A stretch of 64,000 bases of DNA, taken from contig JACRFK010000003.1 of the NCBI GenBank assembly GCA_016217925.1, positions 207,656 through 271,655 on the forward strand, written 5' to 3'. The notes below the pieces were generated by a model. It worked only from the letters and a program-made list of their open reading frames with translations. It had not been told where the DNA came from and made no database searches. Shown here in pieces: positions 1 to 64,000 of the stretch. The position numbers were made by a program, and so were the translations under genes. The stretch comes from Candidatus Kaiserbacteria bacterium. GTDB lineage: Bacteria > Patescibacteriota > Minisyncoccia > Phycocordibacterales > UBA2100. How positions within the stretch are numbered: position 1 is the first letter of the stretch; every line of letters starts with the position of its first letter.

Positions 1-782
1 TGCGCCTTCAGCATCAAGAACAGCGGAAACTCTTTGCGTGCCCTGTCTTCCGCCTCTGCCCTCGGCCCCTTCTCGCTCACACGGTGTGATATCCATTCTT
101 CGAGACCCGCGAGCGCGAAGCCGTGTTTGGCGAGTTCTTTCATATAAAGCTGGAGTGGACGGTGGTATGAAAGCGTCGTTGCACTTGGGTCGGAGCCGGG
201 GTGCATTTGAATGGTGTATGCGCTTTCTGAAAGATATTTGTCGACACGGCGAAATTGCACATCCGCATCTGCATCAAATCCCCACTCGGAATGTCGCGGG
301 ATGCGAAATGCGGGGTGATTGAGCACGATGACGAACGCGCCGCCCTGTTTGAGCAGATGCGAGACTTGTGCCAAGGCACCTGAAAGGTCTTTGATGTTTT
401 GGAGTGCGAGTACGCAGATAGCTGCATCAAAAGAAGAATCGGGTAGTGGCATGCGCGACGCCGGCGCCGCGAGGTAGTGAATGCCCGCGGGCCCCAGCTT
501 TTTCCCAATAGCGATGAGCTCCGGCGCGATATCGGCACCGGTCACGTGCGCACCCGCCGCCGCAAGCGCGCGCGAGAAGAATCCCTGCCCGCAGGCGACG
601 TCCAGAACTAATTTCCCTTTTACGTCGCCGAGCACGCGAAGCAAATTGGGCTTGATGACTTTCTCGTGGTACGTGTCGTCGGATTCCGAGACGTGTTCGT
701 GATACCAATTGGCCACATGCCCCCACGAAGTGTCCGATTTCTTCTTCGGGGCGGGCTTCCCTTTTTTCACTTCTCGCCGCAT
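1..782 (-). CDS. class I SAM-dependent methyltransferase (3' end runs past the window start)
   Basis: Manual minus-strand translation from ATG at 782..780: MRREVKK...KLVLDVACGQGFFSRALAAAGAHVTGADI (motif I). Frame stays open to position 1. Absent from ORF track because there is no stop in the window. Confidence 0.6.
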   Translation of the reverse strand, partial: MRREVKKGKPAPKKKSDTSWGHVANWYHEHVSESDDTYHEKVIKPNLLRVLGDVKGKLVLDVACGQGFFSRALAAAGAHVTGADIAPELIAIGKKLGPAGIHYLAAPASRMPLPDSSFDAAICVLALQNIKDLSGALAQVSHLLKQGGAFVIVLNHPAFRIPRHSEWGFDADADVQFRRVDKYLSESAYTIQMHPGSDPSATTLSYHRPLQLYMKELAKHGFALAGLEEWISHRVSEKGPRAEAEDRARKEFPLFLMLKA

Positions 783-1831
783 ATATCAATGAGTGCAAGC
801 TCCAGCGGCAAATACGGCACGGCTGCATATGCCATCTGCTGATACGCTTCAAGCAACGCCTTTAGGGTATCTGAATTCACACCCGGTTCCTTGGCAAGTT
901 CCTGGGCGAGAGCGAGGTCGGCTTCGGTCAATTCTTGTGCGAAGGATTTCGCTAGGTCGGGCGCATACCGAAGCAAAAGGACCGCGCGCAGACGGTGGAT
1001 GAGTAGCTTCGCGAGCGTGCGCGGGTCCATGTTGTCCTCGACGGTCTTTGCAACGACCGCGAGGCCTGCGGCGGCATTTTTCTTTGCGACGGCGGTAAGT
1101 AGCTGTCGGACGATTTCACCGCGCGGAGCGCCGGAGACGGCTTCCACTTCCGCCACCTCGATTTTTTTGTTACCGGAAACGGCAAGGACTTTTTGCAAAA
1201 TTGAAAGGGAGTCGCGGAACGAGCCTTCAGCGAGAAGTGCGATGAGCTCCGCCGCTGAACGTTCGAGTGTGTATCCCTCCTTCTTGGCGATATCGGCGAC
1301 GGTCTCGGCGAGCATTGCGCGCGTCGGCTGCTTGAATGCGTAAACTTCGCAGCGCGATTGTATGGTCTCCGGTACGCGGTCGCGGTCGGTCGTCGCGAGG
1401 ACAAATATCGCGTGCGATGGCGGTTCTTCCAAAGTCTTCAGAAATGCGTTCCACGCCTCTTTCGTGAGCATGTGCGCCTCGTCGATGATGTAAAACTTGT
1501 ACGGCGACTCGAACGGCATCGCGTAAACCCCTTCGCGCAAGAGTCGGATATCATCTATTCCCCGATTGGATGCGGCGTCTATTTCGTAAAGGTCTTTGTC
1601 GGAGACTCCGAGCTCGCGCGCGAGGATGCGCGCGACCGAAGTCTTACCCGTCCCCCGCCCGCCTGCAAAGAGGTACGCGTGCGCTACCTTCTTGTTCTTT
1701 ATCGCCTTTTCAAGCACGTCCACGACATGCGCCTGCCCCCGCACATCCTTAAATGTCGCCGGCCGGTAGGTGCGGTAAAGCGTCGCGTGCCGTGCTTCTT
1801 TCTTCACCCCGTTAGAAGCTTTGCCTATCAT
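767..1831 (-). CDS. dnaX: DNA polymerase III subunit gamma/tau (short form)
   Basis: 354 aa; Walker A GGRGTGKTS, DEAH-like IIDEAHML, clamp-loader AAA+ architecture. Confidence 0.85.
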   Translation of the reverse strand: MIGKASNGVKKEARHATLYRTYRPATFKDVRGQAHVVDVLEKAIKNKKVAHAYLFAGGRGTGKTSVARILARELGVSDKDLYEIDAASNRGIDDIRLLREGVYAMPFESPYKFYIIDEAHMLTKEAWNAFLKTLEEPPSHAIFVLATTDRDRVPETIQSRCEVYAFKQPTRAMLAETVADIAKKEGYTLERSAAELIALLAEGSFRDSLSILQKVLAVSGNKKIEVAEVEAVSGAPRGEIVRQLLTAVAKKNAAAGLAVVAKTVEDNMDPRTLAKLLIHRLRAVLLLRYAPDLAKSFAQELTEADLALAQELAKEPGVNSDTLKALLEAYQQMAYAAVPYLPLELALIDICGEK

Positions 1832-2055
1832 AGAAAAAAGTTACGCAGTGGGTAACGGAAAGATTGCGAACGTGTCTTTTGCTGGCTTCTAACGGGGTTC
1901 ATTCGGACAGTATACATAGAAGACTGCGTCTTATGTAGCACCTTCGCTCGCAAATCATATTAACCTGCGGTTCATGCGATATTGCTCGCTAGGCGCTATA
2001 AAAAAAGTCGGCCGGCGGAACCGCATAGAGTTGCATTCCGTCGGCCGTACTGTCC

Positions 2056-2748
2056 CTATGTGCTATCGAGCGAGTCTAGAGAGCCTGGCTTCCCAGTCAC
2101 ATCCCATGTCTCGACCCATCGCAAGTATGCTAGTCGCACGATGAGGCGTTTGTGCGTCCGCACTTTGATATGCTGTATCCTTAACGTCTTGTAGATATCG
2201 TTGAAGTTTCTATTTACTGTCAAGGGCTCAGTTTCCATCTCTGCGGCTATTTGCCTGGCCGTTTCGTATCCCATGCGGAGATGCATCAGCGTGGCTCGTT
2301 TTCGCGCAGGCAACGAGTTGACCCCTTCTGCCAACGCATCGAGGTTGAGTTTGTAGTAGCCGATAATGTCGGGCGGCACTTCAGGCCGGCCGCGGCCCGT
2401 TCCCCGAAGTTTGGCATTCTTTTTTGGGGATTGAGCATGCTGTGTAGCAGCAACCTGTGCGCTTGCGCGACACATTTCGGCGAACTTTTTGTACGAGCTG
2501 CCGATAGCTCGGAGCATCGCCTTTTCGCTACTCAGGCCGTAGAGGTTGAGTTTGCCGCACATACCGGTGAAAAGCTCGCGCGCGCTTTCCTTGTCCGTCC
2601 CGCGACGGACTTTGATCTGCAGCTGGGTATCTATTTTTGGTAGATCATTCCCGAGAGCGAGCTGCCTCGCGACGAACAGTTCGTCCTCGCTGAAGCGCAG
2701 AAAGGTACTGTAGACCTCTGCGTTCAACGGTTGATCGGTTGAGTTCAT
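2056..2748 (-). CDS. DNA-binding protein with C-terminal sigma-70 region-4-like HTH
   Basis: 230 aa ORF; LPARKRATLMHLRMGYETARQIAAEMETEPLTVNRNFNDIYKTL resembles sigma region 4. Confidence 0.4.
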   Translation of the reverse strand: MNSTDQPLNAEVYSTFLRFSEDELFVARQLALGNDLPKIDTQLQIKVRRGTDKESARELFTGMCGKLNLYGLSSEKAMLRAIGSSYKKFAEMCRASAQVAATQHAQSPKKNAKLRGTGRGRPEVPPDIIGYYKLNLDALAEGVNSLPARKRATLMHLRMGYETARQIAAEMETEPLTVNRNFNDIYKTLRIQHIKVRTHKRLIVRLAYLRWVETWDVTGKPGSLDSLDST

Positions 2749-2837
2749 GGATGTATCCCCGCTGTTTCGAGTTAAACTTCAAACCTTCGCGCCCTTTCTA
2801 GATTGTGAAAGAGCAGCTAACGGGCACCATAACCTTT

Positions 2838-3797
2838 TTACGAGTTTCCGCCAAGAATGAATTTTGCCTCATCTGCGGTATTCGTTTCCATAAGCTTCAC
2901 GCGCAATTCTTTGGCCCCGTCCCAGCCCGAAATATAAGCTTTGAAATGTTTCTTCATGGTGGCGTAGTTGACACTGTCTCCCAGCAATTCGTCGAAAAGT
3001 GTGAGGTGTTCGATGAGTGCGCTGATACGTTCCTGTGGCGCCGGCAATTCAGTGCGGTCCGAAAAAAGCCACGGATTTCCAAAGACGGCGCGGCCGAGCA
3101 TCACGCCGTCGCATTTCGTCTCCGCAGCTTTCGCGCGCGCGTCGTTCAAGTCTTTCACGTCGCCGTTCCCCGCGATGAGCGTTTTGGAGCCGAGCGAATC
3201 GCGGATGGCGACCGCGCGCGCGACGGCATCCCACCGTGCCGGCACATCCGACATCTCTTTGCGCGTGCGTGCGTGAAGTGTGACGAGCGCGGGTTCTTCG
3301 GCAAGCAGCTCCGACAGCCACGTATCGAGCTCGTCTTTGTTATAACCGATACGGGTTTTGACGGAAACGGGCAACCCGCTTTTCTTCGCCGCACGGATAA
3401 GCTCGCGCGCAAGGCTGGGATTCTTGATGAGCGCGGCACCACATCCACTTTTCTCTACCGCTTTGTCAGGGCATCCCATGTTGATATCGAAACCGTCAAA
3501 ACCAAGCTCGGCGCAGAGACGTGCCGCGGCTTCCATGCGTTCCGGCGACGAGGTGAAAAGCTGCGCCACGATAGGCCGTTCTGCCTCATCGTATAAAAGT
3601 TTCTTCAGGAGCTTGACCTTGCCGTCTTCCGGAGCGAGGATAAGACCGTCGGCCGAAGTAAACTCCGTGTACATCACGCGCGGGACGTCGGGCGAACTAT
3701 GTTGTGCGATAAGCCGCCGGAATGCTGCATCCGTCACATCCTCCATGGGTGCCTGGATAAAAAACGGTTTTGGTAGCGTGTGCCAAAAGTCTTCCAT
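2838..3797 (-). CDS. dus: tRNA-dihydrouridine synthase
   Basis: FIQAPMEDVTDAAFRRL, GFDGFDINMGCPDKAV, KTRIGYN motifs (Dus TIM barrel). Start taken at internal MEDFWH. Confidence 0.8.
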   Translation of the reverse strand: MEDFWHTLPKPFFIQAPMEDVTDAAFRRLIAQHSSPDVPRVMYTEFTSADGLILAPEDGKVKLLKKLLYDEAERPIVAQLFTSSPERMEAAARLCAELGFDGFDINMGCPDKAVEKSGCGAALIKNPSLARELIRAAKKSGLPVSVKTRIGYNKDELDTWLSELLAEEPALVTLHARTRKEMSDVPARWDAVARAVAIRDSLGSKTLIAGNGDVKDLNDARAKAAETKCDGVMLGRAVFGNPWLFSDRTELPAPQERISALIEHLTLFDELLGDSVNYATMKKHFKAYISGWDGAKELRVKLMETNTADEAKFILGGNS

Positions 3798-3811
3798 GCG
3801 GGCACGATAAC

Positions 3812-4180
3812 ATGAGCGCGTTGACATCCGAACCAGGCTTGGGCACCATGCAGGTCGGCCGTTGTGGAGGGGCCGTGCTCATGACTACACCCAAACCCGT
3901 GAGCGGCGTTGGACTGCTCACCGAACCAGGACTGTTGGCCGCGCAAGCGCTGTTCAACGTTCTCGAAGAGGGCGCCAAGACGAACAGCAGGAACATCGAT
4001 GACCTGAAGGACGCTCTCAAAAATGGCCTTCTCGAGTTGAACGACGAGGAGACCGATCAACTGAGGCCAATCTTCGCAGCGCTCGGCGAATCGGAATTTG
4101 CTGCGAAGCACCTGAGGAACGCGTCCCAGAAACCCGCAGCCATCGGGACAGTTGAGGGACCCCAGGGAAGCTTTTCCTAA
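3812..4180 (+). CDS. hypothetical protein
   Basis: Plus-strand ORF, more protein-like than the overlapping minus ORF; followed by an intrinsic terminator. Confidence 0.35.
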   Translation: MSALTSEPGLGTMQVGRCGGAVLMTTPKPVSGVGLLTEPGLLAAQALFNVLEEGAKTNSRNIDDLKDALKNGLLELNDEETDQLRPIFAALGESEFAAKHLRNASQKPAAIGTVEGPQGSFS

Positions 4181-4208
4181 GCGCAAGGTCCACAACATAC
4201 GGCAATCA

Positions 4209-4237
4209 AGGCGACCGCAATGGCCGCCTTTTTTGTT
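4209..4237 (+). terminator. rho-independent terminator
   Basis: GGCGACCGCAATGGCCGCC hairpin followed by TTTTTTG. Confidence 0.55.
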
Positions 4238-4335
4238 TGTCATTTTTTGACATTAATACAAAGAAGGGTTATAATCATCGTGGCGGAGAAATTGTTCAAC
4301 CACTTACCGCCAAGTCATTTGGAATGGGGCTGGTA

Positions 4336-4617
4336 ATGAAATCAAGAAAAAAAGCCCGAGGTCGGCCGACTTTGGGTAAACGTGCGAGCAAGGCAATCGC
4401 TGAGGGGAATACTGGGCCGAAAGTCAACCCAGTAGCATTGCAGAAGAGTCTGCAGGCTCTCCTGGACGCTGACAAGCATCCCGGCGACGAGGCAATTGCC
4501 GTGATTGCAGACTTGCGTCACTTGGCCGCTGTGCCGGCAGAGGCAAAACCCCTGATCGAAAGAGTTCTCGCAAAGTATCCGTACACCAAGCGAGAACGGT
4601 TTAACTGGTGGAAATAG
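4336..4617 (+). CDS. hypothetical small basic protein
   Basis: ORF 4237..4617; likely start MKSRKKARGRP after a GGAATGGGG RBS-like stretch; terminator follows. Confidence 0.35.
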   Translation: MKSRKKARGRPTLGKRASKAIAEGNTGPKVNPVALQKSLQALLDADKHPGDEAIAVIADLRHLAAVPAEAKPLIERVLAKYPYTKRERFNWWK

Positions 4618-4625
4618 ACGTAACT

Positions 4626-4650
4626 CGGGCGGCCCACGTGGCCGCCCGTT
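4626..4650. terminator. bidirectional intrinsic terminator
   Basis: GGGCGGCCACGTGGCCGCCC perfect palindrome with T-run; lies between convergent genes. Confidence 0.6.
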
Positions 4651-4651
4651 T

Positions 4652-5647
4652 CTATTGTGCGTTTTGCTGTGCCTGCCCATTTCCGCCGAAGGCGGATTCT
4701 CCTCCGGAGAACAATTTGTAATACGCGCGGTTGGTGAAGCGGAGATCTATATATTCAAGCTTGTCCCGTTTATCCTTCAACACGTCCGATGAAAGCACGA
4801 GTTGCAAATTTTTCACGAGAGTGTTCGCATCAGCGCCGTATGAGGCTTTGATGGTAAAACCTTCTCCAAGCTGCACGAAAAAGTCCTGGTCGTTATCCAC
4901 GTGTGCTCCGAGCGGGGTGAGGCCCGCCTGCCCCAAGAGCTTGAGGAGCGAGAGCATGCCCGGCAAGTGCGCCTGAACGAACGACTCCCCTAACGGGTAG
5001 GTCGAGGTGGCAGTCACCTCCTGCGCGGGTAGCCCCCCGGCAAAAACATACTGCGTACTCGAGGTGGCGGTGCCAGCCCAACCCATCGGTGCGTAAATAA
5101 ATCCACTCGCGTCCATCAGATAGCAGTATCCCTGTTGGATTCCAGTGCACCAACGGGCAAACGGCTCACGCTCCTCTATCGTAATAACGATGTCCGTCGC
5201 AAATACGGAAGGCCGTGAAATGTGGACTGATTTAACGGGATGAAAAGATGCGATTGCCTTCTCGAGTTCCACCTGCGGATACAAAAAGATATTACGGCGC
5301 GAGAGAACATGGTACGCGCCGTCGTCGAGTACCGTCTCGACGAAACGTTTGACGTGTTCTTCTTTCATGCCCTTGGCACCCACGACAGAAATGCCGGATA
5401 CGTTGAACTGCGGAAGGTACGAGGCCCAACTCACCCCATAAAAAATCGCACCGCATAGAACGAGGACAGCGAGCGCAAAGACTGCGCGCACGCGCCGACG
5501 CCTTGCGCGCAGGGGCATCGGCCGCTTCGGCGGCTCGGGAGCGCGCGGACCCTGCAGAGAAAAAAGCGGCACCTGCCCGCGCGGCGGGCTCTTCGGCGCA
5601 CGGCCGCCCCGTAAATCAATGACTCCACTACTTTTTTTCGATTGCAT
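4652..5647 (-). CDS. ftsQ: cell division protein FtsQ/DivIB-like (POTRA domain)
   Basis: N-terminal TM (VFALAVLVLCGAIFY), POTRA-like VKSVHISRPSVFATDIVITIEEREP. C-terminal tail SGGESAFGG is encoded by a copy of the ~30-nt palindromic element. Confidence 0.55.
   Translation of the reverse strand: MQSKKSSGVIDLRGGRAPKSPPRGQVPLFSLQGPRAPEPPKRPMPLRARRRRVRAVFALAVLVLCGAIFYGVSWASYLPQFNVSGISVVGAKGMKEEHVKRFVETVLDDGAYHVLSRRNIFLYPQVELEKAIASFHPVKSVHISRPSVFATDIVITIEEREPFARWCTGIQQGYCYLMDASGFIYAPMGWAGTATSSTQYVFAGGLPAQEVTATSTYPLGESFVQAHLPGMLSLLKLLGQAGLTPLGAHVDNDQDFFVQLGEGFTIKASYGADANTLVKNLQLVLSSDVLKDKRDKLEYIDLRFTNRAYYKLFSGGESAFGGNGQAQQNAQ
4682..4711. repeat. ~30-nt palindromic in-frame element (GG-Ser-rich coding), copy in ftsQ 3' end
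   Basis: CCGCCGAAGGCGGATTCTCCTCCGGAGAA; about 85% identical to copies in gyrA, pth and the GIY-YIG gene. Confidence 0.7.
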
Positions 5648-6896
5648 CTTTGCCCATGTAGCCCCGCAAGACGTCGGGGATCGTTATTGAGCCGTCCGCA
5701 CGCTGATTGTTCTCGACGAGCTGGCAGAGGATGCGCGGCATCGCGAGCGCAGTGTTGTTGAGCGAGTGGACGTAGCGCACGGTACCGTTCTCATCGCGAT
5801 AGCGGATGTTGAGGCGTCGCGTCTGGAAATCGTGGAAATACGAAGACGAGTGTGTCTCGCGATATTTTTTCTCGCTCGGCATCCATGCTTCGATGTCATA
5901 CTTTTTCACCTGGCCCAATCCCAAGTCGCCCCCGCAATTGACGACCACGCGGTACGGCAATTTGAGTTCTTGGAGCAGCGCCTCGGAATTCGCGGTGAGC
6001 TCTTCGTGCAGCTTTACCGACTCCTCGTGGCTCGCTTCGCAGAGCACGACTTGCTCGTATTTTACGAATTCATGTATGCGGAAAATCCCTTTCGTATCTT
6101 TGCCGTGACTCCCCGCTTCACGGCGGAAGCACGGCGAGAAGGCGAAGAATTTGATAGGAAGGTCTTTCTTGTCGAGTATCTCTTCCATGTAATAGCCCAT
6201 CGAGGCGACCTCTGCGGTGCCCGCGAGATATTCTCCATCCTGCGTCTTGTAGAGGTCATCCTCGGATTGCGGTAAATAGCCCGTGCCGACGAATGATTCG
6301 CGGCGCACGAGTGAGGGGACGATTATCGGCGTGAAATCTTTTTTTGAAAAGCGGTCCTCCACGAACCGTTGGAGCGCCCACACCAGCCGCGCGCCGTCGT
6401 TTTTCAAAAAGTAGCCGCGGAAGCCCGCGACTTTGGCACCGCGCTCATAATCCGCCATGTCGTGGGCGAGCAAAAGCTCGCTGTGCGTCTTGGGCTCGAA
6501 ATCGAATGCTGGCTTTTCGCCCCACGCCCTGACCTCCTGATTGTCTGCGTCGGACGTGCCTTCCGGCACCGACATGTCTGGAACATTCGGGACAAGCACC
6601 ATCATCGCGCGCCACTCTTTTAGAATGGCCTGCATTGATTCCTCGGCGAGCTTGAGGGTCTCTTTCACACCCTGCATACGGGCGATGACTTCCTGCTTTT
6701 CGGTGTCTGACTTGGCCGATGCGATGGCATCCGATGCGATATTCTGCTCTGCGCGTTTCTCGTCTATCGTCATCTGCAACTCCCGCCGCTTGTCATCGAT
6801 TGAGAGGAGTTTGTCGATGTCTATCTCGATGTGCTTTTTCTTCGCGCCCGCGGCGACAATATCCTTGTTTTCTCTGATAAACTTAATATCCAACAT
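5628..6896 (-). CDS. serS: seryl-tRNA synthetase
   Basis: 422 aa; N-terminal coiled-coil MLDIKFIRENKD, class II core motifs FRREAGSHGKDTKGIFRIHEF. Confidence 0.9.
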   Translation of the reverse strand: MLDIKFIRENKDIVAAGAKKKHIEIDIDKLLSIDDKRRELQMTIDEKRAEQNIASDAIASAKSDTEKQEVIARMQGVKETLKLAEESMQAILKEWRAMMVLVPNVPDMSVPEGTSDADNQEVRAWGEKPAFDFEPKTHSELLLAHDMADYERGAKVAGFRGYFLKNDGARLVWALQRFVEDRFSKKDFTPIIVPSLVRRESFVGTGYLPQSEDDLYKTQDGEYLAGTAEVASMGYYMEEILDKKDLPIKFFAFSPCFRREAGSHGKDTKGIFRIHEFVKYEQVVLCEASHEESVKLHEELTANSEALLQELKLPYRVVVNCGGDLGLGQVKKYDIEAWMPSEKKYRETHSSSYFHDFQTRRLNIRYRDENGTVRYVHSLNNTALAMPRILCQLVENNQRADGSITIPDVLRGYMGKDAIEKK

Positions 6897-6913
6897 ATCA
6901 CGATGATACCATC

Positions 6914-7780
6914 ATGGCGGACGACCTCAAATTACTTTCCCCACACGAGTTCCCGCCACTCCTCAGGGAAATTTCTGACCCGCCGAAGCAATTGCACCAG
7001 CGGGGCGTGATGCCGAGCACCGAGCACAAGTGGCTCGCGGTCGTCGGCTCTCGTGCAATGACGAACTACGGCAAGCAGGCCGTACGCCATCTTATAGAAG
7101 GCCTCCGCGGCTATCCTGTCGTCATCGTGAGCGGGCTTGCGTACGGCGTGGATGCCGAGGCGCACAAAGCGGCGCTTGAGGCCGGCCTCACGACAGTCGC
7201 GGTGCCAGGCTCCGGACTCGACTGGAACGTGCTGTATCCCCGGGCGAATGTGGGCCTCGCGCGCGAGATATTGAAAGCGGGTGGTACGCTCTTGTCAGAA
7301 TTCAAACCGGAGCAAAAAGCGACGGACTACACTTTTCCACAGCGCAACCGCATCATGGCGGGGCTCTCGCACGCGACGCTCGTCGTCGAGGCAAAGGAGA
7401 AATCGGGCTCGCTCATCACCGCGAAGCTCGTCACCGAATACAACCGAGAACTGCTCGTCGTGCCCGGCTCCATATTCTCGGCCGAAAGCAAGGGCACACA
7501 CCAATTCCTGCGGCTCGGTGCGACGGCCGTGACTTCGCCCGAAGACATCCTCGTCGCTCTCGGAATCGCGAAACGAGAAGGCCCGGCGTCTTGGGCGGAA
7601 ATGCGTGAAGGTCTTTCGGCCGACGAGCTGAGGGTGTTCGAGATAATTCATTCGCCCGTATCCCGCGACGAGCTCATCGGCGAACTCGAACTGCCGATTA
7701 CCGAAGCGAATGTGCTGCTCTCCACGATGGAGATCAAAGGGTTGATAGTGGAGGAGCTTGGTGTCGTCCGGATGCGGTAG
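6914..7780 (+). CDS. dprA: DNA processing protein DprA (Smf)
   Basis: GSRAMTNYGKQAVRHLIEGL...VVIVSGLAYGVDAEAH Rossmann-like DprA core. Confidence 0.85.
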   Translation: MADDLKLLSPHEFPPLLREISDPPKQLHQRGVMPSTEHKWLAVVGSRAMTNYGKQAVRHLIEGLRGYPVVIVSGLAYGVDAEAHKAALEAGLTTVAVPGSGLDWNVLYPRANVGLAREILKAGGTLLSEFKPEQKATDYTFPQRNRIMAGLSHATLVVEAKEKSGSLITAKLVTEYNRELLVVPGSIFSAESKGTHQFLRLGATAVTSPEDILVALGIAKREGPASWAEMREGLSADELRVFEIIHSPVSRDELIGELELPITEANVLLSTMEIKGLIVEELGVVRMR

Positions 7781-8145
7781 TGTTGCAAAGCCAGTAAAAT
7801 CAATGTATAAAGCAGGCCGCTCTGTGTTGTTGTTGTGTAGGCGTACACCGCGTTCCCCAAACGACACCGAGGGAGATGTCCCGTGTCACGACGAAGAATT
7901 GATTGGTATGAACTTGGTACAGCGCGGAAGAAAACGGCCGCGATACGATGCGTCATGCAGAGACTTCGCAAGAACAAAAAGCGCGTGACGGGGGATGCCG
8001 TCACCGCCCGCTTCAAAAACGTATCGCGTGGTGGCGTGATCACGCATTGCTGGCGTTACGGTCCTCGACTTCCAAAGGCGCGCTCGAGTGCGGGCTCACG
8101 CAAGTGGCCGCGTCCGCTGACGCGAACGCATTGGCGATGAGCAAG

Positions 8146-8175
8146 ATGCCCGGCGCGAAAGCGCCGGGCCATTTT
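8146..8175 (+). terminator. rho-independent terminator
   Basis: GCCCGGCGCGAAAGCGCCGGGC followed by CATTTTT. Confidence 0.55.
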
Positions 8176-8224
8176 TATCTGCACCATTTGACATATGGTA
8201 CTCTTCTGGAGTATGACTACCCGC

Positions 8225-8329
8225 CATGAATCCCGCCCTTTCAGCGCGATATTATTTCTGCGAAATACTGATACTGTTCGATATGTCATCTTGCGTACCA
8301 ATCGTTATTAGCGTAGAAAGGGCGGGATG
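8225..8329 (+). promoter_or_regulatory. long-range inverted repeat whose 3' arm ends at the topA start codon
   Basis: CATGAATCCCGCCCTTTC (8225..8242) pairs with GAAAGGGCGGGAT (8316..8328) immediately before ATG 8327. The same 13-18-nt motif recurs at 31865 and 48297. Confidence 0.4.
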
Positions 8330-18217: not shown

Positions 18218-18308
18218 TCCTTCCTCCACGGGAAAACAGATGTTTTCCCGACCCCTTTCTTCTGCAAACGGTTCTTGCTGCAGCTTGTTACGTGTAATCG
18301 AACAAACT

Positions 18309-18467
18309 TTATTTCTTGGCTTCCTTATGTTTAGTATGTGCTTTACACCATTTGCAGTACTTCTTGAGCTCAATTTTGCGCGTGACAAGCTTGCGATTCT
18401 TGCGCGACCAATAATTGGTACGGTCGCATTTTGAGCAAGCTAGTTTAAAAAGTTGATCTTGGGACAT
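18309..18467 (-). CDS. rpmG: 50S ribosomal protein L33
   Basis: 52 aa MSQDQLFKLACSKCDRTNYWSRKNRKLVTRKIELKKYCKWCKAHTKHKEAKK: C..C...NY..KN......LELKKYC.WC..HT.H.E.K zinc-ribbon L33 signature. Below ORF-track cutoff. AT-rich relative to genome. Confidence 0.8.
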   Translation of the reverse strand: MSQDQLFKLACSKCDRTNYWSRKNRKLVTRKIELKKYCKWCKAHTKHKEAKK

Positions 18468-18490
18468 AATATGTTTGTTATATCATAAGC

Positions 18491-18540
18491 TCCGACGCTT
18501 TCGGTCGGAGTCCCGACTGCTTCAGGCACGTCGGGATTGA
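18491..18540. repeat. structured double-hairpin repeat R3 (copy 1)
   Basis: TCCGACGCTTTCGGTCGGA and TCCCGAC..GTCGGGA hairpins; related copy at 39782..39830. Confidence 0.5.
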
Positions 18541-18587
18541 TCCTGTGACATGCGCGACACTATACAGAAAACCCTCTAATTACGCAA

Positions 18588-19025
18588 CTATACGAGCGCC
18601 GAGGCGTGCGAGAAGAGCTCACACACTTTGTTCCACGGGCCAAAACCTCCGCTCTGGTTGGTAAGCGTTTTCATGAGCGTATCCACCACGAGCCACCCGG
18701 CGAGGATGATGACGAGCCCGATGGCAACATTCGCAAATATCTCTTTGGCGCGTGAGACCTCATTGCCTGCCACGCTTGTGAGGTAGAGCCACCCCGCCCA
18801 TGCAAAAAGCACTGCTGAGAGGAACACCGCGATATAAATGCCGGTGTTGAGGACATTCTGTGCGACCGTCGCAATATCACAGATCGATTGGCAGCCGCCA
18901 ACGACATTACATTCCTTCGGTACTATCTGTCCCGGCAGTGCATTTGCCGCGAGTACGACAGACGGGGCGACGATAAAAACTACTATAAAAAGAGCGAGGC
19001 TCCGAACCAACTCTCTGCGGGTCAT
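18588..19025 (-). CDS. TrbC/VirB2-like pilin family small two-TM protein (6th paralog)
   Basis: Signal/TM, then two TMs with acidic loop AGNEVSRAKEIF...IGLVIILAGWLVVDTL; same architecture as the 28339..30516 cluster. Start at internal MTRRELV. Confidence 0.45.
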   Translation of the reverse strand: MTRRELVRSLALFIVVFIVAPSVVLAANALPGQIVPKECNVVGGCQSICDIATVAQNVLNTGIYIAVFLSAVLFAWAGWLYLTSVAGNEVSRAKEIFANVAIGLVIILAGWLVVDTLMKTLTNQSGGFGPWNKVCELFSHASALV

Positions 19026-19071
19026 GGAAATATTGTAGCATGCGGAAAAATACGGCATACTGTGCACTGTT

Positions 19072-19154
19072 GCGTCGGTGGCAGAGTGGTCAAATGCACA
19101 TGGCTGTAAACCATGCGACTTCGGTCTACGGAGGTTCGAATCCTCCCCGGCGCA
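19072..19154 (+). tRNA. tRNA-Tyr (anticodon GTA), type II
   Basis: GCGTCGG...CATGG CTGTAAA CCATG, long variable arm, GGTTCGAATCC, CCGGCGC A. Confidence 0.8.
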
Positions 19155-19155
19155 C

Positions 19156-19368
19156 ATGAGGGAAATTCTGTTGTTCATCGTTATCACTATGGTCGCCTAC
19201 GACCTGTCTATCCACCTGATTTATCTATTCCAAAGGGAAACATTCTTCATACAGAGAAAACTCAACTATTGGCCTAATTGGCCCGGCCATGATCACAACT
19301 ACCAGATATTCTGGAGTATCTTCTGGGGAACGGCGTTCGCCCTGCTTGTGACGTATACGCTCACGTAA
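19156..19368 (+). CDS. hypothetical small membrane protein (2 TM), low-GC
   Basis: ATG immediately after tRNA-Tyr; MREILLFIVITMVAY... hydrophobic; GC about 42%. Confidence 0.3.
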   Translation: MREILLFIVITMVAYDLSIHLIYLFQRETFFIQRKLNYWPNWPGHDHNYQIFWSIFWGTAFALLVTYTLT

Positions 19369-19378
19369 ACAACCGACC

Positions 19379-22105
19379 TTACGCGGCAATCTTTGCGCGA
19401 GAGCGGGCGCCACGATGGCGTTCCGGGCCTTTGCGCACGTCGAACTTGAAGTCGCCCTGGCCGGGCAGGCCTTTCTTACCGTTGTCCGCTCCGCTTGACG
19501 GATCAAAATCCACAGTAACGGAACCTCCCTCCATGACCCCGCGGGCGACCATCATATTGGCCACCGCCGTAAGTATCTTCGTCTGAATGAGACGCTTGAG
19601 CGGACGCGCTCCGTACTGCGGGTTGTAGCCTTCCTTCGCCAAGTGCGCTATCGCCGCTTCTGTGAGAGTAAGTTTGATCTGTTTTTCTTCCAATCGTTTG
19701 GCGACGATATCGGTCTGCATGCGCACGATATCCATGATGGCATCGGTCGAAAGGATATTGAAGAGAACTATCTCGTCGAGACGGTTCAGGAATTCGGGGC
19801 GGAAGAACTCTTTGAGCGCGCCCATTACCTTTTCCTTCACCTGTTCGTAACGCTCACCTTCGGTCTTGGAAAGGCCGCTTCCGAAACCAAGACCCGACAT
19901 CTTGTCGATGTGCTCGGAACCGATATTGGAGGTCATGATAATGACCGAGTTCTTGAAATTGACCACGCGGCCCTTCGCATCTGTCAGTCGGCCGTTGTCG
20001 AGGACCTGAAGAAGGATGTTGAACACTTCCGGATGCGCCTTTTCGATCTCATCGAAGAGAATGACCGAATACGGGCGATGGCGTACGAGCTCGGTCAATC
20101 CCCCGCCCTCGTCGTAGCCGACATAGCCCGGCGGGCTGCCTATCATCTTGGAGACAGAATGTTTCTCCATGTACTCGGACATATCGACGCGGATCAAAGC
20201 TTTTTCGCTGTTGAAAAGGAAGTCGGCAAGCGCACGAGTAAGCTCGGTCTTACCCACACCTGTAGGACCGAGGAAAAGGAACGAGCCCACCGGACGGTTG
20301 GGATCGGCAATCCCCGCGCGGCTGCGCTTGATGGCATCTGAAACTTTTTGCACCGCTTCATCCTGGCCCACGATACGGGTTTTCAGTTCGGATTCCATGC
20401 GTGAGAGCTTCTCGGCTTCTTCTTCAAGCATTCGCGAGACAGGCACACCGGTCCAACGGGAGACGACCGCGGCGATGTCTTCTTCGGTGATCTCTTCTTT
20501 CAATACGCGGCGTGTCTGCTGGAGCTTCTTCAGGCGTTTCTGTGCTGTCTCGATCTCTTTTTCGAGCAGCGGTATCTTGCCGTAGCGCATCTCGGCGGTC
20601 TTGGTGAAATCTGCGGCAGCCTCCGCTGAATCAGCTTCGATGCGCGCTTGCTCAAGCTCATTCTTGGCGCGTTTTATCTCAACGAGCGTATCTTTTTCGT
20701 TCTTCCATTTCACCTCAAGCTCACGTGTCGAATCGCGAAGGTCCGCGATTTCCTTCTCTATTGTGCGCGTCCTCGTACGGGCCTTGCCTTCCTCGGCTTC
20801 GGATTCTTTCTTGAGTGCTTCCCGCTCAATCTCCAGGCGCGTTACCTTGCGATGTGCCTCTTCGAGTATCGGCGGCTTGTTCTCGAGCGAGAGTCTGAGT
20901 GCGGAGGATGCCTCGTCGATGAGGTCTATGGCTTTGTCCGGCAAGAATCGCTCCGTGATATAGCGAGCAGAGAGTTGCACGGCCGCGATCATCGCATCGT
21001 CAGTAATGTGTACACCGTGGTAGAGCTCATACCGTTCTTTCAGCCCGCGCAAAATAGCGATGGCGTCCTCGATGGAAGGCTCATTGATGTACACGGGCTG
21101 AAAACGGCGCGTGAGAGCCGCATCGTGCTCAATGTGCTTTTGGTACTCTTTGATAGTGGTCGCGCCGATGACGCGGATGTCGCCGCGTGCGAGCGCCGGC
21201 TTCAGCATATTGGAAGCGTCCATTGAGCCCTCAGCCGCCCCGGCACCAACGAGCGTGTGTATCTCATCGATAAAAAGAATTATCTTGCCTTCTGAGCGCT
21301 CGACCTCTTTCATGACCGCCTTGAGCCGCTCTTCAAATTCCCCGCGATATTTGGTGCCCGCGATAAGGAGCCCCAGGTCAAGCTGGATTATTTCCTTGCC
21401 ACGCAGCGATTCGGGCACGTCCGACGAAGCGATGCGTTGAGCCAAGCCTTCTGCGACGGCGGTCTTCCCCACACCGGCCTCGCCGATAAGAATGGGATTA
21501 TTTTTGGTGCGACGCGAGAGTATTTGTATCACGCGTGTGATCTCCTGGTCGCGGCCAATGACCGGATCGAGCTTGTTCTCGCGTGCGCGGTCGGTGAGCG
21601 AACGCGCGAATTTTGCGAGAGCGCGGGGCTTTGACGGCGCATCAGTGTCGCGTATTTTTCCCTCTTTAATGTCCGTAAGCACGCGTGCGAGAGCGGCGCG
21701 ATCGATGCGAAAACGTGTCAGGATATCGGCTGCTGGACCGGGGTGTTCGGTGATGCCGAGCAAGAGGTGTTCCGGCGAGACGAACTGGTCGTTGAAAGAT
21801 GCCGCGATGCGCGGTGCCGCCTCGAACACCCGCACAAGCTCGGGTGTGAGGTAGAGCTGGAAGGATGGTGAGACCGCGGTATTGCCCGAGACGCCTTCTA
21901 TCAACTCCAATATCGAATCCGAAAGGTGTGCGACATCTATCTCGCCCTGCTCGAGCATGGGCACCACCATCGTCTCTTCCTGCATCAAAAGCGCCGCAAA
22001 GAGGTGCAACGTGGAGACCTGATTGTGTCCGCGCTCTACGGCAAGCTGATGCGAGCGGTGTATCGCTTCCTTTGCCTTCGTCGTGTAATTATTGAATGGA
22101 GCCAT
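19379..22105 (-). CDS. clpB: ATP-dependent chaperone ClpB
   Basis: 908 aa; two AAA+ modules ([18 protein letters not shown]), middle coiled-coil, Clp N domain. Confidence 0.9.
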
Positions 22106-22169
22106 ATAGAAAAAAGCATTCAGCTTTTCGTTCTCAGCTTACCGCAAAAAATAGAAAATTCAAATACCT

Positions 22170-23000
22170 CTATTCCTGTGTTTCGTCTTTCTTCTCTTCT
22201 TTCTTCATGAGGACGGACGCGGAAACGAATCCCGTTGGAGAGGCCGCGCGGGCGACTCCGGTACGGAGTCCTAAAATGCTTCCTTCCGTTGTAATGAGCG
22301 GGGAGCCTGCGAATATCGACTCCGGCCCCAGGTCGGTATCTATGACTTGCGGTCCCTCTTCAGCCGAGGACGCAATAAGCGCGGTGACGATTCCTGTTCC
22401 GACCCTCGGGGTCGATTTTCCGCCTATCGCTATCACCGTCGTTCCCAGTGTCGGACGAACTCCCGCTATTGAGATGGGGCTCCAGACTACCGACTTGCCT
22501 TCCGTGGTCGTTGTTGCCGAGGCGAAGTACGCTATCGCCGAGGTCGCGTCCTGCGAGGTCAGCGCGACGCGCACACGTGAACCGCTCGCAAGTTCGGCGA
22601 TGGCTACATCACCTTCCTTAAACATATCCGCGTCGCTCACGATAGTGCCCGAAGCGTCCATCACGACCCCGAGGGCCAGGAATGCGGGGGTATCGGTGCT
22701 CGTCGTAAAGAGGCGCACCACCGAAGGATTCACGCGCGTGAGCGCTTGGGAAATGAGGTCGGACTCTTTGACGACGACGGTCTTCTCCTGGGTGATAATC
22801 GTCGAAGCTGTTTGACCCTTCGGCTCGACGGCGACCGTCTCGATAGTACGCTCGATGATGCGGTTGACTGTTTGTGCAACGACCGGCGGTGCTTGATCCA
22901 TGAGGGAAACGGTGACGATGCCCGTCGCGATAGAGGTAACGAAAGACACGAGGAGTGTGAGCAGAACAATCTGGGATTTGGTCAGTTGCTCCATGTTCAT
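22170..23000 (-). CDS. membrane-anchored trypsin-like (S1) serine protease domain protein
   Basis: N-terminal TM; GxSxxP region FAGSPLITTEGSILG; PA-clan-like beta-rich sequence. Confidence 0.45.
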   Translation of the reverse strand: MNMEQLTKSQIVLLTLLVSFVTSIATGIVTVSLMDQAPPVVAQTVNRIIERTIETVAVEPKGQTASTIITQEKTVVVKESDLISQALTRVNPSVVRLFTTSTDTPAFLALGVVMDASGTIVSDADMFKEGDVAIAELASGSRVRVALTSQDATSAIAYFASATTTTEGKSVVWSPISIAGVRPTLGTTVIAIGGKSTPRVGTGIVTALIASSAEEGPQVIDTDLGPESIFAGSPLITTEGSILGLRTGVARAASPTGFVSASVLMKKEEKKDETQE

Positions 23001-23039
23001 AGCCGCATCGTATCACAACGTCATGAAATGAATCAAACC

Positions 23040-24257
23040 CTAGCCGATCAGCACTTTCTCGAGGATATCGAGCGTCTTCTTGATACCCTGTTCGGCGGTA
23101 TCGCGGCCGAGGGAAAAACGCAGGGTGTTTTTGGCCCGCCATTCGGGACCGCCGAGCGCCGCGACGACATGCGAGTCCGTTTCCCCCTCGCGACACGCGC
23201 TTTTTGTAGAAAGAGCAACGCCGAAGTGGTCGAGCTGAAGTGCAAGGTACTCCCCGCTCTTGTCGCCGGGCACTGATATGTTGAGCATGTGCGGAAGCGC
23301 GTGCCTGAGGTCGCCATTTACGATAATGCCTGGAATGCGGGCGACGATTTCGCGCGCAAAATCGTCGCGCAATTTCCGCAAGCGCTTCGTCTCTTTACCG
23401 CGCTCCGAAGTGAAGACATCGAACGCCGCTGCAAAGCCCGCAGCAAGAGCGGGGTCTTCTGTGCCCGGCCGCAATCCGCGCTCCTGTCCGCCCCCGTACA
23501 TGACGGGCGATGCATGGGCGCGATTGCTGAGGTGGAGAGCGCCCACGCCCCGCGGGCCGTACAACTTGCCGGAGCCGAGACTGAACAGGTCAACGCCGAG
23601 CGAATTGACCTGCGGAGAGAGGTAGAGCGGTGCTTGACCCGCGTCGCTGTGGAAAAGGACGGTCGTCTTATTATCTTTTTCGTACCGGTGGAGTGCGTGC
23701 GCGATATTTGAAAGTGGCTGCACTGTACCGATCTCGTTATTGCCCCACCCGACGGAAACGAACACGGTCTCCGGTCGCAGTGCTTTCACCACGTGTTCCG
23801 CCGCTACTATGCCTTTTGAGTCCGGCTCCACATGCGTGACAGCTCCTCCCATACGCTCGACTTCGGCGAAACATTCGAGCACCGACGAGTGCTCGATAGA
23901 ACTTACGATCCAGTGCGTACCTTCGAGTGAGCGACGATGTATCTCAAGCGCCCGTGCAGTCCCGACGATGGCAATGGTATTCGACTCGGTGAGCCCTGAG
24001 GTGAAGACGAGTTCCCGCGCCTTACAGCCTAGGTGCTTCCCTATGCGTTCACGAGACGAGGTGAGCAGCCGCTTGGCGACAACTCCCTCTTCGTGCAGAG
24101 CGCCGGGATTCGCAAAAATACCCATCGCCTCGCTGAGGGCCTGTGCGGCCTTTTGATGCACGGGTGTCGCGCTTGCATAGTCGAGATAGATGCGCCGCGT
24201 ACCGAAAAGACTCATGTGAGAAGTGTACGCGGCGAATTTACAATTTCCAAGGCTCAA
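23040..24257 (-). CDS. cysteine desulfurase (class V aminotransferase, NifS/IscS-like)
   Basis: PLP-lysine region SLGSGKLYGPRGVGALH, SSIEHSSVLE, catalytic Cys STKSACREG. Confidence 0.8.
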   Translation of the reverse strand: MSLGNCKFAAYTSHMSLFGTRRIYLDYASATPVHQKAAQALSEAMGIFANPGALHEEGVVAKRLLTSSRERIGKHLGCKARELVFTSGLTESNTIAIVGTARALEIHRRSLEGTHWIVSSIEHSSVLECFAEVERMGGAVTHVEPDSKGIVAAEHVVKALRPETVFVSVGWGNNEIGTVQPLSNIAHALHRYEKDNKTTVLFHSDAGQAPLYLSPQVNSLGVDLFSLGSGKLYGPRGVGALHLSNRAHASPVMYGGGQERGLRPGTEDPALAAGFAAAFDVFTSERGKETKRLRKLRDDFAREIVARIPGIIVNGDLRHALPHMLNISVPGDKSGEYLALQLDHFGVALSTKSACREGETDSHVVAALGGPEWRAKNTLRFSLGRDTAEQGIKKTLDILEKVLIG

Positions 24258-24298
24258 TTTTCAATCAATTTCCAATGTCCCAGTTGTGCAAAATTGAA

Positions 24299-24328
24299 AA
24301 TTGCGAATTGAAAATTTCGGCGTATACT
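24299..24328 (+). promoter_or_regulatory. candidate sigma70-type promoter for infB within an AT-rich (AATTGAAAATT)n motif region
   Basis: TTGCGA, 16 nt, TATACT about 30 nt upstream of infB ATG; repeated CAATTTCCAAT/GAAAATT motifs at 24241..24317. Confidence 0.3.
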
Positions 24329-24358
24329 CTCGCAATCGTATGGCCACCTTCCCTTCCT

Positions 24359-25885
24359 ATGAAAACAGCAACTCACACGACAGAAAGGCCCCCTATCGTA
24401 GCGGTACTCGGGCACGTAGACCACGGTAAATCTACCCTCCTCGATTTCATCCGCAAATCAAATACCGTCGGGAAAGAGGCCGGCGGCATCACGCAACACG
24501 TCGCCGCCTATGAGGTAGTGCATATTTCGAAGAAACCCTCCTCCGCTAAAGCTTCGGAGGGCAAGCGCATCACATTCATCGACACCCCCGGGCACGCGGC
24601 CTTCAGCGCGATACGGGCACGGGGTGCGACTGCGGCGGATATCGCTATCCTTGTCGTTGCCGCCGACGACGGCGTGAAGGCACAAACGCTTGAGGCGCTG
24701 AAAAGCATCCGCGACGCGGGCACGCCATTCATCGTCGCCATCAACAAAATAGACAAACCGAATGCCGACCAGGAACGCACGATACGAACACTGCTCGACG
24801 AGAAGGTGTATCTGGAAAAATACGGCGGCGATGTGCCGTGGGCGGCGATATCGGCAAAAGTCGGCACCGGCGTCGAGGAACTCTTGGACCTCATCTTGCT
24901 TGTTGCCGAAATAGAAGGATTCACGGGCGATAAAGGTGCGCCCGCACATGGATACGTCATCGAAGCGCACCGTGATCAAAAACGAGGCCTCGCCGCGACG
25001 CTCATCATTACGAACGGCACTCTTCGCTCTGGTATGGCGGTACTCGCGGGACACGCTGTTGCACCTGTACGCATCATGGAGAGTACCGCGGGAAAATCGC
25101 TTCGCGAGGCCACCTTCTCGACCCCCGTACAGCTCGTTGGATTCGACGTCTTGCCACAGGTCGGCGAAGAGTTCCATGCATACAAGAATAAACGCGAAGC
25201 CGAAGCCGCGCGCCCCGCATTCGTACCGACGGATAGGCATGTCGCGAAAGCGCCGCTTGCCGAAGGCGAGACGGGTCCTTTCACGATGCCTGTCATCATT
25301 CGCGCCGACGCCTCCGGCTCGCTCGAGGCGATCGACCAGGAGATACCGAAGCTCGGCAGCGAGCACGCGCGCGTCCAGGTCGTGCAGTCGGGCATCGGAG
25401 CTGTTTCCGAGAACGACGTAAAGGCCGCCATCGCGAGTGACACCCCGGCGGTCGTCGTAGGGTTCAATGTCGGCATTGACGCCCCTGCGGCGGCACTCGC
25501 CCTTCAACACGGCATCCGTATCGAGACGTTCACTATCATTTATAAATTGACCGAGCGTCTCGCAGAACTCCTGCAAGAAACGGCCCCGAAGCGTAGAGTG
25601 GAGGCGATAACGGGAAAAGCCAAAGTACTAAAACAATTCGGAAGCCGTAAAGAGGAACACGTCATCGGGGGGAAGGTCTCGGAGGGCTTTCTCGAGCGCG
25701 GAAGCTCGGTGCGCATCATGCGGCGCGCTATCGAAGTCGGTGTCGGTAAGATCAAGAATATCCAAAGCAATAAACAGGACGTGAACCGCATCGAGGAAGG
25801 CCGCGAATTCGGAGCGCAGATCATCGCGCCATTCGAGATATCGCAGGGTGACACGCTGGAAGGATTCACGACGTCGATGGAATAA
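24359..25885 (+). CDS. infB: translation initiation factor IF-2 (minimal form)
   Basis: G1 GHVDHGKSTLLD, DTPGHAAF, NKIDK; C-terminal beta-barrel domains. Start at internal MKTATH. Confidence 0.85.
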   Translation: MKTATHTTERPPIVAVLGHVDHGKSTLLDFIRKSNTVGKEAGGITQHVAAYEVVHISKKPSSAKASEGKRITFIDTPGHAAFSAIRARGATAADIAILVVAADDGVKAQTLEALKSIRDAGTPFIVAINKIDKPNADQERTIRTLLDEKVYLEKYGGDVPWAAISAKVGTGVEELLDLILLVAEIEGFTGDKGAPAHGYVIEAHRDQKRGLAATLIITNGTLRSGMAVLAGHAVAPVRIMESTAGKSLREATFSTPVQLVGFDVLPQVGEEFHAYKNKREAEAARPAFVPTDRHVAKAPLAEGETGPFTMPVIIRADASGSLEAIDQEIPKLGSEHARVQVVQSGIGAVSENDVKAAIASDTPAVVVGFNVGIDAPAAALALQHGIRIETFTIIYKLTERLAELLQETAPKRRVEAITGKAKVLKQFGSRKEEHVIGGKVSEGFLERGSSVRIMRRAIEVGVGKIKNIQSNKQDVNRIEEGREFGAQIIAPFEISQGDTLEGFTTSME

Positions 25886-25894
25886 CTAACAACC

Positions 25895-26218
25895 ATGGAA
25901 TCACGAAGACAGACGCAGGTCTCGCAGCTTATATCCCAACTCGCCGGAGATTTTTTCGCGCGGGAATCCAATGTGAAGGCGCTTATCACCGTCACGCACG
26001 CCGATGTGTCCCCGTCTTTCAAGGAAGTAACAGTGTTCATTACTGTCCTACCGCAGACCATGGAGGAGCAGGCACTCAAATTCGCGAAGCGTGCCCGAAG
26101 TGATTTCCGCGAATATCTCAAGAAGCAGACACGATTGCATCCCATTCCCATCGCCGACTTCGCCATAGACTTAGGCGAGAAGAACCGACAGCGCATCGAT
26201 GAATTAACGAGAAATTGA
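25895..26218 (+). CDS. rbfA: ribosome-binding factor A
   Basis: 107 aa; RQTQVSQLISQLAGDFF...ITVTHADVSPSFKEVTVFI KH-like RbfA. Confidence 0.75.
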   Translation: MESRRQTQVSQLISQLAGDFFARESNVKALITVTHADVSPSFKEVTVFITVLPQTMEEQALKFAKRARSDFREYLKKQTRLHPIPIADFAIDLGEKNRQRIDELTRN

Positions 26219-26289
26219 GGCCACGGCGGGACTCGAACCCGCGCATAAGAGTTTTGCAGACTCCAGCGTTACCCCTTCGCCACGTGGCC
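26218..26289 (-). tRNA. tRNA-Cys (anticodon GCA)
   Basis: GGCCACG...GGAGT CTGCAAA ACTCT...GGTTCGAGTCC...CGTGGCC T. Confidence 0.8.
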
Positions 26290-26331
26290 AACGCGTGTAC
26301 TCTATCATAATTTAAGCTAAGATTGTCCGAG

Positions 26332-26415
26332 GTCGGGGTGGCGAAATTGGTAGACGCGCGTCACTTAAGATGACGTGACCGAAAGGTTCTGAGGGTTCGA
26401 TTCCCTCCCCCGACA
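26332..26415 (+). tRNA. tRNA-Leu (anticodon TAA), type II
   Basis: GTCGGGG...CGTCA CTTAAGA TGACG, long variable arm, GGTTCGATTCC, CCCCGAC A. Confidence 0.8.
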
Positions 26416-26416
26416 C

Positions 26417-27142
26417 ATGAAAACAACAAAGGATTACGTTGCCGCAATCTGGTTGCCGCTTTTTGCATTAGGCGTATTCGGGCTCTTCTATCTTGTGTGG
26501 ACACTGTTCGACCTACCGTCAAAAGAGGAGGTCATCTCGCTCGCGAAAGTATATTTTGAGCGCTATGGCATGCTTACCATCTTTGTCTCTGCGATTATCG
26601 AGGCGATGCTTTTCGCCGGTTGGTATTTCCCCGGCAGCTTCGTCATAGTCCTCGGCGTCATAATCGCGCACGACGACCTCACACAGGTATTCGGCGTCTA
26701 TGCGGCAACAACGCTTGGTTTCTGGGTCGCGTATACATTCAATTACTATGTCGGCGCGTACGGTTGGTACCGGCTTCTTCTCGCGCTCGGATTACGCGAA
26801 CCGCTCGAACGGGCGCAACGCCAGCTCGCGAAGTACGGCCCGCGCGCCATATTCTTCACCTACTGGCATCCCAATCTCGCCGCGCTTACCTCGACCGCCG
26901 CCGGCATCCTGCAGATTCCTTTCTACACATTTGCCTTGTACTCCGTCGTGGCATCGGCGCTCTACGACGCCATATGGACGGTCATCGGCTATTCTTTCGG
27001 GGCGTATTCACTGACGCTCATCGGCCCCACCTTTGTGCTTCCCATCATCGCAGTGTGGATGGTGATCAGCATCGTGTACCGCATCCAGCGTGAGCGCGCG
27101 CAAGAGACGGCCGATGCGGGCGTCGAGAGCCAAGAACAATGA
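26417..27142 (+). CDS. DedA/VTT-domain family membrane protein
   Basis: 241 aa polytopic; FFTYWHPNLAALTSTAAGILQIPFYTF typical of DedA/TVP38. Confidence 0.55.
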   Translation: MKTTKDYVAAIWLPLFALGVFGLFYLVWTLFDLPSKEEVISLAKVYFERYGMLTIFVSAIIEAMLFAGWYFPGSFVIVLGVIIAHDDLTQVFGVYAATTLGFWVAYTFNYYVGAYGWYRLLLALGLREPLERAQRQLAKYGPRAIFFTYWHPNLAALTSTAAGILQIPFYTFALYSVVASALYDAIWTVIGYSFGAYSLTLIGPTFVLPIIAVWMVISIVYRIQRERAQETADAGVESQEQ

Positions 27143-27846
27143 TACAATCTGCGCACATGGAACCGAATTCTGGTAAAAAATTGGAAATCGTCGTTGACGG
27201 CATGGCGTGGCAGCGCCTGCCTCTCAGAACGCACGTCGTCGGGAAAGACGACAACATCACGGACGTTGTAAAAAAGTACGCGAGTCCGTATCTACGGAGC
27301 GGCGACATTCTTTTTTTGAGCGAACGCATCGTCGCCATCAGCCAGGGGCGCGCATACCCTATCAAAGACATTCATCCTTCATGGCTCGCGAAGCTCTTGG
27401 TAAAATTCGTTCACAAATCCCCCTACGGCATCGGGCTCGGCAGTCCGTGGACAATGGAGCTTGCCATCCGCGAGGCTGGCGCGTTCCGCATGCTTGTGGC
27501 TGCGTTTGCCGCGGCGATTACGAAGCCGTTCGGGATGAAAGGAGTCTTTTACCACGTCGCGGGCAACAACGTGAACGCGATAGACGGTCCGTGCGACTAT
27601 ACGCTCCCGCCCTACAATGATTATGCGAAATTGGGTCCGGCCAAGCCGATGAAAGTCGCAAAAGAGTTGAGCGCAGAAATTGGCGCCGACGTAATCATCA
27701 TTGACGCCAACGATCTCGGCGCGGCGGTACTCGGCAAATCGAATCCGGATATTACTGACGCATTCTGCAAAGCAGTCTTTAAAGATAACCCGCTCGGTCA
27801 GTCGACAGAACAAACTCCGCTTTGTATCGTCAGAAAAGTCGCATAA
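27139..27846 (+). CDS. CofE-like protein (F420-0:gamma-glutamyl ligase family fold)
   Basis: 235 aa; GDILFLSERIVAISQGRAY and IIIDANDLGAAVLGKS resemble CofE/FbiB N-domain; ATGA overlap with upstream gene. Confidence 0.45.
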   Translation: MIQSAHMEPNSGKKLEIVVDGMAWQRLPLRTHVVGKDDNITDVVKKYASPYLRSGDILFLSERIVAISQGRAYPIKDIHPSWLAKLLVKFVHKSPYGIGLGSPWTMELAIREAGAFRMLVAAFAAAITKPFGMKGVFYHVAGNNVNAIDGPCDYTLPPYNDYAKLGPAKPMKVAKELSAEIGADVIIIDANDLGAAVLGKSNPDITDAFCKAVFKDNPLGQSTEQTPLCIVRKVA

Positions 27847-27877
27847 GGAAAATATTTTGTGTACAATCTCCTTGTAA

Positions 27878-27950
27878 CCGCCTATAGCTCAGCTGGTAGA
27901 GCAACTGCCTCTTAAGCAGTGGGTCCCTGGTTCGAATCCAGGTGGGCGGA
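27878..27950 (+). tRNA. tRNA-Lys (anticodon CTT)
   Basis: CCGCCTA...ACTGC CTCTTAA GCAGT...GGTTCGAATCC...TGGGCGG A. Confidence 0.75.
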
Positions 27951-28164
27951 CTTGAGACAAAAAGAGCACCTGCGTGCCCTTTTTGCTTACAAGTCCGAGA
28001 CGGAGCGCTGTGAGGCCAGCAGGCCGAACCGCGAGTCGTGGTCAGAAAATCTTTGCTGCGACGGCAGCAAAGATATTTGTGACGACGAAAAATCTGTTAG
28101 GATACGCGGGTTGGGCTCCCGATTTGTCTACGCCTCGCGCAGCTACAAATCGCAGTCCTCCTGA

Positions 28165-28203
28165 GGGCAGGTGGCGAAATTGGCGAATCAGCTGATTCGT
28201 GGC
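28165..28203 (+). pseudogene. tRNA 5'-half fragment (tRNA-Leu-like acceptor/D-arm)
   Basis: GGGCAGGTGGCGAAATTGGCGAATCAG shares the GGTGGCGAAATTGG D-arm with tRNA-Leu-TAA; no anticodon or T arm. Confidence 0.35.
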
Positions 28204-28233
28204 TTGGCCATGAAAACGCGCTCTTTTCAAAGT

Positions 28234-28315
28234 GCTGGGGTGGTGAAATTGGCAGACACGCAAGGTTTAGGACCTTGTGCCGCAAGGCGTGGAGGTTCAA
28301 GTCCTCTCCCCAGCA
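28234..28315 (+). tRNA. tRNA-Leu (anticodon TAG), type II
   Basis: GCTGGGG...CAAGG TTTAGGA CCTTG, long variable arm, GGTTCAAGTCC, CCCCAGC A. Confidence 0.8.
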
Positions 28316-28338
28316 CTTTGAACGGAACAAACAAATAG

Positions 28339-28650
28339 TTACTGAAAGAAACTCCCCGGTAGCATGATGTTGTTGGCGCGCGAGACGTCCGGATTGCGAA
28401 AGTCGAGGCCGAAGGTGTTGTCGAGCAGGTCGAGAATGCCGTAGACCGAGACCATGATGAGCATGCCTATGATGCCCCAGAGCATGTGCTGTTTTCCTTC
28501 TTCATTCTCCCCTCCCTCGTTCAAATTCCAGAGGAACTCCACGAGCCCGTAGACGAACAGAAAAAAGCCGGCCGCGAAGACGACAAGTATCACCGGATTT
28601 ATAATGTAGGTCACGAACCGGTCCATTATGTTCGTTGCTGCGTTTGTCAT
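28339..28650 (-). CDS. TrbC/VirB2-like pilin family small two-TM protein (paralog 1)
   Basis: 103 aa; TM1 ILVVFAAGFFLFVYGL, acidic loop NEGGENEEGK, TM2 WGIIGMLIMVSVYGILDLL. Confidence 0.45.
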   Translation of the reverse strand: MTNAATNIMDRFVTYIINPVILVVFAAGFFLFVYGLVEFLWNLNEGGENEEGKQHMLWGIIGMLIMVSVYGILDLLDNTFGLDFRNPDVSRANNIMLPGSFFQ

Positions 28651-28706
28651 AGTTAGACAGAGGCGATCAATAATGCGCCTTTTGGTTCACGAGAGATGCA
28701 TCCCTC

Positions 28707-29069
28707 TTAGTAGCCGCCGACGCCGGTGTTGATCTGAATGCCTTTTGGAATGACCGGGTCAGTGGAGGTCACCTTAAATGTGCTCTGCAAAAGGCGGATG
28801 ATGCCCCAGATGGAGACCATGACGAAGATGGCAATAACCCCATAGAACATGATAGATAAGCCTTCGCTCGCCTCCTCACCTGCGTGCATGAGGTACCTGA
28901 TAAGACCCCAGAAGAAAACGACGATCGCGAGCGTGATGAAGAGACCTATCATCGCGTTCAAGAACGTGTTGAAGAGGGCGAGTGTATCAAGCAGTGTCGC
29001 AGCACTTGCGAGCGCGGGGAGTGCGAGTGTCGCCGCTGCAAGAACCGAAGAACCTAGTATTTTACGCAT
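28707..29069 (-). CDS. TrbC/VirB2-like pilin family protein (paralog 2)
   Basis: Signal peptide; FFWGLIRYLMHAGEEASEGLSIMFYGVIAIFVMVSIWGIIRLLQSTF. Confidence 0.45.
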   Translation of the reverse strand: MRKILGSSVLAAATLALPALASAATLLDTLALFNTFLNAMIGLFITLAIVVFFWGLIRYLMHAGEEASEGLSIMFYGVIAIFVMVSIWGIIRLLQSTFKVTSTDPVIPKGIQINTGVGGY

Positions 29070-29341
29070 AAAATATAATATATGACCTCCGCTTTAGCTA
29101 ATATCTATGTACCTTAATGGTATAGCTATGCGCCTAAAACACAATATATGTTTGGGGATAACCGACTCCGCCGTGAGGTGACCCCGCTCGAAGAGAGCGC
29201 CCGTAGGGGCCGAATGTCGGCTACTGCCGATATGAGGCGGGTCAGGCACGCGCGAGCACGCGCGGGCCAAAAGTCGAGAAGGGTCCGGCACGTGCGGGCG
29301 CAAGCGACTCGCGGGCGTAGAGCGCACTGCCAACGAAGACA

Positions 29342-29752
29342 TTAGTGCTCCGCTGATTCTTTCTTCTCCCCGCCTCCCGATTTCGCAGCGATAACAACGA
29401 TGATCCAGACGATGATGACGGCTAGAATAAAGGACCCAACAAAGCGTGCTTCGCGCGGATGATACTGGAAGAATTGGACGATAGCCAAAAGCACGACCAG
29501 AACGAAAAGAATGACGACCGACCACTCCATGATCTTGATCGCTTCGGTGCGATACGTCGGCCACGTTCCAAGGCGCACGAACCACACGACAAACCCGGTG
29601 CCATAGATGACAAGCGCCGTCGTAAGCATAAGTCCTACGAACACGTTGAAAAGTCCTACCGCCTGCGCGAAGGAGGTTTCGGCACTTGCGTACACGGGCA
29701 ACACAAGCACGAGAGGCGCAAAAAGACGTAAGAAGTATAGTGTTGTTCGCAT
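29342..29752 (-). CDS. TrbC/VirB2-like pilin-related membrane protein (paralog 3, extended C-terminus)
   Basis: Start at internal MRTTLYFLRL; signal peptide; LFNVFVGLMLTTALVIYGTGFVVWFV; additional C-terminal TMs. Confidence 0.4.
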   Translation of the reverse strand: MRTTLYFLRLFAPLVLVLPVYASAETSFAQAVGLFNVFVGLMLTTALVIYGTGFVVWFVRLGTWPTYRTEAIKIMEWSVVILFVLVVLLAIVQFFQYHPREARFVGSFILAVIIVWIIVVIAAKSGGGEKKESAEH

Positions 29753-29762
29753 ATGGAATTCT

Positions 29763-30149
29763 CTATTCAGAAACAAATTGCGGTGTCTCGAAGCCGTTCG
29801 ACGCTGTCTGTACCTCACCAGTCGTCGGATTACCGACGCTGCCGCCGAAGAGCGTATCTTGCAACAGGCGTAAGATGCCCCAGATGGAGACCATCACGAA
29901 TAGAACAATGATGCCCCACAAAAAATACGCCCTGAGCTTTTCTCCGGCCTCATTGCTGAAATTAAGGATGTTGGTGGAAACTCCGTAGAAATAGACGACG
30001 ATGCCCGCGACCACGAGGACCGCCGTCGCGTCATTGAGTATGGTGACTACTACGTTGGAAAGCTCGAGAAATGTGCGCGGAGCCGAGGCAAAAGCCACCG
30101 CCGGCGTTGTGAGGAGTGCAAGGGCAAACACAAAGCGGAGCAGCGACAT
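29763..30149 (-). CDS. TrbC/VirB2-like pilin family protein (paralog 4)
   Basis: Start at internal MSLLRFVF; FYGVSTNILNFSNEAGEKLRAYFLWGIIVLFVMVSIWGILRLLQDTLFG. Confidence 0.45.
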   Translation of the reverse strand: MSLLRFVFALALLTTPAVAFASAPRTFLELSNVVVTILNDATAVLVVAGIVVYFYGVSTNILNFSNEAGEKLRAYFLWGIIVLFVMVSIWGILRLLQDTLFGGSVGNPTTGEVQTASNGFETPQFVSE

Positions 30150-30150
30150 A

Positions 30151-30516
30151 TCAGTTGCCGACGAGTTGTGTGACGGTCCCACCGATGAGTGTTGCGATAA
30201 CCCACGCACCGAGGATGAGCAGTGCGCCGATAATGACATATACAAAATTCTTTTTCGCTTCCTCAAGCTTGCTCGAATTGCCGCGTGCAAAAACGAACAT
30301 AAAGCCTGCTATGACGATAAAAAGCGCGATTATCGGCAGCGCAACGATGACAAGCACCTTCAATGCGCCTGCGATGAACGCGGGGATGGTACTGAAGTTG
30401 CTATTAAGCGGGTTCTCGAGATCTGCGTGCGCGATCACCACAGTGGCGAATGTGATAGCCGCGGAAGCAGCCACGGACGCAAGATGATGCGTGGTTCGAG
30501 TGAGGTGTTTCATCAT
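30151..30516 (-). CDS. TrbC/VirB2-like pilin family protein (paralog 5)
   Basis: Signal peptide; IIALFIVIAGFMFVFARGNSSKLEEAKKNFVYVIIGALLILGAWVIATL; ATGA overlap with upstream SBP gene. Confidence 0.45.
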   Translation of the reverse strand: MMKHLTRTTHHLASVAASAAITFATVVIAHADLENPLNSNFSTIPAFIAGALKVLVIVALPIIALFIVIAGFMFVFARGNSSKLEEAKKNFVYVIIGALLILGAWVIATLIGGTVTQLVGN

Positions 30517-31859
30517 AAGCCCAAAATATGTGCCATCTCCTGGTCCGCGCGCTGTACAGCCTCGGTGACAAGCAGTGTACCGCTCGTCGTATTCTCAATC
30601 ATAGCTTGGAAAAGTGCGCTTGTCTTATCGGGGTCGGGATCGAGCCAGGAGTGCGCAAGAATAGCTTGTTTGTTGAAGAGATCGTCGTTGCCCTGTGCCG
30701 GCTTGTTGAGGATGTCACGGCGTGCGCTTGGTATTCCGAGCGCAGTTGAGAGAGGACCGGCCGTATCGGCAGAGACGAGAAGGAATGCGACGGTAATTGC
30801 CCCTCCGGGATTCTTGCCCGCGCGAGAAGCCGCTAGAGCCCAAACGCGCCCCGTGTTAAGCGTGTTCTTTGCTGCGCGTACCTGCGGCATTGGCGCCACG
30901 GCATAATTGAGATTCGGGTTCATGCGTGTGATGCGCGGAGCCTCGCTTGCGTAGCCGATATAAAGAGCCACGTCGCCGGAGGCAAATGCTTTTTGGGATT
31001 CGGGAAGCGAGCGGCTCCAAGAGTAGTCGTTCTTCGACGGGTCGGAGAATTCCGTATAGAAACGCAGGGCGGAGGCCGTTGATTGTATCGACGTCGCCCC
31101 GACGCGCGGCGCGAGCGCCGGTGTGAGACGTCCGGCGTTATCAAATGCCGTAATATCACCACCAGCTTGAAGTATGAGAGTCGCGAGAATATCTTTTGCG
31201 TTCGTCACATTCCTGTATTCGCCGAGTGCGATCGCCGATTTCACGATCGAGCCACTCTCGTTGCGCTCACTCGTCTTTTGCGCAATACCGAAAAGCTCAT
31301 CCCAATACTTCGGCGGTTGTGCGTATCCGGCAGAGGCGAGCATGTCTTTGTTCCAGTAGAGGACGAGTGGATCGGCGAGAAGCGGCACAGCTATCACACC
31401 GTTTTGTGCGAGAAATGGTCTTGCCGCCTCGACGAACGTACTCTCAAATTGAGTCCGGGATAAAGCGGAGAACGGGATCACTGATACTTTACCCGCATTT
31501 TTTAGGGCGTAATCCTGTCGCATTAAGAAAAGGTCGGGGCCAGCCCCGCTTGCAAGCGCGTTGATGAGATCCGCCTCGAAAGTCACTGGATCTTTTTGCT
31601 CGTAGGTTACCTGACTCAACTGTGCGTTGTTCTCGGCGGCTTGGCGAAGGACGGTAGCGAAGGCATTCTGATCGAGTGTGCCCCATATACGTACCGGCCC
31701 GATCGCACTGCCTTGCCCGCCACCGATAGCAAGCGCGAATATGAGCACGCCGGAAATGGCGAGACCGCCAAAAACGACGAGTAGTGTTATCTGGAACATC
31801 GAAAGTTTTTTCATCCCGCTCTTTTTATGTTTGTAAATATTGTTTTCATAGTACTCCAA
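30513..31859 (-). CDS. extracellular solute-binding protein, ABC family 1 (orphan, membrane-anchored)
   Basis: 448 aa; N-terminal TM, periplasmic-binding-protein type 2 fold sequence; no adjacent permease or ATPase. Confidence 0.65.
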   Translation of the reverse strand: MEYYENNIYKHKKSGMKKLSMFQITLLVVFGGLAISGVLIFALAIGGGQGSAIGPVRIWGTLDQNAFATVLRQAAENNAQLSQVTYEQKDPVTFEADLINALASGAGPDLFLMRQDYALKNAGKVSVIPFSALSRTQFESTFVEAARPFLAQNGVIAVPLLADPLVLYWNKDMLASAGYAQPPKYWDELFGIAQKTSERNESGSIVKSAIALGEYRNVTNAKDILATLILQAGGDITAFDNAGRLTPALAPRVGATSIQSTASALRFYTEFSDPSKNDYSWSRSLPESQKAFASGDVALYIGYASEAPRITRMNPNLNYAVAPMPQVRAAKNTLNTGRVWALAASRAGKNPGGAITVAFLLVSADTAGPLSTALGIPSARRDILNKPAQGNDDLFNKQAILAHSWLDPDPDKTSALFQAMIENTTSGTLLVTEAVQRADQEMAHILGL

Positions 31860-31864
31860 ATTTT

Positions 31865-31882
31865 GAAAGGGCGGGATTCATG
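31865..31882 (+). repeat. copy of GAAAGGGCGGGATTCATG motif (M1)
   Basis: Identical 18-mer to the reverse complement of 8225..8242; intergenic between two minus-strand genes. Confidence 0.5.
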
Positions 31883-32477
31883 ATGTTTTTTGCGGGACGA
31901 GACGAAGGATCAGCCCATAATGATGGCCCCCTGCGGAAAATTCGCGTAACAGTTTGAAGCCGTTTTCCTGTGCGAGCTTGAGCGCCTTCTCTTTTCCGAC
32001 AATAGCCTCCTTGCTTGGACCGAAGGAACTTGCCCCGTTGGAACGCGAAACGTTTCCAATGGGGTCGCTCCAATCAATGATAGCAAGTTTTCCCGTGGGT
32101 TTGAGTACTCTCCACGCTTCGGCAAGCACTGCGGCTTTGTTCTCGATCTGGAACAAAAGATTCGAGATGAGCACAAGGTCGAGCGTCTTGTCCGCAATTT
32201 TGGAGGCCCCCGGGTGTTCGAGGTCCGTCCATATCACATCCACATTCTTGAATCCGCGCCGATGTGCCTCGTTCTTCACTCGTTTCAAGAGGTCCTGCTG
32301 CACATCTATTGCGTATACACGGCCAGCATGTTCGAGCGCCTCGGCGATATGGAGTACGTAGATGCCGCTGCCCGAGCCAAAATCGGCGACTGACATTCCG
32401 GGCTCAACACCGAGCGCCGCGACATTGCGCTTCGGGTGCGCAAAACTCGCCGTCTGTAGCGGAGTACTTGTAGACAT
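31878..32477 (-). CDS. class I SAM-dependent methyltransferase
   Basis: 199 aa; motif I VADFGSGSGIY; DVIWTDLEHP. Confidence 0.7.
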   Translation of the reverse strand: MSTSTPLQTASFAHPKRNVAALGVEPGMSVADFGSGSGIYVLHIAEALEHAGRVYAIDVQQDLLKRVKNEAHRRGFKNVDVIWTDLEHPGASKIADKTLDLVLISNLLFQIENKAAVLAEAWRVLKPTGKLAIIDWSDPIGNVSRSNGASSFGPSKEAIVGKEKALKLAQENGFKLLREFSAGGHHYGLILRLVPQKTS

Positions 32478-32541
32478 TGCGTACAGTATATACTGCGCGC
32501 GAGTTCGCGAGCTCTATAAGAAAGCGCTCCTGGGGAAATTC

Positions 32542-35100
32542 TTATTCTGCTACGGCGACCGCTTCGAACACCACGAACGATGCGACCGAATCCCCTTCGC
32601 GCATTTTCATCACACGCACTCCCTGCGTCGCGCGACTGAGGGTCGGGATTTCGTCTAAACCTGTACGAATGGTCTGACTTTTCTTGGACATCGCGACGAG
32701 CTCGCCGCCGCGCGCGAGCACAACTGCGGCGCCGACAAGCTGCTTGGTCTTTGCGGTGATTGACATCGTTTTGATACCGCTACCGCCGCGACCCTGCTTC
32801 TTGTATTCCGAAAGTTTTGTCTTCTTGCCGTACCCTGTCGAAGAAAGAACGAGAAGCTCGGCGTCTTTTCCTCCGGAGGAGGATCTGCCTCCGGCAGACA
32901 CGCCCTTCGGTACGATGCCCGTGCCGACGATGTTATCTCCGCTTCCCAGTTTCATGCCGCGCACACCCGCCGCCTGCCGGCCCATCTCACGCACGTCTTT
33001 GACCGCGAAGCGAATGGCCTGCCCTTTCGACGTCGCCAAGACCGCATCATCACCCGGGTATACGAATTGTGCGGAAATAAGGGCGTCGCCCTTGTCGAGG
33101 CCGATGGCGATAAGCCCGCTGCGGCGTACCTCGTGGAATTGCGACGCGGCTACGCGCTTCACCGTACCATTCCTCGTCGCCATCAGGAGCGAGAGACCTT
33201 CGACGGCTTTCTTTTCTTTCGGCATCGCGAGGATGGAGGTGATTTGTTCGCCTTGTTCAAGCGAGATGAAATTCATAATGGATTTTCCCTTGGTGGCGCG
33301 CTTGCCTTCGGGGAGGTCGTACATTTTGAGCTGGTAGACTTTGCCGCGGTCCGAGAAAAAGAGGAGGTCCGAGTGCGCGCTTGCGGTCAAAAATTGCGTG
33401 ACGAAATCTTCTTCCTTGGTGTCGAGGTCGACGACGCCGACGCCGCCGCGCTTTTGCCTGCGGTACTCAGCCGGATTCGTGCGCTTGATGTAGCCGCCCT
33501 GCGTGAGTACCAAGACGGAGTCCTCGTCGGCAATCAGGTCTTCGGCGGAAAGTATCGTCGCGCCGCGCTTCACGATTTTCGTGCGGCGGTCGTCGCCGTA
33601 CTTTTCGACGACCTCGCGCAACTCCTTCTTGATGAGCTCCATGAGCTTCTTCTCGCTCTTCAAAAGCGCGGTCAATTCTTCGATGAGCGTCTGTACCGCT
33701 TTCAATTCGTCTTCTATCTTCTTGCGTTCGAGCCCCGCGAGCTTTTGCAGACGCATGTCGAGAATCGCATTGGCCTGCAGCTCGGAAAATCTTCCTCCGA
33801 AGGAGGACCCGCCTCCGGCGGGGATCTTTCCCATCAACTGCGCCCGCGCGTCGTCCACGTCTTTGGACTTCTTGATGAGCCTGATTATCTCGTCGATGTG
33901 GTCAAGCGCTTTCTTTAGGCCGAGAAGGATATGCTCGCGCGCCTGTGCGATTTTGAGATCGTACCGGGTGCGGCGTGTGACCACCTCTTTGCGGTGCGCG
34001 ACGAAGTATTCAAGAAGTGCTTTGAGCGAAAGCGTCTGCGGCACGCCATCGACGAGCGCGACGACGTTGTAGTGGAAGGTCTCTTCAAGCTGCGTGTGTT
34101 TGTAGAGATAATTGAGCACCGTCTGGGCGTTGGCGTTGTTCTTCAATTCGATGACAACGCGGATGTCTTTGGTGCTTTCGTCGCGGATATCGCGGATGCC
34201 TTCGAGCTTTTTTTCATGCACGAGGTCGGCGATTTTCGTGAGCAGGTCCGACTTATTTACGCGAAACGGTATCGAGGTGACGACTATCTGATAGTCGCCC
34301 TTCTTGCCCTCGGCAATTTCCGCATCTCCGCGCACGACGACTCCCCCGCGGCCCGTGGTGTATGCGTGTCTGATGTCGGTCTGATTGAAAGCGATACAAC
34401 CTGTTGGGAAATCCGGCCCTTGAACGAATTTCAAAAGGTCTTCGGTCGTCGCATCGGGATTTTCTATCAGGTGAATGGTCGCCTCGCCGACTTCGCGGAG
34501 ATTGTGCGGAGGGATGTTGGTCGCCATACCGACCGCGATGCCGAGCGTGCCGTTCAGAAGAAGATTGGGTGTTGCTGATGGCAAGACGGTCGGCTCCTGC
34601 TTTGTGTTGTCATAATTCGGAGCGTAATCCACCGTCTCTTTCTCGATATCGCGCATCATCTCGCCCGCGAGCCGCGACATCTTGGCTTCGGTATAGCGGT
34701 AGGCGGCCGCACCGTCGCCGTCGATGGAGCCGAAGTTGCCTTGGCCCACGATGAGCGGGTAGCGCATCGTGAAATCCTGCGCCATCTTCACCATCGCGTC
34801 GTACACCGATGCGTCGCCGTGCGGATGGTATTTGCCGAGCACGTCGCCGACCACGGTCGCGGATTTGCGGGTCTTGGCTGAGACGGTGAGACCGGCTTCT
34901 TGCATCGCGAATAGGATGCGGCGGTGTACCGGCTTGAGCCCATCGCGGACATCGGGAAGTGCGCGCGCGGTGATGACGGACATCGCGTAGTCGAGGTACG
35001 ACTCGCGCATTTCGGTCGAGATAGAACGAGCGCGGACCCCTTCGGGTCGCGCTATCGGAGCAGATGTTTCCTCGTTTTTCCTCGCTGCCATGATGGACAC
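32542..35100 (-). CDS. gyrA: DNA gyrase subunit A
   Basis: 852 aa; active-site Tyr region [23 protein letters not shown]; C-terminal beta-pinwheel. Carries two in-frame copies of the ~30-nt palindromic element (AGGRSSSGG; AGGGSSFGG). Confidence 0.9.
32868..32896. repeat. ~30-nt palindromic in-frame element, gyrA copy 1 (CTD)
   Basis: TTCCTCCGGAGGAGGATCTGCCTCCGGC; encodes AGGRSSSGG on the coding strand. Confidence 0.7.
33790..33824. repeat. ~30-nt palindromic in-frame element, gyrA copy 2
   Basis: TCTTCCTCCGAAGGAGGACCCGCCTCCGGCGGGGA; encodes [11 protein letters not shown]. Confidence 0.7.
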
Positions 35101-35241
35101 ATTATAGCAAAAAACGGCCCTCCATGCACGCTCACTTTGTCGGCGGTTTATTGACTTTCGACGCCATTCAACGCATACTCTTGGCTGTAAATAGTTGCGT
35201 TTTGTTGCGTCTGCGTTTCCCCAAAATAGGAGAAACCAGCG

Positions 35242-35514
35242 ATGCAGAAAAAGAAAGAGGGGGTAGGCGTGAAGACCGACCCCTTGGCCCTGCGCGTTAC
35301 GAGCTGCACACCGACCGAATGCGAAGTTGATGTGCCGAATGAGTTCCTGACGCTTTTCTGTAGACGGTGTCAGGACGGCACGGCGATGTGCACAAGTTGG
35401 TCGCGGTGGAGTAGTGACTCCCCCGGTTCCCCTTCACCTTCGGCGCGAGCCGAAGCAGAGAAAGTCGCCACAGAAGCAATCAGGAAGAAGCGGGAGGAGG
35501 CGCCGGCAGCATGA
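35242..35514 (+). CDS. hypothetical small Cys-containing protein
   Basis: Preceded by TTGACT, 17 nt, CATACT and an AGGAG RBS; CTPTECEVD...[12 protein letters not shown]. Confidence 0.4.
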
Positions 35515-35894
35515 CTAAAATGTACAAGGGAAGGCCCGTCAAAGGCTTTCGAGACCCGCCGCCACCCATCCCAGTCATCTATCGCGGTACCCACGAAGAC
35601 GCAGAGGGCAACCTCGTCGCGGAGTGTCTCGTCGTGCACGGGAAGCGGAAGTTCTGCTTCTGGTGTTCGCAACCGCTCGGAGAAAAGACCGCATGGAGTG
35701 AAGTGCACGGCATGGTAGTCGACGACCGCATTCTCCCGGAGCTGCCGCGGGGATTCGAGAAACTGCGGCCGCTTCGCAAACCCGGAAAGTTCGTGTCGTA
35801 TCAGGCGAAACGAGCAGCTTTCGCTGTCCTGCGAGAAGTGCGGTCAAAAGAACACTTTCGCAGGACGCACCCTTCGCTCTTTCCTGAAGCCTGA
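35511..35894 (+). CDS. hypothetical protein (Cys-x-x-Cys containing)
   Basis: ATGA overlap with upstream ORF; CLVVHGKRKFCFWC; strong terminator directly downstream. Confidence 0.4.
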   Translation: MTKMYKGRPVKGFRDPPPPIPVIYRGTHEDAEGNLVAECLVVHGKRKFCFWCSQPLGEKTAWSEVHGMVVDDRILPELPRGFEKLRPLRKPGKFVSYQAKRAAFAVLREVRSKEHFRRTHPSLFPEA

Positions 35895-35904
35895 ACTGGA
35901 CAAG

Positions 35905-35938
35905 TCCCACCGCGAAGTTTCGCGGTGGGCGATTTTTT
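35905..35938. terminator. bidirectional intrinsic terminator
   Basis: CCCACCGCGAAGTTTCGCGGTGGG followed by CGATTTTTTTT; sits between convergent genes. Confidence 0.65.
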
Positions 35939-36313
35939 TTAATAAGTCGGATTTTGGGTGCCGAATTGGTCGGGCTGGTTGCCTTGCTGCTCTTGCACAC
36001 CCGTTTGCTGTTGGAATTGCATCTGCCCCGATGCTGCATCGTCGCGGAGCTTTTGGAGATCTTGGGGAGAGACAGTGAATTGTTGCTGCAATTGCTCCTG
36101 CGCATCTCTAACGCTCGAAAAATTGAATTCATCTTGCGCGCCGCCGCTCAGATTGAGCTGCTGTGAATTTCTCTGGATGTTACGAAAGAAAAATATCGCC
36201 CATGCGGCGAGGAGGACTACGACTACAGAGATAGCGATGCCGCTCGCGACGGCTACTTTGTCGTCCTTCGGCCCCTGCTTGAGATTGTTTATCGCCTTCT
36301 GGACCACCATCAC
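35939..36313 (-). CDS. hypothetical membrane-anchored Gln-rich protein
   Basis: 124 aa; TM ISVVVVLLAAWAIFFF then Q-rich low-complexity tail; ends at terminator. Confidence 0.4.
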   Translation of the reverse strand: MMVVQKAINNLKQGPKDDKVAVASGIAISVVVVLLAAWAIFFFRNIQRNSQQLNLSGGAQDEFNFSSVRDAQEQLQQQFTVSPQDLQKLRDDAASGQMQFQQQTGVQEQQGNQPDQFGTQNPTY

Positions 36314-36335
36314 ACTATTGTACTATATTGTCGCG

Positions 36336-36956
36336 CTACGAAGATAGAACCACGACTTCATTCTCTTTGCCCGCGACATCGCGCGGCTTGATGGTGAGTT
36401 TGTCCACGGGCTTCGTGCCCTCCTCGCCTGCTTCTTTCAAAAATCGTTTGAGCGATTTGTCGTCGTACAAAATCGGGATGATTATTTTCGCTTCGAGCTT
36501 CACCGCAAGCTTCTGCGCCTCCGCCGGTGTGAGGGCGCCATTGCCCCCGATGGGGACGATGAGCACATCGGGTGAATCCATTTCAAGCACGTCGCCCGGC
36601 AAATCGAGATCGCCGAGTGCGCCGAGGTAGAGAATGGACATCCCGTCGAAGTGGGCATAGTAGATGGTGTTGATGCGAGGGTCATTCCCGTATTTGGAGC
36701 CCGATGCAAATCCCGCGATGGTCATGTCTTTCACCTCATACTCTCCAGGGCCTGAAATAATGAACGGCTGCCTTTCTCCGCGCGCCGCCTCTTCGGCGCC
36801 GTTCATATCGGGATGATTGAAAGAAATGAAAGCGACATCGGCGCCAAAATTCGTCGGTTTGAAATTTTTGGATTGTTTGGAGACGGGCCCGAAGACGACA
36901 GTCGTGTCCCCCGCCGCAGCGCGTATGCAAGCACCCTCGTGAAAAGTGAGAATCAT
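36336..36956 (-). CDS. MBL-fold metallo-hydrolase (UPF0173-like)
   Basis: ISFNHPDMNG (HxHxD-like), DVLIVPIGG, IIIPILYDD; about 207 aa. Confidence 0.6.
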   Translation of the reverse strand: MILTFHEGACIRAAAGDTTVVFGPVSKQSKNFKPTNFGADVAFISFNHPDMNGAEEAARGERQPFIISGPGEYEVKDMTIAGFASGSKYGNDPRINTIYYAHFDGMSILYLGALGDLDLPGDVLEMDSPDVLIVPIGGNGALTPAEAQKLAVKLEAKIIIPILYDDKSLKRFLKEAGEEGTKPVDKLTIKPRDVAGKENEVVVLSS

Positions 36957-37126
36957 GCCGCTATTATATAGCAATTTTGCTGTCCCCTAAAGGACACAGC
37001 ATGTCCTTGACGTTATCTTCATGGAACCCATACTGCGAGTAGCTGCCTGATCTTTCCTAGGGTGGCTAGTCGGCCACCTTGGCCGGCTCTTTAACTTTCA
37101 ACGGAAAGAAAACAGGAGCGAAACGA

Positions 37127-37570
37127 ATGACTCGTTTGAGAACGTTGTTGATGACAACGGCAGCAATCGCAGCCATGGCCATCGGTCTCGCTACAACCGT
37201 GCAAGCGACCGGTCCGGTTCTCGGCACCACGCTTGCTTCGTCGACTTTCAGCACAGGCCAAGCCGGTCCATCGCTGAAGATCGACGCGTTCAAGAGCACC
37301 GCGCTGCAGGCCATCCAGAGCCAGACGCAGTTCGAGCAGGCTATCGCCACGTCGGTCTACTTCGGCGACGGCACCGGCAAGAAGCTGGTCGGCGACAACG
37401 AGGCGGCGAAAACGGGTGCGACGTGGGCTATCACGTCAAGCACGGTCGGCTTCTACCGCATGCAGGCGCAGGTGCGCGGCTTCGACATCAAGGACGTCGC
37501 CGTCATCGACAAGGCCAAGCATAGCGTGATTACCCGGTTCGTTCCGCGGCAGGTGCTCTATACTTCGTGA
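37127..37570 (+). CDS. hypothetical secreted protein
   Basis: Signal peptide MTRLRTLLMTTAAIAAMAIGLATTVQA; AGGAG RBS; followed by terminator. Confidence 0.5.
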   Translation: MTRLRTLLMTTAAIAAMAIGLATTVQATGPVLGTTLASSTFSTGQAGPSLKIDAFKSTALQAIQSQTQFEQAIATSVYFGDGTGKKLVGDNEAAKTGATWAITSSTVGFYRMQAQVRGFDIKDVAVIDKAKHSVITRFVPRQVLYTS

Positions 37571-37617
37571 ACCACAACGTCTACAACGTTCTGATGAACG
37601 CATGTAGCGTTCGTTAG

Positions 37618-37650
37618 TGGAACCCCGGGCGGGAAACTGCCCGGGGTTTT
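37618..37650 (+). terminator. rho-independent terminator
   Basis: AACCCCGGGCGGGAAACTGCCCGGGGTTTTCAT. Confidence 0.6.
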
Positions 37651-38185
37651 CATACATTGACGTATATATCTTTAGGGAGTAGGTTGGCCACGATGCCAAG
37701 CGCGGTGTACAAGCCTTGGCAGCCGCCCAAAATCCACGGGGGGTCGTAATGGCAAGTCCGCCTCAGTAATTTTCAGCCTTCAATAGAAAGGGGGTCAGAA
37801 GATGAAAAAACCGGGTAAGTAGCTCCTAGAACTCTGATTAGACAGGAGGACGCAAAGCAAATCCGTCGACGAAAGCGTAATTAACTTTCGTTCGGGACTC
37901 GTACAAATGTTCTTCGGGGAAAATCGGTACAAATCCCCAGTACCACTGACCTGATTAACGGCTCTGGCCGTAATTGACTTGAAGTCAAATACTCCACAGC
38001 GTTTCTACAATGGGAGTGCGGCGAGCATTACAAAACTCGCCCACCCCTAACCCTTTTTATACATTGACCGCAAAGACGAATTGCCATATACTCCGCGGAC
38101 ATATTAGTAGTGTACGCGCGGTTCATACCTCCCTGCCGACTGTCACGGTAGCGCAAGCAGGAAGGCACCAAAGCGTCCATTTAAA

Positions 38186-39304
38186 ATGTCAGAAGAAGAG
38201 AAGAAGGTTGTTGGTAGTGAAGAGAGCGAAGTCGAGGTAGTGCAGGAGAAGCAGGGCCCCATGGCGGAGCTTATGGCTACTGCCGGTACGCCGCCTGTCG
38301 TAGATGACGTCGTCGAAGGCCCCGTTGTCGCTATTGGCCGCGCGCGTGTATTCATCGATCTCGCGCCATACGGCACGGGTATCATCTACGGCCGCGAATA
38401 CCTTTCCGCACGTGAGGCCCTCAAGAACGTGAACATCGGCGACACGGTGACCGCGAAAGTCGTCGGGATGGACAACGCCGAGGGTTATATCGAATTGTCA
38501 TTGCGCGAAGCGCGCCAGGCCGTCATCTGGAACGAAGCCGAACAGGCCATGCAGAAAAAGACGGTCTTCGAATTGCCGGTCGTGGATGCCAACAAAGGCG
38601 GGCTCATCATCAATTGGAACGGTCTCGCAGGATTTTTGCCCGCCTCCCAGCTCGCACCCGCGCACTACCCGCGCGTACCCGACGGTGACAAGGAAAAGAT
38701 CTTCGTTGAGCTCAAGAAAATGGTGGGAACGAAAGTCGAGGTCATGGTCATCACCGCGAGCCCGAAGGAGCAGAAGCTCATCTTCAGCGAAAAGGGCGCG
38801 GGTGTCACCGAGCGCGCGTCGCTCGTGGAGAAATACCACGTGGGCGATACACTCGACGGCATCGTGACAGGCGCGACTGAATTCGGTGTCTTCGTGAAAA
38901 TAGAAGAAGGCCTCGAGGGCTTGGTGCACATCTCCGAAATGGATTGGGCGCTCGTCGAGAATCCGAAGACGCGCTTCAAGGTTGGTGAGCCGGTCAAGGT
39001 AAAGGTCATCGAGATAAAGGACGACAAAGTTTCCCTCTCCATCAAAGCGCTTCTTGACGACCCGTGGAAGGCGGCCGGCGCCAAATACAAAAAAGACCAG
39101 CGCGTGGATGCCGTCGTCATCAAATACAACAAACACGGTGCACTCGCTTCTATCGAAGAGGGCGTCGCAGGATTGGTGCACATCTCCGAATTCGCCAACG
39201 AAGACGACCTCCGCACGAAATTGGAACTCGGCAAAGTGTATCCGTTCACGATTACTTTCTTTGAACCGAAGGACAGAAGGATGACGCTCAAGCCCGCTGT
39301 TTAG
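38186..39304 (+). CDS. rpsA: 30S ribosomal protein S1 (four S1 domains)
   Basis: 372 aa; repeated S1 OB-fold motifs (GPVVAIGRARVFIDLAP, GDTLDGIVTGATEFGVFV, GLVHISE). Confidence 0.9.
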   Translation: MSEEEKKVVGSEESEVEVVQEKQGPMAELMATAGTPPVVDDVVEGPVVAIGRARVFIDLAPYGTGIIYGREYLSAREALKNVNIGDTVTAKVVGMDNAEGYIELSLREARQAVIWNEAEQAMQKKTVFELPVVDANKGGLIINWNGLAGFLPASQLAPAHYPRVPDGDKEKIFVELKKMVGTKVEVMVITASPKEQKLIFSEKGAGVTERASLVEKYHVGDTLDGIVTGATEFGVFVKIEEGLEGLVHISEMDWALVENPKTRFKVGEPVKVKVIEIKDDKVSLSIKALLDDPWKAAGAKYKKDQRVDAVVIKYNKHGALASIEEGVAGLVHISEFANEDDLRTKLELGKVYPFTITFFEPKDRRMTLKPAV

Positions 39305-39321
39305 TCAACGCTACATAGCAA

Positions 39322-39363
39322 AAGGCTCGGCCGCGGTATCCACGCTGCGGTCGAGCCTTTTTG
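39322..39363 (+). terminator. rho-independent terminator
   Basis: AAAGGCTCGGCCGCGGTATCCACGCTGCGGTCGAGCCTTTTTG. Confidence 0.65.
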
Positions 39364-39378
39364 CAGTGCATTGGGTTT

Positions 39379-39708
39379 TCATTTTCCCCTCCGCCTGCCA
39401 TACAGTTCCGTGACAAATCCGGATGTGACTTGGTTTCGAAGTTCCGCGATGAGCGCCTCACGCTCCGAGGCATTACTCATTGCCATTCGTGTCAGTCGGC
39501 CCTTGAACTCTCTGTCCCAGGAGTCGCAGTCCGGGACCATCACGTCGCCGACCTCCTTTGACAATTCGTCGATAACGGATATCCGCATTCTCGAACGAAC
39601 CGCGAGTCCAAGTTCACCCTGAGCGACGGTTACTTGAACATAGAACCACTCGACGGTACGCCATTGCTGCAGATATTCCCACCAGGGAATTCGCTGATGC
39701 AGTCGCAT
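39379..39708 (-). CDS. hypothetical protein
   Basis: 109 aa; strong SD GGGAGGTGAGCC before ATG. Confidence 0.45.
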   Translation of the reverse strand: MRLHQRIPWWEYLQQWRTVEWFYVQVTVAQGELGLAVRSRMRISVIDELSKEVGDVMVPDCDSWDREFKGRLTRMAMSNASEREALIAELRNQVTSGFVTELYGRRRGK

Positions 39709-39781
39709 GGCTCACCTCCCTGGTTAGCGACAGAACTATCTCTGCCGAGCAGCAGCTAAGCACGCTCATGAAGCCGCGTCA

Positions 39782-39830
39782 ATCCCGACGCTTCGGTCGG
39801 GACTCCGACCCTATTTGGCGTCGGAGTTGA
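39782..39830. repeat. structured double-hairpin repeat R3 (copy 2, inverted)
   Basis: CCGACGCTTCGGTCGG and ACTCCGAC..GTCGGAGT hairpins; reverse complement aligns with 18491..18540. Confidence 0.5.
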
Positions 39831-40443
39831 ACTTGTTCATCGCTATCTGAGGGCCGTCGGCGACGACAGCCTCGAGCGCTCCCGCGACTTTTTTGAAAAC
39901 TTTTTGTAAAATTTCTAATTCTGACGGTTTTCCGCCGGAGGCGGATCCTCCTTTGGAGGAGAACTTCGAGAGAATGAATTTGACGACTTCGTCTTCGCCT
40001 TGCGGCTTCTTGAGTTTGCCCCCCGGAGTCTCGGGCGAGACGCCTACGCGCACGCGCGTGAATTTCTTGGTCTTCACCGCTTTCATAATAGACTCGACTC
40101 CCCTGTGCCCGCCACTTCCTCTATTGAATGAGAGCTTGAGGCCGCCGATAGGCAGGTCGAGGTCGTCGTAGACGACGACCATGCGCTCGGCGGCCTTCTG
40201 ACTTTTGACGAATTTGAGTACCGCCGCGCCGGATTTGTTCATAAAGGTGTCCGGAGCGACGAGTACGACCGCAGTTTTCCCTATCATGCCGCTCGCTACA
40301 TGCGCTTTTGACTTGTTATCCTCCTTCCAGTCGCCGAATTGCATCTGTTTCCCAAAAAATTCAAGCGCCATGCGGCCTGTATTGTGCCGCGTGCCTTGAT
40401 ATTCCTCTCCGGGATTCCCCAAACCGACGATTACCCATGCCAT
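39811..40443 (-). CDS. pth: peptidyl-tRNA hydrolase
   Basis: VGLGNPGEEYQGTRHNTG, MNKSGAAV, DDLDLPIGGLKL; start at internal MAWVIVGLGNPG. In-frame 10-codon insertion SSKGGSASGG in the GKPP loop from the palindromic element. Confidence 0.85.
   Translation of the reverse strand: MAWVIVGLGNPGEEYQGTRHNTGRMALEFFGKQMQFGDWKEDNKSKAHVASGMIGKTAVVLVAPDTFMNKSGAAVLKFVKSQKAAERMVVVYDDLDLPIGGLKLSFNRGSGGHRGVESIMKAVKTKKFTRVRVGVSPETPGGKLKKPQGEDEVVKFILSKFSSKGGSASGGKPSELEILQKVFKKVAGALEAVVADGPQIAMNKFNSDAK
39931..39961. repeat. ~30-nt palindromic in-frame element, pth copy (opposite orientation)
   Basis: TCCGCCGGAGGCGGATCCTCCTTTGGAGGAG. Confidence 0.7.
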
Positions 40444-40460
40444 GAGCGGATAATATCCGC

Positions 40461-40550
40461 TAATTTTCAATTTACAAGTAACAATTTTCAAAAAACGCCG
40501 CATTACGAGCTCCTCATTTGAAAATTGGAAATTGGAAATTGGAAATTTCG
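40461..40550. promoter_or_regulatory. divergent pth/lepB promoter region with (GGAAATT)3 and AATTTTCAA repeats
   Basis: TTTGAAAATTGGAAATTGGAAATTGGAAATTTCG; TAATTTTCAATTTACAAGTAACAATTTTCAAAAAA; related motifs upstream of infB. Confidence 0.35.
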
Positions 40551-40693
40551 CGATGGAACATCGCGCACGCTTGGTGTCAACGCCGCTCACACAGTAGAAT
40601 ATCGCACATGTCTGATCCCGTGGTGCCAGTTGACCCATCACGGACCCCGTTAGAGATTCATAGAGAACTTGTTGTTGGTGATTTAAATAGTAT

Positions 40694-41305
40694 ATGAGTG
40701 AAAACTCACCAAGTGAGGCGCAAAACGTCCCCGTCTCTAACGGGGCGGGTACCCAAAAAGGTTCTCAGCGCTCACTATTCATTTACACGGTCGTTGCGCT
40801 CGGCCTCGCGCTCTTCATCCGCTTTTTCGTCGCTGCGCCGTACGTCGTTTCAGGTGCTTCCATGGAACCAAACTTCGAAGATTGGAATTATTTGATCGTT
40901 GACCGTGTGTCGTATGTCTTTGGGGCCCCCGTTCGCGGAGACGTCATCGTTCTCGACCTTCCGCAGAACGAAAGCCGCGCGCTCATCAAGCGAGTTATCG
41001 GCCTCCCCGGTGAGACCGTCGTACTCTCCGGCCAAAAAGTGACGATTATCAACGAAGAGCACCCGCAAGGCTTCACACTCGAGGAGCCGTACCTCGATGC
41101 AGCCAACCTCACGGGCAGCAACGAGCTTACGATGGAACTTTCCGGAGACGAATATTTTGTACTCGGCGACAACCGCCGCGTTTCCGCAGATTCACGCATC
41201 TGGGGCTCGCTTCCGCGCAAGGACATCGTCGGCCGCGTGTTTATAAGACTCTACCCTCTCGATCACATCGGTATTTTTCCCGCTGAAGCACGCTACACGG
41301 AATAA
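40694..41305 (+). CDS. lepB: signal peptidase I
   Basis: TM, catalytic GASMEPN (SM(E/Q)P box), GDVIVL, GDNRRVSADSR. Confidence 0.85.
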   Translation: MSENSPSEAQNVPVSNGAGTQKGSQRSLFIYTVVALGLALFIRFFVAAPYVVSGASMEPNFEDWNYLIVDRVSYVFGAPVRGDVIVLDLPQNESRALIKRVIGLPGETVVLSGQKVTIINEEHPQGFTLEEPYLDAANLTGSNELTMELSGDEYFVLGDNRRVSADSRIWGSLPRKDIVGRVFIRLYPLDHIGIFPAEARYTE

Positions 41306-41308
41306 CAT

Positions 41309-42601
41309 ATGATCAGATTGCGAGACACACAGTACCAGAACACCGCCGCGTTCCTAGAGAATGCGATACGTATCGCCGAGTACTACGGATTTGCACCGCT
41401 CGATAGCATGCCCCGCAACGCCGCGAATTCCGATTCGGCGGGCAAGCGCGGCGTCTTGCCTCTTTCCAAGGTCGAATCCGCGATAGCGTTCGCACGCAGA
41501 GACGAGCGCACCCTCCTTTCCGGCGCGCGCAAATGCATGAGTTGTCTCCCAGCGTTAGTGAATCTACCGTCCGCATCAGCGACCGGCCCCTTTGCGCCTC
41601 CGCACAGCGGCACCTTGCTCGCGTGGCGGACACTCACAAGCACGACCGGTATTCCATCGGTATCTTTTGAGCTCCACATCGTAGGTTCGACGAGCGCGAT
41701 GGCCGAAGCGCTTCTCATCGTCGTTGGCAATGCCATAGCGGAAGAAGCGGGTATTAAGGAGCGTGCGCTCGCCATCAACAACATCGGCTCGTCCGATTCG
41801 TCGAATCGCTTCGTGCGGGATGTCGGACTCTATCTGCGCAAGCACATCGAATCGATATCGCCCACGCTGCGCCCACGCGCAGCCGTCGACCCCTTGGGCA
41901 CGCTCGTGCAGCTCATCGAGCGCGGTCATCCGGCCACACCGCGCGCGCCACAAGCGATGGAATATCTGACCGAAGAGGAGCGCCGGAAATTCTGGGAACT
42001 CCTCGAGTACCTCGAGGTGTTCGGACTACCGTATGAATTAAATGCGCACATCCTCGGCAGCCGTGATTGCTGGTCGCACTCGCTCTTCGAGATCTCCACA
42101 ACGGACTCCGAGACCGGAGCGCGTATCCCCGTCTCATTTGGCGGACGCTACGATCCTCTTGCGAGCCGTTTCGCCCGCACGCCCTCATCCGCGACGATGA
42201 TATCCATCACCTGCGAAGTGCGCGGGAAAACTCGCCCCATGAGAAAAAAGAATTCCAACGGTGCAGGCGTGAAGTCCGATGACGCTCAACCTGCGGTCTA
42301 TTTCGCCCACCTCGGAAGTGAAGCGCGCCGCCGCGTACTCGGCGTTCTTGAAAACTTGCGCCACGCCTCAATACCGGTGCATCAGGGCATCTGGTACGAG
42401 CGCGTTGCCGAGCAGATGGCGGCGGCCCGCACACTCGCCGTGCCGTACATCCTCATCATGGGACACAAAGAAGCGGTGGAGGGCACGATACTCGTTCGTG
42501 AGGTAGCGACCAATTCCCAGGACGCGATTCCCCTTCCCGAACTTCCCAATTACCTCAAACGCCGCCGCGTCGGTGCGTGGCGCGAAGGAGCGCACGCTTG
42601 A
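41309..42601 (+). CDS. class IIa aminoacyl-tRNA synthetase, HisRS-like (divergent N-terminus)
   Basis: FGGRYDPL (HisRS motif-2 region) and C-terminal anticodon-binding domain AVPYILIMGHKEAVEGTILVREV; N-terminal motif 1 poorly conserved. Confidence 0.5.
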   Translation: MIRLRDTQYQNTAAFLENAIRIAEYYGFAPLDSMPRNAANSDSAGKRGVLPLSKVESAIAFARRDERTLLSGARKCMSCLPALVNLPSASATGPFAPPHSGTLLAWRTLTSTTGIPSVSFELHIVGSTSAMAEALLIVVGNAIAEEAGIKERALAINNIGSSDSSNRFVRDVGLYLRKHIESISPTLRPRAAVDPLGTLVQLIERGHPATPRAPQAMEYLTEEERRKFWELLEYLEVFGLPYELNAHILGSRDCWSHSLFEISTTDSETGARIPVSFGGRYDPLASRFARTPSSATMISITCEVRGKTRPMRKKNSNGAGVKSDDAQPAVYFAHLGSEARRRVLGVLENLRHASIPVHQGIWYERVAEQMAAARTLAVPYILIMGHKEAVEGTILVREVATNSQDAIPLPELPNYLKRRRVGAWREGAHA

Positions 42602-42707
42602 ATAAATCAAACTGCAAACTCCAAAGTGCAAAATGATAATGATGCACTTTTTGGTTTTTGGATTTTGACTTTTGCATATGCAGATGGTAGACTCGTCGCC
42701 ACATGAG

Positions 42708-42823
42708 TCCCGTTAGAAGTAGCGGACGCATGTGCCTAGATTAACCAAGAAAACCAACCTTATTACACTTTATCGAGTATGGTGCGAGACGTCCTACGTT
42801 TCCGCGTCCTACTTCTAACGGGA
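42708..42823 (+). promoter_or_regulatory. long-range inverted repeat ending at the rpsU start codon
   Basis: TCCCGTTAGAAGTAGCGGACGC (42708..42729) pairs with GCGTCCTACTTCTAACGGGA (42804..42823) directly before ATG 42823. Confidence 0.4.
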
Positions 42824-43155
42824 TGAGCATAAACGCAGAAGTATCCAAAAGCGGCAATGAAAGCACGCTTTCTACCATTCGCAAATTCTCCCGCCGCGTA
42901 CAGGGTACGGGCTTGGTACGCACCGTCCGCGGAGGACGCTACTACACACGCACCGCATCCAAGATAGTGAAGAAGAAGCGCGCGCTCAAGCTCATTAAGC
43001 GCCGCGCTGACTACAAGCAGCTCATCAAGGAGGGTAAGGTCATCGAAGCTGCGCCCCGCCACGGACAAGGAGGCCGCCCATCGCACAATCGCCCCGGCCA
43101 GACTGAACAATCGTCCGCTCCGAAGCCTGCCGAGAGTACCCCTGTCGCAAGATAA
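42823..43155 (+). CDS. rpsU: 30S ribosomal protein S21-like
   Basis: GNESTLSTIRKFSRRVQGTGLVRTVRGGRYYTRTASKIVKKKRALK resembles the S21 (E..ALRRFKR..G.L.EVR.R.Y.KPS.KRK) pattern; basic; extended C-terminus. Confidence 0.5.
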   Translation: MSINAEVSKSGNESTLSTIRKFSRRVQGTGLVRTVRGGRYYTRTASKIVKKKRALKLIKRRADYKQLIKEGKVIEAAPRHGQGGRPSHNRPGQTEQSSAPKPAESTPVAR

Positions 43156-43194
43156 CGACTTCGTAAGTCGTTATAACGATTTGCGAAGTCGTTA
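43154..43194. repeat. tandem 20-nt palindromes R1 (AACGACTTCGTAAGTCGTTA / AACGATTTGCGAAGTCGTTA)
   Basis: Perfect 8-bp-arm palindromes spanning rpsU stop to ybeY start; further copies at 44838 and 45011. Confidence 0.6.
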
Positions 43195-43205
43195 TGCACC
43201 CAACG

Positions 43206-43610
43206 ATGAAAACCGGGATTACAACGACTATTCGCGGCCCTATGCCACGAATTCCGTTTGAGAAGATAGCCCGCGCGATACTTGGCAAGAACTATGAGCT
43301 TTCACTCGTCATCTGCGGCGATAAACTCGTGCGCCGGATGAATCAGAAGTATCGGAAGAAGAGTTACCGGCCAAATATCCTTTCCTTTCCCCTTTCAAAG
43401 GACGAGGGGGAGATTTTTTTGAACGTCCGCGCGGCGGCGCGCGAAGCGCGCCGCCTCAAGGTCCCCCTTCGTGACCGTTTGGCTCTATTGTTTGTCCACG
43501 GATGCTTACACTTAAAGGGACTGCAACATGGGCGTATAATGGAGGCACAAGAGCAGCGCATTCTGCGTGTCTTTCATTTTTCATGCAACGGCCAATATAT
43601 ACAGGAATAG
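43206..43610 (+). CDS. ybeY: endoribonuclease YbeY
   Basis: HGCLHLKGLQHG (H..LHL.G.DH metal site); about 134 aa. Confidence 0.8.
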   Translation: MKTGITTTIRGPMPRIPFEKIARAILGKNYELSLVICGDKLVRRMNQKYRKKSYRPNILSFPLSKDEGEIFLNVRAAAREARRLKVPLRDRLALLFVHGCLHLKGLQHGRIMEAQEQRILRVFHFSCNGQYIQE

Positions 43611-44755
43611 ACATCGGCACGTACCACGTCAAGGTCGTTGTCGCAGCGCCTACGGAGAACTCTGAGCTCCCGCTTACTATCCTGGGCACCGGCACATCGA
43701 CGTCGCGCGGATTACGGCACGGCTATATCATCGACCAAAAAGAGGCGACGCGGAGTATCCGCGAGGCGCTCGGGCGTGCGCTCGGCGCGGCAAAGGTCAA
43801 AGTGCGTAGCACACGGGTGGCCCTCGGGGGCATCGGCCTCGATGAGATACGTTCCACCGGCGAAGTAGCGCTTACCGTATCCGGCGGCGTCGTGACAGAG
43901 CGCGAGATAGACCGCGCACTCCGCGAGAGCGAGAAAAAAGCTTCCGCCAAGCTAACGAACCGCACCGTTATCCATGCAATACCGCTCGAGTACCGTGTAG
44001 ATGGCACCAAGGTTTTCGGCAGGCCGCTCGGGCTTCAAGGCACGCGCCTCACCGTCGACACGCTCCTCATAACGATGCTCTCACAACACCAGGAAGACCT
44101 CATCGAGGCGGTCGAGGCCGCCGGTATCGAAGTCGATGGCGTTATGGCCTCTCCGCTTGCCGCGAGCCTCGTCACGCTCACGAAGGCGCAAAAAACCGCT
44201 GGCGTCGTCCTCGCGAATATCGGCGCAGAAACACTCTCTGTCGTCGTCTTCGAAGACGATACGCCGATCTCGCTCAAGATCTTCCCGACCGGCTCATCCG
44301 AGATAACGGAATCCATCGCCCTTTCGTTCAAGATACCGCTCTCGGAAGCAGAGAGCCTCAAGCGTGGCGGTGTGATTGGAAGCGACATCCCAGAGAAAAA
44401 AATGGGCGTCATTATCGGCGCACAGCTCAAAGAAATGTACACACTCGTGAACGCACATCTGAAAACCATCGGCCGCCACCGTCTTTTGCCCGCGGGTATC
44501 GTCATTACAGGCGGCGGCTCAGGCCTTACTTCCGCGGCGGAAATCGCACGCGCCGTCCTCCAGCTACCCTCGCAGGTCTCACAGATAGGGCAGATGCCAC
44601 GCTCATCCGGCGTTGACGCCACGTGGGCGGTCGCCTACGGCCTCTGTAGGTGGGCCTACGCCGAAGACGCCTCAGGGGCGCGGCAGACGTTTGGCGGGGT
44701 CCTCTCCGGCGGCTGGGAGTCATTGAAACAAGGCTTGCGATCGTTACTCCCATAA
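43583..44755 (+). CDS. ftsA: cell division protein FtsA
   Basis: Actin-fold IYTGIDIGTYHVKVVVA...GGIGLDE...VITGGGSGL; start at internal MQRPIYTG; overlaps ybeY by about 28 nt. Confidence 0.85.
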   Translation: MQRPIYTGIDIGTYHVKVVVAAPTENSELPLTILGTGTSTSRGLRHGYIIDQKEATRSIREALGRALGAAKVKVRSTRVALGGIGLDEIRSTGEVALTVSGGVVTEREIDRALRESEKKASAKLTNRTVIHAIPLEYRVDGTKVFGRPLGLQGTRLTVDTLLITMLSQHQEDLIEAVEAAGIEVDGVMASPLAASLVTLTKAQKTAGVVLANIGAETLSVVVFEDDTPISLKIFPTGSSEITESIALSFKIPLSEAESLKRGGVIGSDIPEKKMGVIIGAQLKEMYTLVNAHLKTIGRHRLLPAGIVITGGGSGLTSAAEIARAVLQLPSQVSQIGQMPRSSGVDATWAVAYGLCRWAYAEDASGARQTFGGVLSGGWESLKQGLRSLLP

Positions 44756-44837
44756 AAAGACACGGACTCGCCAACGCGGCGAGCCCGCATGTTCAGACGA
44801 TAATCAAGAGCAAGATTATCGCTGTAACCAGAAAATT

Positions 44838-45060
44838 AACGACTTCGTAAGTCGTTATCATAAGTCGTTCTCATGCAATGAGATGTCATCTCATTGCAAA
44901 TCTAATATTCTTATATTTCGTCTATGGTGAGAAATAGGAACATCGAAGATATTCCCAGTTGGTGACGACAGCTTACGAATGGGAATATTGCTTTTCGCAT
45001 TAAAAAGATTAAAGACTTCGTAAGTCGTTATTCCCTACGCAATGAGATGTCACCTCATTG
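44838..45060. repeat. repeat-dense intergenic block: two R1-R2 palindrome units about 170 nt apart
   Basis: R1 AACGACTTCGTAAGTCGTTA (44838, 45011) and R2 GCAATGAGATGTCATCTCATTGC (44875, 45040); followed by a long hairpin at 45078..45126. Confidence 0.6.
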
Positions 45061-45158
45061 GGTCTCATAAAAGAAGAACCGCCTCGCCGAGAGAAGATGT
45101 CCCGACGAGGTCGGTGGTTCTTCTTCGACGTAGCGGTTCGTTAGTCCAAGAGGCTCGC

Positions 45159-45317
45159 TTACATTTTCTGCAGCGTGCGAGCTACCCAGACCATCGCGGC
45201 TAACGTCACAACGACAAAAACGACCAGTTGGATTTGGGGCCGTATTTCAGGCGCAATGGCCCAGAGCACGGCGACCATAATCACAATGGCGGTAAGCGGG
45301 AGCAGCAAACTTTTCAT
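45159..45317 (-). CDS. hypothetical small membrane protein
   Basis: MKSLLLPLTAIVIMVAVLWAIAPE...VVFVVVTLAAMVWV; 52 aa, 2 TM. Confidence 0.3.
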   Translation of the reverse strand: MKSLLLPLTAIVIMVAVLWAIAPEIRPQIQLVVFVVVTLAAMVWVARTLQKM

Positions 45318-45430
45318 TTTCTTCCCCTGGTTTCGTAGCGTTGACGATTCGTGACCAAGTTGTATGATACCACCCCATATTGTGTTTGTCAAGCTTGCCC
45401 TTTTCGGTAAAGTGCTATTATGGCCTCACT

Positions 45431-46621
45431 ATGACAAAACAAGTAAAGCCGGATGTTGAGTCGTTCGCACGTATACGAGTTATTGGCGTCGGTGGATCAG
45501 GAGGAAACGCGGTGAATCACATGGTTTCCTCGCACGTGGTCGGCGTTGATTTCATAGCCATCAATACAGATGCGCAAGACCTCCACAAGAACAAAGCGAA
45601 GCGTAAAATCAATATCGGTAAGACTCTCACGCGAGGGCTTGGCGCGGGAATGAACGCAGAGCTTGGCAAGCAGGCGGCTGAAGAAACGCGAGAAGAAATC
45701 CAAGAAGCTATCAAGGGTTCCGATATGGTGTTCATCACCTGCGGTATGGGTGGCGGCACTGGCACGGGTGCCGCGCCGACAGTAGCGAAAATCGCGCGCG
45801 AGCTCGGAGCGCTCACCGTCGGCGTCGTCACGCGCCCGTTCGGATTTGAAGGCCAGCAGCGTATGCGCCTCGCGGAGGCAGGGCTCGCCGAATTGCGCAA
45901 GGCGGTAGATGCGCTCATCATAATTCCCAACGACAAACTTCTCGCTATCGTTTCCCGCGAGACCGGCATCAAAAATGCCTTTGCAATGTGCGACGACATT
46001 CTGAAGCAGGCCGTTGAAGGTATCTCTGATCTCATTACAACGACCGGCATTATTAACGTCGACTTCGCGGACGTGCGTGCCATCATGCACAACGCCGGAA
46101 GCGCGCTTATGGGTATTGGCACCGCGATAGGCGAGCACCGCGCCGAGATGGCGGCCCGCGCAGCTATCAATTCCCCGCTTCTCGAGGTCTCGATAAACGG
46201 AGCCAAGGGCGTTCTCTTCTCAATCGCCGGCGGCGAGGACCTCGGAATGCTCGAAGTGCAGGACGCGGCCAACGTCATTACCGAGGCCATCGATCCGGAT
46301 GCGAAAGTTATCTTCGGTGCTGTTACCGACGACTCGCTCAAGAAGGGCCAGGTACGAGTCACTGTTATCGCGACTGGTTTCCCGGAGGCCGGACAACGCG
46401 CCTCGCTTTTCGCGGGTTCGCAACGTATCGTAGCCAAAAAAGATCAGGATGTACCGCCGGTCAATCCGCGGGCACGTGAGGAGATGAAAAAAATGACTGA
46501 GACTACGGAGAAACACGAAAAGTCAACAGTAAAAGATGCCCCGAAAACAGCCGTCAAAACCCAAGCAGAAGATGACGAGGATAGCTGGGGAGGACTGCCG
46601 TCGTTTTTGCGTCGTAAATAA
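45431..46621 (+). CDS. ftsZ: cell division protein FtsZ
   Basis: [13 protein letters not shown], tubulin signature [11 protein letters not shown]7 loop NxDxxD-like region; start at internal MTKQVKPD. Confidence 0.9.
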
Positions 46622-46635
46622 TGTAGAATAGTCCG

Positions 46636-47565
46636 ATGTCGGAGAGCTACGAACTCGGAATTGTGGGCGGCGGCCCCGCAGGGGCCGCCGCAGCTATCTA
46701 CGCCGCGCGCAAACGCTTGAAGACCGTCTTCATCACGAGTGAATGGGGCGGCCAAAGCACAGTCTCGACCGATGTGCAGAATTGGATAGGTACGCCTTCC
46801 ATCTCCGGCACCGAGCTCGCGGCCAACTTGCGCAAACACGTGGAAGCGTACGCCGGTGAATGGCTCACCATCGTCTCCCCCGCACTTGCGACCGGCCTCA
46901 CCACACACGACGACCGCGTTGAGATGACGACGAACAAGGGCGTATTTCAGGCGGGCGCCGTCCTCATCACGACCGGTGCCAACCGTCGCAAACTCGAAGT
47001 GAAAGGTGCGGCGCAGTACGACCAAAAAGGCCTCACCTATTGCGCGAGCTGTGACGGTCCCCTCTTTGCCGACAAAGATGTAGCGGTCATCGGCGGCGGC
47101 AACGCCGCATTTGAAACGGCGCTCCAGCTCCTTGCCTACTGTAAGACCGTGACGCTTTTCAATCGCACCGACACCTTTAGGGCCGACGCGATATCCGTCA
47201 ATGCCGCGCTCACCAACCCAAAAATGCACGTCATAAAGCAGAGCGAGATACTCGAAGTCGTCGGCGACAAATTCATCACGGGCCTGCGTTGGAAAGACTC
47301 ACAAAGCGGCAAAGAAGAGGTCCTCCCCGTTGAGGGTATCTTCGTTGAAATAGGACTCATTCCAAATACCGCGTGGACGGGCAGCGCCGTTGAGAAAAAC
47401 GAAATAGGACAGGTCAAAGTGGACCCCCGCACGCACCAGGCCTCGCACCCGCGCATCTGGGCCGCGGGCGATTGCACCGACGGCCTCTACCACCAAAACA
47501 ACATAGCCGCCGGCGACGCCGTGAAAGCGCTTGAGGATATCTACATGGCGCTGCGGAGGGTTTAG
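46636..47565 (+). CDS. trxB: thioredoxin-disulfide reductase
   Basis: FAD site GGGPAGAAAAIYAAR, redox CASCDG, NADPH site GGGNAAFETAL. Confidence 0.85.
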   Translation: MSESYELGIVGGGPAGAAAAIYAARKRLKTVFITSEWGGQSTVSTDVQNWIGTPSISGTELAANLRKHVEAYAGEWLTIVSPALATGLTTHDDRVEMTTNKGVFQAGAVLITTGANRRKLEVKGAAQYDQKGLTYCASCDGPLFADKDVAVIGGGNAAFETALQLLAYCKTVTLFNRTDTFRADAISVNAALTNPKMHVIKQSEILEVVGDKFITGLRWKDSQSGKEEVLPVEGIFVEIGLIPNTAWTGSAVEKNEIGQVKVDPRTHQASHPRIWAAGDCTDGLYHQNNIAAGDAVKALEDIYMALRRV

Positions 47566-48212
47566 GAGGTTATCCGCTTCAAGACCGAAAACGCGCGGTC
47601 GATATCCGCATTGTCGAAAATAATACTGAGTTCCGTTCGCACCGACATTATTTCGACGAAGCTGATGCTCTCGGTCGCGAGCGCTTTCAATATCGGATAG
47701 TACATGCCCGGCACGGTGAGGCTCTCCTCGGGCATACGCATCGTTATCGCCGACAGATTTCCGATTTTCTTTGTGTGTTTTTCACTTGCGAGCGCCGCCG
47801 TTACTTCGGGCTCGAATTCCGAGCTTACGATGATGAGCGACTCGTGGAGCCCGCGCGAAAAATTGAGAAATGTGTCTTTGCGTTTCGATGCGCTTTTGGA
47901 CAGCGTCTCCAATACCCGCGGAAGCGCCTCGGAATTCGCACAGACAAATTCGACGAGGTTGGAACGTACTGTCAGGTCGTTCATCTTTTTCACAAGCTTC
48001 GCGCTGTACAGATTTTGCGCAGGCTTTTTGCGCATGCGATGCAGCGCCATTGCGATAGCGGCCTCGGATACTTTCTCGTAGAGGCGTTTCTCGACATCGG
48101 GACGTATCTTGCGCGCGATTTGCGCATTATTGGCGATACCCTCGGCCATCGCCTCGGCGAGGAATGGCGAGCGTTGGATTATCTCCTCGACGGCCTGGCT
48201 TATCGTTCTCAT
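47562..48212 (-). CDS. hypothetical protein with C-terminal ACT-like domain
   Basis: Start at internal MRTISQ; C-terminus LTVPGMYYPILKALATESISFVEIMSVRTELSIIFDNADIDRAF has ACT-like beta-alpha-beta pattern. Confidence 0.4.
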   Translation of the reverse strand: MRTISQAVEEIIQRSPFLAEAMAEGIANNAQIARKIRPDVEKRLYEKVSEAAIAMALHRMRKKPAQNLYSAKLVKKMNDLTVRSNLVEFVCANSEALPRVLETLSKSASKRKDTFLNFSRGLHESLIIVSSEFEPEVTAALASEKHTKKIGNLSAITMRMPEESLTVPGMYYPILKALATESISFVEIMSVRTELSIIFDNADIDRAFSVLKRITS

Positions 48213-48296
48213 CCCGCTCTTTCTAGACTGATAATCAAGGGTAGACGAGCATAGGGAGAGAAGACCCGCAGGGGACTGACAAGCCGGACGTGCGAT

Positions 48297-48315
48297 GAAA
48301 GGGCGGGACTCATTG
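48297..48315 (+). repeat. variant copy of GAAAGGGCGGGA(C/T)TCAT motif (M1)
   Basis: GAAAGGGCGGGACTCATTG; intergenic. Confidence 0.45.
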
Positions 48316-48448
48316 TCAGGAATATAACAAATTGTTACATATTTGCAATTATACCCACGAAATTTGTTTCCGCGGCTACGTGGCTTCATATTCACCGAGG
48401 GAAACGTTTCCGGACAAAACTGCACATTCACAAGTGAGGGCCAGTGCC

Positions 48449-48802
48449 ATGCTGCATGAGAAATGCTACTTCTTTGGCGTTTCGTTGCCTGTCCAGGCGC
48501 TCGATTACTCGAACGTAATCGTCACCGGTACCCTCGTCAGTCTTCGTACTGACGACATCGGCCCGGAAAACGCCGAAGCCATCGCAACGATACGGGAGGT
48601 GTTACCTGATAAGAAAGCCTTCCGGGTCGTCCGCATCGAGTTATCGGAAGTGAACTCATGGGCGATTATCCGCGGGAAAGGAGAAAACGGGTGCGTTGTC
48701 GGCGGCAGAGTCGTCGGCGAATTGCCCGGATATATCGACGTCCATGTCCCGCTGACGCTGCTCGTTCCTGCAATTCAACATACCGTCGCCGCCCCCGGTT
48801 AA
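48449..48802 (+). CDS. hypothetical protein
   Basis: 117 aa from internal MLHEKCYFFG; no recognisable motifs. Confidence 0.35.
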   Translation: MLHEKCYFFGVSLPVQALDYSNVIVTGTLVSLRTDDIGPENAEAIATIREVLPDKKAFRVVRIELSEVNSWAIIRGKGENGCVVGGRVVGELPGYIDVHVPLTLLVPAIQHTVAAPG

Positions 48803-48825
48803 AGGGGCGGCAAAACTACTTTCAT

Positions 48826-49248
48826 ATGAACCAAGATTTTTCAAAAAGATTTGCTATTGTCGTGCGACACGACCTTGAGCCGTGGCAAATTACCAACGTC
48901 ATCGCACACATTGCCGCAAAGCTTGGGCGCGTGGTGGAGCAATTCGACACGGGCGATTATTTCACCATGAAAGACGGATTTTCGATGCCGCGTAATTCTC
49001 AATATCCGATAATTGTTCTGCGAGTCGGCTTTAGCCGTGACCTCCAAGCGCTTCTTGCGGCCGTACAGGCCGCCCAACTACCCTATCTCGCATTTGTCCG
49101 CGAAATGCTCGATTTTAATGAGGATGAGAAATTACAAGAAGCCCTCAGCAAGAAAGATGCATCAGAGGTGGAGTATCTCGGAATCGGAATGTTCGGAGAA
49201 AATCAGGAGGTCAAACAACTGACCAAGGGCTTCGATCTCTGGAAATAG
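48826..49248 (+). CDS. DUF2000-family protein
   Basis: About 140 aa; FAIVVRHDL...WQITNVIAHIAAKLG...YLGIGMFGENQEVKQLTKGFDLW matches the DUF2000 length and end pattern (..YLGIA.YG....V.KLTG.L.L). Confidence 0.55.
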   Translation: MNQDFSKRFAIVVRHDLEPWQITNVIAHIAAKLGRVVEQFDTGDYFTMKDGFSMPRNSQYPIIVLRVGFSRDLQALLAAVQAAQLPYLAFVREMLDFNEDEKLQEALSKKDASEVEYLGIGMFGENQEVKQLTKGFDLWK

Positions 49249-49249
49249 A

Positions 49250-50221
49250 CTAGTGCCTGAAATGCCGGATGTCGGTCGTCACCATTGCGATGTTTGCCTT
49301 GTCTGCGGCATCGATTGAATCTTGGTCTTTGAGCGACCCGCCGGGCTGAATAATAGCGGTCGCGCCCACGCGCGCGGCTTCTTCCACACAATCGGGGAAC
49401 GGGAAGAATGCGTCCGAGGCCATGACCGCTCCTTTTAAACCATGAGATGACATCTCATTGGCTTTCATGGCTGCTATCTTTGCGCTCACGATGCGGCTCA
49501 TTTGGCCTGCGCCGATGCCGACCGTGGCACCATTTTTGGCATACACAATTGCGTTGGATTTCACGTGTTTGCAGACGGTAAAGGCAAACATCATGTCGGA
49601 AAGTTCTTCGGCAGTCGGCGCACGTTTGGTGACCGTTTTTACTTCCCCGTCGAAAACCATATTGTCAGCATCCTGCACAAGGAATCCTCCCGCGATAGAG
49701 CGCGCCGTAACCCTCTTCTCCGCGGCATCCGGCATCGTCCCCGTGAGAAGCACGCGGACATTGGGCTTGGCGGAAAGAATCGCGAGCGCGTCCTCTTCCG
49801 CGTCGGGTGCGATGACGACTTCGAGAAATATCTGAACCAATTCGGTCGCGAGCACTGCGGTCAGTTTGGAATTAAGAGCTACGATACCGCCGAAGGCTGA
49901 AACCTTGTCGCACGCGAGCGCACGTAGATATGCCTCTTGGACACTCTCACCCACCGCGACGCCGCAGGGATTCATGTGCTTGACGATGACGCAGGCCGGC
50001 TCGTCGAATTCCGCCACGCACTCGAACGCCGCGTCGGCATCCTGCAGATTGTTGTAGCTCAGTTCTTTGCCCTGCACCTTGCGCGCTGTGGCGACACCCG
50101 GGCGCTTGTCGTTTGGATTGAGGTAGAGAGCACCCCCCTGGTGAGCATTTTCGCCGTAGCGCAGCACCTCGGCCCGCTTGAGGTTGAGCCGCATCTCCTC
50201 GGGAAACTCTGTATCTGTCAT
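49250..50221 (-). CDS. purH: AICAR transformylase domain protein (PurH C-terminal domain only; no IMP-cyclohydrolase/MGS domain)
   Basis: 323 aa; aligns to E. coli PurH residues about 200-529 ([39 protein letters not shown]). Contains in-frame R2 palindrome encoding ANEMSSHG. Confidence 0.8.
49440..49461. repeat. R2 palindrome copy inside purH CDS (in frame)
   Basis: CCATGAGATGACATCTCATTGG; rc-identical arms CCAATGAGATG/CATCTCATTGG around a central single base. Confidence 0.65.
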
Positions 50222-50230
50222 CTCAACAGT

Positions 50231-50728
50231 TTACTCAACAACGACAATTTTACCAAACGCTCCCACACTTCGATGATCGTGGAACGGCCATGTGCCAACT
50301 TTGTCGAATGTGAACGTGTAGCTCGTTCCTGCCGCACATTGGTCAAACGACGGTACTGCTCCAGCGGCACAGTGTGCATTTCTTGTCGTTCCATCGTAAT
50401 TCGTGTGTTCCGGATGCGGACCGGAAGCAACCCACATGGTGCTCGGTCCATTAAACGTCACTGTGCCGCCCTTTTTGATAGTCACTTCCGATGGGGAAAA
50501 ACTTGACCCATTGTAGGTAACTACCGCCGACGTCGGTGTGGTGTCCACCACCGCATCCCCTCCGACCAGTGTTCCCGTGTCGCCGGTCGGCGTTGTGTTC
50601 GTCTCTCCGCTTAGCTGGGTCGAATTATCCGCTGTGGGCACTGCCGCCGGCTGGCTTGTAAACCACCAGGCACCTGCCGCGATAATAAGTAGCGCGATTA
50701 TGACCGCTATCCATCCATTTTGAGACAT
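50231..50728 (-). CDS. membrane-anchored cupredoxin-fold-like protein
   Basis: N-terminal TM; GTVTFNGPSTMWVASGPHPEH...NAHCAAG...WPFHDHRSVGAFGKIVV suggests plastocyanin/azurin-like fold; no clear Met ligand. Confidence 0.4.
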   Translation of the reverse strand: MSQNGWIAVIIALLIIAAGAWWFTSQPAAVPTADNSTQLSGETNTTPTGDTGTLVGGDAVVDTTPTSAVVTYNGSSFSPSEVTIKKGGTVTFNGPSTMWVASGPHPEHTNYDGTTRNAHCAAGAVPSFDQCAAGTSYTFTFDKVGTWPFHDHRSVGAFGKIVVVE

Positions 50729-50798
50729 AACAAAATTGTACATGTAAACCTCTACTACTAAATTGACACTGAGTATAGCACCCTACCTCGTGAACGTT

Positions 50799-51437
50799 CT
50801 ATGAGGATTTTGTGGATTCCTTCGAGAGAAAATCCTTCCCGTGGCCTATATCCGTATTGACGGGAATGTTGCCTTCACAGAGCTCGCACTCACCGGCGTC
50901 CCAAGAGTCCAGATGGACGTTGAGCAATTGATCGAAGACGGGCGGATTGCCCACGCTCTCTTTCGTCACGTCGCCACGGTTGCAGATGGCTATTGCTCCG
51001 ACGACATCGGCCCCCGTCGCGCGCGCTGCGTCGACCACTTTTTTTATAGAACCACCGGTCGTCGTCAGATCTTCAACGACGAGCGTCTTCTTGCCTTTGA
51101 TGATCTGATCATATCCGCGCTTGATGATGAATCCTCCCTGCCCGTCTTTGTCCGCATACACGCCGTAGACCTCACGGCCCGTGAGTTCTGAGAGGTGATA
51201 GGCTGTCCACTGCGCGAGAATGGCCGCGCCGATGGCGGGGCCGATGACGGCCTCTACGCAGGCATCCTTGAATCGCTCAGCCATCGCCCGGCACACCTGC
51301 GACGTCTCGCGCGTGTACGCATACATCGCATCTTTGAGAATGTAGGAGCCCGCATGCCTGCCGGAGGTAAGCACGAAATGTCCCGCGCGGAACGCGCCGA
51401 CTTTTTGCAGGAGCTCAAGCACTTCGTCTTCGTTCAT
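50799..51437 (-). CDS. pyrE: orotate phosphoribosyltransferase
   Basis: GHFVLTSGRHAGSYI, PRPP loop LVVEDLTTTGGS. Confidence 0.85.
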   Translation of the reverse strand: MNEDEVLELLQKVGAFRAGHFVLTSGRHAGSYILKDAMYAYTRETSQVCRAMAERFKDACVEAVIGPAIGAAILAQWTAYHLSELTGREVYGVYADKDGQGGFIIKRGYDQIIKGKKTLVVEDLTTTGGSIKKVVDAARATGADVVGAIAICNRGDVTKESVGNPPVFDQLLNVHLDSWDAGECELCEGNIPVNTDIGHGKDFLSKESTKSS

Positions 51438-51443
51438 AAGCGA

Positions 51444-52280
51444 CTATTGTACAAGGGCGGCCTTAATCGCGCCATGTAGCGCTGTGGCTTTCTCCCGGGC
51501 CGCTTGTGCAAAATCCGCTCCGCTTGAAGCGAATATGACCGCGCGCGACGCAGCGATTATTATTCCCCTTCCGCGATCGTCCTTCCCCGCTTTCACTGTC
51601 TTCTCCAGGTCACCGTTTTGGGCTCCTATTCCGGGAATAAGGATGGGCATGTCGCCGACGGTTTTGCGCACTTCGGCCAGCTCCTCCAGGTATGTTGCGC
51701 CGACGACGAGTGCGCAGTTCCCGTTCTCGTTCCACTTTTCCGCGACGTGGCGCGCGACAATCGAATAGAGCGGTTCGCCACCTACCTGAAGGTCTTGAAA
51801 CTCCCCTGCGCCCTCGTTTGAAGTGCGGCACCAGACGACGACACCTTTGTCTTTGCGTTCAAGAAAAGGCGAGAGTGCCTCGCGGCCGGGGTACGGATTG
51901 ACGGTGATGGCATCTGCGTGCAAGTGGTCGAATGCTGCCGCAGCGTAGCCGTTGTTGGTATTGCCGATGTCCGCCCGTTTCGCGTCGAGGATGACGGGTA
52001 ACTCCGGCGCGACTTCATGTATATATTGGATGGTCTCGCGGAGCGCTTGCCAACCTTCGTCGCCATGAGCTTCGTAAAAAGCGCTGTTGAGCTTGAAGGC
52101 GCACACGAGGTCCTTCGTCGCATCTACAATGGCGCGGTTGAAGTATACGAGGCTTTCTCTTGTGCCGTCGATATGTGCAGACTCCGGTATTTTCTCAAAA
52201 TCACTATCGAGCCCTACACAGAGAAATTTGCCCTGCTCCCATTTGGCCTCCAAGAGCTGCCTGAAGTTCCTGCCGTTCAT
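51444..52280 (-). CDS. pyrF: orotidine 5'-phosphate decarboxylase (type 2)
   Basis: LCVGLDSD, ILDAKRADIGNT, VNPYPG; start at internal MNGRNF (the upstream ATG lies inside an R2 palindrome). Confidence 0.8.
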   Translation of the reverse strand: MNGRNFRQLLEAKWEQGKFLCVGLDSDFEKIPESAHIDGTRESLVYFNRAIVDATKDLVCAFKLNSAFYEAHGDEGWQALRETIQYIHEVAPELPVILDAKRADIGNTNNGYAAAAFDHLHADAITVNPYPGREALSPFLERKDKGVVVWCRTSNEGAGEFQDLQVGGEPLYSIVARHVAEKWNENGNCALVVGATYLEELAEVRKTVGDMPILIPGIGAQNGDLEKTVKAGKDDRGRGIIIAASRAVIFASSGADFAQAAREKATALHGAIKAALVQ

Positions 52281-52335
52281 TGGAGAACATACTACCATTC
52301 CGCACAAAAATATACAGCAAACCGCTATCGTGAGA

Positions 52336-52360
52336 CCCAATGAGATGACATCTCATTGGG
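52336..52360. repeat. R2 palindrome copy (intergenic)
   Basis: CCCAATGAGATGACATCTCATTGGG; supplies a spurious in-frame ATG to the pyrF ORF. Confidence 0.65.
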
Positions 52361-52377
52361 TCGTCCCCCCTCAAGAT

Positions 52378-52938
52378 TTAGCTAATCGACTTTCGACGCA
52401 AATGGAGGATGCCGACTAGAGTTGCAAACACCAGAACGACAGTCGGAAAGAAGCTTTGAGCCAAAGTCAACGAGCCGGCTGCAAAAATATTCGTAGCCGC
52501 AGCAAACGCTCCAACGAACCAGTTCCAGCCTTGTCCGCGTTCAGGATGTCGAAAGGCATCTATAACAGTCGGAATTCCTGCTACACAATACTTTCCAAGA
52601 GTAAGACTCAATAACGCAACTATCGGTCCGGCGATATACCACAACCCAAGACAGGCTAAGGTGATAAGAGTACAGATAGTCTCAAGCGTTCCCCAGCGCC
52701 ACACACCTTTGAAAAAGAGAGCAGTCGTGACCAGAACTGCCCCGACGGCGAATCCTACGGAGAGGAAGGGGGCCGGTGCTCCTCCCGCCAGAGATGCTGC
52801 AAGTACTGCAGTGTCGATAATGGACCATAGAAGCCACGTGGCGATATTGAGGTGCATCGTACCCCTCCATATTCCCCATATCCATACGAATTGGGACGCG
52901 AGAGCTACAAAACCGCCAACGAGTGCAAGGGTATACAT
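52378..52938 (-). CDS. polytopic membrane protein, unknown family (tandem paralog A)
   Basis: 186 aa, about 6 TM; N-terminal half alignable with 52956..53558 product. Confidence 0.45.
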   Translation of the reverse strand: MYTLALVGGFVALASQFVWIWGIWRGTMHLNIATWLLWSIIDTAVLAASLAGGAPAPFLSVGFAVGAVLVTTALFFKGVWRWGTLETICTLITLACLGLWYIAGPIVALLSLTLGKYCVAGIPTVIDAFRHPERGQGWNWFVGAFAAATNIFAAGSLTLAQSFFPTVVLVFATLVGILHLRRKSIS

Positions 52939-52955
52939 AGTTTGGTTGTTTCGAA

Positions 52956-53558
52956 CTAATTATATACGTTTGTCCGTCCGGCAAGTTGCCTGCGGCGAAT
53001 GAGGAGCGTTGCGACAAGCGTGGTGTCGAGCAGAGAGATGACGGCGGGATAGAGAACCGTTGTCAACGAAAGTGTTTGAAGCGCGATGATTGAGAATATC
53101 CAATGAGACGCGCTGAGGGTGTACATGGAGACAGTTTCTTCGTACGGCTTAGTATACGACTTGCGCAACGTCGGGGCGAAACCGAGCGCGTCCGCACTTA
53201 TGACCAAGAGGACGGCCAGAAGCGGCTGGTCGGCCAAAAGCCACATGCCGGTCGCGAGGAGTGCCGCGCCAAAACAAATCCAATCAACGCGGGTTATATC
53301 TTTTTCGCCCCGTGTATACGAGAGAACTGCGACGCCCAAACAACTCAACGACTCGACTCCCGCGACCCACGCACCCGCGCCCCCACCCTCGCTGAACTGA
53401 ATTAAAGACGTCAACCCCGTAAGAAGTGTCCAAACAATCCAGGTGAAAATGTGCGGTTTCGTTTTCCCCCTGAAAATATCTTTGAAATAGAAAACGAAGC
53501 TCAAGAGGCCGAGTGCGGAACCGGCCGCGGCAAAAACGACATGGTAGTCATACACCAC
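52956..53558 (-). CDS. polytopic membrane protein, unknown family (tandem paralog B)
   Basis: 200 aa, about 6 TM; IFRGKTKPHIFTWIVW...GGGAGAWVAG. Confidence 0.45.
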   Translation of the reverse strand: MVYDYHVVFAAAGSALGLLSFVFYFKDIFRGKTKPHIFTWIVWTLLTGLTSLIQFSEGGGAGAWVAGVESLSCLGVAVLSYTRGEKDITRVDWICFGAALLATGMWLLADQPLLAVLLVISADALGFAPTLRKSYTKPYEETVSMYTLSASHWIFSIIALQTLSLTTVLYPAVISLLDTTLVATLLIRRRQLAGRTNVYN

Positions 53559-53570
53559 CCGCGCATTATC

Positions 53571-56177
53571 TCATGCCCGCTTGCGAAACAGGGCTTTGCC
53601 GAGTTCGATTGCCGTCATGTTGAGCACGCCGATGAGCACGACGCAGAGGAGCCAGACGGGGGGCAGCGCCACGGTGCCGAGCACCCCCTGAAGGAGCGGC
53701 ACATAGATGGCAAGCAAGAGCAGCGCGATGCCGATAGAAACACCGCCTATGAGGTAAGAGTTGCTGAAGAAGTTGTACCTAAAGATACTTTTGTCGAGGT
53801 CGCGCAGTGAGAATGCGAGGAAGAGCGTGTAGCTCCCGAAGCTCGCGAAGATGAATGTCTGCACAAGCGCGGTCGGGAATCCGAGATGAAGCAGCAACCA
53901 GTAGAGCCCGAAGAGGAAGGCGCTTGTTGAAAAGCCTACGAAGAGGACGAGGAAGCGCATCAGCGGGTCGAAAAGCGAGCCGTCTGACCGGCCGAGGTGC
54001 GTACTCGGGCGACCCTCAAGCGTGCCGTCTCCTTTTTCGAAAGCGAAGGCCACCGCCGGGAAACTGTCAGAGAAAAAGTTGACGTAGAGGATTTGGAGCG
54101 CGTTGAGGGGAAGCGGCAACCCGACGACAAGCGCGCCGCCTATGAGCAGCAATTCGGCAAACACCGAGTAGAGCAGGTACACGAGCACCTTGCGGATATT
54201 TTTCAGTATCTGCCTTCCCTCCTCCACCGCGGCTACGATGGTCTCGAAATTGTCGTCGAGGAGCACGAGGTCGGCCACATCGCGGGCCACCTCGGTACCC
54301 GAGCCCATCGCGATACCGATGTCTGCCTGTCTGATGCTCGGGGCGTCGTTCACACCGTCGCCCGTCATCGCGACGACCTCGCCCATCTCCTGCAAAGTCT
54401 TCACTATCATCATCTTGTCGAGCGGCGATACGCGGGAAATGACCCGCAGCGTAGCGAGACGATGTTTAAGCTCTTGGGGACTCAACCCCCGCAGCTCCGC
54501 GGCATCCAAGACGCTGCCTTCCCCGACGGGTAGTCCCACTTCCCGCGCGATGGCCTCCGCCGTGCCGCGGTGGTCGCCCGTCATGATGACCGTCCTTACA
54601 CCTGCACGCTCGACGCGACGTATCGCATCCTCGACTCCCGGCCGGATGGGGTCGCGGAGTGTGAGCAATCCCTTAAAAGCGAGCCGTTCGGCTTTGACGT
54701 CTTTGGGAAACGCTCCCGCTTCCTTCGCGTCAACCGTCTTTGTCGCGACCGCCACGACGAATTCACCGCCCGCCGCGAGGGTATGGATGCGCTGCAGCGC
54801 GTGCCGCTTTTCCGAATCATTCATGAGCGAGCGTTCGACGAGAATATCAGCCGCGCCAAAAAATATCAGCTCATGCTTCCCTGCCCGCTCGATGAGCGAC
54901 GCGGAAAATTTGTTGACGGCATTGAACGGGAGCGAACGTACGATCTTGTACTGTTGCTTGACCTCCACGTCGGAGATGTCGCGGAGCGCCGCCGCACGGA
55001 TGAGGGATACTTCGAGTATCTTTCCGCTCATACGCCATTCGGCGACCGGGTCCTGCCTATTTTCGACAAGCACATTCGAGTTGAGAACAGCAAGCTCGAG
55101 CAATGTGTTTTTCTCGAGGCCTTCGGGTAGGAGCTTCCCGAGTTCCATCTTGGCCATCGTGAGCGTGCCTGTCTTGTCGGTGAGAATGAAGGTCGTGCTG
55201 CCGAGCGCCTCGGCGGCGACGAGCTTGCGGATGACGCCCTTACGCCCTGCCATACGCTGCACGCCAATCGCTAAGATGACCGTGAGCGCGATGGGCAAGC
55301 CTTCGGGTACCGCGGCAACCGCGACCGCGACGGAAGTGATGAACATATCGGCAAACGAGTGTCCCGAGTAAATACCGAGCACGAAGACGAATACGGTAAG
55401 CCCGCCGAGCAGGAGCCCCGCACGTGCGCTGAATTTCTTTATCGTCGCCTGCAGCGGTGTATCCTCGTTATCGGTCCTTCCGACGAGCGCGGCAATCTTG
55501 CCGAGCTCCGTTGCAGAATTGGTGCGGCAGACGAGCGCTGTGCCGAGCCCCTCGGTCACCAGTGTACCGGCGAAGACCATACACTCCTGGTCGCCGAGTA
55601 CCGCGTCCTTGCCCGACGGCTGCGCGGATTTTTCCGCAGGTAGTGATTCTCCCGTAAGAAGTGCCTCGTCTATTTGCAGGTCGTTCACGTATACGAGCCG
55701 CGCATCGGCGGGCACTCTGTCACCTTGCGAGAGTCGCAGCAAATCGCCCGGCACGAGGTGGGCGGCGTCCACCTCTCTCTCGACACCCCCGCGGATGACG
55801 CGCGCCCGCTCCCGCAGATATGATTTGAGCCCCGCGAGCGCGCGGCTCGCTTTGTGCTCCTGATAAAAACCGAGGCCGACGTTGACCGCAAGCGCGGCCA
55901 AAATGAAAAGGGAGTCGCGCAGGTGTCCGATGGAGAGCGTGATGACGCCTGCAATCGCGAGGACGAGGATGAGCGGGCTCTTGAATTGGTCTACGAAGAT
56001 GAAGTATGCGGCAGACCGCCCGTGCTGCTCGATGCTATTTGCACCATACATTTGCAGCCGTCGTCGCGCTTCGTCCTCCGTGATGCCGTCGCGCACGTCG
56101 CTTTCCAAAACGTCAACAACGTCGGCCTCCGGCATCGCCCAAAAGTCCTTTCCCACGATGCCGGGGTTCACTGACAT
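53571..56177 (-). CDS. cation-transporting P-type ATPase (type IIA/IIB-like, Ca2+/Mg2+ family)
   Basis: 868 aa; phosphorylation site DKTGTLT, TGES, MTGDHRGTAEAIA, hinge GDGVNDAPS; 10 TM. Confidence 0.9.
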   Translation of the reverse strand: MSVNPGIVGKDFWAMPEADVVDVLESDVRDGITEDEARRRLQMYGANSIEQHGRSAAYFIFVDQFKSPLILVLAIAGVITLSIGHLRDSLFILAALAVNVGLGFYQEHKASRALAGLKSYLRERARVIRGGVEREVDAAHLVPGDLLRLSQGDRVPADARLVYVNDLQIDEALLTGESLPAEKSAQPSGKDAVLGDQECMVFAGTLVTEGLGTALVCRTNSATELGKIAALVGRTDNEDTPLQATIKKFSARAGLLLGGLTVFVFVLGIYSGHSFADMFITSVAVAVAAVPEGLPIALTVILAIGVQRMAGRKGVIRKLVAAEALGSTTFILTDKTGTLTMAKMELGKLLPEGLEKNTLLELAVLNSNVLVENRQDPVAEWRMSGKILEVSLIRAAALRDISDVEVKQQYKIVRSLPFNAVNKFSASLIERAGKHELIFFGAADILVERSLMNDSEKRHALQRIHTLAAGGEFVVAVATKTVDAKEAGAFPKDVKAERLAFKGLLTLRDPIRPGVEDAIRRVERAGVRTVIMTGDHRGTAEAIAREVGLPVGEGSVLDAAELRGLSPQELKHRLATLRVISRVSPLDKMMIVKTLQEMGEVVAMTGDGVNDAPSIRQADIGIAMGSGTEVARDVADLVLLDDNFETIVAAVEEGRQILKNIRKVLVYLLYSVFAELLLIGGALVVGLPLPLNALQILYVNFFSDSFPAVAFAFEKGDGTLEGRPSTHLGRSDGSLFDPLMRFLVLFVGFSTSAFLFGLYWLLLHLGFPTALVQTFIFASFGSYTLFLAFSLRDLDKSIFRYNFFSNSYLIGGVSIGIALLLLAIYVPLLQGVLGTVALPPVWLLCVVLIGVLNMTAIELGKALFRKRA

Positions 56178-56216
56178 CAGGAAATTATAACGTATCCCGA
56201 CGCTCCTCCATGCGCG

Positions 56217-57224
56217 CTAATTGATTTCGATGTCGATATGCCGGATGCTCGGGTGGAGTTTCTTGATGCGCAATTCTATCTCGTCAATTTTCTTTCCCAT
56301 GAGGCGCGGAATGCGGTCGGCATAGTCCGCAAGAAAACGCTTGAACTCTCCGAAATCCCCCCGTACATCCTCGTACTGCTGTTCCATCGAGCGCCGTCTG
56401 TATACTTCCCGCAGGAGCGCGCCGCCGTTGAATTCCACCTCGCACTTGATGCGATACACGCCCCACCCGAGTGTCGTCGATTTAAAATCGACCACCTTCT
56501 CAATAGCCGGATCGGCTTCGAGTATCCCGACCACCTGTTCTTGCAGATCCTCGGGTATCGCGCGGCCGAGAAGATATATGCGATTTTTGAGGATAAGCGT
56601 AACCGCGGTGAAGGCGAGCAGAATGGAGATGAGAACGGAACCGAGGGCGTCCCAAACGGGATTTCCGGTCAAGTATGTGGCACCTATCGCGACTGCTGCA
56701 ATCGCGACACCCAAAACGGCGACCGCATCTTCGAGATACACCGCCAGGGTCATCGGGTCGGCAAGTTCCAGACGTTCCCGGAGCGCCGCTCCGGGATGAG
56801 CCGCGCGCAACGAGCGCGCGGCAACGCGAAACGTGTACAGCTCCACGAGGAACGCGAACAGCAACACCACAAAGACAATGACGCTAAACTCGACCTCCCC
56901 CGGATGAAGAAGCGAAGTCACTCCCTTGTAGCCGGTAATGCCCGCGCCGATAAAAAAGACGCCGACCGCCGAAAGCAGCGCCCAGAAGAAGCGTTCGCTG
57001 CCGTAGCCGTATTCAAATGTTTCGTCGGCTTTCTTGAGCGAGCGGCGAAGACCGATAAGAAGCAGGATTTGATTGAGCGTATCGGCGAAGCTGTGTACCG
57101 CTTCGGCAAACATCGAGGACGAGCCCGAAACAACGGCTGCACCAAATTTGCTTACGGTAACAACCGCGTTGCCCGCAATCGCCGCGACGACGGGCTGGAA
57201 TCCCGAAGTGTGTTGAAGTGCCAT
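56217..57224 (-). CDS. cation diffusion facilitator (CDF) family transporter
   Basis: About 336 aa from MALQHTSGF; HSFAD motif, 6 TM plus cytoplasmic domain. ORF upstream extension would overlap tRNA-Glu. Confidence 0.8.
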   Translation of the reverse strand: MALQHTSGFQPVVAAIAGNAVVTVSKFGAAVVSGSSSMFAEAVHSFADTLNQILLLIGLRRSLKKADETFEYGYGSERFFWALLSAVGVFFIGAGITGYKGVTSLLHPGEVEFSVIVFVVLLFAFLVELYTFRVAARSLRAAHPGAALRERLELADPMTLAVYLEDAVAVLGVAIAAVAIGATYLTGNPVWDALGSVLISILLAFTAVTLILKNRIYLLGRAIPEDLQEQVVGILEADPAIEKVVDFKSTTLGWGVYRIKCEVEFNGGALLREVYRRRSMEQQYEDVRGDFGEFKRFLADYADRIPRLMGKKIDEIELRIKKLHPSIRHIDIEIN

Positions 57225-57229
57225 ACTTG

Positions 57230-57301
57230 TGACCCTACCGGGAATCGAACCCGGGTTCCATGCTTGAAAAGCATGTGTCCTAACCGTTAGACGATAGGGC
57301 C
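57230..57301 (-). tRNA. tRNA-Glu (anticodon TTC)
   Basis: GGCCCTA..GTCT AACGGTTA GGAC..CATGC TTTTCAA GCATG..GGTTCGATTCC..TAGGGTC A. Confidence 0.75.
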
Positions 57302-57555
57302 GTGCGGTCAATACTATCAAAAAGATCCTTTCTTGCACGTGCAGTTTTCTTTAAGAAAAGTTCCCGCAAACGGGCTTCTTTTTTGTTCACGAACATTTGT
57401 ACGTATTCCAACTTCCAGGGGCGGTAACCTTTAGTCGAACGGACCTCTCCTGCATTGTGTTGGGATAGTCTTCTCGACGGATTGCTTGATATGCCGATGT
57501 AATGTCGTGGCAGCGCCGAGCTTTTCAGGATATAAAGGAAGTGGATATTTTCCAT
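57280..57555 (-). CDS. GIY-YIG nuclease family protein (UPF0213-like)
   Basis: MENIHFLYILKSSALPRHYIGISSNPSRRLSQHNAG...GYRPWKLEY; 3' end overlaps tRNA-Glu 5' end. The listed ORF start (57627) is TTG; ATG at 57555 is more likely. Confidence 0.65.
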   Translation of the reverse strand: MENIHFLYILKSSALPRHYIGISSNPSRRLSQHNAGEVRSTKGYRPWKLEYVQMFVNKKEARLRELFLKKTARARKDLFDSIDRTALSSNG

Positions 57556-57575
57556 AATATAAGGTATTTTAACCC

Positions 57576-57607
57576 GTCCTCCGGAGGAGGATCCGCCTCC
57601 GGCGGAA
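57576..57607. repeat. ~30-nt palindromic element, copy in GIY-YIG leader (canonical copy)
   Basis: CGTCCTCCGGAGGAGGATCCGCCTCCGGCGG; would encode SAGGGSSSGG only if the TTG-extended ORF were used. Confidence 0.7.
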
Positions 57608-57743
57608 AAGTGTGCTATTTTGTTCAAAGTCAGCTCGTTGCAACATTCACTCCGAATGTTGCTGGAGCGGCGCGAGGCGCCGCTCCGCCGGAGAAGCTGC
57701 TATCGCGGCTCTCTGAAGGGGCGAACCGCAAGGTTCGTCCAAA

Positions 57744-57828
57744 GGAGAGGTGGCTGAGTGGTCTAAAGCACCGGTTTCGAAAACCGGCATGGGGCAACCC
57801 ATCGAGAGTTCGAATCTCTCCCTCTCCG
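57744..57828 (+). tRNA. tRNA-Ser (anticodon CGA), type II
   Basis: GGAGAGG TGGCTGAGTGG...CCGGT TTCGAAA ACCGG, long variable arm, GAGTTCGAATCTC, CCTCTCC G. Confidence 0.8.
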
Positions 57829-57855
57829 CAATGAATGTTCAAGAGTCTCTGACGG

Positions 57856-57930
57856 CACTCCGGCGCGACAAACGCTTCGCGCCGCTCATCAAGAAGCATG
57901 GGATGCCGGAATTGAAGCGCGGGTCTTCGC
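57856..57930 (+). repeat. direct repeat: duplicated 5' end of alkA-like gene (23 codons), left boundary of an inserted segment
   Basis: Encodes LRRDKRFAPLIKKHGMPELKRG versus gene copy LRRDKRFAPLIRKHGMPELKRG at 58781..58850; about 88% nt identity; differences nearly all synonymous. Confidence 0.6.
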
Positions 57931-57946
57931 ACTCCTGAAAGCGAGG

Positions 57947-58723
57947 CTAACGAGAAGTTTTCTCTAGAATGCGTTCCTCAATGATTTTCGAAAAACTGTC
58001 CATAGCTTCTAGTATCTCAATCTGAAATTGCTCAACGGTCGGCTTCCGATCCATATCTTTTTGTTGTTCAAAAATCGAAGGTGTTCCAGCCCCCTCCCTT
58101 TCCATCGAGTCTAGTATCGCCTTCATAAAAGCAAGCCCGTCCGGTCCCGCACATCGTTTTCTCAATTCGCTAAGACGACTCTTGAGTACACTAAGCTGCT
58201 GGATGCTTCCCCGCTGGATCCCATAGCTTGCCTCCTCAGGCGAAAATCCGTGGTACCAGAATTCGTCGACAATATTAAAATCAAAAAGTATATGCCAACC
58301 CTCTCCTGAGCGTGTGTTGGCTCGGTAGTGTTCGTTGTCGGTGAAGATCTTATCCAGTATCCTCCGGTCAGCCCAAAGCTCGTCTTCACTATTCTCGCTC
58401 TTTTCTATGTACTCGGTTGGCAGTACGTACGAATAAAACTTTCCTGTTTCTTTCTTATAGACGACATCAGAAACGGGCATAGTGCCTTTGAGGAGGCGTG
58501 ATAGGAACATTTGATCTCGAGGAGAATATTCGATCTCATGAAATTTCCTTCCAACTGAGTCCTGAACAATATCTCTGCCTTTGCTGTTCTTGCCTATTAC
58601 TTCGAGATCCTTCACAGACTGCGGCACAACTGATGCCTGAGTAGGGTCATGCGATATGTCCGGCTTTGGCATCTCAATGCCCATTGATAGATTATAGCAA
58701 CCTTGAGCTTGCCCTTCTTTCAA
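57947..58723 (-). CDS. hypothetical protein, low-GC cargo of the tRNA-Ser/alkA insertion
   Basis: 258 aa; GC about 40%; no recognisable motifs; bounded by the 57856/58781 direct repeats. Confidence 0.5.
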   Translation of the reverse strand: MKEGQAQGCYNLSMGIEMPKPDISHDPTQASVVPQSVKDLEVIGKNSKGRDIVQDSVGRKFHEIEYSPRDQMFLSRLLKGTMPVSDVVYKKETGKFYSYVLPTEYIEKSENSEDELWADRRILDKIFTDNEHYRANTRSGEGWHILFDFNIVDEFWYHGFSPEEASYGIQRGSIQQLSVLKSRLSELRKRCAGPDGLAFMKAILDSMEREGAGTPSIFEQQKDMDRKPTVEQFQIEILEAMDSFSKIIEERILEKTSR

Positions 58724-58742
58724 GAACCCTTATGCTCCCCAC

Positions 58743-59405
58743 ATGAATAAAGAGGATGACTTCTCCAAATCCATTGCGATTCTAAGGCGTGACAAGCGCT
58801 TCGCGCCGCTTATCAGGAAGCATGGGATGCCGGAATTGAAGCGTGGAAGAAATCCTTTCCAAGCGCTTGTGCGCTCAATAATTCATCAGCAAGTTTCGGG
58901 CGCAGCGGCGCAGACGATACATGCCCGTTTTCTCGCGTTGTTTCCAAAAAAGAAGTTCCCCACTCCCGAAATGGTGCGGGAGATACCGCTTGAGAAAATG
59001 CGCGCGGCAGGACTTTCAGGCCAGAAGACTTCTTACATCAAAGACCTCGCGGAGAAATTCACGGACGGCACTGTCAGACATAAATCGCTTCACAAGATGG
59101 AAAGCGCGGACATCGTCGAACACCTCACGCAGGTCAAAGGCATCGGCGTGTGGACGGTGCACATGTTCCTCATCTTTACGCTGAATCGCAGGGATGTGCT
59201 CCCGACCGGCGATCTCGGCATACGTAAGGGATTCCAAACACTCTACAAACTGAAAAGTTTGCCAGACCACGCACAAATGGAGAAGCTCGCGCGCCCGTGG
59301 CGCCAGCATGCTTCGGCTGCATCGTGGTACCTCTGGCGTGTGGCGGACAGCGCAAAGCTCAAGCCTCAGGCCGTATCGCGTTCCACACGTCGGCGGCGGA
59401 AATAG
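58743..59405 (+). CDS. HhH-GPD base-excision DNA glycosylase (AlkA / 3-methyladenine glycosylase II-like)
   Basis: VKGIGVWTVHMFLIF, helix-hairpin-helix plus Gly/Pro-rich loop and catalytic Asp (LPTGDLGIRKG). Confidence 0.75.
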   Translation: MNKEDDFSKSIAILRRDKRFAPLIRKHGMPELKRGRNPFQALVRSIIHQQVSGAAAQTIHARFLALFPKKKFPTPEMVREIPLEKMRAAGLSGQKTSYIKDLAEKFTDGTVRHKSLHKMESADIVEHLTQVKGIGVWTVHMFLIFTLNRRDVLPTGDLGIRKGFQTLYKLKSLPDHAQMEKLARPWRQHASAASWYLWRVADSAKLKPQAVSRSTRRRRK

Positions 59406-60000
59406 CCCCTTCGCGCAAAATCACCGGCTGTACTCCCGAAAGGTCCACCACCGTGGAAGGCTGTCGCTCCGGCAACTCACCCGCATCTATCACAAGGCCA
59501 ATATCACGCGCACTGTCGCCGAGCTGCGCAAGGATCTTTTCAACGGAGCGCTCGGGCTGCGCGCCGCTCCTATTCGCGCTCGTCGCCGTAACGGGCATGC
59601 TGAACTCATCTATCAATGAGGTCAAAAATCCATCATCGGGTATACGGTAAGCAAAGGTGTTGATGTTTTTTAATATTCCCGTACTGAACTGAGGTCGCTT
59701 TGTTACAACAACCGTGAGTTTCCCTTTGGGCGATCTTCCTAGAAGTTTCCGCGCCAACACATTCTCTTCGCTGTAAAGTTCTGCCATTTCAACACAAGAG
59801 ACAAGAGCGTGTAACGGTTTCTTTTCGTCACGCCCTTTAATGGAGTAGATTTTCTCCACTGCATCATCTTCAACTGCCCACGCAAGCAACGCGTACTGAG
59901 TATCGGTCGGGCATAAAACCACCCCTGCTGCCCATAGGACCTCATACGCCCTATTGTTTGCGAGCTCGGTATTTTCTTTGGAAAATTTAATTACTTCCAT
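59359..60000 (-). CDS. tsaC: L-threonylcarbamoyladenylate synthase (YrdC/Sua5 family)
   Basis: PTDTQYALLA, KGRDEKKPL, PVTATSANRSGAQP; convergent 47-nt overlap with alkA-like 3' end. Confidence 0.8.
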   Translation of the reverse strand: MEVIKFSKENTELANNRAYEVLWAAGVVLCPTDTQYALLAWAVEDDAVEKIYSIKGRDEKKPLHALVSCVEMAELYSEENVLARKLLGRSPKGKLTVVVTKRPQFSTGILKNINTFAYRIPDDGFLTSLIDEFSMPVTATSANRSGAQPERSVEKILAQLGDSARDIGLVIDAGELPERQPSTVVDLSGVQPVILREGAISAADVWNAIRPEA

Positions 60001-60075
60001 TGGTGCGCGGTAAAGGGATCGAACCTTTGACCCTTGTCACGTCAAGACAATGCTCTACCACTGAGCTAACCGCGC
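60001..60075 (-). tRNA. tRNA-Val (anticodon GAC), CCA encoded
   Basis: GCGCGGT TAGCTCAGTGGTAGAGC..TTGTC TTGACGT GACAA..GGTTCGATCC..ACCGCGC ACCA. Confidence 0.8.
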
Positions 60076-60094
60076 AACGACGTCCAATATACCT

Positions 60095-60937
60095 TTAGAT
60101 GGAGGCTTTTTCAATCTTCCCTCCGCATCCCGACAAGAACGCATCGAACGCCGCCAGTAGCTCTTTAAGGGCTTGTGGCGGCTCGGAGAACGTATAACTG
60201 TCGACTGAACGAGTTGGAAGTATCTTTGCGGAAGTGCTCGTGAGAAAGGCTCCGTCGTACTGCGGCAAGTCTTCAGGTCGGATATCTTTTTGCACAATCT
60301 CAAAGCCGGTATCGGCCGCGACTTTCAGTACCGCCTTGCGCGTGACGCCCGGCAAAATGTTTTTCTCATTTGGCGAGAAGAGTGTCTTACCCTTTATGCA
60401 AAAGAAATTTGTGCGCGTCCCCTCCGTGATGCATCCCCCTCGGTCGATAAGCAACGCATCATATGCGCCGGCCTGTTTGGCTTTGCGGTAGGCGAGATAG
60501 CTTTGCAACATATTGAGTGTTTTTGCGTGGGGAAACGGACGCTCGTATTCGTAGGTCACGCATGCGACTCCGTCCCGGTATAATTTTTTGTCCGGAAAGA
60601 GGGGATTCAGGCAGAGAATATTGAGCTGCGCATCTTCCGCCGTCTTTCCCCCGATAAGAAGTATTTTCACGTTGCAGGTCGTAGCGCCGTTTTTCTCAAG
60701 AAGCTGCGCGACGGCGTCCGACACGCCCTCCGGTGTGTAGGGGTGCAAAAGTCCGATGATGCGCGCGGAATTCATCAGGCGCCCGATATGGTCGGCAAGA
60801 AAATAGACGATTCCGTTGCTTACTCGGACGCTCTCATAGACCCCGAAACCGTACGCGTACTCGATGCTCGAGAGCGGAATAACCGCATCAGTAACCGGAA
60901 GCAGTTCTCCATTCCGCGAAAAATACTTGAAATCCAT
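60095..60937 (-). CDS. class IV PLP aminotransferase (branched-chain / D-amino-acid aminotransferase family)
   Basis: 280 aa; fold-type IV pattern (YGFGVYESVRV, PGVTRKAVL, EAFLTSTSAKILPTRSVD). Confidence 0.7.
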   Translation of the reverse strand: MDFKYFSRNGELLPVTDAVIPLSSIEYAYGFGVYESVRVSNGIVYFLADHIGRLMNSARIIGLLHPYTPEGVSDAVAQLLEKNGATTCNVKILLIGGKTAEDAQLNILCLNPLFPDKKLYRDGVACVTYEYERPFPHAKTLNMLQSYLAYRKAKQAGAYDALLIDRGGCITEGTRTNFFCIKGKTLFSPNEKNILPGVTRKAVLKVAADTGFEIVQKDIRPEDLPQYDGAFLTSTSAKILPTRSVDSYTFSEPPQALKELLAAFDAFLSGCGGKIEKASI

Positions 60938-60940
60938 AAG

Positions 60941-62719
60941 TTATTGGTCCTGAAGGAATCCTCCGGCTTGGTGGGCCCAGAGTTGGGAATAAATCCCGCT
61001 CCCGGCGACAAGCTGCTCGTGTGTGCCCTCTTCGACGATTTTGCCGCTATCCAAGACGATGATGCGGTCCATCTCGCGCAAAGTCGAGAGGCGATGGGCG
61101 ATGGCGATGACCGTCTTCCCTTTCATCAATTCGCGAAGTGCCTTCTGTATCTCCACCTCGCTTTCGCTGTCGAGCGCGGAGGTCGCCTCATCGAGCAGAA
61201 GTATCGGCGCATTTTTCAGTATCGCACGGGCAATCGCTATGCGCTGGCGCTCGCCGCCCGAGAGCTTGATGCCGCGCTCGCCCACCATCGCGCCATAGCC
61301 GGTCGGGAGATTCACGATGAAATCGTGGGCCTGTGCGAGCTTCGCCGCCTCGATGATCTCTCCTTCAGAGGCACCCGGATTCCCGTACGCGATATTCTCG
61401 CGGATGGTGCGGTGAAAAAGGAGTGGCTCTTGCGGCACGACCGAGATAGCGTTGCGGAGGCTCTCCTGCGTCACGCTTGCGATATCGGTGCCGTCGATGG
61501 TAATCGTCCCCGCGCTCAGATTGTGGTGGCGCAAAATGAGCCGTACGAGCGTGGATTTCCCGGCACCCGAACGGCCTACGACGCCGACCCTCTGTCCCGG
61601 AGGAACGACAAGCGTCATGTCATTAAATACGACATTTTCCCCATACGAGAAGCTCACCCCGTTGAACGCGAGCGCCCCGCCGCTTATCGCGAGTACCGAC
61701 GCATTTGGCTCATCGGGGATCTCGTGCGGCGCGATGATTTCCTCAAGGCTCTCGCTTATCTCGCCCCACGTCTCGGCAAATTTATTGAAATTCGAGCCGA
61801 GCGACTGCAAGAGACCCTCGATCCTGAAAATGATCGTGATGACCAAAATGATGTCGCCGAAAGAGAGTATGCCCGCGCGCGAGAACGATACCGTCGTAAA
61901 GACCATGGCGGTCCCGAACACGACCAAGAGAACGCTGTTGAGTACCCGCGTCCACTCGCCGAAATACCAGCTCGCGATATGCGCCCGCCGGCGGTCATCC
62001 GTTGCTCCTTTCAGTCGCTCGATCTCAAATTCACGGCGCGCGTATTCCTGCATCGCGCTCACGTTGGTGAGGAGGTCGACCGTGGCACCGTTCAGCGTTG
62101 TCTCCAGATTGTGTGCGCGCGCCGAGAGCGGTACGCGCCGGTACCCGAGGTATATGTTGATGAGCAAGATTGCGAAAACCCATGCGAGGAACATCCACGC
62201 GATGGGCGGACTCACGAGAAACACAATGATGAAGCTCGTGACCGCATTCACGCCGAGCTCCAGGAATTCCCACAAAAAGACGTCGACGACCTCGCGCATG
62301 CCGGTCGCCGCGTGCCGTATCTTGTTCATGATAGAGCCCGCAAAACGGTCCGAAAAATAAGTACGGCTGTGGAGCGTGACGTATGAAGTGAGCGCGTAAC
62401 GTGCGGTCGCCGAGGCGCCCGTCGCCCAGCGCGCGCCCATGAATCCCGATATGCGCCAAAAGAGTTTTGCGAGAGCAAGCACGAGTATCGTCGCGCCCGA
62501 AGCCATATACAGCAAGTCGTACGAACCGCCTTGTACGAGCGCGACCACCGCATCCGTCACCAATTTGAACACATAGGCGACGCTTGCGGAAAAAGCATTG
62601 CCCGCCGCGGCGAGGAGTATCGCAAGGACGGCGGCCCGCCAGTGCGGCTGTGAGGCAAAAAGGAAGAACCGGAGGGGGTTCTTCGTCATGGGGAGGTCGT
62701 CGCGCCAGATAGAGGTCAT
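60941..62719 (-). CDS. ABC transporter, fused permease/ATP-binding (exporter, MsbA-like)
   Basis: 592 aa; 6 TM plus NBD: Walker A GRSGAGKST, signature LSGGERQR, Walker B ILLLDEATSALD. Confidence 0.85.
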   Translation of the reverse strand: MTSIWRDDLPMTKNPLRFFLFASQPHWRAAVLAILLAAAGNAFSASVAYVFKLVTDAVVALVQGGSYDLLYMASGATILVLALAKLFWRISGFMGARWATGASATARYALTSYVTLHSRTYFSDRFAGSIMNKIRHAATGMREVVDVFLWEFLELGVNAVTSFIIVFLVSPPIAWMFLAWVFAILLINIYLGYRRVPLSARAHNLETTLNGATVDLLTNVSAMQEYARREFEIERLKGATDDRRRAHIASWYFGEWTRVLNSVLLVVFGTAMVFTTVSFSRAGILSFGDIILVITIIFRIEGLLQSLGSNFNKFAETWGEISESLEEIIAPHEIPDEPNASVLAISGGALAFNGVSFSYGENVVFNDMTLVVPPGQRVGVVGRSGAGKSTLVRLILRHHNLSAGTITIDGTDIASVTQESLRNAISVVPQEPLLFHRTIRENIAYGNPGASEGEIIEAAKLAQAHDFIVNLPTGYGAMVGERGIKLSGGERQRIAIARAILKNAPILLLDEATSALDSESEVEIQKALRELMKGKTVIAIAHRLSTLREMDRIIVLDSGKIVEEGTHEQLVAGSGIYSQLWAHQAGGFLQDQ

Positions 62720-62807
62720 AAACGGTTATTATGCCATATCAGGGTTTTGAAACGTTGACGGGACATGTTTTTACTGTAGTGTGCTTCGGGGCAGAAAGGA
62801 GCCAGCC

Positions 62808-63257
62808 ATGCTGGAGAGAACGGTCTATATCATACGGCCGTTTGGTATGCCATTTCGGAATACCATTCGGCAGAGGATCTGGTGGGCAGGTCTTTTTATA
62901 GCTGCATCGCGGGAATTAAAAATACCGTGGTGGGCCTTCGAGGAAATTTACCCGCGCTACACCGACTCCAAGATTCCGGATGCGGTGTGGATGCGCCGGA
63001 TGGTGCTCACGACGGGCAACTTCTCGGAAGTGGGGATACTCGAAGGGGAAGAGGCCGTCGCGCGACTCGTGCGGCTCGTCGGAACCGAAGCGGACCCGGC
63101 CGAGTGCGAGCTCGGGACGATCCGGCGCGACTACGGTGCGAGCGCTGTCGAACGTATCGGCGGATTCACGTTCCACCTCCGGGTGATGCACCGGCCCGTA
63201 GACAAAGAGGAGGCCTTGCGCAACCTCCCCATCATTGAGAAATTGCTCCGCACCTGA
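62808..63257 (+). CDS. ndk: nucleoside diphosphate kinase-like protein (divergent)
   Basis: ERTVYIIRPFG...GTIRRDYGAS aligns to NDK (ERTFVMIKPDG...GTIRGDF); catalytic His region atypical. Confidence 0.45.
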   Translation: MLERTVYIIRPFGMPFRNTIRQRIWWAGLFIAASRELKIPWWAFEEIYPRYTDSKIPDAVWMRRMVLTTGNFSEVGILEGEEAVARLVRLVGTEADPAECELGTIRRDYGASAVERIGGFTFHLRVMHRPVDKEEALRNLPIIEKLLRT

Positions 63258-63303
63258 GTCTCACAAGTCTCGGGTGCAAGTTTTTGTATATACTTCAAAT
63301 ATT

Positions 63304-64000
63304 ATGAGAATTCTCGGTATTGAAACCTCGTGCGATGAGACCGCGGTTTGTCTGATAGAGGCCGAAGGGGAGTTTGGCCCCGGGTTCAAGTACGAAATCC
63401 TGGGCAACGCGCTCCGTTCGCAAGCGAAACTGCACGCGGAGTATGGCGGAGTCTTCCCCAATCTCGCCAAGCGCGAGCACGGGAAGGGCCTTGTTCCCAT
63501 GCTGGAACTTGCTCTCCATGGCCTGACCACCGCCTCGACTTCAACAGCTGCTCAAGGAGTGAAAGCGCTACCAAAAATCCTCGAGAGAGAGCCGGAATTG
63601 CTGGAGCAGTTGGTCCCCTTTTTGGAACGGAGCGGAAAACCCGACATCGACGCTATCGCGGTCACGTATGGCCCCGGCCTTGAGCCGGCGTTGTGGGTCG
63701 GCGTCAATTTTGCAAGAGCACTTTCGCTTGCGTGGCATGTGCCCATCGTCGCGGTCAATCATCTTGAAGGGCACATCGTTATGTCGATGACGGATATGCA
63801 ACCAAGACAACATTCCAACGTTTTGCAAAACGTTAGAATGTCCGGCGGCCTCGCTGATTTTGAATTCCCCATCCTCGCGCTCCTCATCTCCGGCGGCAAT
63901 ACGCAGCTCGTGCTTTCAAAAGAGCCGCTGCGATACGAGGTGGTGGGGAGGACCCGCGACGATGCGGCAGGCGAAGCGTTCGACAAAGTCGCGCGAATGA
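63304..64000 (+). CDS. tsaD: tRNA N6-adenosine threonylcarbamoyltransferase TsaD (Kae1/Gcp), 3' end runs off window
   Basis: MRILGIETSCDETAVCLIE...GVFPNLAKREH...AVTYGPGLEPALWVGVNFARALSLAWHVPIVAVNHLEGH. Confidence 0.8.
   Translation, partial: MRILGIETSCDETAVCLIEAEGEFGPGFKYEILGNALRSQAKLHAEYGGVFPNLAKREHGKGLVPMLELALHGLTTASTSTAAQGVKALPKILEREPELLEQLVPFLERSGKPDIDAIAVTYGPGLEPALWVGVNFARALSLAWHVPIVAVNHLEGHIVMSMTDMQPRQHSNVLQNVRMSGGLADFEFPILALLISGGNTQLVLSKEPLRYEVVGRTRDDAAGEAFDKVARM

Follow-up and report, generated by a model that had tools for sequence, protein, structure and literature searches.

A predicted kinase-like gene inserted at the 5′ end of a DNA glycosylase gene in a hypervariable tRNA-flanked islet of Kaiserbacteria

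The locus between a tRNA pair and a glycosylase gene

The window analysed here, a 64-kb (64,000 nt) stretch of a Candidatus Kaiserbacteria genome, contains a divergent pair of tRNA genes followed by a DNA repair gene. ARAGORN places tRNA-Glu(UUC), the left member of the pair, at 57229..57301 on the minus strand and tRNA-Ser(CGA) at 57744..57829 on the plus strand. Downstream, 58743..59405 (plus strand) encodes an HhH-GPD (AlkA-like) DNA glycosylase of 220 aa, a protein with more than 7,800 homologues that carries the Pfam domain PF00730 over residues 43-187 (E = 3.3e-18). A direct repeat, whose right copy lies inside the glycosylase gene, encloses a single gene on the minus strand, hereafter the cargo gene (57947..58684). 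The cargo is neighboured by genes for GIY-YIG, CDF, glycosylase and Sua5 proteins, and, as the initial annotation had stated, no integrase is found between the repeats or among these neighbours.

A repeat search of the window recovered the direct repeat as 61 nt at 92% identity with an offset of 924 nt (57862-57922 versus 58786-58846). In codon register it extends over 66 nt, with the left copy at 57858..57923 and the right copy at 58782..58847, both on the plus strand and in frame. The copies share 58 of 66 nucleotides (87.9%), in agreement with the value of about 88% given initially, and a match as good as this is expected by chance in 64 kb at ~5e-18. They encode the peptides LRRDKRFAPLIKKHGMPELKRG and LRRDKRFAPLIRKHGMPELKRG. 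The repeat had been described as glycosylase codons 1-23 with six of seven differences synonymous; on recount it runs from codon 10 to codon 31 in the left copy and from codon 14 to codon 35 in the full gene, and seven of its eight differences are synonymous. The resulting values (pS 0.46, pN 0.02, binomial P = 2e-4) indicate that the copies separated as functional alleles, each in its own lineage, and not by decay after a local duplication.

The end of the repeat is formed by an identical core of 27 nt (57893-57919 in the left copy, 58817-58843 in the right). All six preceding differences fall in the first 35 nt of the repeat, a clustering that is not significant by itself (P = 0.08). Two mismatches follow just past the core (CGC GGG versus CGT GGA), which leaves the exact junction ambiguous by ~4 nt. 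Among the alleles listed, the residues MPEL encoded by the core occur only in the two copies of the window, and the closest of 40 other alleles differs from the core at no fewer than 4 of its 27 positions.

The left repeat copy is the original start of the glycosylase gene. At the protein level its similarity extends back to an ATG at 57831, 1 nt past tRNA-Ser; the duplicated segment reported earlier is real, and its homology reaches closer to the tRNA than the 28 nt first given. The open reading frame from this ATG (57831..57938, plus strand) translates as MNVQESLTALRRDKRFAPLIKKHGMPELKRGSSHS followed by a stop codon, and comprises 31 homologous codons (MNVQESLTALRRDKRFAPLIKKHGMPELKRG), then SSHS and the stop. 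Its best nucleotide matches are short-type alleles that adjoin tRNA-Ser (L092, L094 and L083, as numbered among the loci fetched for comparison), at 80-82% over 90-92 nt.

In-silico deletion of 924 nt (57920..58843 in one register, 57893-58816 equivalently) produces an intact 216-aa glycosylase gene abutting tRNA-Ser. The segment is thus an insertion into the 5′ end of that gene. At its left junction a spacer of 27 nt (57920..57946), with the sequence GTCTTCGCACTCCTGAAAGCGAGGC, lies next to the cargo stop and lacks a homologue in any fetched locus; blastn of 57915-57950 against these loci gave no match. The spacer begins CGGGTC, and in L111-type loci the tRNA-Glu 3′ end that lies against the cargo has a similar sequence, AGGGTCA; the 5 nt in common, GGGTC, may serve as a lead only. 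Within the insert, about 50 nt upstream of the new glycosylase ATG, a consensus scan picked out a promoter-like site on the plus strand (58666..58693; TTGGCA, 16 nt, TAGATT, with an extended TG). A Logan contig of run SRR12113407 (L166) is 100% identical to positions 57801-62405 and crosses the left junction; this contig may derive from the same reads as the window's own assembly.

Empty sites, donor-type relatives and a second insertion

Empty sites are present in relatives, all from other lineages. In L083, L089, L090 and L092, tRNA-Ser is followed after 1 nt by an intact short-type glycosylase gene, which is the empty-site arrangement that the initial annotation had proposed to look for and places the ancestral gene start of the window 1 nt past the tRNA-Ser 3′ end. 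In L097 and L006, the glycosylase gene starts 2 nt after tRNA-Glu. The divergent tRNA pair occurs in either orientation among the relatives, being inverted in L100, L111 and L168, and at least 11 different gene contents are found in the interval that separates the pair from the glycosylase gene.

The same cargo was found in loci of the L111 type (five contigs), where it lies directly beside tRNA-Glu, 17 nt from it, without a left repeat. The donor itself was sought, and not found, among nine cluster members and eight cargo-bearing contigs, none of which has the 27-nt spacer of the window; all inspected contigs that reach the 3′ flank of the cargo are of the L111 type, with the 17 nt separating tRNA-Glu from the cargo stop. 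The window holds no second copy of the tRNA-Ser 3′ end within 3 mismatches, and no tRNA-derived att repeat. In L111 itself, 21 nt of the tRNA-Ser 3′ end are repeated without a mismatch beside an island that bears a transposase.

Comparison of glycosylase alleles shows that the gene in the window is a mosaic. For codons 1 to ~20 the best of 26 alleles are those of the cargo-bearing L163/L164 (83% versus 72% for the next best), whereas over codons 21-70 these same loci rank only 11-17 of 26. The cargo and codons 1 to ~20 are thus specifically related to L111-type cargo-bearing loci and the later codons are not, so that a foreign patch supplied the new gene start. Codons 1 to ~20-25 are of the cargo-linked long type and the remainder of the backbone type, with the switch from donor to resident sequence between ~58790 and 58817. 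This breakpoint is visible only by ranking against the 26 alleles, an identity profile against L111 alone having no sharp step, and it draws on ~100 nt of informative sequence because, in all relatives, the glycosylase gene shows both strong conservation and mosaicism. Further to the right, the flank (Sua5 class, tRNA-Val, aminotransferase, ABC transporter) follows L100, L003 and L009, not the L111 type. The initial reading of an insert in the glycosylase 5′ end that supplies a replacement start is in this way borne out by the empty sites, the 924-nt excision and the L111-like first codons.

Nucleotide homology to L164 ends at the end of the glycosylase gene, and a joint transfer of the cargo with the entire gene was considered for that reason. 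It was rejected: Sua5 is merely 44-57% identical in every relative, so the drop in homology reflects fast Sua5 evolution.

Insertion at this locus has recurred independently with other cargo. L084 displays the same architecture with an ABC1 kinase gene and a 133-aa gene as its cargo, and L086 is the corresponding empty site. The junction in L084 lies at glycosylase codon ~36, compared with codon 31 in the window, that is ~5 codons further into the gene, and the two cargoes share no end sequences.

A cargo gene from an unannotated family of predicted kinases

The cargo gene most likely starts, as in its homologues, at the ATG at 58684, giving a protein of 245 aa; the 258 aa of the initial annotation correspond to the whole open reading frame, which reaches a TTG at 58723. 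Its GC content was rightly described as low, at the 0.6th percentile of 777-nt windows, and measures 45.6% (GC3 47%; window mean 55.2%), not about 40%. The gene is rare. A search for other copies, as proposed at the outset, found neither copies nor paralogues in the 64-kb window.

Scans of the cargo protein with Pfam, NCBIfam, PHROGs and PADLOC gave no domain or family match. A profile built from 82 members of the cargo family retrieved nothing below E = 0.3 from PDB sequences, and a Pfam scan of all 82 members yielded only scattered chance matches. The earlier statement that the protein has no recognisable domain therefore holds for these collections, and it gives way at the level of predicted structure. 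A model based on an alignment of the 82 sequences is bilobal, and an atypical protein-kinase-like fold is confidently predicted; this model replaced a first one from a 3-sequence alignment, which was unusable (pLDDT 54.6).

The cargo belongs to an unannotated family of predicted atypical kinases that comprises 222 clusters at 50% identity. When the 82 members are examined for the catalytic-loop D...N pair and the metal-binding D of a DFG-like motif, N123 and D135 are invariant and D116 and D118 nearly so; no conserved strand-3 lysine was identified. Set beside Fam20, CotH, CtkA, MavQ, actin-fragmin kinase and HipA, the cargo stands apart in that its sequence is not detectably similar to any entry of Pfam, NCBIfam or PDB; at position 118 the protein in the window has E in place of the usual D.

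Probable gene gain by recombination and its alternatives

In our reading, to which we give a probability of about 60%, the locus is a hypervariable islet that bears the scar of a gene gain driven by homology and independent of any integrase. As comparison with the empty sites shows, the starting state was the resident tRNA-Ser, 1 nt and a short-type glycosylase gene. An allelic segment of ~0.9 kb would then have recombined in from a related Kaiserbacteria lineage with a divergent kinase-like gene upstream of its glycosylase gene, bringing with it the kinase-like gene, the intergenic region with the promoter-like site and donor long-type glycosylase codons 1 to 20-25. On this reading the right-hand exchange was homologous recombination within the conserved stretch encoding RDKRFAPLI(K/R)KHG, with the crossover in the conserved RDKRFAPLIKKHG stretch. 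The left-hand end joined resident codon ~31, so that 27 nt of the resident gene came to be present twice and its old start was left behind as a remnant of 35 codons. The glycosylase remains intact, and it is probably now expressed from the promoter of the insert rather than by co-transcription with the tRNA.

The route may have been a single crossover with a circularised fragment or, alternatively, one-ended homology-facilitated illegitimate recombination (HFIR), perhaps with a short conversion tract afterwards. When a circular molecule integrates by a single crossover, the reported signature is that part of the homologous locus is duplicated, while true HFIR yields a deletion (PMC3240628); the locus in the window, with 66 nt of the homologous locus duplicated and 27 nt of these identical, carries the former. 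A plain single crossover does not itself yield the 27-nt identity, which requires a donor identical there or crossover-associated conversion. Comparison establishes the insertion, its empty site, the breakpoint in the mosaic gene and a second insertion with different cargo; we infer all three of RecA dependence, the form of the donor DNA and the use of the promoter.

Read in this way, the locus would show cleanly, in a natural case for which an empty site, a relative of the donor type and the position of the breakpoint are all at hand, how ultra-small CPR genomes can acquire accessory genes although no mobile-element machinery takes part. A conserved coding stretch would serve for homologous recombination, which would bring in a neighbouring gene and give a core repair gene a new start and probably a new promoter. 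In Kaiserbacteria, the region that extends from the tRNA-Glu/tRNA-Ser pair as far as the glycosylase gene would be a recombination hot spot. None of these findings (insertion scar, hot spot, kinase-like family) overturns current understanding. We take the locus for a clear scar of ordinary gene gain by recombination, and not for a new kind of mobile element.

The polarity of the exchange could also have been the reverse, which we consider unlikely but worth serious weight. The cargo and a long-type glycosylase gene would then be resident, as in L168, which shares the CDF backbone, and the incoming DNA would comprise tRNA-Glu, the GIY-YIG gene, tRNA-Ser and the first 31 codons of a donor short-type glycosylase gene, anchored by CDF homology and joined illegitimately beside the cargo; a homing endonuclease may have initiated this by cutting both strands. 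In L168 the CDF start is 93% identical and is followed by the tRNA pair in the opposite orientation and then the cargo, and L100 (CDF 94%, tRNA-Ser region 96%) likewise has the opposite tRNA orientation. The spacer that separates the tRNA genes holds an endonuclease gene, of the GIY-YIG kind in L013 and in the window and of the LAGLIDADG kind in L168; a precedent is SegB of phage T4, a GIY-YIG enzyme encoded in a tRNA cluster that drives co-inheritance of flanking DNA (PMC2330249). The likeness of CGGGTC at the junction to the tRNA-Glu end beside the cargo in L111-type loci would also be in keeping with it. Such a history, however, needs an extra event to account for the non-L111-like glycosylase codons from 21 onward and the right flank, and a conversion event for the 27-nt identity. 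Identity to L168 is moreover just 86.5% in the cargo patch, compared with 93% in the CDF start, and the GIY-YIG protein is short (about 91-115 aa) and without an evident DNA-binding domain.

The initial annotation had proposed site-specific integration, with the insert as a decayed island or a non-autonomous element. In this scenario, a recombinase encoded elsewhere would have acted on an att site within the glycosylase 5′ end and inserted there a small circular element, which brought along a substitute gene start. Direct repeats with a 27-nt identical core around a single low-GC gene, a target gene restored by element-borne sequence, and the use of tRNA-Ser as an att site in L111 all speak for it, as do the SXT/R391 ICEs at prfC, which likewise enter a conserved housekeeping gene at its 5′ end (PMC2791158). 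SXT measures ~100 kb, and its defining feature is the tyrosine recombinase Int, whose attP and attB sites are nearly identical; the insert of the window, unlike it, measures 0.9 kb, carries a single kinase-like gene and lacks a recombinase, its repeats are diverged alleles, and the second case (L084) has another junction. According to Hochhut and Waldor (1999), SXT reportedly supplies a new promoter and 5′ coding sequence, so that the target keeps its function and its former 5′ end remains upstream.

Several observations make site-specific integration doubtful. The sole gene between the repeats has a predicted kinase-like fold and is no recombinase; the repeat is 66 nt of diverged coding homology between alleles, not a short att core; L084 differs in its junction codon, and its cargo has no end sequences in common with that of the window; and the five L111-type contigs carry the cargo 17 nt from tRNA-Glu without the left repeat. 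Many unrelated genes occupy the same interval in relatives, and the window has neither a second cargo copy nor a second tRNA-Ser 3′ end. Taken together, these points favour recombination at a hypervariable locus.

A chimeric metagenome assembly of two strains, or a local tandem duplication with later divergence, is very improbable: the window does come from a metagenome-assembled genome, and breaks in the assemblies of relatives cluster in the glycosylase gene (L001 and L111 end inside it), but the Logan contig is fully identical across the left junction, even if perhaps from the same reads, the junction sequence is unique, a join at shared k-mers would not give a duplication with a novel 27-nt spacer, and local duplication is excluded by the pS and pN values together with two different N-terminal types.

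A broader proposal builds on homology-driven gain, and we would put little weight on it for now. The cargo and glycosylase 5′ end could represent one of a class of small integrase-free 'homology-handle' gene cassettes in Patescibacteria. Each would take along the promoter and codons 1 to 20-35 of a conserved housekeeping gene and, by means of this handle and host recombination, insert again and again at that gene in different genomes while the gene is kept functional. Homing endonuclease genes (GIY-YIG, LAGLIDADG) in the tRNA spacer next to it might make the initiating breaks.

Homology-driven gain also has counterparts among known systems. In HFIR and single-crossover integration in Acinetobacter, S. 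pneumoniae, P. stutzeri and E. coli, one end is likewise anchored by homology and non-homologous cargo is brought in (PMC3240628, PMC5361080). These cases are laboratory events with engineered substrates, whereas the scar in the window would stem from a natural exchange among Kaiserbacteria lineages, and the homology there is only ~66 nt long and 88% identical. Islands and islets flanked by tRNA genes share with the window a variable interval between tRNA genes and a conserved core gene, with many alternative contents; the window differs in that the duplication is a protein-coding 5′ end and not a tRNA 3′ end, and in having no integrase.

A further parallel is the C-terminal displacement of Rhs, CDI and T6SS effectors (orphan arrays), where a module with a piece of a conserved gene recombines and the displaced old tip is left as a remnant that repeats the conserved stretch; an HFIR anchor model has been proposed for such displacement at T6SS and Rhs loci (PMC5361080). 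The arrangement in the window is a mirror image of these loci: displacement is to the upstream side and affects the 5′ tip of a gene for DNA repair, no toxin-immunity pair makes up the cargo, and there is one remnant only.

A displaced gene start beside tRNA-Ser

tRNA-Ser(CGA) (57744-57829, +) is followed, after a single nucleotide, by a 35-codon open reading frame (ATG at 57831, +; MNVQESLTALRRDKRFAPLIKKHGMPELKRGSSHS*), referred to here as the left remnant. Next come the cargo gene (57947-58723, -), of 258 aa if read from a TTG, and a complete HhH-GPD glycosylase gene of 220 aa (58743-59405, +; Pfam PF00730, E = 3.3e-18). Cargo homologues start in every case at the position matching the ATG at 58684, and from that codon the protein has 245 aa. 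An in-frame repeat with copies 924 nt apart (57858-57923 and 58782-58847) is shared by the two glycosylase starts; the copies are identical at 58 of 66 nt, and a repeat search returned a 61-nt core at 92% within them. The chance expectation of the repeat (~5e-18) is negligible. Of the eight differences, seven are synonymous (pS 0.46, pN 0.02, P = 2e-4), which argues that the copies diverged as working genes in separate lineages. Recent local duplication followed by decay, as an origin of the repeat, is ruled out by the same synonymous differences. The repeat is itself mosaic, with six differences in the first 35 nt and then 27 identical nt (57893-57919 and 58817-58843). This tract encodes the residues MPEL, found among the glycosylase alleles listed only in the two window copies, and the nearest of 40 other alleles differs from it at no fewer than 4 positions. 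A Logan contig (L166, run SRR12113407) covers the left junction at 100% identity to 57801-62405, and may share reads with the window assembly.

We compared this Candidatus Kaiserbacteria locus with 160 glycosylase loci from relatives and eight contigs obtained by exact protein look-up. A divergent tRNA-Glu(UUC)/tRNA-Ser(CGA) pair adjoining the glycosylase gene is conserved and occurs in both orientations. Empty sites, with tRNA-Ser and then an uninterrupted glycosylase gene, are present in L083, L089, L090 and L092, where the short-type gene (MDVKDSLMVLKRDKRF...) begins exactly 1 nt past tRNA-Ser; in L097 and L006 the gene begins 2 nt past tRNA-Glu. Because the best matches of the left remnant are the tRNA-Ser-adjacent alleles (80-82% over 90 nt), and because in-silico removal of 924 nt yields an intact 216-aa glycosylase gene abutting tRNA-Ser, the left copy is the original start of the gene, at its original place. 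The core proposal of the initial annotation, an insertion at the glycosylase 5' end that brought a replacement start, is borne out by these empty sites and by the breakpoint described below; the finding is real.

Donor-type lineage, breakpoint and proposed route of entry

Close cargo relatives (~90% aa) belong to one group only, represented by eight contigs from several samples (L001, L111, L163-L165, L167, L168 and the window's own L166). All foreign cargo contigs that reach the cargo 3' flank have the order tRNA-Ser(-), tRNA-Glu(+), 17 nt, cargo(-), long-type glycosylase(+), and none of them carries the left remnant. A ranking of 26 alleles by similarity to the window glycosylase, made in 90-nt windows across its length, put the cargo-bearing type first over codons 1 to ~20 (83%, with the runner-up at 72%). 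Beyond codon 20 this type drops to rank 11-17, and L003, L105 and L094 are closest (84-91%). The genes on the right (Sua5 class, tRNA-Val, aminotransferase, ABC transporter) likewise follow L100, L003 and L009 and not the L111 type, a label for the relatives with the same cargo and a long-type glycosylase. These patterns are best explained by the entry of a patch, comprising the cargo, the intergenic region and ~20-25 donor codons, into a backbone in which tRNA-Ser was directly followed by the glycosylase gene. This one event accounts for the remnant, the duplication and the breakpoint together.

At the right side, the allele comparisons show a homologous exchange within the conserved RDKRFAPLI(K/R)KHG stretch, and at the left side an apparently non-homologous joint after resident codon ~31, with 27 nt duplicated. 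A single crossover could have produced this arrangement, in which case the 27-nt identity would need conversion across the tract or a donor identical there; a one-ended event joining 27 nt downstream of the crossover would account for the identity directly. In E. coli, partial duplication of the homologous locus is the mark of single-crossover integration of a circular molecule with a truncated gene copy, and true homology-facilitated illegitimate recombination (HFIR) leads to deletion (PMC3240628). HFIR-type anchoring has been proposed for effector 3'-end displacement at T6SS and Rhs loci (PMC5361080). The left joint starts with CGGGTC, similar to AGGGTCA, the tRNA-Glu 3' end found next to the cargo in every L111-type locus; at 5 nt, the resemblance is a lead only.

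The main rival is an event of reverse polarity, with the cargo resident and the tRNA module and remnant incoming. We consider it unlikely. On its side are L168 and L100, whose CDF start is 93-94% identical to that of the window and whose tRNA pair is oppositely oriented, but the breakpoint and the right flank then call for extra events, so it is rated lower than entry of the cargo patch.

In a separate comparison, L167 and L111 agree at 99.2% from tRNA-Glu through the cargo to the glycosylase start, but at only 88% in the tRNA-Ser region, and their flanks further left are unrelated. This points to another recent recombination breakpoint, located between the two tRNAs.

A variable interval and known systems

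A motif scan for glycosylase 5' copies across L001-L162 and the window found a second copy, besides the window, in L084 only. There, a short-type remnant (MQKSVDALKRDKRFAPLIKKHGRPDLVRGKNPFSAL...) is followed by two other genes on the minus strand, one for a 461-aa ABC1 kinase and one for a protein of 133 aa, and then by a full glycosylase gene whose N-terminus differs; the corresponding empty site is L086. The architecture is like that of the window, with unrelated cargo and a junction ~5 codons deeper in the glycosylase gene. The interval between tRNA pair and glycosylase has at least 11 different contents among relatives, including nothing, a ~110-aa protein family, DUF2127, cytidine deaminase (GC 40%), ornithine carbamoyltransferase, membrane proteins, and NUDIX with an oxidoreductase. 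The interval is a recombination hot spot between conserved anchors and not the target of one dedicated element. The site-specific, mobile-element framing of the initial annotation finds no support: there is no recombinase between the repeats and no second tRNA-Ser 3' end in the 64-kb window, the L084 junction differs, and the interval contents are diverse. The search for other cargo copies, run within the 64-kb window, found none. A reading of such inserts as integrase-free 'homology-handle' cassettes, possibly with assistance from endonucleases whose genes lie in the tRNA spacer, strikes us as quite improbable.

At prfC, the SXT/R391 element reportedly brings a substitute gene start, as Hochhut and Waldor are said to have described in 1999. 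The outcome here is similar, a 5'-end insertion in a core gene with a substitute start. SXT/R391 likewise enters a core gene at its 5' end (PMC2791158), but its defining integrase and fixed att site are absent here or were tested for and not found, so the window insertion is not a member of that family. In its workings it resembles natural homology-anchored acquisition of foreign DNA, and its form is that of an 'N-terminal displacement', mirroring Rhs/T6SS C-terminal displacement. The insertion is a variant of known recombination-driven islet turnover, and its novelty is modest.

In L094, collinear with the window, an 802-nt segment of GC 40% (2979-3780) with a cytidine/deoxycytidylate deaminase gene separates tRNA-Ser from an intact short-type glycosylase start; no repeat flanks it. 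In L111, 21 nt of the tRNA-Ser 3' end recur as a perfect direct repeat (2635-2655 and 2774-2794, 139 nt apart). The adjoining genes (517-2613) are those of a GDSL lipase and an rve-family transposase, together with a truncated acyltransferase gene; this region looks like the remnant of a classical tRNA-targeted island.

The cargo protein and the tRNA module

Initially put at about 40%, the GC content of the cargo was measured at 45.6% (GC3 47%), still low against the window mean of 55.2% (0.6th percentile). A profile search of 1.84 billion representative proteins placed the cargo in a family of 222 related clusters of ~250-aa proteins, for which Pfam, NCBIfam and PDB sequences gave no match. 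An AlphaFold2 model from an 82-sequence alignment (pLDDT 94.9, pTM 0.91) had only kinases as its top Foldseek matches, though weak ones. The family motif is F-x-D-x-D-H ... N ... (F/Y)-D-F; all 82 of the 82 members have N123 and D135, and the window protein has E at position 118, usually D in the family. The cargo is predicted to be, most probably, a kinase acting on small molecules or on proteins, or else a pseudokinase. P0002, a full-length homologue, has different surroundings, with ndk on one side and a DUF2238 gene on the other, and therefore the family is not tied to the glycosylase site. In another Patescibacteria genome, a distant member (L010, 2641-3486, -; hmmsearch E = 6.5e-29) lies directly downstream of a glycosylase gene, which could be chance or a loose functional link. 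In L084, the cargo at the equivalent position (2169-3554, -) encodes an ABC1/UbiB atypical kinase (E = 2e-43). A kinase-fold gene is thus present in each of the two independent insertions, perhaps by coincidence.

The divergent tRNA pair behaves as a flippable module (window 57226-57830; L100 214-611; L168 reverse complement 150-1161). It is oppositely oriented in close relatives whose CDF start is 93-94% identical, with flip endpoints exactly at both tRNA 3' ends, and in either orientation one tRNA 3' end lies 4-5 nt from the CDF start codon. Where the site is empty, the glycosylase ATG lies 1-2 nt past a tRNA 3' end and the CDF ATG 4-5 nt past the other tRNA (L083, L089, L090, L092, L097, L006; window 57829-57833 and 57223-57229). 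These spacings leave no space for a promoter or ribosome-binding site, and both genes are probably co-transcribed with the tRNAs, giving leaderless mRNAs after tRNA 3' processing.

The tRNA-Glu/tRNA-Ser spacing is 442 nt in the window vs ~232 nt in L083. A small GIY-YIG nuclease gene (57280-57627, -; Pfam E = 5e-16, GC 45.7%) lies between the window tRNAs and overlaps tRNA-Glu by 22 nt. Its product, though short and lacking an evident DNA-binding domain, is possibly a free-standing homing endonuclease of the T4 SegB kind (PMC2330249). Of the fetched loci, L013 alone has a homologue in the spacer of the tRNA pair (63% aa); two weaker matches, in L085 and L153, lie at other places. In the cargo-bearing L168, which shares the CDF backbone of the window, the spacer is occupied by a LAGLIDADG_3 endonuclease gene (locus coordinates 1115-1918, 267 aa; E = 3e-14), a second type of homing-endonuclease gene at the tRNA spacer.
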